64,000 nt of DNA from Squalus acanthias (Eukaryota). Location: the NCBI GenBank assembly GCA_030390025.1, contig CM059431.1, forward strand, positions 113,956,001 through 114,020,000, given 5' to 3'. The notes below the pieces were generated by a model that did not search any database, was not told where the DNA came from, and was given only the letters and a program-made list of their open reading frames with translations. Positions 1-64,000 of this stretch are shown here, one piece after another (the first letter of the stretch is position 1; every line of letters starts with the position of its first letter). The position numbers and the translations under genes are program-made.

Positions 1-208
1 CCTGCCTAAACCTCTCTGCCTCGCTCCCTCTCTTTCCTCCTTTAAGACGCTCCTTAAAACCTACCTCTTTGATCAAGCTTTTGGTCACCTGCCCTAATTT
101 CTCCTTATGTGGCTCTGTGTCAAATTTTTTGTCTTATAATGCTCCTGTGAAGCGCCGTGGGACGTTTTACTACGTTAAAGGCGCTATATTAATACAAGCT
201 GTTGTTGT
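1..208 (+). mobile_element. L2-type LINE 3' end
   Basis: Ends TTTAAGACGCTCCTTAAAACCTACCTCTTTG (FKTLLKTYLF, a typical L2 ORF2 end) and then ...AAAGGCGCTATA...CAAG with a (TTG)n tail. A near-identical reverse copy lies at 57783-58100. Confidence 0.75.
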
Positions 209-3156
209 AAATTATCTGAGCTTGAAGCTAATATAACGCTCCCAGGCTTACTGGGATTTGGATTTGGATTTAGATTTGGATTGAAAGCTGAGGTAGTCGC
301 TGGGCCACTGAAACCACACAGCCAAAGAGCCCGAAGTATATAACACAGCTGAGGACTCAGCGCAGTTCCAAACTATGCATCAGGTGCATGGTTTGATCTC
401 TTGACTGACAGAACAATCAGTCTTCTTACAAAAAATCTGACTGTGCTGATTGAAACTAGCAACTACGTTGACCTATGCAAACTGACCAAGTCCCATTCTC
501 AGTCCTAATCTTCAACAGCTGTACGCTATCTGGGAGGCATGTCATTAAAAGACATACTAGAAATAGGTGCATGCTGGTGACAGGCATGACCCTGTTATAA
601 AAAGGGGTGGGGGGGGGGGGGTGCTGGAAGGGAGAGTAACATATAACATGACATTTTGATTCTGTTGGCAGGATGACCTTGAAGTCAATGCATAATGCAT
701 GCCAAGTATTCCTCGAGAAAAAATACTAACTGGCTACAATCCAGACTCACTCCTACCATCCCTGATGACCCCATTATGGGCAGTTTAGTTGACTGAGCCA
801 AGGTATGCTGTGTTTCACAAATCCACTAACTCCATTATGTTTCCCTGCTGATGACAGCTGCAATATGTTAATGGAATATGTTTGGATGCAGTGGTCCTGG
901 TACCACTTAAGACATAAGACTAATTACCATAAGTTGGTGACAACAGGCACAAGTGTCACTTCTTATCAATATCATTTGCACCAGAACACTCCAGTGATCT
1001 ACAAGAGCATTGCTAAATGATTTCAAACTTCCATCTTCCCCAATTGCTTTTAACAGGGAGCTTTGCTCAAAAACAATAGAAAATGGCCATTAAACCCTTC
1101 AAATAGAGGTACTAGTTGTCATTGCTATTATTAGTGTATTTGAAAAGCATTTCTACGCACAAATAATACCAATACATAAATACTGGGCCACTAATACATT
1201 ATATTATTAAACAGTATCTATCCACTTTACATGAAACTCATTAACCCTTTCAGAACTATGGTATTTTTTTCAGTAAATTTGTTTTTTTTCAGGGAATACT
1301 GCTGAGGAAGACAACTTGCGCAGTTGACTATTTCTATTTTGTTAATATATAGATTGTCATTTTTGTATCTGCTATATGTTAGAAAATGTACAATGGGGGA
1401 GAGGGCGGTGGGGAATCTGACTCAAAAGGGAAGAAGGATAGAGTTATAGGAAATGTAAAAAAAATCCATTGTTGCAGTCGATGGTGTTCTTTCGGAAGTT
1501 CAAGTGGACACAGAATAGAGAGTCGTACTTTGCATCCAACTTGTGCTGTATCTGACCAAGACGTATTTGTTGATGGCACTGGATGGCAAACATGGGAAAG
1601 TATTTTGTTTCGTAGCACGATATTCTGCACTTTGACAAGCACAAAACAATTTCCCATTTTTTTTTTTAAACGGTAAAGCCAGAATGGGAGAAACTGATTG
1701 GGTAATTTAGAGTTCAAATAGTCACAGTTCAGCAATAATATAGTTACAATTATATGGTAAATCATCTCTTCCACACTCTCAACGCTACAAACTCTTCCAC
1801 AATAGTTCCCCCAATTGTACCACAATTAAAAATATTTTTTTAAATGAAACATGAAGATGTTAAAGTTAATCCCAATAATCATTTGTTGCTGTTTGAATTT
1901 TAAGAGTGCGATTTTAATGGTGCAGCTCAATTATTAACTAATAATTCGTATCTGAATTTCTCACACACTTTATTGTTAATACAAGTATTTCTGGGGCATC
2001 AAATACAGTGTCTCATTCCTATAGCTCAGCACCAAAATAAGGGCATAGAAAACATTCTGAATTAAAGATAATTTATCAGAAGTTAATCCAGACAATTATC
2101 TTGTATCAATATTTCTTTAGCATATTAGGCATTGCCCTGCACATAGTGGTAGAATATTGCATTCACCTTAAGGATATATTGTTATCACAGATAATAACTG
2201 CACCATGATAATTATAATTAATTATTCAGTAGGACTTAAAACAGAATGGGGTGTTTCTAGTACTAGTACATATAGAGAGGTCTTTCAGTGCTTTACTGTG
2301 TTATTCAACAACAACAAAAAACAGCTCAATTGAGGCAACATTTGCCATTGATACTGGTTTTATTATTCCTTTATTATTTTATATTGTGTCCATTTACCGG
2401 CAGATCTGTGGCATAAGCAGATTTCCTTGTATAATCCTGTATGAAATCAAGTCAGAGTTTCGTAGTCGTAGCGGTGACAAAGGAGTACCACAGCTCTGGG
2501 CTCAAGCACCTCAATGTGGACTTTATGAAAGCAATAAATTTTTATGTGTATATTGAACTGGCAAGTTTGCTGAAACATACCAGGCTTAACTGCATTGTGT
2601 AAGATGAAATGCATAGGTAGCACAGCAATGCATAAGCAATGGATTTAGAACAGAATAATATTAGTGATATATTAAATAGTAGCAGCAATAATAGTAATAG
2701 AGAGGATTTATTTCTTTTATTTTTTAATGCATTTTGCTTTAAATCAACTGGGGGGCCAAAAACAAACAAAACATTCTCCATCTGAACTGACAAAAATTAG
2801 CTATATAAACCATGTTTGAATCAAGCTACCCATACCTGGAGATGTAAATTGTGTTGTTTTCTGTTTTGAATAATGTACGCTTTTTATCCTGTTCGAGTGC
2901 AATAAGAACAGATTCATTCTGACATGTTTATTTGTGGTTTCTGATCATTTTACGGGCCTAGTGGGTAACAGCTCACTGCAGTTCATAAACGAGCCACAGG
3001 CTCCGATCCAATTTGGATTCAGATGTGCTTAGATTTTCTTCTGAATTTTGTCCAGTTTGGATCAGTTCAGATTTTGAACACCACTGCTGCCTGTTCCTGA
3101 GAACTGCCGAGACAAGCACTATGGCAGTAACACCTGAGATGCCTCTAAAGGTAACC

Positions 3157-4030
3157 GGCCTACAAATTGGATGGCGCTGCTACCATTTTAGGGCACTAAA
3201 TAGGCACCTAAGCCTCCAATATGGCGAGCAAGTGCACGCCCATTATGAGCCAGAGAAGCACTGCCTGTCATATTGGCGTAGGCAAGAAAAGGAGTCCAGG
3301 GCCCGTGCTTGAAACATGTGTTAATCCCTTTGCATATCCAAATAAGGGACCTAACACCTGTTTGAGGCCCCCTCTGCAATATTAGGTTGCCCTGAAGGCA
3401 GCCAGGAAAACCAGGTCTATATCCGGCCAACAGGCGGTCGTTAAAGGGACCGCTGTAGTCTGCAACCAACATGGTAAGCTTTTAAAATATGCTTAACAGA
3501 ATGTGGAGCCAGGAGGAGCAGGATGCACATTCAAACCACACGGGCCACTGCAGGCCACCGCTCTCCTCCCACTCGATCGTGACCTCTACCCCCCACCCCC
3601 CCCAGTCACCGCCGCCATCTACCCCAATTGCCGCCAGCACCCTCCACAGTCCCAGGCACCTCCGCCTCCCCCCACCGATCCCAGCCGCTACCCTTTCCAA
3701 TCCAGGCCGCTAGCCTCCCGAACCCAGCTGCTACCATCCCGATCCTGGTCGCCCGCCCCTCTCCCAATCGCCCCTCTCAAGGTCACCGCCCCCTCTCCCA
3801 ATCACCTCCCCCCGCCCCCCCCCCCTTCCCGATCCCCTTTAAGGACTTATCTGAGGGCCGCTGCCGATCTTCGAGGCCTCTTCCCTGACGAGCTGGCTGG
3901 GGGTGTGTATTAGGTGTCTGCAGCCCGCCGGTTCAATGATACTGAGGCCCGGGCCTATCCATTTAGGCACAGGGATCATTTCCAGCGCCCCCTGGGTGCC
4001 CGTTTCTGGGAGCGAATTAATTTCTAGGCC
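3157..4030. mobile_element. Harbinger-type MITE (874 bp) with a C-rich core
   Basis: TIR GGCCTACAAATT / AATTTCTAGGCC with ACC/ACT flanks (one-mismatch 3-bp duplication). A GC-rich insert in AT-rich DNA with repeated CCCGATC-like words. Confidence 0.7.
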
Positions 4031-4204
4031 ACTGTGCCTTTCAGAAATCGAAATCTGAATTTAAGGTTCTAAATAATAAACATAAGAATAGAGATTTGGA
4101 TTTACCTAATTATGTTCAATCCTGTTATAGGTCTCACTTCTGCTGCAAACAAGTGTTCCGGACAAGTAACAGTATAATGTGCAGACAGTACAATTCCAAT
4201 CTGG

Positions 4205-4392
4205 GATAAAAAAAGGAAATGCTGAAAATACATGGCTGGTCTGTCAACCTCCGGAAAGATAAAACACAGATTATGGTTTTGGGTGAAGGGTACATAGCCG
4301 AAATGTCATAACCGGTCTTTTCTCTTTACAGGGTCTGACTGACCTGTGTGTATCTCCAGCATTTTCTATTTTTATTTCAGATTTCCAGACGT
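4205..4392. repeat. Inverted (palindromic) copy of the Penelope-like terminal repeat
   Basis: Arm 4208-4275 (AAATGCTGAAAATACATGGCTGGTCTGTCA) is the inverted counterpart of arm 4310-4390 (TGACTGACCTGTGTGTATCTCCAGCATTTT). Confidence 0.55.
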
Positions 4393-6524
4393 ATTTCCTT
4401 TTTAATTGAGAGCTGCTCTGCAACCATGGCAGTAGGTCATTGGGCTTCCGACCAAAAGGTTGTGAGGTCAAATTCCAGCCTTAGGTATGGCCAATTTTCA
4501 CTAGATTAACTTTAGTAATTCTTTGTTGGCTTTTTGAAGTAATTGAACACTTCCCATTAGAAGGAGAGGAACAGTTGACAGGATCGGACTCCAGAAACCC
4601 CTCCTCCTGCTGGTCAATCACAGAATTGCAGATTTGAGATCAAATGGAGGGAGCTGTGAAGTCAGACCACCATCCACTTTAGTGAATAGGGAACCGCGGT
4701 GGCGGAAAGTAATAGGGGAGGCCTAAAGAAAGGGAAGAAATTAATTGGAATTTCAATATTGGCATGATTTCTCTCAACCAGTCTTCCTTTAACCTGAGCA
4801 GTTCAATACTTTGAGACATACGCAAAAGGAGTTAAAAATGTATATTTTGTTTTCCATCAAATACATGCAAAAGAAACATTGCTGAGTTAACTCTTGAAGC
4901 AAAGTTTCTTTGTAATCTTTAGTGTTTAATATATTAATTGTATTTATAGATTCCTAGCACTATTGCCAATGGAGCCTTTGCTTTTGTATTAGCCACTACA
5001 ACATGTCCAAATGCACGCAGTGAGTGGAGATTTGCTTTCCTCTTTTTTCAAACTCGTTAAGTTTTTTTTATGTTTTCCCGTTGCCTCCTTTTTAATCTAT
5101 GCCATTTGCCAATCCCACTATTCCCAAACACAAAGAGGTGTGTGAAAATGGCTTGAGGGTATTGCTCTTACCAATTTCCCACCCTCCCTGTCCCTCAGGA
5201 CAGCATGGCAGAATGAAGAACTCACCATGCGCATCATCATGGGCACCTTAAGCTTCATTAGTACACATTGGAGCCCAATGCAACATTGCCTCTATTTTTT
5301 CCCCAATCCCCCATTTATTTCCTTATTCCTTTCAACAGAACTTTATCTTCGCTTTACAGTACTTTTATTGAGACTATTTACATGGCATGTTACACAAAGA
5401 CATTTGTTTGGTGAAATATGTATTGCAGCATTGCTCATGTACATTAAAGAAACATCAATGCACAATTCTGAGAGGGGTGTATAGTTCACTAATACTTCAA
5501 CAGCACTTGGATAGGTACTTCAACAGAAGGGAAATATCAATTGGATTTAACTGATGTCAGTATCTGTCAAACTATCCTGAAGGGATTGCAGTTTTGATTT
5601 CATTGATGCCAGCTGTGAATGTTTCTATGTGCTGTATTTCAACGTAGTTCAACACAATAGTGAATTTTTTAACATCAACATATTTGCGATCCCTCAGGTG
5701 CATCTTATCTCAGAGCATCTGTACAAAGTCTGAAAAAGTAAACAGATTTCAATTAAAAATGCCAACATACAAAGGAGAATAATGCTAAAATATCCAGCTC
5801 TTAAATATACCAACTTTTGCATTGACATTTATGACATCTTGGAAATAAACTGGTTGCTTATACCTAATGGTGATTTTTTTTTAAATGGTATTGGTCTGCT
5901 CCTTCATTCTATCTGTTTGGACAGATCTGTGAATCTCTTTGTATGTGTAGGTGTGTATGGGGATCATATGTGTAATGCTGTCTATGGGAGATACATCAAA
6001 ACCACCTCACTGTACGGCGACGGATATGTTGCAGACAGGGTGTGTTATGGTTTATTTATTAGTAAGGAAGGCATAAACAATGCATGTTATATCAGAGGTC
6101 ATGGAATATCAGAGAATGTTCCGGTAGGGTTGTCGTACATGCATTCGTGCAAACAGTGAGGCAATTACAGCCTGAGCTTACTTTGCTTCATCCAAACTAA
6201 ACAGAAATGTTAATCCCAAAATGTTTATGACAAATTTCTTGAATTGAGGGCCAATGATAAAATTCTAATCTATACATACAAGTGATACAATTTATGGACT
6301 GGAAAGTTAAAACTATAACGGTTTCACAATTAGAATTTCAGTAATGATCTTGAGCCCAATAATCTTCTTTTCCTAAAAATGGGAGAAAGGTTTGTTTTTC
6401 TCCATAATTAACAAACTGCTAATGAAATTACTGAAATCCACTCTCATTCTTTGATGCTCTTATGTTTAAAAGCTAAACTTGTGCATAATTTGAGACAGGT
6501 GGTGGATCCCAAAACATGAAACAT

Positions 6525-6765
6525 CTCAATCACCTCTTCACACAAAGGGAAGTGGAAATCAACTCTCTCCCCCAAAAAGCTGTTGAGGCTGGAGGTCAAT
6601 TGAAAATTTCAAAACTGAAATTGATAGATTTTTGTTAGACAAGGGTATCAAGGGATACGGAACCAAGGCGGTTTAGATGGGGTTATGATACAGATCAGCC
6701 ATGATCTAATTGAATGTCGGAACAGGCTCGAGGGCTGAATGGCCTACTGATGTTCCTATGTTCCT
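6525..6765 (+). mobile_element. CR1-type LINE 3' end
   Basis: EIDRFL-coding end of ORF2, then GATCAGCCATGATCT..TTGAATG.CGGA.CAGGCTCGAGGG.CTGAATGGCCTACT and a TGTTCCTA repeat tail. Homologous to 12985-13370. Confidence 0.75.
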
Positions 6766-6794
6766 AATATGTGGAAGAAGTAGTTGATTTATTA

Positions 6795-7785
6795 TCTCAT
6801 TATCTTATTGCTGTTTGTGGGACCTTGCTGTGTGCAAATTGGCTGCTGCATTTCCTACATTACAACAGAGATTTTGGGCTGGATTTTACCAGCCCTGAGG
6901 AGGCGGATTTGGAGGCAGGACTGCTGGGAAAGTCAAAAAGAATGGGAGCGGGTCCCGAACCCGCTCCCAACCCGCCTCCATACAATTTTCCCGGGAGTTG
7001 GGTCCCCGATTTGCGCAGGGACCCGACTCCTAGCGGCGGGAAGAGGATTATAGCCACTTAACTGCTTGTTAACAGGTAGTTAACAGGCAGTTAAGAGGCT
7101 TTTCCCAATTTGTCCACTGCTGCTGCGGGCTTCCCGACATCGGGGAGGTGTGCTGTGGGTCTGTTGTTGTGTTGGTGTTTGGATGACAGCTGCAGCAGTG
7201 GTCTGAAGGATGCAAAGTGACAATGGTTAGTATCAGAGGTAAGGAAATGTTATGAAAGTAATTTTTATTGTGATTAGATTTTTCTGCAGGTGACAAGCTG
7301 TGAAGTGTTTGTGTAGCCTCATCTCATCAGGAGAAGTGACAGATGGCTTCTGCAATCTCAGCTGCAGCTGCCATCTGTTTTATCCTAAAGATAGAGTAAT
7401 TGGAGAGCCTGGGTACAAGGGCTCACCTTTGGACAGTGATTGTCAATGTTTGACAGCACCTCAATGCTGTCAAACACTGTCAAATCATCTGTCAAACACA
7501 TGTGGTGCATATGCCTTTAAGAAAACCGACAGATGAAGCGTCATCAACTGACGTCATCTGACACCGGCTTTCCCTTAATTGGCCGGCAAGCCCGCAGGGC
7601 AAAATAGCGTCTGTTCATCAGACGTCGCTGCGGGCGGGACTAGAACCCGGAAGGCAGCAGTCCCACCTCCAACGCGCCTCGGTAAGTAAAATCCAGCCCT
7701 TTACTTCAAAAGTACTTAATTGGCTGTAAAGTACTATAGGACGTCCTGAGGTCGTGAAAAGCACTATATAAATGCAAGTCTTTCT
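6795..7785 (+). mobile_element. SINE 3' half (SacSINE1/Deu-SINE-like), split by the 6876-7699 MITE
   Basis: ATTGCTGTTTGTGGGACCTTGCTGTGTGCAAATTGGCTGC...TACATTACAACAG, then the MITE, then ACTTCAAAAGTACTTAATTGGCTGTAAAG...TATATAAATGCAAGTCTTT. Uninterrupted copies lie at 20715-20931 and 46865-47062. Confidence 0.75.
6876..7699 (-). mobile_element. Harbinger-derived MITE (824 bp) nested in a SINE
   Basis: Perfect 14-bp TIR GGGCTGGATTTTAC with TTT on both sides. Subterminal 7500-7600 resembles the reverse complement of 30495-30575 of the full-length element. The flanks rejoin into a continuous SINE 3' half. Confidence 0.85.
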
Positions 7786-10200
7786 ATATGTCCAAATCCA
7801 GTATCATGTACTAAGCTTATTCATCACCAGGCGCTTACTCCAGATCCTCATGGGAGGGCATTTGGTAAAGAGGCTGATACCCTCCTCCCCTCCCACCCAC
7901 ACCAATCTCATGGTGCTGAGCACACATTCCCCAAATAGATGAGTCCTTATGTACTAATATTGTATCATCTGCTCTCTTCACAGAGCAGAGAACCCAGTAG
8001 ATCACCAGTTGCACCTGAAAAGCCAAACACTTGAACAGCAGCTGCCACCACCCTCGTGAAGCAGGCATCAGCCCAGAAATTCAGAGTTTGAGAGAAGTAC
8101 CTAGTGATAGTGCAGAGGAAACATAAAGTGAGGTGACTAGTATTGGTGAGGTAGGATTAGCAGTTTTGGTGGGTGGGGAGGGGTCAATTGCTGAGGCCCA
8201 GCATGATGAGTTGTGTGGGGGCACAGATGTTACCGGCCAGGGTCATGACAGCTCCCTCCTCCCCAAGCCCGAGATCCTTTGCCAGACTTTTCATAACCAT
8301 GCAAATCAGATGACCTCCCCCTGACCCCACAAACCTGTGGGGTCAGTGGGGGGGGGGGCGGGGGGGTGGAGGTCAGGGGCAGGAACACTTTGGCATTTAA
8401 GCCAAAAGGTGCCACCCCCATAGATTTTCAGGGCCGCTCTCTTCAATTTGATTCTACAGCTAGGGTACCATATCATTCAGGACCCTTAACAATACCCTAG
8501 CAAGAAAACTCCAGAGTGTTTTCCCACTCTTTTCAACCCTTTTTAACGCCTTTTTGCAGAGATCTGAATCCTCAGAGCTGGATTAAACATGGATGATCTG
8601 TCCTTTAGCATTTTCTCCTCACAATCCACTACTTTTAATGCTAAATGTTGCCCCCCCCCATTGATTGCAAAGATAATCCAGAGTTTTATTAACAGAAAGC
8701 CTAGAACATAAACAAAATAAAATGGCGGGGACATCAAAGGACAAAACTTGCATGTCACAAAGATAAATCATTAATCAGTAATTTAAAGGAGCTGTATATG
8801 TTTTTAAAATAATTTATGTAAATCTAATGTGTAATAATTCCTCATGCATCTTTTTAATTACTTTTTATTTATTTCATATTAAACTATAATCAGGGTTAGG
8901 CGGAGTGGAGGGTTTGTCACTGTACCAGACACTGTCTAGGATAGGCAATTCGCTGCAGTCGGGAATGATATGAAGCTTCAGTCTTTTTTGAAGCCCACCT
9001 GCAAAATGGTGGCCTGGCAGAAGAAGAGTGTTACAGTGCCACTAATTACTTTATCATTTTATTCATTTCTTTTTAATTGTACAATTTGTTTGGCAGACTG
9101 TTAGTGTAAGAATCCCAATGTTAGTGATTTATCCACCAACAATGTCAAAATAATGCATGCAGCCCTTTTAAATGAGGCATGCTTCACAATGCATTATTAA
9201 TATTGTTGTGACTTAATCTGTACTGCTACCGACCACAGTAAGACATAGGCAATTGTTTGTCCACAGACAAATTTAGATATTACTTCATGTGTGGAATGTC
9301 ACATGTTAGACTTCATAAGGAGCATTCAAAATATGAAGCAAAATCTTCCATTCATGAGAGGTGGCATTTATTTTCATAGTATATGTTCCTCAGCTTTTCA
9401 TGCTTTAACCCGTCTTGTGATTTTGGTTCTCGTGCAATAAATAATAGTTGAAATACAAATGGATGCACGGTATTGCTCAATAGCTGCTGGCCTCAACAAG
9501 CAGGGCTGGGTTCAAAACTCAGCTTTGACTGACATTCACGCTGAGTTTAACCCTAAAGGCTGAAATTAATGGCCTTGGCCAGGTCACCTGGGGGAGGGAG
9601 GCAAAACTGACCATCTAATTATCTAAAACACACTCCTTCATATACATGTTTGTCAGTTGGCTCGTGCATTTTCACGGTTTCCGGCATGTTACTTCAGCTT
9701 AGACAACATCACAAAATGAAATACAGTATTGAACAAATCTGAAATGTTAGAGGCCATAGCATGTTGATCTGTGCTGAATCTATTTCTTCTCCTATCCTCT
9801 GTTGTGTCTGTTAGCAGCCCTTGGGCAAGAACTGTTGTAAACAAGCTTTCAAGCTTAACTGGGAATATCCTGCATAAATATCTCTAATAAATAAATAAGT
9901 GGCAAGATGGAAAGATGCACGCTTCACACTTATATGTCTGTCTCTTTCACTTCTCAGAGAAATTAGTGACCCACTTTGCCTATGACACACATTTGCTAAG
10001 TTTCATCATCTTCAGGGCTGTTGTTGAGTGGTGATGTCCATCAGTAGCCCTCCAGAGAGCTGGGAAGAGTCAAGAGAACCCTAATGCTCTGGTCACTTTT
10101 TTTTTTCCTCATTGAGTAACTAAAAAGAAAGGATAATGGATCTGGAGGAAAAAAAAACGAGGCAGCACACCACATCAGTGCTCCAGCACACTGTGCCATA

Positions 10201-11013
10201 GGCCGGAATTTTCTCAAGGGAGGCGGGTTGGCCTCCGAGGCAGGCGGGAAACCCGAGAGGCCAGGTTTCCCGCAGGCCCTGCCGACTTTAACGGCAGGGC
10301 CTGATTTTGAACGTGAGGCCTCGGATTCCCATCCACAGCCAGCCAGATCGAGAGGCTGACTGGCTGCAGGTGGGTAAGCTTCAGAAGCGAGGGGCCAGTC
10401 CAGGGGAGGGAATCGAGGGAGGGGAGTCGCCAATCGGTCGGGGATCGGGGGAGGGGGGTCAGGGGGTGGAAGAGGATCAGCAGGGGTCGGGGATTGGGGG
10501 AGTGGGGAAGAGGATCGGCAGGGGTTGGGGATCGGTGGTGGGGGGGGGAAATCAGCTGGGGAGCGGTGGTAGAGAGAGGATCGTGGCCAGCCTCATCGTC
10601 GTCGTTGGGGGGCGGGATGCCTGGGAAGGCGATCAGAGGCCTCGCAGTGGGTTAGGCAGGGACCCTGGATCCAGGAGGTAGGTATAAAGCCACATACCTC
10701 CTGGATGCAGCAGTCCCCCCCTCTGTTTAACTGCCAGGTTTCACAAATTGTGTGAAACCTGTCCACAGGTAGTTAACCACAAAATGGATGGGGAAAAAAA
10801 GGTTTCCAGCCTCATTACAATATTTAAATTGAGGTAACGCCCCCTGGGAGTGGGTTGGTCGCCCGCCCGCCCGCCCGTCCCGCCTCCGGCAAAACAGAAA
10901 GTGGGTGGGTTGGAGGCAGGGATCAGGTCGGGAATCCCACTTTTAACACATTAACTGTCCCCACACTCCAAGCCCACCTGTCTTTTTTTTTTAAAAAGGG
11001 GAAAATTCCGGCC
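10201..11013. mobile_element. Harbinger-type MITE (813 bp) with a G-rich core
   Basis: Perfect 13-bp TIR GGCCGGAATTTTC / GAAAATTCCGGCC and non-coding interior. Internal blocks are shared with the 21188-21956 element. Confidence 0.8.
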
Positions 11014-11015
11014 TA

Positions 11016-12681
11016 GGTCGCGATTTACCCGACCTCAGCGGGTCCGTGGCAGGCAATGTCGGGGACAGGTCTCGGCCCCGCTACTGGCTCCATCCTGGCC
11101 TCCAAAATGACTTTGATGATTAGGCTTGTTAAGCCCACCCAGCGCATTTGCCGGCCAATTGAAGGAAGCGGGTCTGGGGATGTCATTTGATGACGCGTCA
11201 TCAGCCGGTTTCCTTAAAGGGGCCATGCCCAAATTTAGTTTGACATTTGTGCTGTCAGTGTTCTACAGCATTGAAGTGCTGCAAACACTGCACAGAGGTG
11301 CACGGCTGCACCCAGGCTCTCACATGACTCCCTCCATATGCTTATGGAGGGAGTCACAACACACAGGGAGGTCCTCTTCCCTTCCCATGGGTGGAAGAGA
11401 TCTCCCCAGAAGACCAACGTAGCCTGGTTGCACATTGCACAGGAGGACACAAGCAGGGATGTCGTCAGGAGGACCAGGCTGCAGTGGTGCAAATCTTTCA
11501 ATGATCTCAGTGGAGCACAAAATGTTACTGCAAAGCCACATTCAACCTCATCCTGCTGTGCCACTCATCACATCCCCATCACTATGCCTTCCCTACCCTA
11601 CTCCTGCACATCCTTACTCACACCAAGTTACCTTGCACCTCCACCCATCCCTCTCTATCTAGATTATCACATTTCCATCTCACTAGCTACCCCTCACACT
11701 CATCCTATTGCAATCATACCAACTAACAACACAGACAAGGGTAGGCACTTAAGTGCTTTAGCCAATGGAAGTGGCTTAGTGAGTTGCAGTGAATGGGGAG
11801 ACATAACGGTACCCCCCCCCACAATGGTCATGAGTGTGAAAGGAATGGCTTGGGCATTGTAGGGATGTTTTATGTTGTTGGTATGGGGTGGTGCCAAGCT
11901 GGCACATCATGTGGCAGCCAGGGTGTGCAATGTCAAGTGAAGTAAATGTGGCCATGGTGAGGCCATCCCTGGCCTCCCAGGCAGCAATGTGGTCAGGTGC
12001 TAATGCCCTCTGTCCTGTGCAGCATCAGGTGATTGCAGAGAAGGTTGGTGTTGTTGTTGGTGCTGCTGGTGTGCCTGGTGCTGCTGGCGTTGGGGCTCAT
12101 CGTGGTGGGATTCTAATGACCAAGGTGAGAGTGTTTCAAGGTCACCCATGCTGATGGAATAGATGGCAGGTGAAGTAGAGATGACAGAAGCGATGTCAAT
12201 GGTGGGAGAGGTAATGAGGTCAGACTGGATGGAGACTTGTGTAAAGACTTGCAGCATCCTGAATCTGTAGTGGAAATGCAGTTTAGAGAAGCTAGTGGTT
12301 AAGGGAACATGTCTCAATCAGCTGGGAGCTTTGACTTAACATTTGAAGCTGTCAACTCATCAGCTGAAACAATGGCCACTGACCTCCCGCCTCAGCTTCA
12401 CAGATGAGGTCTAGGCACAGTGGGAAACCGGTGGGCGACCTGTCAAATCCAAAAAGCTGGGGAAAAAAGCATTGTTAAGTGGTTGTAAACAAGCCACTAA
12501 TGATTGGAATTGGGTCCCCCACCACTGCCTGTCGGGTCTGCTCAGCACTGGCAGACCCAACATTGGGAAAGTCCAGCGTGCGCATTTTGACAGCGGGTTC
12601 CTGACCCACTGTCAATAATTTTAAATTTAACAGCTGACCCACCACCCATCCTATCTGCGGAGTGCTGGCAAAATTCCGACC
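11016..12681 (+). mobile_element. Internally deleted non-autonomous Harbinger element (1666 bp)
   Basis: Ends are GGTCGCGATTTAC and CAAAATTCCGACC, with a CTA duplication (11013-11015, 12682-12684). It keeps a Myb exon-1 remnant (REVLFPSHGWKRSPQKTNVAWLHIAQE...FNDL, about 11340-11510). It also keeps the transposase N-terminus on - (PWSLESHHDEPQRQQHQ...PDAAQDRGH, about 12150-12000), homologous to the 34092 ORF. Confidence 0.85.
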
Positions 12682-12984
12682 CTAAAATTCCTGCATGAAA
12701 CATTCTCACGCAATGAATTCCTGATCTTGACTGGGGCATCGCTGGTGGGCAGCACTTGCAAGGGATAGGAAAAATATGGTGTGTGCATCTCAGATGTTCT
12801 CATGGATGGTTACACAGCAGCATTAGTAGAAAACTAGGAGCAAGTCACCTGCCCTAGCTCTGCCCACCACCCAGGTCAAGTAAAGGGGACCTAATGATGG
12901 GGAAAGGAGGAAGGACAGAGATGGGAGAAGGAATGAAACTAAATACAAGTCTGCTGCTGGAACAGCCACTTTCAAGCACAGCTC

Positions 12985-13370
12985 ACATAAGAACATAAGA
13001 AATAGGAGCAGGAGTAGGCCATGTAGCCCCTCGAGCCTGCTCCGCCATTCAATAAGATCATGGCTGATCTTTGACCTCAACTCCAGATTCCCACCCAATT
13101 CCCCATATCCCTTAGAGTCCAAAAATCTATCGATCTCAGCATTGAATATACTCAATGACTCAGCATCCACAGCACTTTGGGGTGGAGAATTCTAAAGATT
13201 CGCAACCCTCTGAATGAAGAAATGTCTCCTCATCTCAACCCTAAATGGCCGACCCCTTATCCTGAGACTATGCCCTAGTTCTAGGCTCATTAGCCAGGTG
13301 AAACAGCCTCTCTGTAGCTACCCTGTCAATCCCCCTCAGAATCTTATATGTTTCAATGAGATCACCTCTC
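12985..13370 (-). mobile_element. CR1-type LINE 3' fragment
   Basis: ACATAAGAACATAAGAAATAGGAGCAGGAGTAGGCCAT tail. The minus-strand translation includes SLSIFNAEIDRFLDSKG. Confidence 0.8.
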
Positions 13371-13424
13371 ATTCATTGGAAATACATAGCACAATAATAA
13401 ATTAATCCTGTAGAAGGTATACAA

Positions 13425-14232
13425 ATACTTGGGCTGATAAGTGGCAAGTAACAGTCACATCACACAAGTTTCAGGCAATGACTATCTCCAACAAGCAAGA
13501 GTCTAACCACCGCCCTTTGACATTCAACGGCATTATCATCGCTGAATTCCCCAGCATCAACATCCTGGGGGGTCACCATTGACCAGAAACTTAACTGGAC
13601 CAGCCACATAAATACTGTGGCTACAAGAGCAGGTCAGAGGCTGGGTTTTCTGCAGCGATTGTCTCAGCTCCTGACTCCCCAAAGCCTTTCCACCATCTAC
13701 AAAGCACAAATCAGGAGTGTGATGGAATACTCCCCACTTGCCTGGGTTAGTGCAGCTCCAACAATACTCAAGAAGCTCGATACCATCCAGGACAAAGCAG
13801 CCTGCTTGATCAACAGCCCACCCACCACCTTAAACATTCACTCCATCTACCACCAGCACACCGTGGCTGCATTGTGTTCCATCTACAAGATGCACAGCAG
13901 CAACTAGCCAAGGTTTCTTCGGCAGCACCTCCCAAACCCGCGACCACTACCACCGAGAAGGACAAGGGCAGCAGGCGCATGGGAACACCATGTAGCAAGT
14001 TCCCCTCCAAGTGACACACCATCCTGACTTGGAGGTATATCGCTGTTCCTTCATCATCACTGGGTCAAAATCCTGGAACTCCCAACCTAACAGCACTGTG
14101 GGAGTACCTTCACCACACGGACTGCAGCAGTTCAAGAAGGCGGCTCACCACAGCCTTCTCAAGGGCAACTAGGGATGGGCAATAAATGCTGGCCTTGCCA
14201 GCGACGCCCACATTACAGGAATGAATAAATTT
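13425..14232 (+). mobile_element. Non-LTR retrotransposon 3' fragment (RT C-terminal region and 3' UTR), decayed
   Basis: Translation ...AGQRLGFLQRLSQLLTPQSLSTIYKAQIRSVMEYSPLAW...KKLDTIQDKA is typical of the post-RT region of CR1/L2/Jockey-group ORF2. It has internal stops and ends in AATAAA and ATGAATAAA. Confidence 0.8.
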
Positions 14233-14914
14233 TAAAAATCCCTACATTGGGACCTTTATATTCTGTTACCAGTCTCGGGGATCTCTCAATAAAAAACAAC
14301 AGTATCTAGAAGCAAACTGGTAGAAGATATAGTCACACCAGAATGTTTCCAATTATGTCACTGATTTCCAATTACTGCCTGAGAAAATGCGTCCCATAAA
14401 CTAAAAGGGCAACACCTTTATGAAAAAAGATGACTGCAACTCTCTCTTGTTCATTTGTTGATCAATATAACACAGTGATGTAAAATCATGTCAGAAATGC
14501 ATCATTGCATCACTTGTATGTGATGTCACCATGGTGAAAATGGTCCATTTCTACTCAGTCCCTGAACAAATAAAAAGAGCTGGCAAACATTGTTTTTCAC
14601 AAAGGCCGTGCCCCTTTAATTTCTCCATTAACCACATAACCAATAACTGGCATCAGCTGTACCTGAATTTTTCTAATCACAATTTAATATGCTGACAGCA
14701 TGCATTTGCAGAAGTTTTACTTTATTATACATATAATTCTGACATGGCAACACTACATTCATTTCTCACTCTTAGACTATATCTTGGGAATCCTAATTAA
14801 GTCTGTATTGTGTACACTTAGAAAAGTTGCCACCACTTCCCATTAGAAAGTCTCTGTTTATTCATCAAACATTTACTGACAGTGACTGCTGGGAGCAGGA
14901 TCAGATTCCTCCTC

Positions 14915-15054
14915 NNNNNNNNNNNNNNNNNNNNNNNNNNNNNNNNNNNNNNNNNNNNNNNNNNNNNNNNNNNNNNNNNNNNNNNNNNNNNNNNNNNNNN
15001 NNNNNNNNNNNNNNNNNNNNNNNNNNNNNNNNNNNNNNNNNNNNNNNNNNNNNN
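14915..15054. other. Assembly gap (140 N)
   Basis: Run of N characters. Confidence 1.
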
Positions 15055-18000
15055 CTGGAGCCTTTATGAGTGATTACTAAGCTGCTGCAGAGAAGCCTTT
15101 CAAACCAATAGGCAGACTTACCAGGGCCATTTATCTGTGACTACATAATTGCTTTGGAAAACCTATCTCTTTCCTTGCTCATAGAATTAGGGATGCTTAA
15201 AGTCTTATTGACAGCAAGGGCTAAAATTCCCTGCAGATATAAAAATGTCCTCTCTTACGTTGTTGATTTTTTTTTTCCGGAATGAGAAAAATTCGGAAGG
15301 AGACAGATCATTTTTATTTGTTTCTGCATCTGTTTAATGTAAAGGGAAAAACGCTCAGAAGTTGTCATTTGATTGTGTGGTTGCAACTTGCAGATTGTCA
15401 TTTTCGTTATCAATCAGGCTGCAGAGTGTTTGCAATTCCACGGTGCAATGATGCACCATTGATGAAATCATGGAATCACCATCTTACCACAGGGCAGCGT
15501 GCCTGCAGAGGGTCCTGGATCTGAAGTTACAACGATTTTAAAACACTCACTAAAGTAATTTAAGTCAGAAACTTACAGAGTTGAATCGAGATGAGTTTTG
15601 GCATTTGTGTCATGCCAAATTGCACCAACACAAAATGTGCAGTGTTACTGCAGCACTAATGCACATGTTTAATCTTTTACCATTTCACTGGCAGATGGGT
15701 CGATAGCAGTGCCATGATTTCAGCTGAGGATCACCTACTGATCGGATTGGGCTTATTACAGGATCTTTATGAGCAGGCTTTCTCCAACACATGGATGCTA
15801 CACTCACCATTTTCTAATTGTCGGGCAAATTCACAAGCACCCAAAAATATTATTATACATAAGCGTTATGGCCCTGCCCCTCCATGACAGCAACATTTAC
15901 AGTTAAAGTAGGTTTTATTTTTCAGAGTGCCAAATAGAAAAATCTTTGTTAACATGACAGCACAGAAGCTCTGATTCTCTGTTTCATTCCAAACACCAAT
16001 ATCAACAAATCTATACATGTCAATGCATTAATCAAAGCTTATCTATACAGTAAAAAAGCATTGTTCAATGCATGCATGCACCAATGAAATAGTCTTATTG
16101 AAAAATTCAACCGTGGGCCATAGGACCTGGCAAATAAACTGTCCATAGAAAAGTGACCACTTGTGCTTTTGCTGAGAGAAATGGAAATTACAGCAACAGA
16201 GTCGTCCTTGTTACAAGGGTCTGTGACACACTGTGAAAAGTGGAAAATGTTGTAATGCCTGTACTATGAAAAGGATGAATAATTCATGTGACAGCATTAC
16301 AGGGATAATATTACCTTACCCTTCCTCCCGTCCCTTTAGTGATGGACAGAGTATCGTGGGGTGCATATGGCAGTTTCCGGAGACTATAGTTAATGCTGTG
16401 CTGTGGTGTGGCACCTCATCAGGCTCTAAATTTAAAGAGGAAAAAGTAAGCAGGAATAGTATAAAACATATTATTATTAATAATTTAAAAAATGATAAAC
16501 CCTAAACCAATATTTCTTTGTTCTTATAAAAGCTTGCCTTGCAAAATGGGGTAGTCAAAAACTGATCACCCTTTAACAGGTTACAAGGTAGCTTGCATTA
16601 CATTCAGCAGATTTTGAGGGATCTTGGCTGTTTAGTCTATAGCTCGATCTGCACCTACCACTTGCATAGTCTGTAGCTCAGACTTCCCTGAAGGAAGCTC
16701 ACGGGCTGCAGCCCACTAGAGAAGGAAACCTGAATCCAAGTACCTTAAGTCCTTCCATTAGCATTTCCAAAATTGATCTAAGAACATAGACAAATAGCTA
16801 GATGGATAAACCTTTTAGCCTCTGCTAGAAACAATATTTAAAATGTTTTGTGGATCCCTAGATCCAGGATACCCCAGAAAAATCTTACTTAGATCAGATC
16901 TGTCATGTTAATAAACCTACAACTATATTACTTGTTTGCAGGAATATAATTACAAAGAATAACCATAGATGATTTACCTGTATGGACATAAGTGGCAAAG
17001 TGGTGGACTATGGCAAAAATTAACTCAATATGAAATCTGAATGCAATCTCATCTTTGAAACTTCAGAAAAAGAGGTTAAATTGCTGCTACTGAAATATGC
17101 AATCATTACAAGAGTCCAAAACTGCAAAGTCAACATGAGTTATGTGCTTAAGCTGTACCCTCAACATGTGAGAGTATGACAGAGTAATACGGCCTCACCA
17201 TAGCCTGGCACTGGTCCAGCTTGTTAAAACTATGACTTAATTAATCCTCTGTGATATAACAAGGTGGCCATTTAGCCTCCTATAAAATTCTAGTCAACTG
17301 GACATTTTATGCAATTTTTGCTGCGATGGTTAAAGCAGAGCTTCAAAAGTTAAAATATGCTTTGGAACTGTCATCATTGACTCATCTTGTGGTGCACCAA
17401 GTAGAGATTTCAATCTTATCAGAGATGATTTTAAATGGGTTTCTACTCCATATTGAATGCATTCTTAATGACCACAAACTTACAAAACTTTCAATGGTAC
17501 AATATTAAAAATTAACATAACCCCCCCTCAGGGAATTTAGTATTTAAGGGATTAAATGTGAAGATAGGCAATAGTGTATTAGCCTTCAACCAGATACCAG
17601 CAGGCTGACAATCCACAAGGATATATGGAATTGACTGGACTTTTGTATGAAATGATTAAGAAATAGAGACTTTTCAGCAGCTTGTGTTTTGTTAGACTGG
17701 GTGGAAAAGAAGCATCACAGTAGAGAAAGAGCAAGCTGATCAAGCATCCAGTATACGTACCTCATACTGCACTTCAGCTACTCTTCAAATGATCTCATTT
17801 CCAATGTACAGTACTTGGAACTCCTGTGTGGGAATGCAGAGGTGACAGTTCAAAGCAGGAAAAAGCTAACATAACAACCAACCAGACAAAGAAAAAGGAT
17901 CTCCTCTTTTTATCTTTTAAAGTGTGCCTCTGCGTGCACAGTATCTGCCTGCAGCCATGCTATACTGCCTGCTTTAATTTGTCTTTAATATCAGATGCAC

Positions 18001-18611
18001 CAGTATCGATTTCTTCTGTGTATGTTTTCATTCTGAATAATTCAGAGGCACAATTTTTTTCCATTATGGTCAATAGCAGGAGCAAATTTTTGAGGATAAT
18101 CAATTGAGTCCTGCCTGACGATTAGTGGTGTGGGTATCCCCTGACGAAACAGGGGTAGGAAAGGCAGGCAGATAATATGACACAACAGTCAATCACGGCA
18201 ATCAGCTGATGTATCAACACTGGTTTCATGTTGGGAGTCTAGATCCATAACCGAGGCCCATAATGGCCTCTAATAGTTCACACTCTTGACTTTTCATCAT
18301 ATGTCGCATGTCAGCAGCACGGTTAGTGGTGTGTGTTGCTTTGAAAGACAGTCACTCTGCCCTTGATATGCAATAGTATCCGTTTATAGGCTGGCTTTGC
18401 TCTTATTCTGCCAGACTTGTGATACAATCCATTTCAATGAATGCTGTCAATGGAGGAGGGACTGGCCGTGCAGAAATAATGCTCCTTTAATAAGTCTTTT
18501 AAAAATGATAGATTGAATACATTTTGGGGGAAACTTGGAGAGAAAAAAATCTATGTACATTTTAAAGTGATATTAAAAAGAGCCGGGGGGGGGGGGTGGA
18601 GGTGGGGGGGG

Positions 18612-18820
18612 TGGGGGTGGTAATTTTAACTTTAGGCGGTGTTGTGAAACGGGCGATGGCGGATTGGCTGCCCATTATATATCCATTTTGCCTTCCATTG
18701 AAGTCAATAGAGCGGAAAAATCGGGCGGAGTGTACATTGGCCGTCCGATCACGCACCATCCTGACTTCGGCATATACCGCCATTCCTTCAGCATTGGAGG
18801 GTCAATATCCAGAATTTCCT
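18612..18820. repeat. Short palindromic (hairpin) MITE-like element, copy 1
   Basis: Imperfect inverted arms around the centre CCATTGAAGTCAAT. Shares GGGCGAT.G.G.AT.GG..GCCC with copy 2. Confidence 0.55.
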
Positions 18821-19045
18821 ACTTAACACCATCATTGGCTCACAATCAGCACAAGAACTGCAGCGGCTCAAGGAGAAGGCCCACCACCATCTTTTCAACA
18901 CAACCAGAATGGCCAATCATTGCGACCTTGCCAGCATTGGAACTTTCAGAAAATATAGTGCTAATCAGTGTTGAATTTTGGGGTGATTTTTGCGTTAGAC
19001 TTGTCCTCACTGCAAAACTTGAGACAGAAGTTGAGAAAAGACTTT

Positions 19046-19200
19046 GGGGTAGAAATTAGACTTGTGAGATAAGGCAAAATGGGCGATAGTGAATCGGTAG
19101 CCCGTTTTACACACTGCCCTATTTTTTTTTACCATTGAATCAATCTGCTGCTGATTCGCTGTTGCCTGTTTTGCACTAACCTCCCAAGACAAATTTTTAT
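19046..19200. repeat. Short palindromic MITE-like element, copy 2
   Basis: The left arm AGAAATTAGACTT...GCAAAATGGGCGATAGTGAATCGG pairs with CTGATTCGCTGTTGCCTGTTTTGC...AAGACAAATTT. The centre is CCATTGAATCAAT. Confidence 0.55.
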
Positions 19201-20472
19201 CTTGCCAGTCTGCACTGCATTCAAACTAAGATCCCAGAGATGAAAGGACCCACAATCTCATCCCCTGCTTTTCATCTTCACAAATTATAACATATTTCCA
19301 GTTTTTCACGTGACAATGCATTTTGGAATTTCAATACAGTTGTGATTTCCTGTATTAGCAAAAAATCTGTCAGGACAATAGAAATTATACAGTCTTCAGT
19401 CACATCAGTAACTATTTATAACACTTAAACTACAGATTGCTACACACTAAGAATGAACATAATTATTGCAGTTTCTCTGCATATAAAACTCACAGGAATG
19501 CAGACAAATAAATCAGTCATTAAATTCCCCATCTGTTCCAAGAGAAGTGTATTATCTCTTGCACATTACTCAGATCAGGGGGTTCTGACCTTTTCTTTCC
19601 CCTGTGTTTAGTATTAATAAGATGGATCACATAACAACCTTGTATTACAATACCAGTCCTGCACAGGCCGTGCTTGAAAAATACAAGGAAACAATGCAAG
19701 AAAACCAGGGCTGACAGACAGACATGTTCTTTACCAAGTCAAACCTGCAGGGTCATTCCAATGACTAAATCTAAATGAACACACAAGCAAAAATAAACTT
19801 TAACATTCTAGTGTATTTGTTTTGGTTAGATTTCTGAATAAAAAATATATCTACTCATCTCACTTTAGAGCTAATCTCAAGGACAAAATTCCAGTGTATT
19901 TTGAGGAAGTGACAATGAATTAAATTTCTATTAAAAGTGAAACGTTTTAATGGGGGAACCTAATAACTATTATTATCAGGAATAATCAAAGTAGTTACTG
20001 ATTATGGCTACCACTTTTGGCCATTTAATATCAGTTTAGAATTACTTGCCAATACTTCCAATAGGGTATGCTGGATAATGAACAGGTGCAGGAACCCTGG
20101 CTATCGTTTTTCCTTTCACAAATCCAAGAATGCTGGAGCCAACTACAGTCCACCTACCTCCATCTCAGCTAAGGCTAGCTAACTTAATCACTGACCAGGC
20201 AGGAAACATGGGGCAATGTCACACCTCATGGTGCATTTAAGCACTGAGACATGGGGGAGTCTTCTAAGTTTCATTTCTTTTGGTGCCTTCTTTTGTGAAA
20301 AATAGTCCATGTCACTTCAAGGTAAGAAAACTGTCCACGTGAGGAGGACATTCATGAATGTAGGACCTCAGATGAAGAGCATCTGAGTAAGGAAGTACAA
20401 ATTTAACTTTAAAACATAGTTCAACCCTTTTCTAAATGTTATCTGATCCCCAAGATTGCATGTTCTTTACAA

Positions 20473-20604
20473 AAGAAAAATACTGCGGATGCTGGAAATC
20501 TGAAATAAAAACAGAAAATGCTGGAAATACTCAGCAGGTCAGGCAGCATCTGTGGAGAGAGAAACAGAGTTAACGTTTCAGGTCGATGATCCATTGTCAG
20601 AACA
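20473..20604 (-). repeat. Penelope-like terminal repeat remnant
   Basis: AATACTGCGGATGCTGGAAATCTGAAATAAAAACAGAAAATGCTGGAAATACTCAGCAGGTCAGGCAGCATCTGTGGAGAGAGAAACAGAGTTAACGTTTCAGG. Homologous copies lie at 4205-4392, 46350-46468 and 57473-57602. The family name is from recall. Confidence 0.6.
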
Positions 20605-20714
20605 TTTTTTGCCTCCATTTCCCGGACGCATGTTCTTTAACTCATTTCTGTGTATTTAGTATTTTTTAATCATATTAGTAAAAATTTTATTTTTATTCTA
20701 AAAGAGAGAAAAGA

Positions 20715-20931
20715 TAAAGAAAGAACTTACATTTATATAGCGCCTTTCATGACCTCAGTCCATCCCAAAGCGCTTTACAGCCAATGAAGAACTGTTTGAA
20801 GTGAGTCACTGTTGTAATGTAGGAAACACGGCAGCCAATTTGCACACAGCAAGCTCCCACAGACAGCAATGTGATAATGACCAGATAAACTGTTTTAGGG
20901 ATGTTGTTTGAGGGATAAATGTTGGCCAGGA
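20715..20931 (-). mobile_element. SINE 3' half (SacSINE1-like)
   Basis: High identity to 46865-47062 and to the split copy at 6795-7785. Confidence 0.75.
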
Positions 20932-21187
20932 TGCATTTAAAGTCAAAAAGAAAATCAAACATGCAATAATTTATCTTTGTCCCTTTAAGATTAATAGTTC
21001 CGAAGTTTGCAATTAATTTTGTGGCTTCACTGAGTATCAAACATGAGCATAATGATATAAGGATATGCAGGTTTGCCATATAATTGATGGGATTTATTTA
21101 GAGAAAGTATCCATATTTTCCCTATATTTTATGCATTACTAGATCTCCAGTGGCGTTGCTCACAGATAGTCTGAAACCTGGAATGAA

Positions 21188-21956
21188 TGCCCCAATATTA
21201 ACGGGGAGGTGGGAGGGAGCGGGGTGGGGGGCAGTTTTGCGTTCAGGATCAGGTCCTGCTGAATTTAACAGCAAGATCTGATTAACATTTCTTGCCTCCA
21301 TTTCCCAGCAGCAGCCAATCAGATTGAGAGGCTGGCTGGCTGTCGGGTGGGTAGGCCTTCGGCACCAGGCCGCAGCCAGGGAGCGAGAGGAGAGGAGGAT
21401 GGGAGGGATTGGAAAGGCCGGGGGCGGGGTGGGTGAGGTGAGATCAAAAAGGCTGGATCGGGAGGGGCGGGGGAGGGGAGATCGTAGCTCGGGTTGGGGG
21501 GGGGTGCGGAGAGTGAATCGAGGAAGGGTGGTCAGATCGCGGGGAGGGCGATCGCGGGAGGGTGGAGGGAAGCAGGTTAACTTGTTGGGCCGGGGGGGGG
21601 GGTGAGCACTCCTGCCCTTCCTGGCCCACAAGCTGTGCTGAAAAGCACTTACCTCTTCCACGCAGCAGTCCTCGCTTCCCTTTAGCTGTCGGGTTTCCCG
21701 AGGTGCGGGAAACCCGGCCAGCCAGGCTCAAACCTAAAATGGAGAACAAATCTGAGGCACGCAGCCTCATTAAAATATTTAAATGAGAGACCTGCCTCTT
21801 GGAATGGGTTGGCTGCCTACCCCCTCCACTGTCCCGCCTCCAATAAAACCGGAAGTGGGCGGGTTCGAGGCGGGCTGGGTTTGTGTTTGAGATTTTTAAC
21901 ATCTTTACATTCCACCCTACCCAAACCCACCTGTTTTGAGGGCTTAAATTCCCCTC
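21188..21956. mobile_element. MITE of the same family as 10201-11013
   Basis: Shares GCCTCATTA(A/C)AATATTTAAAT, GTCCCGCCTCC...AAGTGGG and the G-rich GATCG array with 10201-11013. The ends are degenerate, with a possible GAA duplication. Confidence 0.7.
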
Positions 21957-22539
21957 GAAGTTTCTGATGTTTACCATGGACGCTTTTATAAAACTAAAAA
22001 GGCTGACATAAGATTATTTACCCAAAACAATTTGGCTATACATGTTTATATATTTTTTTTAAATACAACTGTTTATTGTAGGCTTACAGAGAAATAGGTC
22101 TGGATTTTCAACTGCTGATCGTTCATTACTGTGCTAGAAATCAGTCAACTGGTGAATGGGTTGGAGTTCTGTCTCACTAGAACATCACTCGCTTTGTGTC
22201 TGGATATAGTTTCCAGGGCAGGACAAGCAATCAATTCAAACTGGCAGGTGCTTCACTTAAATATTAATTTGGGGGCATGTCTATCTTGCATAATATTTCC
22301 CACCATTTAAGTTTGAAGGACTTCCAACCTAAATCACACCCAGATATCCAGAGCCGCTAACCAGGAGTAAGTGTACAGAAGGAAGCACTCCAATCACTGT
22401 GTGTCATGCTTTCAGTGGCACTGCATGAAAGAAGGCGTGCCAGGGTGATCAATAGCCAAGATACCCTGATTGGCCATGTGCCAAGAGGCCACCAACCATA
22501 TCTGCAAAACCTGGCACATCTACCATGGAAACTATCTTG

Positions 22540-23015
22540 ACATTACAGCACAGAAGGAGGCCATTCAGCCCATCATGCCTGTGCCGGCTCTTTGAAAGAG
22601 CTATCCAATTAGTCCCACTTCCCCGCTCAGTCCCCCATAGCCATGCAATTTTTTTCCTTTTCAAGCATATATCAATTCCCTTTGAAAGTTACTATTGAGT
22701 CTGCTTCCCTTTCAGGCAGCGCATTCCAGATTATAACAACTCACTGTGTAAAAAATAATTCTTATTTCCCCTCTGGTTCAATTGCCAATTATCTTAACTT
22801 TGTGTCCTTTGGTTACTGACCTTCCTGCCAGTGGAAACAGTTTCTCCTTATTTACTCTATCAAAACCCTTCATAATTTAGAATACCTCTATTAAATCTCC
22901 CTTAACCTTCTCTGCTCTAAGGTGAACAATCGCAATTTCTCTACTCTCTCCACATAACTGAAATCCCTCATCCCTCATACCATTCTAGTAAATCTCCTCT
23001 GCACCCTCTCCAAGG
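22540..23015 (-). mobile_element. CR1-type LINE 3' fragment (second subfamily)
   Basis: ACAGCACAGAAGGAGGCCATTCAGCCCATC tail and CCTCTGCACCCTCTCCAAG in ORF2. Homologous short copies lie at 26570-26668 (+) and about 41150-41320 (-). Confidence 0.75.
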
Positions 23016-26000
23016 TCAGCTGTGATCAGAAACTAGGTTACACTTCCTTGCAGGCATGCTGCAATGCTGATCTTTAGGGATGGTGCTCACAATCACCTCA
23101 TGCAGCACCATCTCAGCTTCAGCAGCTATTCGACAGGGGTTCAGGTGCTGGGCTGCTCCATTGTGTATGCTCCTTGGGTTTCCTTATCTTTAATTTTATT
23201 TTTCTGTCTTTTCTTAGTCCTCTCCCTTTCAGCCTTGGCATAATGATTTGAGATGCCTTTTGCTTTCCAAAGGTTTGCAGAATTGTTGTCCCATTCTGTG
23301 CCACTCCCCTTTAATTGTCCACATCCTTTTACATTTTCAGCTCCACCAGACCTCTGCTCCCTGTACCCATTCTAATTTGCACCAGAAGCCGACCTTGGAA
23401 AATTTGCTAAAAGTGCGTTTCTTTGCATTTATTCTACAACCTTAGCCTTGCTACCAAGCGGCTTTCCCTTCGCATTGAAACTAAGGTTACAGTGTGGCTC
23501 CAGAACTGGAAGAAGAAATAGTGAGAAACCCCTAGAGGAGGTAGGCTCAAACTGCTTGGGTTGGACACTAGATGCAAATAACTCCAGTGTGGTATCAAAC
23601 CTGGTTCGAAAAGTGCTCAGATGGTCTTTGAATCTCCTCAACACTTTTCAATTATCCAGAATTGGCATAAATGTTTCACGAGTGCTGCGCTCCTTCCCAT
23701 GCTCTTGAAACATTTCATTTTTTATCACTGGGAGAGGAGCTGTCTGCATGGCAGGGAAATTCCAGTTGGCATTAGTTAGGATGAGAACTGCCTGGTTAGA
23801 ATCAATACTGTTGCGACTCGTCTTAGATTGCTGAATAGAGTATAAATGCAGCTTAATTGAGAGAAAGAAGCCCAAAGGTACTTTTGGCTTGTGGCAGACC
23901 CATTTCTCCTTCCGGCATTGCAAGAGTTTGCTACATAACTTAAATTGATGGCACAAAGTGGATGTGACCCAGTTCGTGAATTGAGCTATTCGTGTACCTT
24001 ATGCCCATCATGTCCCTTTTCTCAGCATTGTGAATGTGAGGAGAGCTATGTAAATGAAAGTTGTACTTGTTAAAAGCTATAGCTTTCTTTGCAGTCTTAC
24101 AGTTTGCTCTCAATATTTAAACAGATTTCATTTTTAAATGCTGGAAGTAAATTTGAAAAAATAGCAGTCTTCATGAGATTGGCAAGGAGTATTGTTATGC
24201 CACAATACAATACAGTAAAATAACTTTTTTTTTAAATGCTAATAAATGCAATCTAACAATTAGGAATAACAGTGGGATTAATCTATCCTACAAAAGTAAT
24301 GTTTCCTCAGACAATCCTATCGATAATGCTGCAGTAGAATACTTGCAAATCACAAGGTATGTGATCTATTTGTTTCCTTGTGCATTATTGCAACTGCTGT
24401 GGCAAGTTACAGCTATGACTCTCTGGGCACTCACAAGGTCACTCGCAGGGCATGATGCACTATTTTGAGGCAGTATGATAAATGCTCTTAACCTCATCAC
24501 AAATGAGATAATCATTAACTCTAGATCTTGCAGTACAAATGACATTAATATCCATTGGACAGACAAGTCTAATCCCTGCTTTTGTAGACAATGTGAAAAC
24601 GTATGCCATTATCCATCAGAATAGCAGTCCCTCAATATATATACATATATATATTATATATATATATTTTAATGGAAGTACTGACTGCATTGCCTCAGAT
24701 GTGCTATCAGTAAGTCTAGTGATTAATCACAAGGAATTTAGTCAAAAGTCACAGGACAGTTATGGGTGAAATCAGAAAAACAATTGTATTGAATGCAAGA
24801 ACAGCAAATTGATGTTGAAACATGTTCCTGCACTAATGATGCTAATGGGAACTTCCTCAAACCAAACCGCTGCTATCTACAAATTTACTTAATAAATTGT
24901 GACTTTGAAGGTGATAAAATCTTCGACTTGAGCACTGAGATCAGCTGCAGTCGTAGCATGGCACCCAGATACCGTGCAGCCGATACAGCACAGCGCTTCC
25001 CCGGTCACAGTGGGTTACAGAAATCATGGGATGTCATACCACGACAAATCACTACCTTTAACTATCAGTATCTAGATGACATCATTACATCTGGACAGGG
25101 TTGAGCTCTGAAATGATTCTTAAATTCAAAATGGTCTGAACTGAGGCAGTTACATTTGCAAAGAATCGACATATGCTGAACAACTCAGGTACGTTAACTG
25201 AACAGGCCATGCCACTATGCATGTCACAACTGGTTTTATGCTTATTTGGCAAAATTCCATTAAACCGGTTGTTGCACCCCAGCTTGGAGATGTGATATAC
25301 AGTTGTTAAGTGCGGCTTCGTGGTTTTTAGACACTGTTGCCATGACTTTAAAAGCGTGAAGCTGCACTCAGAAAATGATGGGAGCTTGACAGAATCCACA
25401 TCCAAACACAGCCTGCATTTACTGATAGGCTGTATTTTAAGAAGTAGAGTTAACATACTCTAAAGCATTTTTTGGTTGCATTTATATAAACTGTCACCTT
25501 AATTTCAAGAATGAAATCATGGGCAGCCGTAGAGTGTCGAGCTCTCCTCAGGAGATCCAAGTTCCATTTGCAGTTTCGCCTGACATTAACACTCAGCATT
25601 CCTTTTAGAAGGTTGACTCGCCAGTCTCAACCGGCTCACCTGGGAAAGGGGGGAGAAATTTACTCTTCTGCCTCCCCCAAGTTGACCTCTTAGTCATTTG
25701 TCCAAAGGATGGCAGTGATAGCATCTGATAAATTGTCAACAGTTGGAACCCCCTGGGATCGGGAAGGGGTACGGAGACTTAAAATACAAGTTAAAATGAA
25801 AAGTGAAGACTAAATGCGAAGCAGTTATACCCTTTTGAATATTAAACTACTATTGGCAAACTAGGTATAAATATTTCCCTTATTACAAGTGGATTTTAAG
25901 TAGCTAATTTTGCTGAGAAGTTATTCATTTTACTAAGTGAAACTAGGCATTACATCAGCTACATTCGTGACATAATTAAAATGCTGCCATGTTACTCTCA

Positions 26001-26569
26001 GCTCACCATACACTGCTTGGAGTTCAATTGCATGTAGCAACTGTTTCAAAAGCTGGACCAGGAAATCTCTCAGGTACAAACTTTCTGGGACTTGGAGAGA
26101 TCCCAGTGATATCATTGGTATTGCAGAGAGGTAGGTTGCTTCCAAGTTATGTATTACAACAAATTATTAAAAGTGTGGCATGCCTTATTTATTTATTCAT
26201 TCTTTTATATTCTCTTTGGTGAGAGTATGTATCTCTCCATTTCTTTCAAGTTTTCTGAGATTCCTTGGCCGTGCACCAACCGCAGCTAGGAGGTGGGTGA
26301 CCAGCTCCCAGATTTCTGGCGACACCATTCTTGAACTGATCACCGGAATTGTGGCCCATTGAGGATTCTCTGTCAACTTTGCTTCCCTTCCTCCATCAGG
26401 AAGCAGCTGGGCTCCACTCAGGGTCTCCTCAGTGTGGCACAACTGAGATCAGCAACTCAGTGGTGTGGGTTAATCACATGCTCAAACCCATATTTTACCA
26501 TCTTTGCACGTCATACGTTTGGAGTAGCATCTTGTTGCCTTACTTTGATTTTAAAGTAACATGATTTAG

Positions 26570-26668
26570 GAGAGTGGGATTAGTTGGAGAGCTCTACCAA
26601 AGAGCCAGCACAGGCACGATGGGCCAAATGGCCTCCTTCTGTGCTCTATTATTCTAGGATTCTATGAT
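26570..26668 (+). mobile_element. Short CR1-type 3' tail
   Basis: AAAGAGCCAGCACAGGCACGATGGGCCAAATGGCCTCCTTCTGTGCT plus ATTCTA repeats. Reverse match to 22545-22620. Confidence 0.65.
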
Positions 26669-26980
26669 GAATCGTCAAGGACAGTCTGTTTTTAATTGCA
26701 ATATTCAGTCCACCAGCCTCCTTGGTTACACCTCTTTTGTTCAGCTAGAGTGACCAATGTAATAGTAAACCTCTGTCCCTTTTCTGTGTGCTGCCTGTGA
26801 GTAGCAGATGGGCAAAGAAATATTACTACAGCATACTCAGGTCACTCATGTTAAAAATGGCAGTCCTGGTGAAATAGTAATAATATCTGTTTAATTAAAT
26901 GTTTCCTTTATTGTCAATGTTTAGTTGGCAGAGCACTGGTAGTAAACTCACAGCAAGACAAAATTTCCTCTGTATAATAT

Positions 26981-27688
26981 GGCTTGGAATTTCCTAGAAA
27001 GTTTTGGAATAATTATGGCGTAAGAGTAGCATTACACTGTTACATTTCGGGGGAATTTCGCGTGTAACTGATTGACGCCGGTTTCACGTTGACACCGTTA
27101 CGTGCAGATTTCCTTGGTCGTTTGCGCCACTTCCAAGTTACATCTGCCATGCAAAAGACCAGCTAATGTGAGTTTCCTGAATTTACATGAATACTGGCGT
27201 GGATTTACCCACAAAAGTTTAGGTGCAGCCCGGCCTGGAGTCACCATGATATCGGCATGTGAAATTTCTGGGGCTCGATAGCGATTTTCTAAGCATTTTT
27301 TTTAATTTGTCTTACTTCAGCATAGTATAGTCGGTCTCGGTGGACCTGAAACTTGTCGGATCACCGCAACTCCTTCCACGCATAAGGACTAAGCAACTGG
27401 AATGCCGTCCTCAATGGGCATACATACCCCTGGACTGAATAATAATGGAAGAGGAAGAAGAGTAGCAGAGGCAAGAGGCTCTGAGAGTGAGGCGCCATGG
27501 CAGAAGACAGCAGGCCCCCTCGCTATTACCCCTATTAGTGGCACTGCATTTGCATTTGTTTTAGACTGATTTTAGGCAAGAGCAAATGAGCGCCACAGGA
27601 AATTTTGGGGTAAGTTCCCATCAGCGCAGAAACTGGTGTAAATTTTGACATAACATCTGCGTAAGTGCGATCCAGGAAATTTGGGGCC
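26981..27688. mobile_element. Older Harbinger-type non-autonomous element
   Basis: Ends GGCTTGGAATTTCCT and AGGAAATTTGGGGCC with semi-palindromic subterminals. No target duplication is resolved. Confidence 0.55.
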
Positions 27689-30639
27689 AGCACCTCGTTT
27701 AATTACATCCCCCTGCTGGCGGATCGCAAAATGGTCCTAAGGGTGGCCATTGCAGATGTCCACGGTCTAGAGCATCTGGTCCGTCAGTGAAGCAGGCGCT
27801 TGGGCATGTTGCACAATGAGAAACAAATTGGAGGGACAATATCAATCGTAAAAGTGAATTTTGTATTGTTCACCAAGTCAGTTGCAGCCTGCCTTCTGTA
27901 ACCCTATGGCATTCCTACAGTAGAAGTAATGGTTATTAAAGATGAAGCTGTGAAGCTCAGTTCTCAGAGGGGTAGTGCACTTCTGTCAACCTACATCAGC
28001 TTTGTTTAAAAATAACCACTTACAAAAAAAAAATCTAAGTTACGCAACTTTCACGTTTCATGATAACTATTCTGTGTGTTGGCATCAAATGATTCCGTAG
28101 CATTTAAATAATTAAAAATAATGTGAAGGCACTTTCTGTGAAGACTAATGCGCATTGAAAAGCTTTTGTTGTATAGATATTTGATTAAATGGCAATTCTG
28201 GACTGTATCTAAAGTCGCTTTATAACAAAGGACTGAGTTAATTTAGAGAACAGGAAAAACTGCATCGCATTTTCATTAGGTGCTGATTTATAAAACACAT
28301 TTGCAGCAACTTTCGAATAAATTTTAAAATTAAAGGCTGTCTTGCAGCAGAAGAGGTGCACAGTTATGGGATTATGTTGGATAATGCCTCAAACTAACTA
28401 TGAGTTGGACAAGACTCACAAATAATAATCAGATCTCTTTTCCTCAAGTTTATTTAAGTCTGCAAGGCATTTGAAGTGCTGATCTGACTGGCGGGTGGCA
28501 GGAGTACAATATCACTGTCATTGGATCTAGAAAGTGATATTTCGATACCTGAATGCACTGGGAGGATGTTAATGAAGGTGCTTAATGCTGTCATTGGCAG
28601 TAAGACAATCCAGGGCAGAAAGAGAAACAGAACTCGGATGTGGCTTGCAGTGTGGTTTATAATATTCAATTTAAAAAAAAAACTCAGGCCTCCAGAGGGG
28701 CTAGTCAGAAAAACTGTAGACAGATGCTATGAACCCTGGAGTCCACTGCAAATGCACTCAGGTCAGGCAGGAAGGTTAGAGCCACATTGCTGTATAGAAA
28801 TGAACAGAGAAGTACTTTGGACTTTTATGACCTCAACAGGAAATATGTAGATTATTTCCCTTTAAAATCACAAGCTTTGATTATACTTCGAGAGCATTAA
28901 TGTTCTCTGAAATAAAATGGCACTTACCCTTTTTTGAAATAACATTTTGATTTCTAAATACTGTTTATGCAGTAAATGATTCTTATAAGGACTGATTTTT
29001 AAGAAATGCATTGGTTAAATCAGCTGCAACTAATGCTTTCCACCTGCTAGTAAGTCAAACATTTTTCTGAAAATTAAGAGCATGCAATATTATATTGTTT
29101 GCATATCAAATTTATGTGATTAAATCATTAATGTTACAAGATAATTGAAAGAATTAGAGCAAATATCCAATCTCACGTAGGAAACTAGACTCAGCTGCAT
29201 GCTGATGCAATGTCCGTTATTGGCTTAATGTAAGCTATGACCAATAGCATCAAATTAAAATAAACAGGCTGCATATCTTAATATACCAGTTGCTATTGCA
29301 TATCGCAGGCAGCTTACAACAATTAGGTGAAACATGTAAGGCACTGAATGTTGGTACCTGCTAGTTAAATATATATCCACTGCAGTTACCATGCTGGTCA
29401 TAAAAAATGCAGATAGTAAAAAAGGTTAAACCTTTTGTTAGACAAATGTGCTTTACTTTGCAATAGCTATGAATTGAAGTTTTATTCAGTCTGTGTAATT
29501 CCACTTCATGTTGCTGTCACTCTCTACATAGCTTTCCATGAAATCACCTTTCATTTGGAGAAACGATTCTTTGGAGCTTTTAGATTGTGGCAGTCACTTT
29601 AATTACAAGTCCCTGACATGGGCACACTGTGAAAAAAGGCATATTGAAATGTGATTAACATTATTTTTATTGCAGAATCTTATTTTTTTCCACTGTATTG
29701 ATTTTTGTTATGAATATTATTATATAAGATGTGCTAGAAGTGAAACACTGAGTGAAGGAATAGGTAAGAATTTTGATTATGTTTGTTTAGTAGCTTCCCA
29801 CTTGAGGGACTGAAACCCCGTCAGCCACCTTCATGAGTGCTGATGTTCTCGGATAACCTTTTCAGGATGGTGGTGGCATTTGTTTGCTGGCATTATATAC
29901 AAAAATGGAGCTGGCAAATTGGAAATGATAATTAGAGGGCTAAAGTGTATTGTGTTATATAAGCCCCTAAAGCTCACATCCAGAGTCTCTGTGTAATAAA
30001 AATAACCTACATACAGTTACTACATCTAACAATAGGACTACAACTGTAAGGGTTACATTATTTTCTCATGGATTTCCAACATTATCTGATAAGATGGAAA
30101 GGGATCATTTCAAATTAACCTCTTAAGGAATGCAATGCAATTTCCATCTTCTCGCGGGAAATCAGAAATATCAAAAATGAACATCGTCTATTTTGTTTCT
30201 GCACTTATACTAATCACTGGTGATCACTATTTTGAAAGGAACAGGGACAGCTGACAGTGTAAATTAAATGTTTTAAAACAAGAACAAGATAGCACAATTA
30301 ATGAAACAGGAATATTTTGAAGTCTGAAAATGTCACACGACACTCACAGACTTAGGCCGCGATTTTGCCTACCTGGGCGGCTCCAAGGCGGGCGAGGTCG
30401 GCGGGGGGCGGGGGGGCGACCCCGCTGCTGTGTGGATCCCGTCCATAAATCGAATCTTGCCCTAATAGGCCTTGTTAGTCCCGCCCTACGCGTTTCCCGG
30501 CCCTATTAAAGGGTGCGGGTCTGGTGACATCACCGGATGACGCGATTATTGCCGATTTATTTAAAGGGGCCATGGCCCCAGTTACTGTCAGTTGCAAATT
30601 GATAGCATTCAGTGCTGTCATTGTTTGAGTCTCTGCACT

Positions 30640-32546
30640 ATGAGCTTGCAGCACCAATGAGCAGCACCTCGCTTCACAGATGAGTCCCTCCATCATCTTG
30701 TGGAGGGAGAGAGAGCACGTAGGGAGATTCTCTTCCCTGCGGACGGCAGGAAGAGGCCTCCCCAGCAGACGAAGGCAGCGTGGCTGCAGATATCGCAGGA
30801 GGTAACAGGGCTGTCAGTGGTGGTTCGCACCTGGGTGCAGTGCCGCAGGAGGTTCAATGATCTAGTAAGATCAGGAAAAGTGAGTATTAAGCCACAATTA
30901 CCTTGATGCTGCTGTGCGTCTCATCACATTCGCACCACTCTACATTGCCACCCCTACTCCTGCACAATGCTACACAGCTCAACATCCCTTGTACCTTCAT
31001 CCATCCCGCTAACTCTATCTACATTATCAGGTTGTCATCTTACTATGCAGCCCTCACACTGAGCCTCATCGTTATGCAATTACAGCAACTAACTTGGTAT
31101 TGCCAACCACCTCCATCAAATTGTCAGTGTAAAGCTCTATGCCATTCCATTCCTTACACTCATACCATCACTCTCACTGAACCTTCTCTTCTTTCCCTCC
31201 TTGCAGGAAAAGATAGCCCACAATAAGAGGGAAAGGGCGAGAACGGGAGGAGGGCCTCCACAAACCATGTCATATCTGGCGAGTGCAGAGGAGGCAGCAC
31301 TGGAGATTGCTGGAGTGGTGGACGTTCCGCAAGTGGGGGACGGAGAGAGGGGCTCAGTAGAAGAAGCTGGTGACAGAATAAATTTCCATACAATTGCATG
31401 CCTTTCATCATTGCCTCATATGGGGTGTGATGTCAAGACAAGATGAATGCTCATCATGTGGATAATGGTGTCTGCAGTAGACATCCTGTATATCTAACTG
31501 ATGTCTTCACTCTCCCACAGGTCCATCAAGAGCTCCCCCAATGTCCAGGAGCAACAACAAGACTCCTCAGAGGAGCCTCCTGCCTCTGAAGGTGCAGCAT
31601 CAACTCAGACAACACAACCCAGCACCAGCGCAGAGTCGCACACCTCGGTGGGTATGTCACGAGATAGTGTTGTCACCTGGCGTCTCACAGATCACAACTG
31701 AAGCAGCAGCAGATGGTGGAGACATTGACAGCAGTGGAGACTCCTCATCGGAGGGCGCAGGAGTCTCCTAGCTCTGCTCAGCTGCATGCAGACGCTGAGC
31801 CTCAGGGGCCATCCAGGAAGAGGGCAATCCTGGAGCTGCAGGAACAAGTGCAGGAGGCTCTGACTGGTTTTGCGACCATGGTGACTGCGAGTGTGCAGAG
31901 AATGGAGGAGTCCATCTCCAGCATGAGCAGCACCGTGGCACAGTCACTGGCATCTATAGCTTCCTCCATGGATAGGATGGCCACCTGCATGGAGGAGACA
32001 CGGCACCAGTCACATGAGAACATGTTTTCTCTTCAAAATAGATGCTCATCTATGGAGGAGAGATGGGGAAAAATGGAGGAGAGATGGGCATCTATGGAGG
32101 AGAGAAACCAGAGGCTCATTGACGTCCTTTGTAGGAGGGATGTCAGTATAGAGGTGGGCCCTCATGGCCCCACTGAAGTGCAGCAAGGTGCTCTCCAGCT
32201 ACTTGCTAGCAGGGAAGTGCTGGTGGCCCATGAGAGGGATGATGGTGAGAGGGGACATGGAAGTGGGGGCTCCGCTCCAAGCGCACTGACTTCCACCCCC
32301 TTGCCAACCCCTCGGTCAGAGCCCCAGATGCCTCCCTGGACAGTGATGGCCGATTCTGCGCATGCACAGTCGCAGGGGGAGCAGACTTTGGCGGAGCCAT
32401 CAGTGGCTTCAAAACCCAGAGGACGATCGCCAAAGGTATTTAAGCAGGTGCAGCATGGAGATGAGGAGGCTGCCTCTACCTCTGCTGAAGCCGCAGGGGT
32501 AGCACGACGTAGAAGCACCAGGAAAAGGAAGATACCACACAAATAG
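30640..32546 (+). pseudogene. Harbinger Myb/SANT-like DNA-binding gene, 3 exons (30640-30879, 31207-31369, 31521-32546), disrupted
   Basis: Exon 1 reads MSLQHQ*AAPRFTDESL...AAWLQISQEV...RTWVQCRRRFNDLVRSGK|gtgagt (trihelix Myb/SANT). Exon 2 is ttgcag|EKIAHNKRERARTGGGPP. Exon 3 has a coiled coil and a basic tail RRSTRKRK. There is an in-frame TGA at 30658-30660 and apparent frame switches at 31520-31713. AATAAA lies at about 32616. Confidence 0.85.
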
Positions 32547-32898
32547 TCACAAAGGTAGTCACTCGGGTGTGTCTTTCTTCATCAATGTCATGTTAGTATT
32601 CTATGAAGTGCTGTTAATAAATCATCTAATTGTCACACTTGGAGGTCCTTGGCAAATTTGTGTGATGAAATGGAAGTGGCAGAGTGAAGGGTCAGGGCCC
32701 ATTTCACACCCAGCAATGATGGTGAGAGTCAAAACAAGGGACGAATCATTGTTTGACTGCTGAATGGTGTTGGTGTTGGGTGATGCAAACCTGCATACGC
32801 GGGTGGCAGCCACATGTATGAACTGCATGAAGTTACTGAAATCTGCCATTGATAAGGGTATCCCTGACGTGACGGGCAGCAACGTGCTCACGTACTGG

Positions 32899-34092
32899 TC
32901 ACAATGGGACCACCAGTTCATCCAGGTGTTCCTCATCCTCATCACCAACTTCATGGTGAGCCTCCTCGTCCTCATCTTCCTCGTCCTCCAATGAGGCAGT
33001 GCGCTCAGCAGCATCTTCCTCATCCAGTACTAATCCTCGCTGCTGCGCTATGTTGTGCAGGGCGCAGCAGATGACGACTATTCGCGAGACCCTAGCTGGT
33101 GCATACTGAAGGGCTCCTCCAGATCTGTCGAGGCATCTGAAGCGCATTTTGAGCAAACCTATTGTCCGCTCGATGACACTTCTCGTGGAGATGTGGCTTT
33201 GATTATAACATCCCTCAGGCTCATTTGTTGGCCTCCTCAAAGGTGTCATGAGCCACATCTTCAGGGGATAGCCCTTGTCTCCAAGCTGCCAGCCGGCAAG
33301 ACTGTTTGGCGGTGTGAAGAGCTGAGAGACAGTGGAATGGCGCAGGATATACGAGTCATGGCAGCTGCCAGAGAACTTGGCGGACACATGGATGACAAGC
33401 TTCCTATGGTTGCAGACTAGCTGAACGTTGAGGGAGGGGAAGCCCTTGCGGTTCACAAATGCTACTGGGTTGTGATGGGGTGCCCTGATGGCGACATGTG
33501 TGCAGTCAATGACTCCCTGCACCCGTGGGAAGCCAGCTAGAGTGGCAAAGCCAAGCGCACATTCATTGACACTGGCTTCATCAGTGGCAAAATGAATATA
33601 ATTTGCAGACTTGTTAAAGAGGGCATGGGTTACCTGTGCGATGCATCTGTGTGCGGCCGACTGCGAGATGCCGCAAAGATCTGTTGTAGATGCCTGGAAG
33701 GAGCCTGAGGTGAAGAAGTTGAGGGCAAGGGTGAGTTTGACAGCCACTGGTAAGGAGTGTCCACCCCTTCCTCTGGGCTGCAGGTCTTGCTCCAGTAAAG
33801 TGCAAATGTCAGCGATGACCTGGCGCGATAGCCTGAGCCTCCTTTGGCACTGCTGCTCCGTCATGTTGAGGAAGCTCATCCTCTGCCTGTATACCCTGTG
33901 TTGGGGGCATGAGCTCTGACGCGGTGCAGCCCTGCGCTGATGCCCTATGCCCTGTGCAGCATCAGGTGGTTGAGGAGAAGGTTGGCGCTCTTGTTGTTGC
34001 TGCTGGTGGTGGTGTGGCTGGGTCTGCTGCTGCTGCGGCTGATCGTCATCAGATTCAAAGGACCAAGGTGGCAGAGCATAAATCATGCCCAT
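32899..34092 (-). CDS. Harbinger (HARBI1-like) DDE transposase, 397 aa, probably truncated by a premature stop (ancestral end at 32833)
   Basis: HTH-like region ([14 protein letters not shown]) and catalytic motifs [16 protein letters not shown] and [16 protein letters not shown], plus [23 protein letters not shown] and CCALHN. Past the TGA at 32901-32899 the frame continues PVREHVAARHVRDTLINGRFQ* to 32833. Confidence 0.92.
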
Positions 34093-36199
34093 TCTGATGA
34101 TTCATATGGCAGGTGAAGTTCAGATGACAGAACCAATCTATCAAAGGTTAGATATGATGTTGCAAGGAGGTGACAGTGAATAGAGAGTTTACTGCAAACA
34201 CTTCACAAATGCATAAATCTGTTCCAAATACTCAAGCCTGACGCTTCAGAGAGTGGAAAGTGACCAGCTGTAAAATGGCAGGTTTTAAACCGCTTTTGCA
34301 GCTGTCACCTATTGAAAGAAATGGAGAGCGATGGGAACCTCATGGAAAACTTGGGAAAATACTTTGCGCCTGCTAAAATGGTGAGTAAATTGGTTTAAAC
34401 ACCCTCTCAACTAGCACAATGGAATGACCCGCCACTTAGTGCTGTGTCTGCAAAGCGCAGGCAGAACTGGCACTAGGGAAACTTCAAAGGAGGCGGGTTC
34501 AGAGCGGCATACCGCCCCGCTGTCAATCATTTGGATTTTGACAGCAGACCCGCCTCCGAACCCGCCCTCTTAGCGCCACCAAAATTCAGCCCTTAGTGTG
34601 CCTGCAGTCAAATAGCTCGCCACACTGTGTAGTCAATCCTTTGATAAATCAATTTTGCTTCCCCTTTAATATAATAATTCTGATTAGTACTGATATCATC
34701 TAGTTTACTTTAGTCCTGTGCCCATGTAAAAGTTATTCAAATATAATGACCTGCAAGAATGTAATACACTAAATAAGGAATCAGTACCGTGCAAAAAAAC
34801 CCTTCTTGCATAAGCTCCATTTATTTCTGCTGAGTAAAAATGTAATAAATGTAATACCACCATAAAAGTGGTAACATTTATATTTATTTAGCTACCCCAT
34901 TGCTTTGAAGTGTTGATTCAGTTTAATTATTAAACCACGAAGGTATTTCTTGACTGCTGCATCACTCCCAGCACCAAGATTTATCAAATCAACAACATTC
35001 ATTAAATGTTCAAAGAGGAATCAGTTGACCACAAAAAAATTCTCAAATAGGCTCATTAGTGCAAAAATGTTTTTTGAACCTGATACTAAGCCAGCAGTAT
35101 ATGATTATGAGCAGGGCTTTCACACAGCAGAGAGAGAGAGTGTCACCTTTCTGACCACCTTCTTTCCTCTCTTCTGTATCTCCTCATAAAATATTTACTG
35201 TTGATTCTGAATGACCATCCTCATTATCCTTAGAATTCCTTTCAGATTCCCCAATGATGTCATGGAAATGTTAGACCCATTATGTTAAGGTAAAACTACC
35301 ATCTACAGTGACCCCCACCCCCATCATGGCATCTTCTGGGGACAACATATGAATTTCATCACGAGACACAATTGAAATATATAGCCCATGAGCTGCTTAC
35401 CAAGAACAGCATAAAAACTTACACTGTATATTGAATCTATAATATTAAATGCAGTATGAATCAGAGTTCTACAAAATTGTAATTTTCAGATTTTGATGTG
35501 AGGGCGTGCACTCAAATAAAACTAATGTCTTCCTCTGAAATCATTCCTTGAATTTTTTATAATTAGTAAAATTATCACTGCTTGCTTACCTATGTATGTA
35601 TGTCACGGTAATTCTTCCATCTATTACATCTCATTAAAACTGTCAGATTAGTAGAAGAAAGCGGTGGATTCTGGCCCAATGTATTGTATGCAAATGCTGG
35701 CCTCGTACCAGCAAAGAAGTGTATCCATTATAGCAGCACATGACCAGGGTAATGGAAAAATATGCAGCTTGCTTTTGGAGTTTCCACTTTGAAACCAGTT
35801 TCAAGCTGCTCCAGGTTCTCTCAATCACAACTCTGCTGAAGCGCAAAGAGTGCATTATTTACACATGACCCAATTTCCAGTGCAATCAGGACTCTTAAAA
35901 CGTTCACAATGTTTGTGGATAAAGCTGCAAATTAAATGACATACACAAAACTGGAGGTGGAACGTGAAACATAAAAAATATCCCTATCAGTGGTCACAAA
36001 CTTACAAAGCAACTTGTTTAAAGTGGTGGTTTGATTATGCAGTGCACAAAAAATAGCTTTCCACTAAAAGAGGGCATGCAATAGCTTTTCTTTTTGTCAG
36101 GTGCCTAAATACCTTCACTGAACGATAGTGCACATGTAAATAGGACAATTGATATTTTTCTGGGAAAGCAATAAGGTTTATGAGCTATACATTAAAAAG

Positions 36200-36510
36200 T
36201 AATTTAGGGGGCCCTCCAGTGTTTATCCAGAGAGTAGCTGAGTCTGACAGGCCAGGAAGATCCCAATCCCATCCCTGCTCTGTGCCGAGTTCGCTCACCT
36301 CAGGCAGGGCATGGGATGATAGGATCACCGTGGGCTGGGCCGGGGAAACTTCCTGCTCCTGACTGCTATCTTTTGCGGAAAGTACATCTGTGAACATCAG
36401 GTGAGCATTCCCCATGAGTAATGGCTACTTGGGGAGGTACCAGAGGGTGATTGACACCCTTTAAACTGTACCCCAGCAAAGAATCAGCGCCTTCAGGAGG
36501 GAATAAAATA
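36200..36510 (+). repeat. Unclassified SINE-like repeat (related reverse copy at about 20083-20260)
   Basis: Shares CTGTGCCGAGTTCGCT and TTCCTGC(T/A)CCTG-type blocks with the reverse complement of 20083-20260, and has an A-rich end. Confidence 0.35.
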
Positions 36511-36961
36511 AGCGGTGTTAAAAAAGCGAATCAATACACTCACCGTAAATTGTTATAACATACAGCTGAAATAGCTATTAAGTCAAGATTGGCTTTAATA
36601 CAGTTTTTAGAAAGTGCTTTAAAACAATGTGGCAAAATAATTGTGCCAAGTCTTCCTGGAAAAATAACGACAAGTTCATGACACACACCGTTATTAATGC
36701 ATAAATCAGCCAGCAAGTTCAGGGGATGAAGAAATACGCAAATCTCCAGAACTTATTGGTCAGCATGTCACAAACAGAAGCGAACTTCCAACTGTCACCA
36801 GGATAAACTGGGAGGATACAATAAAAGAATCATTTTTTAAGTTATCGTAAGCAAGTAAAGGCTCTAATCTATTTTTTAGATCAGATTACACTTAGAAACC
36901 ATTCACCTGAATTTCTTCCCTATTAGATTACAGCCTTATAGCTCACTCCCAGGTATATATT

Positions 36962-37733
36962 GGCCTGGAATTTGCAGTCAGCGGCGAAGCAAAGGTGTTC
37001 GCCACTGGCCCCGAGGTACGCTTCGCACATGGATCTCGCGATCCCGGTGTCGAGAACTTCGGGTTTCCCGACATTCAATTAAAATCAAAGGAGGTTAATG
37101 GGGATCCCCTAGTGCGAGCTGCTGTGATGTCAACAAGCTGTCGAAGCAACCAATCAAAATGCAGAATTCTCACAGACAGTGAATAACAAAGTGACTAAGC
37201 TCTTAAAATTATAACTTTTTACAAATGTCACATGGGGAAAAGGCAAACCTCAAATAAAGATGAACAAATTTTAAAATTTTTTTACGTTTCTTAAAATGTT
37301 TTATTTTTATTAAAATGGACAAATTTCACACTGCACAAAATTAAAATGAGTTTTTCAGGCTCTTAACCTTTGTTTGGCAGTCAATACGCTGTTAAAACCC
37401 CAGTTACACCTAATCCTTTTGGGTCTAACTATCAGTGGGGAATTTAACAGCGTAATTACTGCGGAAGCGCCGAGGTTTTCATCAGTTTCCCTGATTTGGG
37501 TGATATACACAGATTGCCGGCACTGTTGTGGTGGTGATGGGGTGGTGGTGGGGCGGGGGGTGGGGGGGGGGCACAGCGCTGCCAGTGTCAGAGCTGTGAA
37601 TGACAGACCGCAACTTCAGGATTTCAGCATGCGCCTGCGCATACACCAAATCCCAAAGTTGCGGTCAGTTTCAAAGGTGGAATGACAGCAGACGCTGCCA
37701 GTTCGCCGTCATCCTGACCACAAATTCCAGGCC
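36962..37733. mobile_element. Harbinger-type MITE (772 bp)
   Basis: 20-bp near-perfect TIR (GGCCTGGAATTTGCAGTCAG versus GGCCTGGAATTTGTGGTCAG) and an exact ATT 3-bp duplication (36959-36961, 37734-37736). Confidence 0.85.
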
Positions 37734-39164
37734 ATTATTCTCCAGTTAAATGATGTGCTATACCATAACATAAGGCCTGTGGTTAAATCTCACCGGAACA
37801 TTTCAGCAAACCTTCAGTGTACTTTTGAGTTATTCAGAATGGTGAGAAATCAAGACAGGCTATTTCATCTTGCCAAAAATGCACCCTTTTATTCATTCCA
37901 GCTGATCACTAGTGTTCCTGATAAGCCAGAAAAAGGAGGAAATTATCTTAGCACAGAAAAGACTTCCCATATGTACAGTGAATGCCCAAATGTAAGCATG
38001 CTGTATAGGGCATCGCCAGAGTTTTACACTATCTTAGCCTGCTCCTGATAGTGTATTTTTAGAAAGATACATTCTGATTCCAGAGGTTGTAGAAGTTTTC
38101 AATCAATCGATGGTCCATAAACAACTAAACCAACCGCACAAACAGTCCCATTTTATTTATTTGTGTCATCTGTTGCCTAAGTTAAAAATAAGATGACTAT
38201 AAAACAATGAATCTACGGGTAAATTATTAATGTCCACAGCAATTATCACATCCTGCTGCTTTAAATGCTTTTACTGTAATGGCTTAATTAGAGTTCATAT
38301 CCTTAAAAAAACTGCTCACTATATTCTCAGCAGCATATCTCTCTGTTGCTGTATTGGATCTAAACTTGCATTGGCAAAGCAGGTTGATTTTTTTAATGAA
38401 ACTGTAGGGGCAGAGATACCTTGCTGTTGAAGCAGTGTAATAGGGACTGAAATCAATTTGAAGTTTTATATTTATTGTATTCATTTATTCTACATCGTAG
38501 AAAAGTGAAGCATTGAAAGTGTGCATCCACAGACACACAGGCAAAATAAAATAGTATTTGATTTGCTTTGGCAGGAATTGTATATGAGAGAAATGATAAA
38601 GTATTTTAACAATGAGAATATAATTATGCACTAATTACATCTGCTATAGATGACAACCCAAATAGTTATGCTAATTGATGCATTGATTACCAGGTTGGAA
38701 AGTAGATATCCTCTGGCAATGCAGCAGTGATAATAATAGGCAGTAGTCTTCACTGTGAGATCACACTGCATGTTCAAAGCAGCTTTGCTGAAAATGTCAA
38801 TATGAAGATGCAATTTAATATTGACTATAAATGTTTCATTTATGAATAATGATTTAATAAAATCTACAGCTCGAGATGTTTAGTTTATTGTATTGACTTC
38901 TTCTAATACCAATTGTTTTCATGGCAGTTAAAAATGCTTATTCTCTTATTACATAATCTGCCTGTCAGTGTATGTCACAAGCCATAAATGCACATAGAGT
39001 CTATCCAAGGACTATCACCTTCAGCAAGAGAGCTCATGTTATCATAAATATTTACTAATGTTTAGTATATTTAAAAAAGGAAACATATTTCCAGTCTCTT
39101 CTGCTCCATTCTGTTCAAGCCCCATTCCAGAACTTGAATAATAATAATAATAATATATGCACGT

Positions 39165-39525
39165 TATTTCAACTGACACTTCAGTGCAGTATGGAGGGAT
39201 TGAAGCATGTTTCGGATGAAGCATTAAACCGGGTCCCCCGTTCCCTATTATGGTGGTTCAAGTCTCTGTTAAAGATTTCATGGCACTATTTGAAGAAGAG
39301 CAGGGAGTCTTTCTGCTGTCCTGGCCAACAAACTTCTGTCAATCAACACCAACAAAATAAAAATAATAGTTAATCATCACACTGTTGTTTCTGGTACATT
39401 GCTGTGTGCAGTATGGCTGCCACATTTGCCTACATAGTAACAGTGATTGCACTTCCAAGCAACTCAATCTATATGAAGCATTTTAGGATATTTTCAAGAA
39501 AAGACACAATATAAATATAAGCTGT
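39165..39525 (+). mobile_element. Older SINE copy including the Deu-domain core
   Basis: CTGACACTTCAGTGCAGTA...TTTCGGATGA...TTAAACCG...CATGGCACTATTTGAAGAAGAGCAGGG...TCCTGGCCAA resembles the Deu domain. A degenerate version of the same 3' half follows. Confidence 0.6.
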
Positions 39526-40217
39526 TCTATTTTTTTTAATAGTGGTGCCATATCTTTTATCTATGTTTTTCAATTGAGTACTCTCATTAATGCTGTAGTT
39601 ATCAGTAAATGAAGTTGAATAACCAGCTCTGTGAAAAATGTGCTTTGTAAAGAGCTGGTACTTCACTATAGAACACTTCTACTTATACCATATTGTACTT
39701 CATCATTAGGCTGTGTGGTCACATACTGGTATAATGAGAAACATTTGTTTTATAAACTAATTTTATTCCATAACCTTTGAATATTGCTCTTTTATCTTAC
39801 CAGAAACTTGACGCATAATAAAAACATGTTTTCTTTACAGAAGCAAAGTGTTTTAATGAGCAAAATGCATCGTTTTAATAATGGCTCAATTATTGAGGGT
39901 CTTACTTTCCTCAGTTCAAATAAGCAGGATGAATTACTATTTTGCTTCATAATTTATGACCCGCTAATGAAATTGTGAAAAAGAACAGTTTTGAAATGTC
40001 TAATTCCTGAGAATATGATTTCAAGATTAGTAGTAGCAATCTTGCTCTTAGCTATTTAAATATAGGTGGGTTTGCAGTCAATGTTAAAAGGGTCACTAAA
40101 TATATCAGTAATTACCTATCTAATAGTCAACATTGGTAAAGTGTTCCATTTCTTTATTTTTTTTTAAATTAACTGATCTATAAACAAAATTAAAATCCAA
40201 CAATTTATAAAAACAAT

Positions 40218-40874
40218 GACCCGAGAAATCTGCAGGTTGTAATTCTGGCAGTTACACTGGGATCATGCCCACTAGTGCCATCCACCATTGATCCCACGAG
40301 AGTTTTGTGGGGCCAATGGTGGAAAATCTAATCTAGTGGGGACCCACACCACTGTGGGACATCTCCAGCACCCATCTGCACCATGTTGCTTAAACATCCA
40401 GTGCATGGCCACCATCGGTCACAGATCCCACCGCCCTGCCCCCACCACCCCCAAACATAAATCCCTCGTCACCCCAGAGACCCCATGGAGTCCCCTCTCG
40501 CCCCCCTGCTTAAAGGTGCCAATTGAGATTTTTTTTAAAATTTGTATCTTATCTTCAGGAGTCCGGGCTGCTTCTCTGGCTTGGATCCCCCTGGTGTGGG
40601 CCTATTTGTGCTTTTCTTATTTCTCTTGGTGTATCAGCCTCTAATCTTACCTGGGTCTCCTCAGGGTCTGGGAAGTGACAACTCTCAGTATAGGGAGTCC
40701 CTTGCCCTGGCTCTGCCTTCTTAGTGTCACTGGCCTTGTAAGGGGTGTGCAGAAGTTCTGTGCCAACCAGGAACTCCTGAAATCTATGGGCCCCTGCCTG
40801 TCTCTGGGACATTCCACTGGTCTCCCGGCATAATCCTGCAGGGAGTCTAGTGAAATGCAAAGAAATTCAGGGCC
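40218..40874. mobile_element. Degenerate MITE-like insert
   Basis: GC-richer block bounded by GACCCGAGAAATCT and AGAAATTCAGGGCC, similar to the other TIRs. Flanks are AAT/AAA. Confidence 0.4.
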
Positions 40875-41621
40875 AAAATCACTATGCCAATCTCAAGGAT
40901 ACAGTCTTGTTAAGGCAAGGTTCCAAATCACACTGAAATAATCAGCATCCATACTATGAATTACATGCTAGTGATTTGCACGTCAATAGTTTATCTGTAC
41001 TCTCTATACTTATGTTCGCAGCCAATTAAGTTTGCTTCATGCCATTTCGGTCCCTGCCTGTCCTGTACTATATACTGTTCACTACTTATTACATTGTCCT
41101 TATATTCTTTACCCAATATCATATTGCTCAACCCAAATGCCTTACATAGAACCATCATTTTTTACAGCACAGAAACATGCCATTTGGCCCATCAAGTCTG
41201 CAACAGTGTTCATCTCCATATGACACACCTAGTCTAGTGCCACTCTCCTGCTTGTGCCACATGTCCTTTAATATTCCTCTTTTTCAAGCAACTATCTATT
41301 TTGTTTTTAAAAGAATTTATGGATTCTACAGAAAATAACTTTCTTATAGGAAGTTTATATTGGACTCTATGGATTTTATGCACTTGTCCACACTGGCATG
41401 GTCTTTATAGTGATAGTGATGCCAATATATGACCCTGAGAATAGAACAGTTACGTGTTCTAAAAGCTCAACCACTGTATCAGAACACCAAGAGAAAGCCT
41501 GTTCATTTAAATTACTAGTGCCTTGGCGATGATCATTTCATTTGCATGGAAAAAATAGAGAATCATCATGATGCAGCAGTAATAACAAACCCTTAATGCT
41601 TCTCAGCAGTTAGCGAGCAAC

Positions 41622-42230
41622 TTAAGAACATAAGAATTCACAGGACCAGAAACAAAATCATTTCAGTCAATCCCACAATTCAAGAACAGAATATACAATT
41701 CACTACCTACATTTTGTCATGAAATGCCTGTCCAAATGCCTTTTAAAATTACTGATGTTCCAAATATTCACCACCCTGAGTGTGAAAAATGTATATCTGA
41801 TCTCTTCATTCATCTTTCTTCTTCTGAGCTTCATCCAATGTCCCCTCATTGGTGGTCTCCGAGCTTTGGCAAACAGTTTCTGAGGTTTAAGTTGCTGATA
41901 CCTTTAAGAATCTTGAATAGCTTAATAATTTTCCCCTCTCTGTCTTCCCTTCTGCAGTGTAACAAACTCAACTTCTATATTCTCTTTAGCCAGGTATCAG
42001 ACACATATATAACCTTTTGCTGCACTATTTCCATTGCCCTGATGTTCTTCCTATAATAGTGACCAGAACTGCATACAGTACTCCAAATGGAAATGAATCA
42101 ATGTCCTGTATAGACTCAGTATCATATCCTGTCATTTATGTTCTATTCTAGGAGCTTATACAAACCAAGATCCTATTTATTTTATTTACTAGTGCCACAC
42201 ACTGTACAGATAGTTTCAACAATCATAAAA
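41622..42230 (-). mobile_element. Old, highly decayed CR1-type fragment
   Basis: TAAGAACATAAGAA tail and GTGACCAGAACTGCATACAGTACTCCAAATG (reverse strand encodes HLEYCMQFWS, the CR1 LEYCVQFWSP motif). Confidence 0.6.
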
Positions 42231-44184
42231 TATATAAGTGTTGAAAAGTTTATTAGTCTACCACTTTCCTCAAAAATTGCACAATTTTGGAGGAAAATGT
42301 CTCAATGAAGATTGAGAAAAGTCTGTTTTGCCAACTATTCTCTGGTTGTTCGAACCAAGCTCTTTAATGCATAAATCAGAGCATATCCTCGGTAGGAAAT
42401 GATGCTCCCAAATATGAAAATGATGCAACAAGTTGGGCAGTATGTCATTGAAAGAGTCAATGTGATGCCAACAACTTGAAGGAATGATCAAAAGGTCCAG
42501 AAGAAGTTGCACAATGTAAAGAGCACAAAGGAAAGATAAGAATAGTATAACATGAGAGTGCAGGACAAAGGTACACTAGAAAGTAGTAGTTGTTAACAAT
42601 GGTTGCCAAAAAACACCATACTATCACAGAGAAATGTTAGCTAGGATATAGAAAGTAAGCAGTAGAAGTGAAAATTGTTGGGCTATGCAAATCATATTAT
42701 ACATGTTGTGATGGAAAAGAGAAGGTACTTCATAGAGGATTTCATGGATGAGATTGCCTTCTCTCAATCTCCACCACTCTTGTGTTTAAAGGCCAATCTT
42801 GCATATAATTGGAAGGTTGCAGCATGGAACAAGTGGTAGACCTCCACACGTCATCCTCCTTATCAACAAGCTATTGCACATTTGTGTGGGAACTTGGAAG
42901 GTGTGAGATCTGCACAGGTTGGAGTCGAGCGCACAAGTCTTGGTATGGACTATATTATTCGCCATGGTATGTACACAAAATATTTCCGTCCATTCAGCTC
43001 ACTAACCCAAGGCTCGCTGGAATTTAAATATTCTCTTTTCAATGTGAGTATCCAGCTGCACAATGGTGCACTAGTTCATCCAAAATCACTTTAACAAGAT
43101 CTTACCAGGTAAAAATTAGCTTTTTCTCCCAACTTTCACGAACGTTCATTGATCCAGTTTAGAAGGGTAGAATCCCGAGGAGTGCTAGACACAAACGCAT
43201 GGTTTGTTAAGTTTTTTTTCCTGATTTGTGCACGGTTTCTACACACATCTGATTTTTCAGTTAAATTATTACACAAGAAAATATGCCCTTAAATCTTAAG
43301 AACCTATGGTGAATTATGACAACCACCCGGAGAATATTCTGTACTTAAAATGATTTTATGTCAATAGAAATTATGAAGTGATCTCTCATTTATTTAGATA
43401 CTTTTGCAAATTATCTTGTTATTTATTCGTATATATACTAATGGGGGTGTAGATTCTGTAGCTGGCTTTCGGAATTGCATGAACAAGTACCTTAAAAGTT
43501 TTAGACAATTTAAAAATAGAGTCGGCCTATCCCTGATCTACCTTTGACCTATATCCTCCAACCACCTGCTGTTTCGGCTCCCAACTGAAACCTTCTTTGC
43601 TGTTCCTTTTATGTAACGCCATCGGTGTTAACCCAATTCACCCACCAAATTATGCCATTGACCGCTATCCTTCGAAGCAAGTATGCATTTAAATCCTTGT
43701 TAATATTTGCATCATCTTGCACTGTATGTGCTCCCATGTTCCATTCCTGGCTGTCAAGTTAATAACGGCACTGTTCACTTATCTCTTGTGTTTTATTAAC
43801 GCCATAACGTTTTTTCACCCAGAAAACAATCACCCTTACAACTATCCTGTGTATAAAAGATTCTTACCTCTTGCTTTCTTTGTTCTACCCACAGAAAATG
43901 TTGAAAAACGTGTCAGTCGTCTACAAAATGACGTAGTTTACATAAAACGAAAATGCAAGTAATGCACTTACTAATTTTAAGATTGAAGTGCACTCGACAT
44001 CAGGATTTCTAAAATTGAGGAACGCTTGTTGAGCTCTATATTGGCGCATGATTGCAATACATTTAGAACAGCTTTTTAGTAAATAGTCCTGTCCCTTAGG
44101 GTACCTTATGCGCTACAAGATTGCGGCTGCAAACGCGATGGGCGAACCTTTTTGAAGCCTGCTTGCTACTCAAATATTAAAAGA

Positions 44185-44735
44185 AGCGTGTGATGTTGTA
44201 CTTGTGCGTGTGTCTGAGTGTGTTGAATGCGCGATTGTGTGTATAATTATAGTGCTGTGTATTGGATTTGCTTGTTTCTTGGGTGTCTGCTGTGCGCTAT
44301 ATGTGCTGTGTGTTTACATGTTATGTGTTGTATCTGTATCTGTACATGTATGTATTGTGCTGCGTATGTTCTATATGCTCTGCATACGCTAACTGTGTGT
44401 TATACATGTGCTATGTGTCTATAAGTTTAAACATGCATGTGCTGTGTGTTTCTGTGTGTACATGTTGGGTTTGTTGTATGTATTGTGCCGTATTTGTGTG
44501 TATATGTACGTAGTGTGTGTGTTTATGTGCTTTGTATGTTTATCTGTGCAAGTCTTATGAGTTTGTGCCTGTATATGTTCTATGTATGTTGCTGTGTGTG
44601 TGTTGCGTGTCTAAGTACATGTACTGTGCGTTTATGTGTGGACACGTATACAGATTTGCGTTTGTATATGTTATATTTATTGTGCTGTGTGTATGTACTG
44701 TGTGTGTCTGTCTGTTTACGGATGCTGTTGATTGT
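44185..44735. repeat. Degenerate TG/TA-rich microsatellite-like tract (about 550 bp)
   Basis: Continuous TGTGTA/TATGTG-type words that produce spurious C/V/M/Y-rich ORFs. Confidence 0.85.
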
Positions 44736-46349
44736 AGGGTGTCTACGGGGGAATCAGACTTACTGAAAAGACACGTTCCTAGCAGCTGTTTTCGAGCCAG
44801 TTTTCACAATACCTCCTAGTACCTGCAGGCATTAACTGATCATCTTGATTCTACATTTGCAAACCTGCTGGAATAAATGTGACTTCTGGGTATCAAGAGG
44901 TCAAGTACGGCTGCTCAAATATTTTTCTTACAAAATGACGGATTTATTAGACAAATAAGTAGCCCGGCTGATGCAAAAACCCCAGTGATTGAATTTTCAC
45001 GTTAAGTCAACAACAACTCGAACTACATCAGTGCCCCGAGATTTAGTGATGATAGCTGAGATTACTCAACAAATAGGATTTTGAAATGAATACAGATTTC
45101 TAGGGATCTGCTCTGGCACTTTCCGCTTGACATTTCCTCCTCCATGCCACCCAGTTTCCCCTCCCAGGCTTGCGATGGATATCAGAGTCTTAGATACGAG
45201 CGCTTCAGCATGCAAAGAGGTTTTAAAAGTTTCAGATCATTAATTAATTGTGGTTTCAAATTATCATTTTTAAAAGCAGCTTGTAGCAATGCCTGTAGTA
45301 CAATAGAGATTTTCTTCGTAAGATCATTTCCCCCCTCAGTATCTAATTGTTCAGGATGCCTCCAATTTTTTGCAATGTAGTTGAATTTCTGAGTTTCTTT
45401 ATCAAATCGTCTTTTTCTTTGTGCAGTACCGTTGATTGCATTCGAATATAACGCTTTAAACCACATGGCTGTGAGACCGCATTATTCGGCTGCCTTCCCT
45501 ATTTGCACACTCCTGGTAGCCTTTTTCCTAAACGCTGGAAGCAGCTGCTACGATTTTTTTAAGAGCTGGGAGGTCTCAAAAAGTACGTTGCACAGTTTTT
45601 TTTTGCTGTTGTTTATTTCTGCTGGGTTTAAGTCGAATACTTATCCGACAGCCGGGAGGTGGGTTTTTCCAATGTGGGGAAGGGAACTGACCGTGGTGCT
45701 GAAATTTCTCCCCTGTTTGGCGCGGTTACCACGCAATCTTTCAGAGAAAATATTTCATCTGTACTTTCAGATTGCTAAATGCAAAAAAACTGACAGCTGA
45801 ATCGTGCTCATTCCTGTCCGATGTGCTGGTAGCAAATAATATGTAGCACCTAATAAATCCAGTTGGCGTTCGCTATATAGCCTCATGCAGAAATAATTAT
45901 TGTCCTGCCCTGCTGATGTCAAAAGGCCTCCTCGTCTCATCTGTCATGAAACCAATTTCACTTTATTTACATCCATTTGGTAGTTTAATTACTGCGCTGA
46001 TGAATAGCCTAAAGGAATTAAGTTACGATTCCTTAGAAACCTAAATCGACAGATATATGGGCTATTTTTTTCCTAGACGGAACAAAAAGCTGCATGCGTG
46101 TGTGCATGAAAATTAGACGGGGATGCACTGAGTGTCTCTTGTTGGCAGTCAGTTTGCAACTCGTTCTCTCCACTCGGGGAACTTGAAGTGTGAGTGTGTG
46201 TTTATTTCAAGACATTTTTCTCACAGGTTCGACCAAATAGGCTAAGGAAGCAAATCGAAACTGAGTGCACTGTTCTACTGTACCTGCCATTGCCTTGCAT
46301 TGACTTCCTACAGCCCATGTGGAGCACAATTGATTTTAAAAAATGACAA

Positions 46350-46468
46350 TAAGTTAACGTTTCAGAGCTGAAACGCTTCTCTCTCCACAGACGCTGCCTG
46401 GCCTGCTGAGTATTTCCAGCATTTTCTGTTTTTATTTCAGATTTATAGCAGTATTTTGCTTTTGTATT
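46350..46468 (+). repeat. Penelope-like terminal repeat remnant
   Basis: CTCTCCACAGACGCTGCCTGGCCTGCTGAGTATTTCCAGCATTTTCTGTTTTTATTTCAGATTT, the reverse complement of 20480-20560. Confidence 0.6.
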
Positions 46469-46864
46469 AGGATCGCATCTATTGCGAACCTGTTACATTA
46501 ACAATTCAGTCAGTAATGAACAAATAAGAGTTGGTTGTACGGCCCAAGCACAGCGGGGAAACAGTTCCTGTTCCTTAATGTGGCCGCAATTCGCCCACTA
46601 GCAACAGCCTAACTGTTACAAGACTCCCCAAAAATTGTTGCCACAATACGACAATAGTTTGATATAATTTTGTTGCTATTATTATTAATGAATCTTACAA
46701 TATGAAAGTTCCCACTAGTTTTTTTTCACGTTCAGCTGCGATTTCCTTGTCGCTATTTGCATTGGCAGTACGTGACTGGTGATAATCTGGATAAGACTCT
46801 TTAGGCATTTCCTAAGCAGTTCTGAACTCATTCTTTACAATTAGTATAACTTTGTTGGCCTGAA

Positions 46865-47062
46865 AGAAATAAAGACTTGTATTTATATAGCGCCTTTCAC
46901 AACCACCGGACGTCCCAAAGCGCTTTACAGCCAATTAAGTACTTTTGAAGTGGAGTCACTGTTGTAATGTAGGAAAGGCGGCAGCCAATTTGCGCACAGC
47001 AAGGTCCCACAAACAGCAATGTGATAATGACCAGATCATTTGTTTTAGTGATGTTGATTGAG
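46865..47062 (-). mobile_element. SINE 3' half (SacSINE1-like)
   Basis: AAAGACTTGTATTTATATAGCGCCTTTCAC...CCAATTTGCGCACAGCAAGGTCCCACAAACAGCAATG. CpGs are retained in this copy. Confidence 0.75.
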
Positions 47063-50000
47063 TGATGTTAAGGATCTGTCCGGGAGAGGACTGGGTTAGG
47101 TTTGATGTACACTCCGGTAAAGTTCAGGTCACTCCAGGACTACCCAACACATTGAACAACACCTCAGAATTCAGATCCTTTGAAACACACGTGATAGGTG
47201 CTGAATTTCTCCACGGGTTTGCTAACCTTGACTACACGTCGCACCCCAGGGGCACCTCACAAACTCACATCCCCCATTCTCATATGTACAGTTAGAAAAT
47301 CGTCCAACAACATGTTTAATGCTTCGCAATTGGCCTTTAAAATGGGAATCTGAACGCGCGCGAGATATTTACATTTTGCTTCTCTCGGTTTCGTTATCAA
47401 ATAAATGCACTCTCTCCAACAATATTGCACAATCCGCGATACTTTACCAATTAGATGACACAATAATGTCTCCTTGCATGTAGTCGGTGTATGAATACAA
47501 ATATTTCAATTACTAAACAGCGTCTATATGTGGTAGATGTTGTCAAATGCCAACATTGGCTAACAGCTTCATATTTTCTTTGCAGCAGACAGGAAGAAAC
47601 GTTAAATAATTAAGGAAACTAACATCCTATTAAAATTATAGCTTCGAGCTTTTTTGATCAATTTCATGTGCAAATGAAAATCGAAACTATTGAGGTGGTC
47701 ACACAGTACGGTGGCGGGGGTGGGAACAGCGATGCTAAAGGCCACTGGTCATCTTTAAGAGTATTCTGTTTTCTTTGAAAAGGTCAGACTTTCTGAAATT
47801 CTGTGATCGTTTTGGGAGGCGCTGGCACGGTTAGAAAAGGTGGGGTGGCTGGTGTTCTGGTGTGTTTCCTTTTGATTAATAGATACATGTGGCAAGCGGC
47901 CCGACATATGGTGTGCGAAGCAGCTTGAAATGGTACCTTAGGCATCCCCTACGGCGATTAACATATTAGAGGCTTTTGTGCAGTCAGACAGTCAGACTTC
48001 ATCTTCTGTGCGCCTCGTAAAGTCAGAGCACAGAGCTGTTTGATAGGCTTTCAATAATGCATTACTGCCAATGACAGACTTATACTTAAAGGGATCCCAG
48101 CTCTAATGCCTTTTATATAAAAAATCACTTTAAAATAGAGGTTCAAAGAGATGAGTGAAACTGCTATCTCCAGCTTCCCTTGTAGAATTGTAAACTTCAA
48201 ATGAGACACTGCCACATAAAGCGTGCTTTCTGGATGTTCTGCACAAATTTATGTAGTATGCAATTTTATGGTGACACTTTTTCTAAGAGGACCCGATCAT
48301 GTCAACAAGCATCTGACTTCATTGCAACTACATTTCGTGATGTTATTTCAGAACTGCAGCAATGTTGCATTAATCTGGCGACCGTCTTTAAAGATGGTTA
48401 AACAACAATCAAAGCAGTCGTTATGTCGCTATTATATTTTACTCGGTCGTTGTTTATTGCATGTGCGTCGATGATAAAACAGCAGGTACTTTAACACTTT
48501 GTGAGGTCGGGTTTTTATATTGTTTGCCCCGGTCAACTTAAAAGGAAGCGGTGTGAATTCCGTGGACATTTGAGCTATTACCTGGTAACTGAGATTGGAC
48601 CGCAACACAAACAGAACAAATAAGAAATAAGGAAAAGATCCGATGGTGACCAACACCCTTAAACACACACAATTGTATTCTTCCTTAAAGATAAATACGA
48701 AAATAATCAACAAACAGGATGGGAATTATAGTCTCACTTCTACAGCAGACTCGGCTCTCGTTGTCCCGCTATCCTCCCTGGCCCCTTTAAGTCGCGGAGG
48801 GTCATATTATAGAAATACCTACTAATACTATTCAAAACAAGAATCACTCAAGGCGTAATGCGCCATGTTGTAGTTTACTAAACGAAAGTTTCCTGCTCAG
48901 GAGTTCTAAGTGAAGGCTGAATTCAGACAACTGTTTATTGTCCAGCTCCTGTTGTGTCTTACTGTAACTTCAACATTCATGAAAGATGTTCCTTCGACAT
49001 TAAGTCCACATTAGTAGGAGGACAGTAGGCTGCATTATTACTTAGAGATCGCGTTGGTTCTGACTAAGTAAAGGTAACAAGTTTGTACGCCAGCGCTGTA
49101 TCATCGTCATTACATTTGGAACGCGCAGGCAAATTGAAACACTGGTGCCTATGTAGTTTTTTCTTTTTAAAAAAACAAGATTATACCTTGGCGATGTAAA
49201 TGCGTCCAAATAATCGGCTTCATTTCCTGGACTGTAAAAAATGATTTCTTAGCTACGTATTAAACTGTGTATTTTCCTGACAAAGCATCAATCTGTGCAA
49301 AGTATGCGCTGAAACGCTAAACGCAAAGTTCGGTTGGATATTGTAGCAATTTTCCAAAAGTTTTGAGAACTTTTGTACAGGCTATATCGGATATTGTCGC
49401 AATTCATCGAGCGCAGTTAAAAGTGAATTTAGGAAAGACCTTCGACTTTACAATGAAATAATCTGCAGGAGATAGTTAGATTGATAGATAGATAGAAAGA
49501 GAGATACTCTTCCATTACATAGAATCTTTAGTTAATTTGTTCGTCCTCAGCTTCTCTCTGCTCTCCGCTGATGACAGTTGCCTGGAGAACCATCATACTC
49601 AATCCATAGTGGGTAAAATACACAGGAGGTACTTATAAAGACACTTTTTTTACGTTATAGGTGTTCGCTGTTGCAAATTCAGATGCGATGTTACCTATTG
49701 TTCCCATAAACGTTTAAACACGCTAGCATCACTATACATCTTACATTTTGCTCTATTTCTGCGGTGCAAGATTCATTTGATGAAATGGCTTAGATACCGA
49801 GTCAGTGTGAATCATTCTATCGTATTAAAAACAATCACACGCTCAAAATGTGCCCAATGACTAGTATGCAAAAATAAACCTGCAGTCGCTCAAGATCTAT
49901 AATAGATATTTAAGACAAAGTAAATGTCCTTACCCCATTAAAATGTCTCTGTCTTGGCAGGCAAAAGTCAGACAATAGCAATAAATATAGCTTTTTGCTG

Positions 50001-50696
50001 GGAAAAGACTGCAGCTGTGGCCCTTTTCCTCAGCGCCCTGCTAAGAAAAAAATCCGATTGCTGTCTGAAAATATTGCATTTTATATCACCAAAGGCGATT
50101 AATATTGCATTAACTGTATTTAACATTTTAAACGCGCATTATATCTGTATGGACTGAATCCATTTATTGAGAAAGGAACTGCTGAGATGTCAATATTCAT
50201 GATATAAAAAAGATCCCAACAACTTGGCTGCAATACACAGGAAGAGATCTGAGACGTAGCTCTTTTGTATGTCCCCCCCCCCCCTTTAAACTCCCATAAT
50301 CTGCAATCACCTCTTTGATGTGGGAAAAGTCATGCTAATGTTACAGTTAAATTATTCTGACACAGTCCCGGGACACATAGGTCTCTGGCTTCATTAAATG
50401 TTTATTGTCAGTACCTGACTGCCTGAGAATTCCTTGTGTAAATGAGTTTTTCCCATAGACTGATCAAGCAGTGAATAGATGCAAAATAAACCCCTGTGTT
50501 TAGAGTGTAGTTAATTCTTCTTATGAAACCATAACATGCCAGGTCAATATAAAATTAAGAAACAATTTTGGAAAGAAAATAACTGGAAAAATATGTCGAA
50601 AGTATACTGGCACAATCGTTAGAGTTTCAAAGAATAGGTATGTACTGTACTGTTCTTAGCGCAGTTGTAGGTGGTCCTCACCAGATTGACCTCTGA

Positions 50697-50715
50697 CACT
50701 GCCATCTAGTGTTGC
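50697..50715 (-). promoter_or_regulatory. Candidate CTCF site
   Basis: The minus strand reads CAACACTAGATGGCAGTG, close to the CTCF core CCAC(C/T)AG(A/G)(G/T)GGCAG. Confidence 0.5.
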
Positions 50716-53700
50716 TTTTGCATTGTCATTGATTCAACAAAGCCGCTTCGGAATCTTGATCGTCAGCAAATAAAAGCTGTAAAAATGTACTGTGGAGATG
50801 GCTAGTAAGTGGGATCATAGACTTGGACTGATTCAGAGTGGTTATTACTTTTACAAGGGAATAATCTGTGCCATTTTTTATCTGTGATATCCACGTGGCA
50901 ATGGCACCTTAGAATTAAGAATTATTCATTCAACAGTTAAACATTTGCATCATGCTTTTTTACCGCTATCAACAATTTGCAAATGCACCACATTTAGAAT
51001 CATAGCAGAAAGTCGAGTTATTTTATAAAGGAATCGTGCTGTGTTCATTGCTGAGAGTAACAGCAGAAAATTTTAATCTGAGTACCCACCAGCAAATCCT
51101 CGAAAAAGAAGTTACTCAATGAATTTACAGCGAATTTAAAACGAATTTTGTTTGTGCATTTCAATTTATGTTCACTTGCAGGGAATAGCCAATGATGGTC
51201 ATAATGGAGACAACTGTGTTTTAAAATCCTTATATTTTGTGCGTGTGCCACGCATTATATTTTCTTTTCTCTCTAAATGATTTCCATTTGTTTTGGAAAC
51301 TTCCTATATGGGAGGGGGAGTAACCATTTCATGTGTGCAGTTTCCGTGTTTTTTTTTAATCTTTGGCGTCAAAACAAGTCGAGAAGAAAAGTCATAGAGG
51401 AAGGGAATTAAATAAATCGGTTGTTAAATGCAATTAAAGAATAAATGTAAATTAAATAAAGTTCAAAGTGTTTAAAAGCCTACTGGGACATTTTTTCTTA
51501 TCAAAGCAGATTTTTTTTTCAAAGAGGGTTTTGCACCGTGCCACACAACAAAGCTGTCGTGACAACAATTACCAAAGTTTTAATTAGCTTCTTGTCATCG
51601 TTCGCTTTATTAATTTGTTGAATCTCTCAACATGAATTATTTACAAAGCATTCGTAATTACATTTGTGAGAATCCTCTTAGATCTGACATTACAATGCAA
51701 AAGGCAATAATTACGATAAGCGAGCACACTCGTGTTGGAGAGATGTGTTGCTGCCTCAGAATTATTGTGGTTGCTCTTGCGCTGTGCATTATAAAAAATG
51801 AATTTATTGACTTAGATTAGTTAATAGTGGCGAGATCTCACTTGTGTGGTATACTTTCATATTTTGCAGTAATACAACATTTAAAAAGTCGTATCTTGCA
51901 TAATGAAAAATATTCTTTGCAAGCTAAAGTGTTTTATTTTTGTTTAAATGACTACGTTATTCAGTCTTTTTTTATAACCCCAAGAAAATAAACAGACCTG
52001 CTGTGTGCGAAGAAGTCTCTTCAAAACTGATTTAGTGTATCACAAAAGTGTTGTGCTGCAGAATAATCCGAGTCATCTATTTCGAATTCAAGAGATAATC
52101 GCATTAAAAGTAATTTTAATAGCAGACTAAACGTGCACGTGACCATATCAGAGGCCGAACTGAAATCAAGAGAATTGTTTTAACAGTAATTTAGAATATG
52201 ATTTCTTCAGGCAAACCCCAAGGTTTCTGGAATAAGCCTGGGTTTTTTGCAGTACTGGCGCGTTCATCTTGTTGAACCAGCAGAGAAATTAGCCAAGGTA
52301 TCAGACAAGAAGAAAAATCAATAGGATCATGGCAGTCAGTGTCTATTATTCATTTATGATGGTTTAATATAAGTTGAAACCAATTGCCGAACAAGTGTTA
52401 CATGCGAATTCCACAATTCTCACGTTATTCCTGGTGGATCGTGACCTGTTGTTTTCTGAAATTTGCTGCATTTTAAAGATAATATAAAACAGTTTGAGCT
52501 AAATACATATAACTGCACATTTCCTGTAGCCCAAATAAAAGTGGGATATAAATATCAATATATTCTTGGAAACCAAAGTTCAGCTTTACACAATGTTGTC
52601 CCCTCGTAGATTTTATTTAAAGTTAGCATATTAGTCGAAATGCAATTAATATTTTATGGGTTAATTTTCATTAAAACGCAATCGGACCGATTTTATTCTT
52701 CAATTGCTTTATGCTTTAAATGTATTCTGTCTGGGTTTTTTTGATTGCTATTATATTGGGCAAAAGCATTATATATCATTAACTGTGTATCTTTTGTCCT
52801 TTTTTGGATTGTCTCTATGTTTATTTCAACAAACATTTTCTGTATGCAATTGAGAAATCTTACCTGTGTCACAGCTTGGGGTTTTAAAGGCATGCAATCC
52901 CTTTAACTGTGTAAATGTACAACAATAATTTGCTTATTTGAGTCATCTCATTTATTCATTAATAATGATTGCAGCATTGTTGTGCTGACGGAACTGGACA
53001 ACATATACAGTTCGGGTACTTCATATCCAACATTTGCGTTTGTTCTAACCAATCCCGGCAAGGTCAGCGGGATGAAGCGAGACATCCACACACTCCTATT
53101 CGTTTTAACAGTGTATTCACAAAGGTGCTGACTTTTATTTTCGTGTATTCGACACTTCCATTTTAAGAAGCGGCGAAAAATTAACAGGGAGTCCAAAAGT
53201 TAGCCCGAAACGTTGCCGGTTTCAGCTGAGACGCAGGCTGGAAAGTGTTCTACTAGTGCAGTAGGTGGCATCACAAACGTGCTTCATGATGCCCCTACAA
53301 ACTACAAACATGACAACAGGGAATGAATAACACCGTGGTGTAAAGTAATGCGAACTCGGGAAAACCAACATTTATCTTGAATAGCAGTTCTGCTGATATA
53401 TGCAAAAACTCAATTGTCCCAATTTCGAGACATTTAAAAAAAATGTAAACATTCAGGAAACCATCTTTTGCATGTTTTAGTTCTTAAAATTATTGGTTCC
53501 TTTCACGGCTCAGAAATCCACGAAGAGTTTAAACTGCTCCAATTCTCCATTGACTGTATGTATGCTCTCATTTTCTGTTTTAATGTGTAATCACCATGAA
53601 TATAAAACTTAGCAACTGTCTTCATATTACGCCGATGTTTTAAGCCGATGTCTCCAACCTTTTAGGGCTTTTCAGTTATCCACTTAAATTTCAGTTTTAC

Positions 53701-53739
53701 CAAAAATAAGCAAAGAAATGTTACACCTTTAAACAGACA

Positions 53740-55373
53740 GTTCTTTCCCTTGGTTTTTTTTGTTCTTTATTAGTAAATGTGCTAAGACACATCTCCCTGT
53801 TGTATTTGGCTTACAGAAATAATTTAAATAAATAAGTAAATAAATTTAAAAAAAAACACAATCAGGAGAAAGCTTGGCAAATATACATTGGACAGGGATT
53901 GACTTAAAGTGAGACTTTTCTTTTACGTATGATGCACACGTGGCTGCAGTTTGTAAACATACATGTGCGCAAATTAAAAAGTTATTTACAATAAACACCT
54001 ATGTACAGTTATAAACAGGGTCAGAATGTTGTGTCTAGTGAAAACAGGCAGTTAACAGTGAAATCACACCATCCACAAGGTCTATCAAGCTACTCTATAG
54101 TGCTCATTTCAGTTCCAATGCATAGAATGTTTGCGCTGCAAACAATAATATAACATTTTTTTTTGTATCGAATCCATAGGCGCCAAATTCGGTATCCATC
54201 CTCAGCCCATGCAGTTATTTTGCTTCTGCGCACGGATTTTAGATGCCCATAAAGGAGATATTCCTACCCAAAACAGAATCAATAATTTAGTGTGAATATT
54301 TTATGCGCAAACTTTTGGTAGTCCTATATCAAGCTCTGATGCGAGCATCACTTGGAATTTTGATCGTAAACCATAATACACTAACATGTTTTCCAACCAG
54401 TACAATATACTAAATTCTGCAACATACTTTAGTGCAATTACCAAAACGGAGTGCTGACAGCTAACGCCCGTTACATTTAACAAAAAAAAGGTGATCTGAT
54501 CAGCATGCAGACCTTTGGAAACGATTATCACTGTAAAATGTCAATTGTGTGATTTTTTTGTATAATTTTTCATTTTTTTAAGAATCCAAAATAATTAATA
54601 ATGACGCTATATCTTGATCTGCATAAATACTGTCTCAAACAGCAAATCAAGCCAGAATATCCACTAGCACGCGTGTGCTGTTGTTCTCCCAGACAAATTG
54701 AAGGAATGTAGTTACTTGGGGAAACTATATTAGCACAGTACCCTTACCTAACACCCGAATGAAATGAGTACACAATCGTGTCGCTGCAATTGTCAGATCT
54801 GCCTGAGCTTTTTTGTAACTGACTCAATTACCTTCTGAAAGTCAGAAAGAAAATAGCAAAACACAACAGACTCGCTGGGCTGGTGAATAACAAAACGTGT
54901 CGAGGTAATGGTTTTAAGAACGGATAAAAGAAAACGGATTACAGCATCAACAAAATACTGGATAGACGGAGTGAAATAAATACTAGAGTGACTGAACATC
55001 AATCAACTTTCCTTCCGATGTTGTTTTCTTAACAAGATAGTAGCCACACTGGCTCGTTTGCAGTTTTAACTAGCAACTTCGGTCCAGAAACTGGGCGATC
55101 TGAATTACCTGTGATTTGCATACTTCACCAATAACGTGAAAAATAACACAAACACCACGATGCCTCAGAAAGCGATGGTTTCGCATTACCATCAAATAAC
55201 ACGTTCCTGCCTTTGCAAACCTCCGCTTACTCCACTACACAGTGCAAAGTGCTGGAACCGAGTCTGGAGTCAAATGAGGATGAACTGTTCTTGGTCCACC
55301 CCGCCCCGCAAAGAAATTGTCTGTTGCTAAGTCCGCCAGCAAAACAAAAAGGGAATCCCGTTATCTCTTCCAG
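53740..55373 (-). other. POU4F1: Probable POU4F1 3' UTR with poly(A) signal AATAAA at 53771-53766
   Basis: AT-rich sequence after the stop codon. On the minus strand it has AATAAA, an ATTTA/TTATTTATT cluster at about 53817-53850, and TGTACATA and TGTAAATA motifs at 54007-54000 and 53990-53983. The true 3' end is not proven. Confidence 0.55.
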
Positions 55374-56372
55374 CTAGTGATTGGCGGAAAATTTCATTCG
55401 TTTCTGCTTCTGTCTTTGATTGCAAAACCAAACCCGCACAACGTTCTTTTTGAGGTCCAGTTTCTCCGCGATCGCCGCGATCTTCTCCGAGGACGGCCGG
55501 GGCTGCACGGCGAAGTAAGCCTCCAGCGACCGCTTCTCGGGGGCGGCGATCGAGGTCCGTTTGCGCTTCTTCTCGCCGCCGTTGAAAATGTCAGGCTTGT
55601 TCATCTTCTCCCGGTGCGCCCCCTCCGCCTCCTCCAGCCAGGCTTGCAGGATGGGCTTGAGGGCGATCATGTTGTTGTGGGACAAAGTCAGCGACTCGAA
55701 CCTGCAGATGGTGCTCTGGCTGAGCGAGCCCACCCCGGGGATCTTCAGGTTGGCCAGCGCCGAGCCCACGTCGGCCTGGGTCACGCCCAGCTTGATGCGC
55801 CGCTGCTTGAAGCGCTCGGCGAAGGCCTCCAGCTCCCGCGGATCGGCGTCCACGTCGCTCAGGGAAGGGATGCCCGAGGCGGCGGCGTGTCCGACCAGGC
55901 CGTGCGGGTGAGGGGTCAGGCTGAGGGCGGCCTGGTGGTGGTGCTGGTGGTGGTGGTGGTGCTGGTGGTGGCCCAGGTGGCTCAGGCTGTGCAGGTGCCC
56001 GGCGTGGGGGTGCGACGCCGTCGAGACCACCCCGCCGCCCCCGCCGCCGTCGCCTCCTCCTCCTCCGGCCATGGCCCCGGCCAGGCTCAGCGAGGACGAG
56101 CTGAGGTGGTCGATGAGCTCCCCCGGGTCCAGAGCCTGGTGAGGCTGGTGGTGGTGGTGATGGTGGTGGTGGTGAGAGGACAGGGCGGACGGGTGCGGCA
56201 GGGGCACGGTCGAGGTAGAAGTGCAGGGCACGCTGTTCATGGTGTGGTAAGTGGCATCCGGCTTGAACGGGTGGCTCTTGCCCTGGGTCACTGCGATATC
56301 CACGGCTGCCAGAGCCTCGGCGCGGGCCAGCAAAGTTTCATCTAAGCTGGCGAATATATTGCTCTGCAATTG
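55374..56372 (-). CDS. POU4F1: POU4F1 coding exon 2: POU-IV box, His/Gly tracts, POU-specific domain and POU homeodomain
   Basis: Acceptor is tctgtgtttctgacag|CAA. Motifs: FASLDETLLARAEALAAVDI (POU-IV box), DPRELEAFAERFKQRRIKLGVTQADVG...ICRFESLTLSHNNM (POU-S), KKRKRTSIAAPEKRSLEAYF...VRVWFCNQRQKQKRMKFSA (homeodomain). QGKSHPFKPDATYHTMNSVPCTSTSTVPL and the MKFSA end favour paralog POU4F1 over POU4F2/POU4F3. Confidence 0.95.
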   Translation of the reverse strand, partial: QLQSNIFASLDETLLARAEALAAVDIAVTQGKSHPFKPDATYHTMNSVPCTSTSTVPLPHPSALSSHHHHHHHHHQPHQALDPGELIDHLSSSSLSLAGAMAGGGGGDGGGGGGVVSTASHPHAGHLHSLSHLGHHQHHHHHQHHHQAALSLTPHPHGLVGHAAASGIPSLSDVDADPRELEAFAERFKQRRIKLGVTQADVGSALANLKIPGVGSLSQSTICRFESLTLSHNNMIALKPILQAWLEEAEGAHREKMNKPDIFNGGEKKRKRTSIAAPEKRSLEAYFAVQPRPSSEKIAAIAEKLDLKKNVVRVWFCNQRQKQKRMKFSANH

Positions 56373-56664
56373 CTGTCAGAAACACAGAGAGAGAGAGAAG
56401 AGAACATGATCAACAAGCTAATTCTCAATAGGGAATACAGACACATAACACAAAAAAAAGCAATTTAAACCTTCAAAATGAATACAGAAAGTTACAATCT
56501 TGCAAGGCATAGAAGTTGCAAATTTTGCAAGGCATAGAGATGGTGGCTTACATGAGCAGGGAAAAAAAACATTTAAGCAGCATTTGTCAAACGATGCCTT
56601 GCAGCGCTTCTTATTCCACATGCACAACAGATACAGAGAGAGAGAGAGGGCGATAGCTACATAC
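56373..56664 (-). other. POU4F1: POU4F1 intron (292 nt, GT-AG, phase 0)
   Basis: GTATGT donor, a (CT)n polypyrimidine tract and a CAG acceptor. Splicing joins ...PAPP|QLQSNIF... in frame at the known POU4 intron position. Confidence 0.9.
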
Positions 56665-56787
56665 CGGCGGCGCTGGTAGACAGGCTCTCCTTATTGCTTC
56701 CGAGCTGGAGTGCAGAGAAGTGTACTTGTGTTCAGGTAGGGTATGATGCATGCCGAAGGCTGGCTGCTTGCTGTTCATGGACATCAT
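56665..56787 (-). CDS. POU4F1: POU4F1 (Brn3a) coding exon 1, 41 codons (MMSMNSKQPAFGMHHTLPEHKYTSLHSSSEAIRRACLPAPP)
   Basis: The translation matches the POU-IV N-terminus (MMSMNSKQP...HSSSEAIRRACLP). The ATG is at 56787 and the exon ends at a phase-0 donor CCG|GTATGT (intron starts 56664). Confidence 0.95.
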
Positions 56788-56999
56788 TTTGAGCACTGTA
56801 CATAGGGATGCTAGAGAGAGAGAGTGAAATGAGGCTGGAACAGTATTTAAAAGAAAGTTTTAAAAAAAAGTTGTGAGTATATATTTATATATGCATTTAT
56901 GATTTGTTTTATATATATATATATGTGAAGCCGGGGTGCCCTGCACACTCTGGCTGTGTGCGTGTCCCTCTCACTCAGTGCTGTCTCCCCTCTTGCTGC

Positions 57000-57330
57000 T
57001 GGGGCCAGACAGATGAGGCGCTTACACCTGCTGCCCAGTCTCCTCCCATCCCAGCCCCGCCGCGCTCGCGCGAGATTTGCCGGCCTCCCGCGCCGACTCT
57101 CTCCTCTCCCCCGCTCCACCAATCAGATCCAAGCCCAGCCCAGGCGCGGCGCGTGAGAACCGGATGTCAGTAGACAACAGCGAGAGCGCGCGAGGGAGCG
57201 GCCGGCGCACCTGCTGCTGGCTCTCAGCACCCCCCACCCACCAATCAATGGGCCGGGGGCGCGCACGCGTAGCTCGCGCTCCTTCTCAGCACCCCGCCCC
57301 CTCTCTCCCGGCTCCCTGTGATTGACATCT
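57000..57330 (-). promoter_or_regulatory. CpG-rich proximal promoter of POU4F1
   Basis: High CpG/GC content about 200-550 bp upstream of the ATG. It has two CCAAT boxes (57119, 57241), a GC box CCCCGCCCC (57292-57300), two identical CACCTGCTGC E-box words (57025, 57208) and a palindrome CTCGCGCGAG (about 57064). Confidence 0.75.
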
Positions 57331-57472
57331 CTCTCTCTCTCCTCCCCAGAAAATAAACCCAATGACAGAGGAAACTACAGCTCCCACAATACAACTTCCC
57401 TCGACAACACTGCGAAAAGCAAAATACTGTGGAGGCATTCCTAGAAGTGGCAGTGAATTCAACACTTCATAC

Positions 57473-57602
57473 AAAAGCAAAATACTGCGGATCTCAGTGA
57501 ATTAAACACTGGCTAAGGGTCATCCACCTGAAACGTGAACTCTTGTTTCTCTCTCCACAGATGCTGCCTGACCTGCTCAGTGCTTCCAGCATTTTCTGTT
57601 GT
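57473..57602 (+). repeat. Penelope-like terminal repeat remnant next to the POU4F1 promoter
   Basis: AAGGGTCATCCACCTGAAACGTGAACTC...CTCTCCACAGATGCTGCCTGACCTGCT...CCAGCATTTTCTGTT. Confidence 0.6.
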
Positions 57603-57782
57603 TACAACTATCCTCTAGTTCAATTGTAAACGCCTGTAAATAACGCCCCACATCATTCCAATCGCACAAAGCAATTGCAAACATTGCAAAGAGTGGTAGA
57701 TACCAGTTACGCTTTGGGTGGTAATTTAAGTTTCTGGACCGCGTTAAGTTCCCCTACAACTTGTATTGTGCCTTGTACAGAT

Positions 57783-58100
57783 ACAACAACAACAACGTGT
57801 ATTTATAGAGCGCCTTTAAGGTAGTAAAACATCCCAAGGCGCTGCCCAGGAGTATTATAAGACAAAAAAATGACATGAGCCACATAAGGAGAAATTAGGG
57901 CAGGTGACCAAAAGCTTGATCAAAGAGGTAGGTTTTAAGGAGCGTTTTAAAGGAGGAAAGACAGGTAGCGAGGGGCGGAGGTTTAGGCAGGGAATTCCAG
58001 AGCTTAGGGCCGAGGCAACAGTAGACACGACCACCAATGGTTGAGCGATTATAATCAGGATGCTCAAGAGGGCAGAATTAGAGAAGCGCAGATATCTTGG
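57783..58100 (-). mobile_element. L2-type LINE 3' fragment about 1 kb upstream of the POU4F1 start codon
   Basis: Reverse-complement match to 1-208 with a (CAA)n tail at 57783-57796. Confidence 0.75.
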
Positions 58101-61100
58101 GGGCGGGGCGGGGGGGGGGGTGCTGAAGGAGATGCATTGGAAAAGTTGACTGAAGGTTGTATTCCCCCGATACGGCTAAATATTATTCAGCTGCGCGTCA
58201 TAGATGCCCAGAAGTTTGTGTGCATATTTGAAGCGTTTCGAAATGATATCTAGACTCGTGCTCAAATTAGAGCAACAAGTGTTAACACATTATATTGCCT
58301 ATTGGCCTGTTGTCTCTGCCTCAAACGGAAGCAAAGGGACGGCGCCTTTAGAAAGGGAATCGAGCAGACACCGAACTCTGCTCCAGCTTTCTGTCTTCTG
58401 GGTTTGAAACATGTCGATGGACCATTCATCAAACATTGCCTGGGAGAGGGACAGCCCGTGTGCGCACGCGCACCTTATCGAAGTGTAGAGGAGCTATCCC
58501 TATTGCAATACCTAACCAGTTTAAAGATACGAATGGCACGAATCTGTCGAGTTGATTATATAGAATGGATTAGATGTGTTATTAAAGTTTTTCTTGGCGT
58601 GGCAGCGTCACAGAGCGTTTACCTCAGTGAACCCCCTGTGGTAGCAGTGATCCTGCGCTGTGTTAGCATTTAGGTTCCAACTCGCGAGAACGTTATTCCA
58701 GCAATAAAATAATCCTGTATTTTACATGGAAAGGTATCTATGCAGAATCTCGATTTGAACAAAAACAACGAATACGCGCAACGTTCATATAGTGAATAAA
58801 AGTCTGTGCAAACTTACCTGAATAGATTAATAATGGATTTGTTACTTGAAAGCGTTCTATTTAATAATCTATGATGTGTATTAGTTATCACTTTCAATAA
58901 ACAAAATAATTACCAGAAAGGCTGTATTTTATATTGTCGTTACTATTATTCTGTAATGGCGAATAAACACAAAAATTGCAATTATAACTTTTTTTCTAAT
59001 ACTGTAGAAATCTAAACTTTTAAACGTTCCATTAAAAAAAAGTCAAGAGAAAGTTTCTAGAAGTAGTTATTTTGCATATTTGTATGCCAATGTGCCGTTC
59101 CACAATAGCAACCTGGTTGCATTTAATATATGCTCACAATAATTATAACAGTATAATATGATTCCACAGAATGACTTCCAACGATACACGCGGACTAAAT
59201 CATTTATGACAAAGATTTTATTCACCCTCTTTGTAGATCACAACGTGGTGACTTTTCACAAAACAATTTCCGGTTACATTTAACAGTCTAATATGTTACT
59301 TTCATACTTACACCACACCAGTATATATTCCAGCATTTTTTTCCAATAATGTTTGGCATTACAGGTTTGATTGACCCTCCACAGGGATTGAATGTGATAA
59401 AATGGGATCCTATCGTGGTTTGGGAACATCAAGCTCTAGTCCAATCTAAACACTGAGTGTGTTTGCATTTTATAGCGCAACATCAAAAGCGTTTAAAACA
59501 CGAAAACAAGGGTTAATAGTATTAATCTGTTAATAAGTTATTACAGCGCACTATTTTGAAGGGTATGCGATTGTAACATGGTTTCTTTCAGTTCGAATAT
59601 GTCCACAGTAATAGATGCAATTCATAATAACCAATCCAATCAGCTTGTACTGCAGTGAGCAGTAATGCACACGTTCTTTTACAATTAATATATAATACAA
59701 TCAAAAAGTTTTATTGTTCAATGTTAAAGTCAAACCACAAGTAAAAACACCGGTCTGGTTATCTCATTGGTTGTGAGCCAGACAGCACCACTGGCCGGTA
59801 TATTAGTAGTAAAATTAATTAAGCATTACTAACGGTGTCAAGTTTCTGAGAGGTCGCCATTTATCATTGCGGTTTGGCATTTCTGACACAAAAAGAATTT
59901 CTATCTGATGTAATTAAAAGCGATTCAGATGCCAGCGTCTGTGTTGTAGACTTTTATCGTAAGGCTTTGCAAGGCATCAAGATCCGTTTGCTGCGAATTG
60001 TTGCTGAACTATTAAACTGCCCAAGTACTTGACATAAATCCTGACAGATGAGATGGGGTTCGAACTTGTTTGGCTTCCAAGTTATTGCATATGTGACAAA
60101 CACGTTTTCTTAAACACTCTACTACAACAATAGGATACTAGCTTAGTTCCCATCGCTAATTACTTACCCATTATAGAGATACAACTGGCGAGTCTATTGA
60201 ACGTTTTGTCCCACCCATTTCAGGCCTCACACTCCTTGTGTTATAACTGAAATGCAAAATATGCATCAGCTTGGCTCAAATTTCATAGACTAGCAACAAA
60301 TCGCATCAGAACACACGACCAACAAGTAGCAAGCAGAAGGAAAACCTCCAATCATGAAATTCCAAAAGCAAAATTAGGGAATTAGCAACAGCTGCCAATA
60401 AAAAAACTGACTCCAAATTGCTCAAAATAATTTTGGAAAATCATGTCATTCTCCATTTTGTGTTCTCTATTAAGCAGAGGACATAGGGGGTTCTCTTTTT
60501 CTCTCACTGGTTTTCGCCACTCCCAGGAGATTGTGTGGGAGGGGGCGGAAGGTTGTCCTGATCTGCACAAGTTCACCATGACAGTATGAGACAGACTTCG
60601 TGGATCAGTGGATCTTTTCTCGTCCGATGTATTCATATATTTCTATACTACTGGAAATAAAGTTTATAAAATAGACATATATGAAATCCACAAGTAAATT
60701 ATTAAACCTATCTAACAATAGCACTTCGGCATTTAAAATGCCCACAAAAAAAGTTTTCCATCAGAGGCCTGGCCCTAAGTTAAAAGTCTGCGCATTGAGT
60801 TCCTGCAGGTTTCCACACTAAACAGCATTGCAGCCTATAGCTTGGCGTATGCAACTGTGTCAAAAACGTATAGGTTTCTTTGGAGTGGACAGCAAGATTG
60901 ACCATCCATGGAGAGTGGATGTTTACCTGATGTTGGTAAACCATGCCTCCTTCAATGTTAAATTACTGAGAACTAAAATTCCCAAGGAAACGATTTTATG
61001 GAGTAACCAAAGTTTAACAACAGAGCAATGTAAAGCATGGACTCCAGATTATTCAGAACGTGTATATTATACACTAGTTAATGTCCCGTCAACAATTACA

Positions 61101-61526
61101 GTAATATGGATATAACTGAGCAGAAAACTGGCAAATGGGGACAGATTTTGGGCATGCCTTTGTATTTATCAATAGATTTGAGATGAATTCAACATCTACA
61201 TGTGAACAATGGTTCTGAATTTAAACTTTAACAACACCTGGAAGCATTACCATTATTCAAGTTTGATGGGGGTGGGGGGTTCTGAATTAAAGTGCTGAAT
61301 TTAAAAATATTTCATCAAGTGATTTTGTTTAAATACATTAAGTACTGTTGGGGAGATATTTGGTAAAGAAGGAAAGAGGCAAATTAGAAAATATTGACCT
61401 GAAGTTTTATATATTTCTTGGCCTTCACTATAAACAGCCACACCTTAAACTTTAAACAGTAGAGGTAAATGATGCTCCCTATATTACTGGCAGAGATTGC
61501 TTTATTGACTTTTAAAATCAGATTTT

Positions 61527-61609
61527 GTCTGGTAACGCTCCTGTGAAGTGCCTTGGGACGTTATACTGCGTTAAAGGCGCTGTATAAATGCAAGTTGTTG
61601 TTGTTGTTG
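61527..61609 (+). mobile_element. Short L2-type 3' tail
   Basis: GCTCCTGTGAAGTGCCTTGGGACG...AAAGGCGCTGTATAAATGCAAG(TTG)n, matching positions 140-208. Confidence 0.7.
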
Positions 61610-64000
61610 ACTTATCTATGTAATTAAGCATGAAAGGCGAGGGAACACATGTATTTACCTACTTGAAGTTGGTAAGGGAAATACTATTTATTTTCCAGGA
61701 TCAATAATAAAACGACTTCACTGTCTTTGAGATCTTTTACGAATATCTTTCCAAATGATTTCACTGGAGATCTGCCCCACCCCCTTACAACAGCATAACC
61801 TCTGATTAACAGTAAGCAATGTCAAGGGAGCTCTGCTAATAGATTTTATATTACACACTAGATGATCTTCTATGGTGTTGCTTATGAGTAGTCTGGGATT
61901 TAGATCTTTGTTGTGATATTTAACTTGGCCTTGTCCTATTAATGTCACTGCTCTAAATAGGCAAATGGCAGTGACTAGCTGGTTGAAAACTGATAACCCT
62001 CATTCACAGGACAATGGTAATTGCTTGTAAATTTCAGGCGCTAGGCCAATGAATATTTTTATTTGAAAACATATTTTGCCATCTATAACAAACGACGATA
62101 CTTTGAAGTGTGGCATCTGGTGCGATGGTGCCTAGGTCAGATAATATGCTGTTTTATAAGGACAGAGGCATGAAATTATGTAACACACAATGCACCATTT
62201 TGCTAGTAAAGTACTTATGTATGTAGCTTGGTGTGTTCCCTTAAGGCCACAAATTGACATTTCTGTGCCGTCTTCAAATAAATAAGGTAATGGATCCTCA
62301 GACCAATTAGAGGTCAGACTAGCTCGTTTTTGAAAGTGTGATATGTTCTGTGGCCCAGCGTTTCAAAAACGTCTATCTGTGTAAATACAGAAGGAGACGG
62401 TTCAAGTGATTTGAAAAGAAAACGACTAACAGTTCTTGTGGAGTAAACAGGTAGAATTCCACCCATGCCCATTATATTGCTGTAAAATTATTGAAAACGC
62501 AATTAAAGTTTTCAATTTTTTAAAGCTTTTTAGACAGGAAATGAATGTACCATTTGATTTATTTCCATCTTTACTTGGCGGGGGCGGGGGGGGGGTGTTC
62601 TTTGTGAGTCGTCTATTGAAATCACCAATATCCTGAGTTGGAGCAATAATATTCTCTTTTGATCCTGTGGGAATGTAGAATTTCTTCCTACAAAGACACG
62701 CATACATAATGGCCAACGTTCAGCTCCTGCTGGAATTGCTCGTGGATCACGATTCTGTTGAGAATTATGTGCAGGAATGTGTGATTGCACTCCTAGGGTC
62801 GATATTATTTTGAATTATTTTTAATGAGGCACAACTGGTTCTCTGAATAATTCTTCAATGGAGATTTTCCACAAATCGCTGGCTATGATCTTTGAATTTA
62901 ATGGTGCTGTAAAACTGTATATACAGTGAAACGTCTCTGATGCCAAGGTGTTGTGGTCCATATGGCGGACATACAAACCATTATACAAACTACCCTTCAT
63001 GACAACTACACCTTTACCTGGTCATAAGCATCTTAAGCAGCGATTTCAGCAATGACAGAATTACTTTTTGGACTTGTAATAATGACTCGTATAAAATGTG
63101 CAGTTTTGCTGTTTAATAAATCGGCTACAACTCAGTTTTCTGCCTCTCAATACATATTAAAATATTATGTTTATTATTATGCCAGTTTAAACGCCTTATA
63201 TGACCTAATAGAAAATATGTTGTGATAACAATAGTATTCAATGAAAATACATGTGTTTTAACATTAAATTAATTCCTGAGATTTACTTTGAGCAAACTGA
63301 AGCCTCCTCCTTGTTCAGTTACTCCCGATTTAACAGAGTGTACACGCAAAACAGTTTTAAAATTCCAACTCGAGTATTTACTTTCTACACACAATGATCA
63401 ATTGCGGGTCAGTTTCACAAACGTTTCAGAATCCAACCAGTTTATGATCTATTTTCACATGGCTGATTTGGAAGCCGAAGCCGAAAGACCAATAAATTGC
63501 CAAACAGCCAAGAACAGTCAAAGACCGGTCAATGCGCGTTTACATTTGTTTTGTTTTTACACTTAAGTCTCAGAGCCTGACATCAGATAACTTTAAAACT
63601 TGGGATGTGTGCCTTTGTTATTTCAGTTTGCCGCAAAACGTCTAGATTGGAAGTTACAGTCACCTTGTTTAGTAAACATAGCCCACGTTTGGCATACAAT
63701 TGATTTAATTTACTGAAACGTGTTTATTTGTATGATTTGTTGTGCGCCTCAATAATAAACGCTACACGGTCGAACTGTTCGCATACAAAAATATGAAACA
63801 GACAATGAAGTGGTGGCTTATTGCACAGAAGTATTCAAATAAGTCATTTCCTTAGATCAGCAAAGAAGAGCTAACTGTCTATATACGACTGGCAGTAATT
63901 GCGATTTCATCCAAAGTGTATAACGTTGTAATATTAAATATTGAAAGCCTTAATTGTGGTTTTCATCCCAGGGTGCTTGCTGGTGAACCCCTTCAGGGGA

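Follow-up and report, generated by a model that had tools for sequence, protein, structure and literature searches.

The zebrafish element Harbinger3_DR (= NuwaI-2_DRer), compared here by description, was itself resurrected from dead copies (PMC9710019, PMC3016246, PMC9179366, PMC8151067, supplement 1 of PMC4482050), and in the rice and zebrafish elements the two encoded proteins interact and are both needed (PMC9710019). Within a window of 64,000 nt of the Squalus acanthias genome, the whole stretch analyzed here, positions 30355-34592 hold a full-length but disabled two-gene PIF/Harbinger DNA transposon copy. It resembles Harbinger3_DR in size (4238 versus 4204 bp), in combining a DDE_Tnp_4 transposase with a Myb_DNA-bind_5 protein, in its short TIRs and in a 3-bp duplication lying within a longer palindromic target with ACAC in the flank (AAACAC-CWG-GTCTTT in zebrafish). 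The Harbinger3_DR proteins are shorter (Myb, 221 aa versus a predicted 478 aa here; transposase, 343 versus 419 aa). The shark family also differs in its ends, which in the majority sequence match each other at no more than 10 of 15 bases, and in its relaxed target core, where the CWG of the NuwaI rule occurs in 1 of 78 left flanks.

NuwaII (PHIS; Han et al. 2015, PMC4482050), also compared by description, likewise has two ORFs (DDE and Myb/SANT), ends beginning with GG and a duplication of 3 bp between a C and a G; in turtle and amphioxus its families encode transposases of about 410-480 aa, similar to that of the shark element. Its C/TNA/G target is not that of the shark family, in which TNA occupies 12 of 78 sites and 61 of 118 flanks have a C adjoining the duplication; the same 12 of 78 departs from the TNA duplication given as the rule of the classic Harbinger group in PMC12477816. 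The features of Pangu do not fit either (ANT in 6 of 78 left flanks, and a Myb domain is present in the second ORF). HARBI1, NAIF1 and MSANTD1-4 derive from the same two protein types (PMC9392472, PMC9710019); these genes are single-copy, without ends or duplications and under purifying selection, whereas the window copy is multicopy, end-bounded and broken.

For cartilaginous fishes, one survey reports Harbingers as undetected in the elephant shark and asks for more species (PMC9179366), and papers on shark genomes do no more than list these elements (PMC8455134, PMC12498223). No cartilaginous-fish family stood among the examined rows of supplement 1 of PMC4482050, and no paper describing shark Harbinger families was found in the literature outside subscription journals, Repbase Reports and Dfam. 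Reports of Harbinger elements as such in shark genomes already exist, and the window copy is an ordinary one that adds nothing beyond its family. The closest database relatives of its transposase, in agreement with an elasmobranch context and with the chondrichthyan family proposed by the first-pass annotation, are shark and ray proteins labeled “putative nuclease HARBI1” (Pristiophorus, Heterodontus, Heptranchias, Carcharodon, Scyliorhinus and others; 50-71% identity, best 71%), which are automatic gene annotations and not described transposon families. In a quick tree of 57 rows it grouped with three Pristiophorus proteins (SH-aLRT 100%).

Structure and lesions of the window copy

The Myb/SANT gene lies on the plus strand and the transposase gene on the minus strand, so that the two are convergent (Table 1). 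The TIRs are short, imperfect and asymmetric, start with G(G) as the PIF/Harbinger (PHIS) superfamily requires, and were absent from the output of a repeat search over the window. They are weak; the boundaries of the element were placed from the recurrence of its ends in other copies. The two ends are unlike each other, a difference that is heritable across copies.

Table 1. Parts of the Harbinger copy in the window; exon and intron limits of the Myb/SANT gene are predicted
Feature	Position	Strand	Basis
Left target-site duplication, TTA	30352..30354	.	Sequence; duplication in other copies
Left end / imperfect TIR, GGCCGCGATTT type	30355..30369	+	Same start in other copies
GC-rich subterminal region with GGCGGG/CCCGCC motifs and presumed Myb promoter	30370..30639	+	Motif list
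Myb/SANT exon 1, 80 codons, TGA at codon 7 (30658-30660)	30640..30879	+	PF13873, E 1.5e-9; codon census
Predicted intron 1 of phase 0 (GT..AG), with a private deletion of 18 bp at 31090	30880..31206	+	Comparison of copies
Myb exon 2, KIAHNKRE..TGGGPP, end of Myb domain	31207..31369	+	Sequence; comparison of copies
Predicted intron 2, GT..AG, phase 1	31370..31520	+	Comparison of copies
Myb exon 3: acidic linker, coiled-coil-like part, basic C-terminus RRSTRKRK	31521..32546	+	Comparison of copies
Harbinger transposase, 419 codons and stop; TGA at codon 398 (32901-32899)	32833..34092	-	DDE_Tnp_4; comparison of copies
Region upstream of the transposase, with the right subterminal GGCGGG motifs	34093..34577	-	Comparison of copies
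Right end / imperfect TIR, GGGCTGAATTT type	34578..34592	-	Sequence; other copies
Right target-site duplication, TTA, then GTGTG of the palindromic target	34593..34595	.	Sequence; target profile

The window copy carries five disabling lesions. In the Myb gene, whose first exon matches Pfam Myb_DNA-bind_5, codon 7 is CGA in 19 and TGA in 6 of the 29 other copies of the young subfamily. Exon 3 has three frameshifts, namely one base missing from a C-run near 31535-31539, 5 bp missing at 31664 and one extra base at 31701, together with an in-frame 3-bp loss at 31558; the coding length is 1429 nt versus 1437 nt, and the frame, if read past codon 7, ends at a stop near codon 218. The family majority has an open frame of 478 aa, also open in one copy (L110). 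The predicted three-exon splicing is consistent with the retention of GT/AG at the four splice sites in 55/60, 56/61, 58/60 and 56/59 other copies; the sites of intron 1 are also retained by most of the 15 sister-family copies compared. In contigs from four runs tentatively taken to be RNA, the 15 joints listed out of 29 included none at either intron, and some of these contigs read through intron 1 unspliced, which speaks neither for nor against the splicing; among 32 longer database proteins that were candidates at E 1e-12, none carried Myb exon 1, which is weak evidence. The basic C-terminus is likely a nuclear signal, and the GC-rich subterminal motifs are, by analogy with Harbinger3_DR (PMC9710019), presumed Myb binding sites.

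The transposase matches DDE_Tnp_4 (PF13359) with an E value of 2.1e-36 and keeps D196-D272-E308, the second D and the E being separated by 35 residues (D-D-35-E); the triad is present in the window copy and in 50 of 75 copies. Codon 398 is CGA in 25 and TGA in 4 of the 35 other copies of the young subfamily. The stop removes the C-terminal 22 residues, which form a helix at pLDDT 95-96 in the structure model of a stop-free sister copy and in which R, L, I and F are conserved in 39, 27, 31 and 33 of 50 homologues. Solved structures were found neither by sequence search nor by fold at E 0.001, the weak matches being other DDE transposases. Besides the stop, 38 missense differences separate this copy from the family majority (open, 419 aa), among them H219P, P241S, L269Q and A128T at positions conserved in homologues. 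The region upstream of the transposase has private deletions (9 bp at 34214 and about 41 bp at 34326).

The first-pass annotation was right about the Harbinger identity, with its TTA duplication, Myb/SANT gene and convergent transposase (profile matches and other copies agree), about the three-exon gene model, which stays a prediction, about the intact D-D-E triad and about both TGA codons, which the codon census identifies as decayed Arg CGA and hence of CpG origin. The TIRs that it described are present, albeit weak, with 9 of the first 13 bases pairing in the window copy. A family majority open through Myb exon 3, as its proposed consensus would need, was confirmed, and both frames can be recovered from the copies. 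The impression it leaves that each gene was hit by one stop, and that these two stops alone separate the copy from function, fails on the frameshifts and in-frame deletion of Myb exon 3 and on the transposase missense changes.

Copies, age and decay of the family

A search with the transposase DNA gave 39 further copies at 83-95% identity, many of them full length. A 22-letter left-end pattern had 109 matches in the genome (reversed control, 0) and fitted 12 of 25 left-ended copies, which gives roughly 230-300 copies; we put the family at an estimated 200-300. Alignment and tree covered 75 of these estimated few hundred, so that a younger copy, or an intact one, may have escaped notice. The tree was star-like, with terminal branches mostly of 0.02-0.04 at non-CpG sites, and the closest pair among the 75 was 3.8% apart. 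The window copy diverges from the family majority by 2.5% at non-CpG and 17.5% at CpG sites, similar to its siblings, and none of 41 copies with both genes at full length was free of lesions. The right junction is bridged by contigs of two other species (organisms B and D), with flanks differing at 14/859 and 27/846 letters; because of this common junction, the insertion predates two species splits. A contig of organism C overlapped the right end by only 27 letters, less than the 31 required, and was not counted, and the left junction was uncovered in organisms B-D at 95% likeness.

Measured on private changes against the spectrum of the non-coding parts, omega was 1.09 for the transposase and 1.02 for Myb (the latter with the exon-3 start one base off in the model used, which affects about 7 codons), and the window copy alone did not differ from neutral. 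Between subfamily majorities, dN/dS was 0.19-0.38 (transposase) and 0.20-0.36 (Myb domain), and premature transposase stops were fewer than a neutral model expects (18 versus 39). Purifying selection on the transposase copies, suggested by an omega of 0.59 (unweighted) or 0.77 (p 3.5e-6, shared variants counted), was rejected, omega being 1.09 once shared and recurrent sites were removed; for the 0.77 signal to disappear, 5 sister copies and 162 recurrent columns had to be left out.

The best explanation, to which we give a probability of about 0.88, is that the window holds a disabled PIF/Harbinger copy of this 200- to 300-copy family, which had one old burst followed by random decay. The copies likely spread in a single long-past burst in a shark lineage and would then have decayed without selection. 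As extrapolated from Harbinger3_DR, the spliced Myb/SANT protein would bind the GC-rich subterminal motifs, carry the transposase into the nucleus and load it on the ends, and the D-D-35-E transposase would excise the element and reinsert it with a 3-bp stagger. After insertion, random mutation would have followed, with methyl-CpG deamination as the likely source of the two TGA stops among many lesions.

Among other histories, it is conceivable, albeit rather improbable, that the Myb gene of the window copy was defective before it transposed, and that the copy, mobilized in trans as a non-autonomous element, is a daughter or the parent of a copy 5 Mb away on the same contig (L031). The two have in common the codon-7 TGA, the 3-bp and 5-bp deletions of exon 3 and five rare substitutions, and other linked pairs share 9-24 rare variants. 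At 160 further non-CpG sites, however, they differ; the two deletions are no more than 110 bp apart and could be explained by a short conversion tract; and the 3-bp deletion is also found in a copy of another subfamily (L055), while a 5-bp deletion recurs at that spot in a copy on another contig (L103). Copies with common mutations lie at most 3 Mb apart. Segmental duplication as the origin of linked look-alikes was rejected, since in all 7 pairs compared the similarity went no further than the ends of the element.

We consider very improbable the proposal of the first-pass annotation, a fairly young family switched off by methylation whose window copy would be two CpG changes from function. 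Both stops are indeed CGA>TGA, 27% of the family CpGs have decayed to TG/CA at five times the non-CpG C>T rate, and the window copy is the only one of 60 with a transposase broken solely by such a stop. Against it stand the three Myb frameshifts and the transposase missense changes, several at conserved positions, the small part of CGA>TGA stops among disabling lesions (44/489, 9%), the lack of a near-identical pair among the 75 copies and an insertion older than two species splits. Youth was thus contradicted by the closest pair and by the right junction in two other species, and silencing by methylation found no support in the lesion count or in the neutral private mutations; CpG decay is a record of germline methylation, not the cause of inactivation. 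Slighter still is the chance of a co-opted gene pair (HARBI1/NAIF1-like) or regulatory element, one possible target being the POU-homeobox gene some 21 kb from the copy (POU and homeodomain, 55377-56375). Orthologous presence in other species and the recurrent domestication of vertebrate Harbingers (PMC9392472) could speak for it, but both genes are broken, ends and duplication are retained, divergence is like that of siblings and omega is indistinguishable from neutral, and co-option as proteins is refuted.

Target choice and meaning for shark Harbingers

In 43 other two-ended copies, the 3-bp duplication was exact in 24, had one mismatch in 11 and two or three in 8, and it differed between loci. 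The flank profile gave a palindromic target, S-ACAC-nnn-GTGT-S, with a relaxed core of 33 different triplets (TTA/TAA in 7 of 78 left flanks), and it is at such sites that the transposase would reinsert the element. A 28-letter right-end pattern had 680 genome matches, of which 20 were examined, and this right end is common to abundant non-autonomous relatives of 1.7-1.8 kb; the same machinery or that of sister families likely moved these more numerous elements with the same ends.

We tentatively propose, as a possibility that we hold to be less probable than its contrary, an undescribed shark Harbinger group that chooses targets by the ACAC-nnn-GTGT flanks and largely ignores the three duplicated bases. 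Its two dissimilar ends would exchange sides from one sister family to another, and its fossils would record local hopping over megabases. If true, a rebuilt consensus would give a vertebrate transposon of two components whose targeting departs from that of Harbinger3_DR, and the grouping of the superfamily by its duplications would be broken. The relaxed-core palindromic target would bear on classification and on how targeting compares with that of Harbinger3_DR. The Harbinger biology of cartilaginous fishes is thinly described, and the family of the window copy is one of a large, well-preserved shark radiation whose working sequences, to judge by the aligned copies, can be read.

Gene structure and damage

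The element spans 4,238 bp, with TTA at each side and with GGCCGCGATTTTG as its left end and GGGCTGAATTTTG as its right end (opposite strand). These ends pair at 9 of 13 bases, too weakly for the repeat finder, which missed them. The ends and TTA duplication of the first-pass annotation stand, with weak terminal inverted repeats. All the superfamily features examined were present. Pfam placed Myb_DNA-bind_5 in exon 1 of the plus-strand gene and DDE_Tnp_4 in a minus-strand frame, in which the proposed triad is intact (D196, D272, and E308, the last two separated by 35 residues). The spliced three-exon Myb gene is retained as a corrected prediction, its splice dinucleotides being kept in >90% of copies, and likewise in most of 15 from sister families. 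Both genes are open in the family majority sequence (478 aa for the predicted Myb frame and 419 aa for the transposase).

Features of the element and of the surrounding window
Feature	Position	Strand	Basis or remark
Two-gene Harbinger element	30355-34592		
Predicted Myb exons	30640-30879, 31207-31369, 31521-32546	+	Corrected splice model
C-run opening Myb exon 3	31530-31540		
POU domain and homeodomain open frame, His run	55377-56375	-	Pfam PF00157, PF00046
Harbinger-type miniature element, 824 bp	6876-7699		Near-perfect GGGCTGGATTTTAC ends, TTT at both sides
Decayed non-autonomous Harbinger relative	~11013-12190	+	Myb exon 1 (54% amino-acid identity), transposase start only
Open frame like C-terminal part of LINE ORF2	13521-13904	+	Likeness by eye

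The LINE-like frame had no Pfam match at E 0.001. The POU/homeodomain frame, about 21 kb from the element, presumably belongs to a POU4/Brn-3-type gene.

Both in-frame TGA codons were confirmed, at Myb codon 7 and transposase codon 398. Among 58 other copies, Myb codon 7 is CGA in 26, AGA in 17 (all in older subfamilies), and TGA in 6, while codon 398 is CGA in 43 and TGA in 9 of 65 copies. This preponderance makes Arg the ancestral residue, and on the copy census both TGAs are read as recurrent CpG transitions, in agreement with the origin first proposed. The copy is worse off than two stops imply. Myb exon 3 has three frameshifts and one in-frame deletion, so the frame would end near codon 218 even without the codon-7 stop, and 38 transposase residues depart from the majority, including H219P, P241S, L269Q, and A128T (sites with H/Y in 46, P in 47, L/I in 48, and A in 43 of 50 homologues, respectively). 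The codon-398 stop deletes a terminal motif that is conserved in homologues and that, in an AlphaFold model of a sister copy with no stop, forms a predicted helix (pLDDT 95 to 96) after a low-confidence acidic linker; the truncation therefore probably has consequences.

In 60 full-length transposase and 50 full-length Myb genes we counted 312 frameshifts (a number dependent on the alignment), 44 CGA>TGA stops, and 133 other stops. The C-run that opens Myb exon 3, a slippage hotspot, has lost the frame in 25 of 50 copies. One Myb gene (locus L110, 478 aa) and two to three transposase genes were free of lesions, and none of 41 two-gene copies had both genes lesion-free. The transposase frame is open at L035 and L049, with missense changes in each and the second D missing from L049; in the sister-family copy L193, Myb runs without a stop over 472 codons.

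Family size, ends, and target site

A DNA search of the same genome returned the window and 39 loci among the best 40 of 10,954 candidates, most of the 39 near full length and 83 to 95% identical. The left-end pattern matched 109 places (reversed control, 0) and 12 of 25 left-ended copies, from which we estimate roughly 230 to 300 copies, some pattern matches being more distant relatives. Forty of the 109 loci were retrieved, of which 35 with >1,400 aligned bases were kept and 5 dropped, for 75 aligned sequences including the window. The right-end pattern had 680 matches; most of the 20 examined were 1.7- to 1.8-kb relatives, some enlarged by insertions, that retain Myb exon 1 and the right end and are devoid of the transposase core.

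Sister families are many (71 to 80% amino-acid identity among the best 104 of 143,996 candidates in a protein search), and the closest database proteins are “putative nuclease HARBI1” entries of sharks and rays, which makes a shark the likely source of the genome. Some of these form cross-species groups (P0003/P0005, P0004/P0007, P0014/P0023, P0015/P0020/P0042/P0062, and P0024/P0025), 76 to 90% identical and mostly without the catalytic E or a D, which by sequence are candidate domesticated Harbinger genes. A comparable frog group (P0091, P0092, P0097, P0102, P0104, and P0114) is 85 to 92% identical. Harbingers are listed for whale shark and grey reef shark (PMC8455134, PMC12498223), and none was detected in elephant shark (PMC9179366). 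The literature searched, with Repbase and Dfam outside its scope, contained no description of shark Harbinger families. Rebuilding from dead copies has a reported precedent in Harbinger3_DR (PMC8151067).

The unlike ends are inherited: in the majority they pair at 10 of 15 bases, and both end types recur in sister families, with sides swapped or one type twice. The types are reversed in L193, L200, L202, L204, L205, and L207 (75 to 79% DNA identity), and L203 has one type at both ends. By analogy with Harbinger3_DR, the source of the model as outlined in PMC9710019, the Myb protein would bind subterminal motifs and ferry the transposase to the nucleus. Each end has GGCGGG/CCCGCC motifs that are candidate binding sites.

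The 3-bp duplications differ between loci and the flank preference is symmetric (118 flanks, outward from the duplication: C 61, A 75, C 69, A 96, C or G 97). The duplication is AT-rich, yet 33 different triplets occur in 78 left flanks. The flank resembles that of the zebrafish target as quoted from PMC3016246, AAACAC-CWG-GTCTTT, but the core does not, and the target fits none of the duplication-defined groups in Han et al. (PMC4482050).

Age and decay

The window copy diverges from the majority by 2.5% at non-CpG and 17.5% at CpG positions (median divergence of the first 40 copies, 3.7%). In the tree, 40 copies form a star, with terminal branches mostly of 0.02 to 0.04, above older subfamilies arranged as a ladder. 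The element had been described as fairly young, which does not hold: the closest pair of aligned copies is 3.8% apart, and contigs of two other species, organisms B and D, begin within the element, 52 letters short of its right end, and continue into the flank (14/859 and 27/846 differences from the window, respectively), a common junction that makes the insertion older than those splits. At the epaulette shark rate reported in PMC10587355 (7e-10 per base per generation; 95% interval, 1.4 to 14.1e-10), borrowed from another species, 2.3 to 3% would be, roughly, tens of millions of generations.

Private changes are neutral (omega of 1.09 for the transposase and 1.02 for Myb, from the 35 copies left once 5 sister copies had been removed, and excluding CpG columns and the 162 that were recurrent), although premature transposase stops number 18 versus 39 expected under neutrality, which counts against neutral decay. 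Between subfamily majorities there was constraint (0.19 to 0.38 for the transposase and 0.20 to 0.36 for the Myb domain, unweighted count). Decay at CpG sites ran at five times the rate of other C, which reflects germline methylation without showing that methylation is what shut the family down.

Linked copies

Among the 780 pairs of the 40 young copies, six pairs have 9 to 24 rare variants in common and all others 0 to 4. These six, and no other pairs, lie <3 Mb apart on one contig, and a count of six was reached in 0 of 200,000 shuffles. Sharers of rare mutations, 0.04 to 2.9 Mb apart on the same contig, are L033/L043, L041/L125, L051/L069, L040/L067/L121, L031/L055, and L044/L049. Segmental duplication was rejected as their source because the flanks differ. 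Sharing extends along the whole element in L033/L043 and L040/L067/L121 and is patchy in L051/L069, L041/L125, and L031/L055 (the last across subfamilies). This contrast suggests that both local hopping, described as common to cut-and-paste elements in general (PMC3016246), and ectopic conversion were at work. The window copy and L031, 5 Mb away, have the Myb stop and two deletions in common, possibly through common descent or through a short conversion tract.

The element itself is a real, dead, ordinary copy of a known kind of transposon, and its significance lies mostly at the family level, in the observations on target and linkage.
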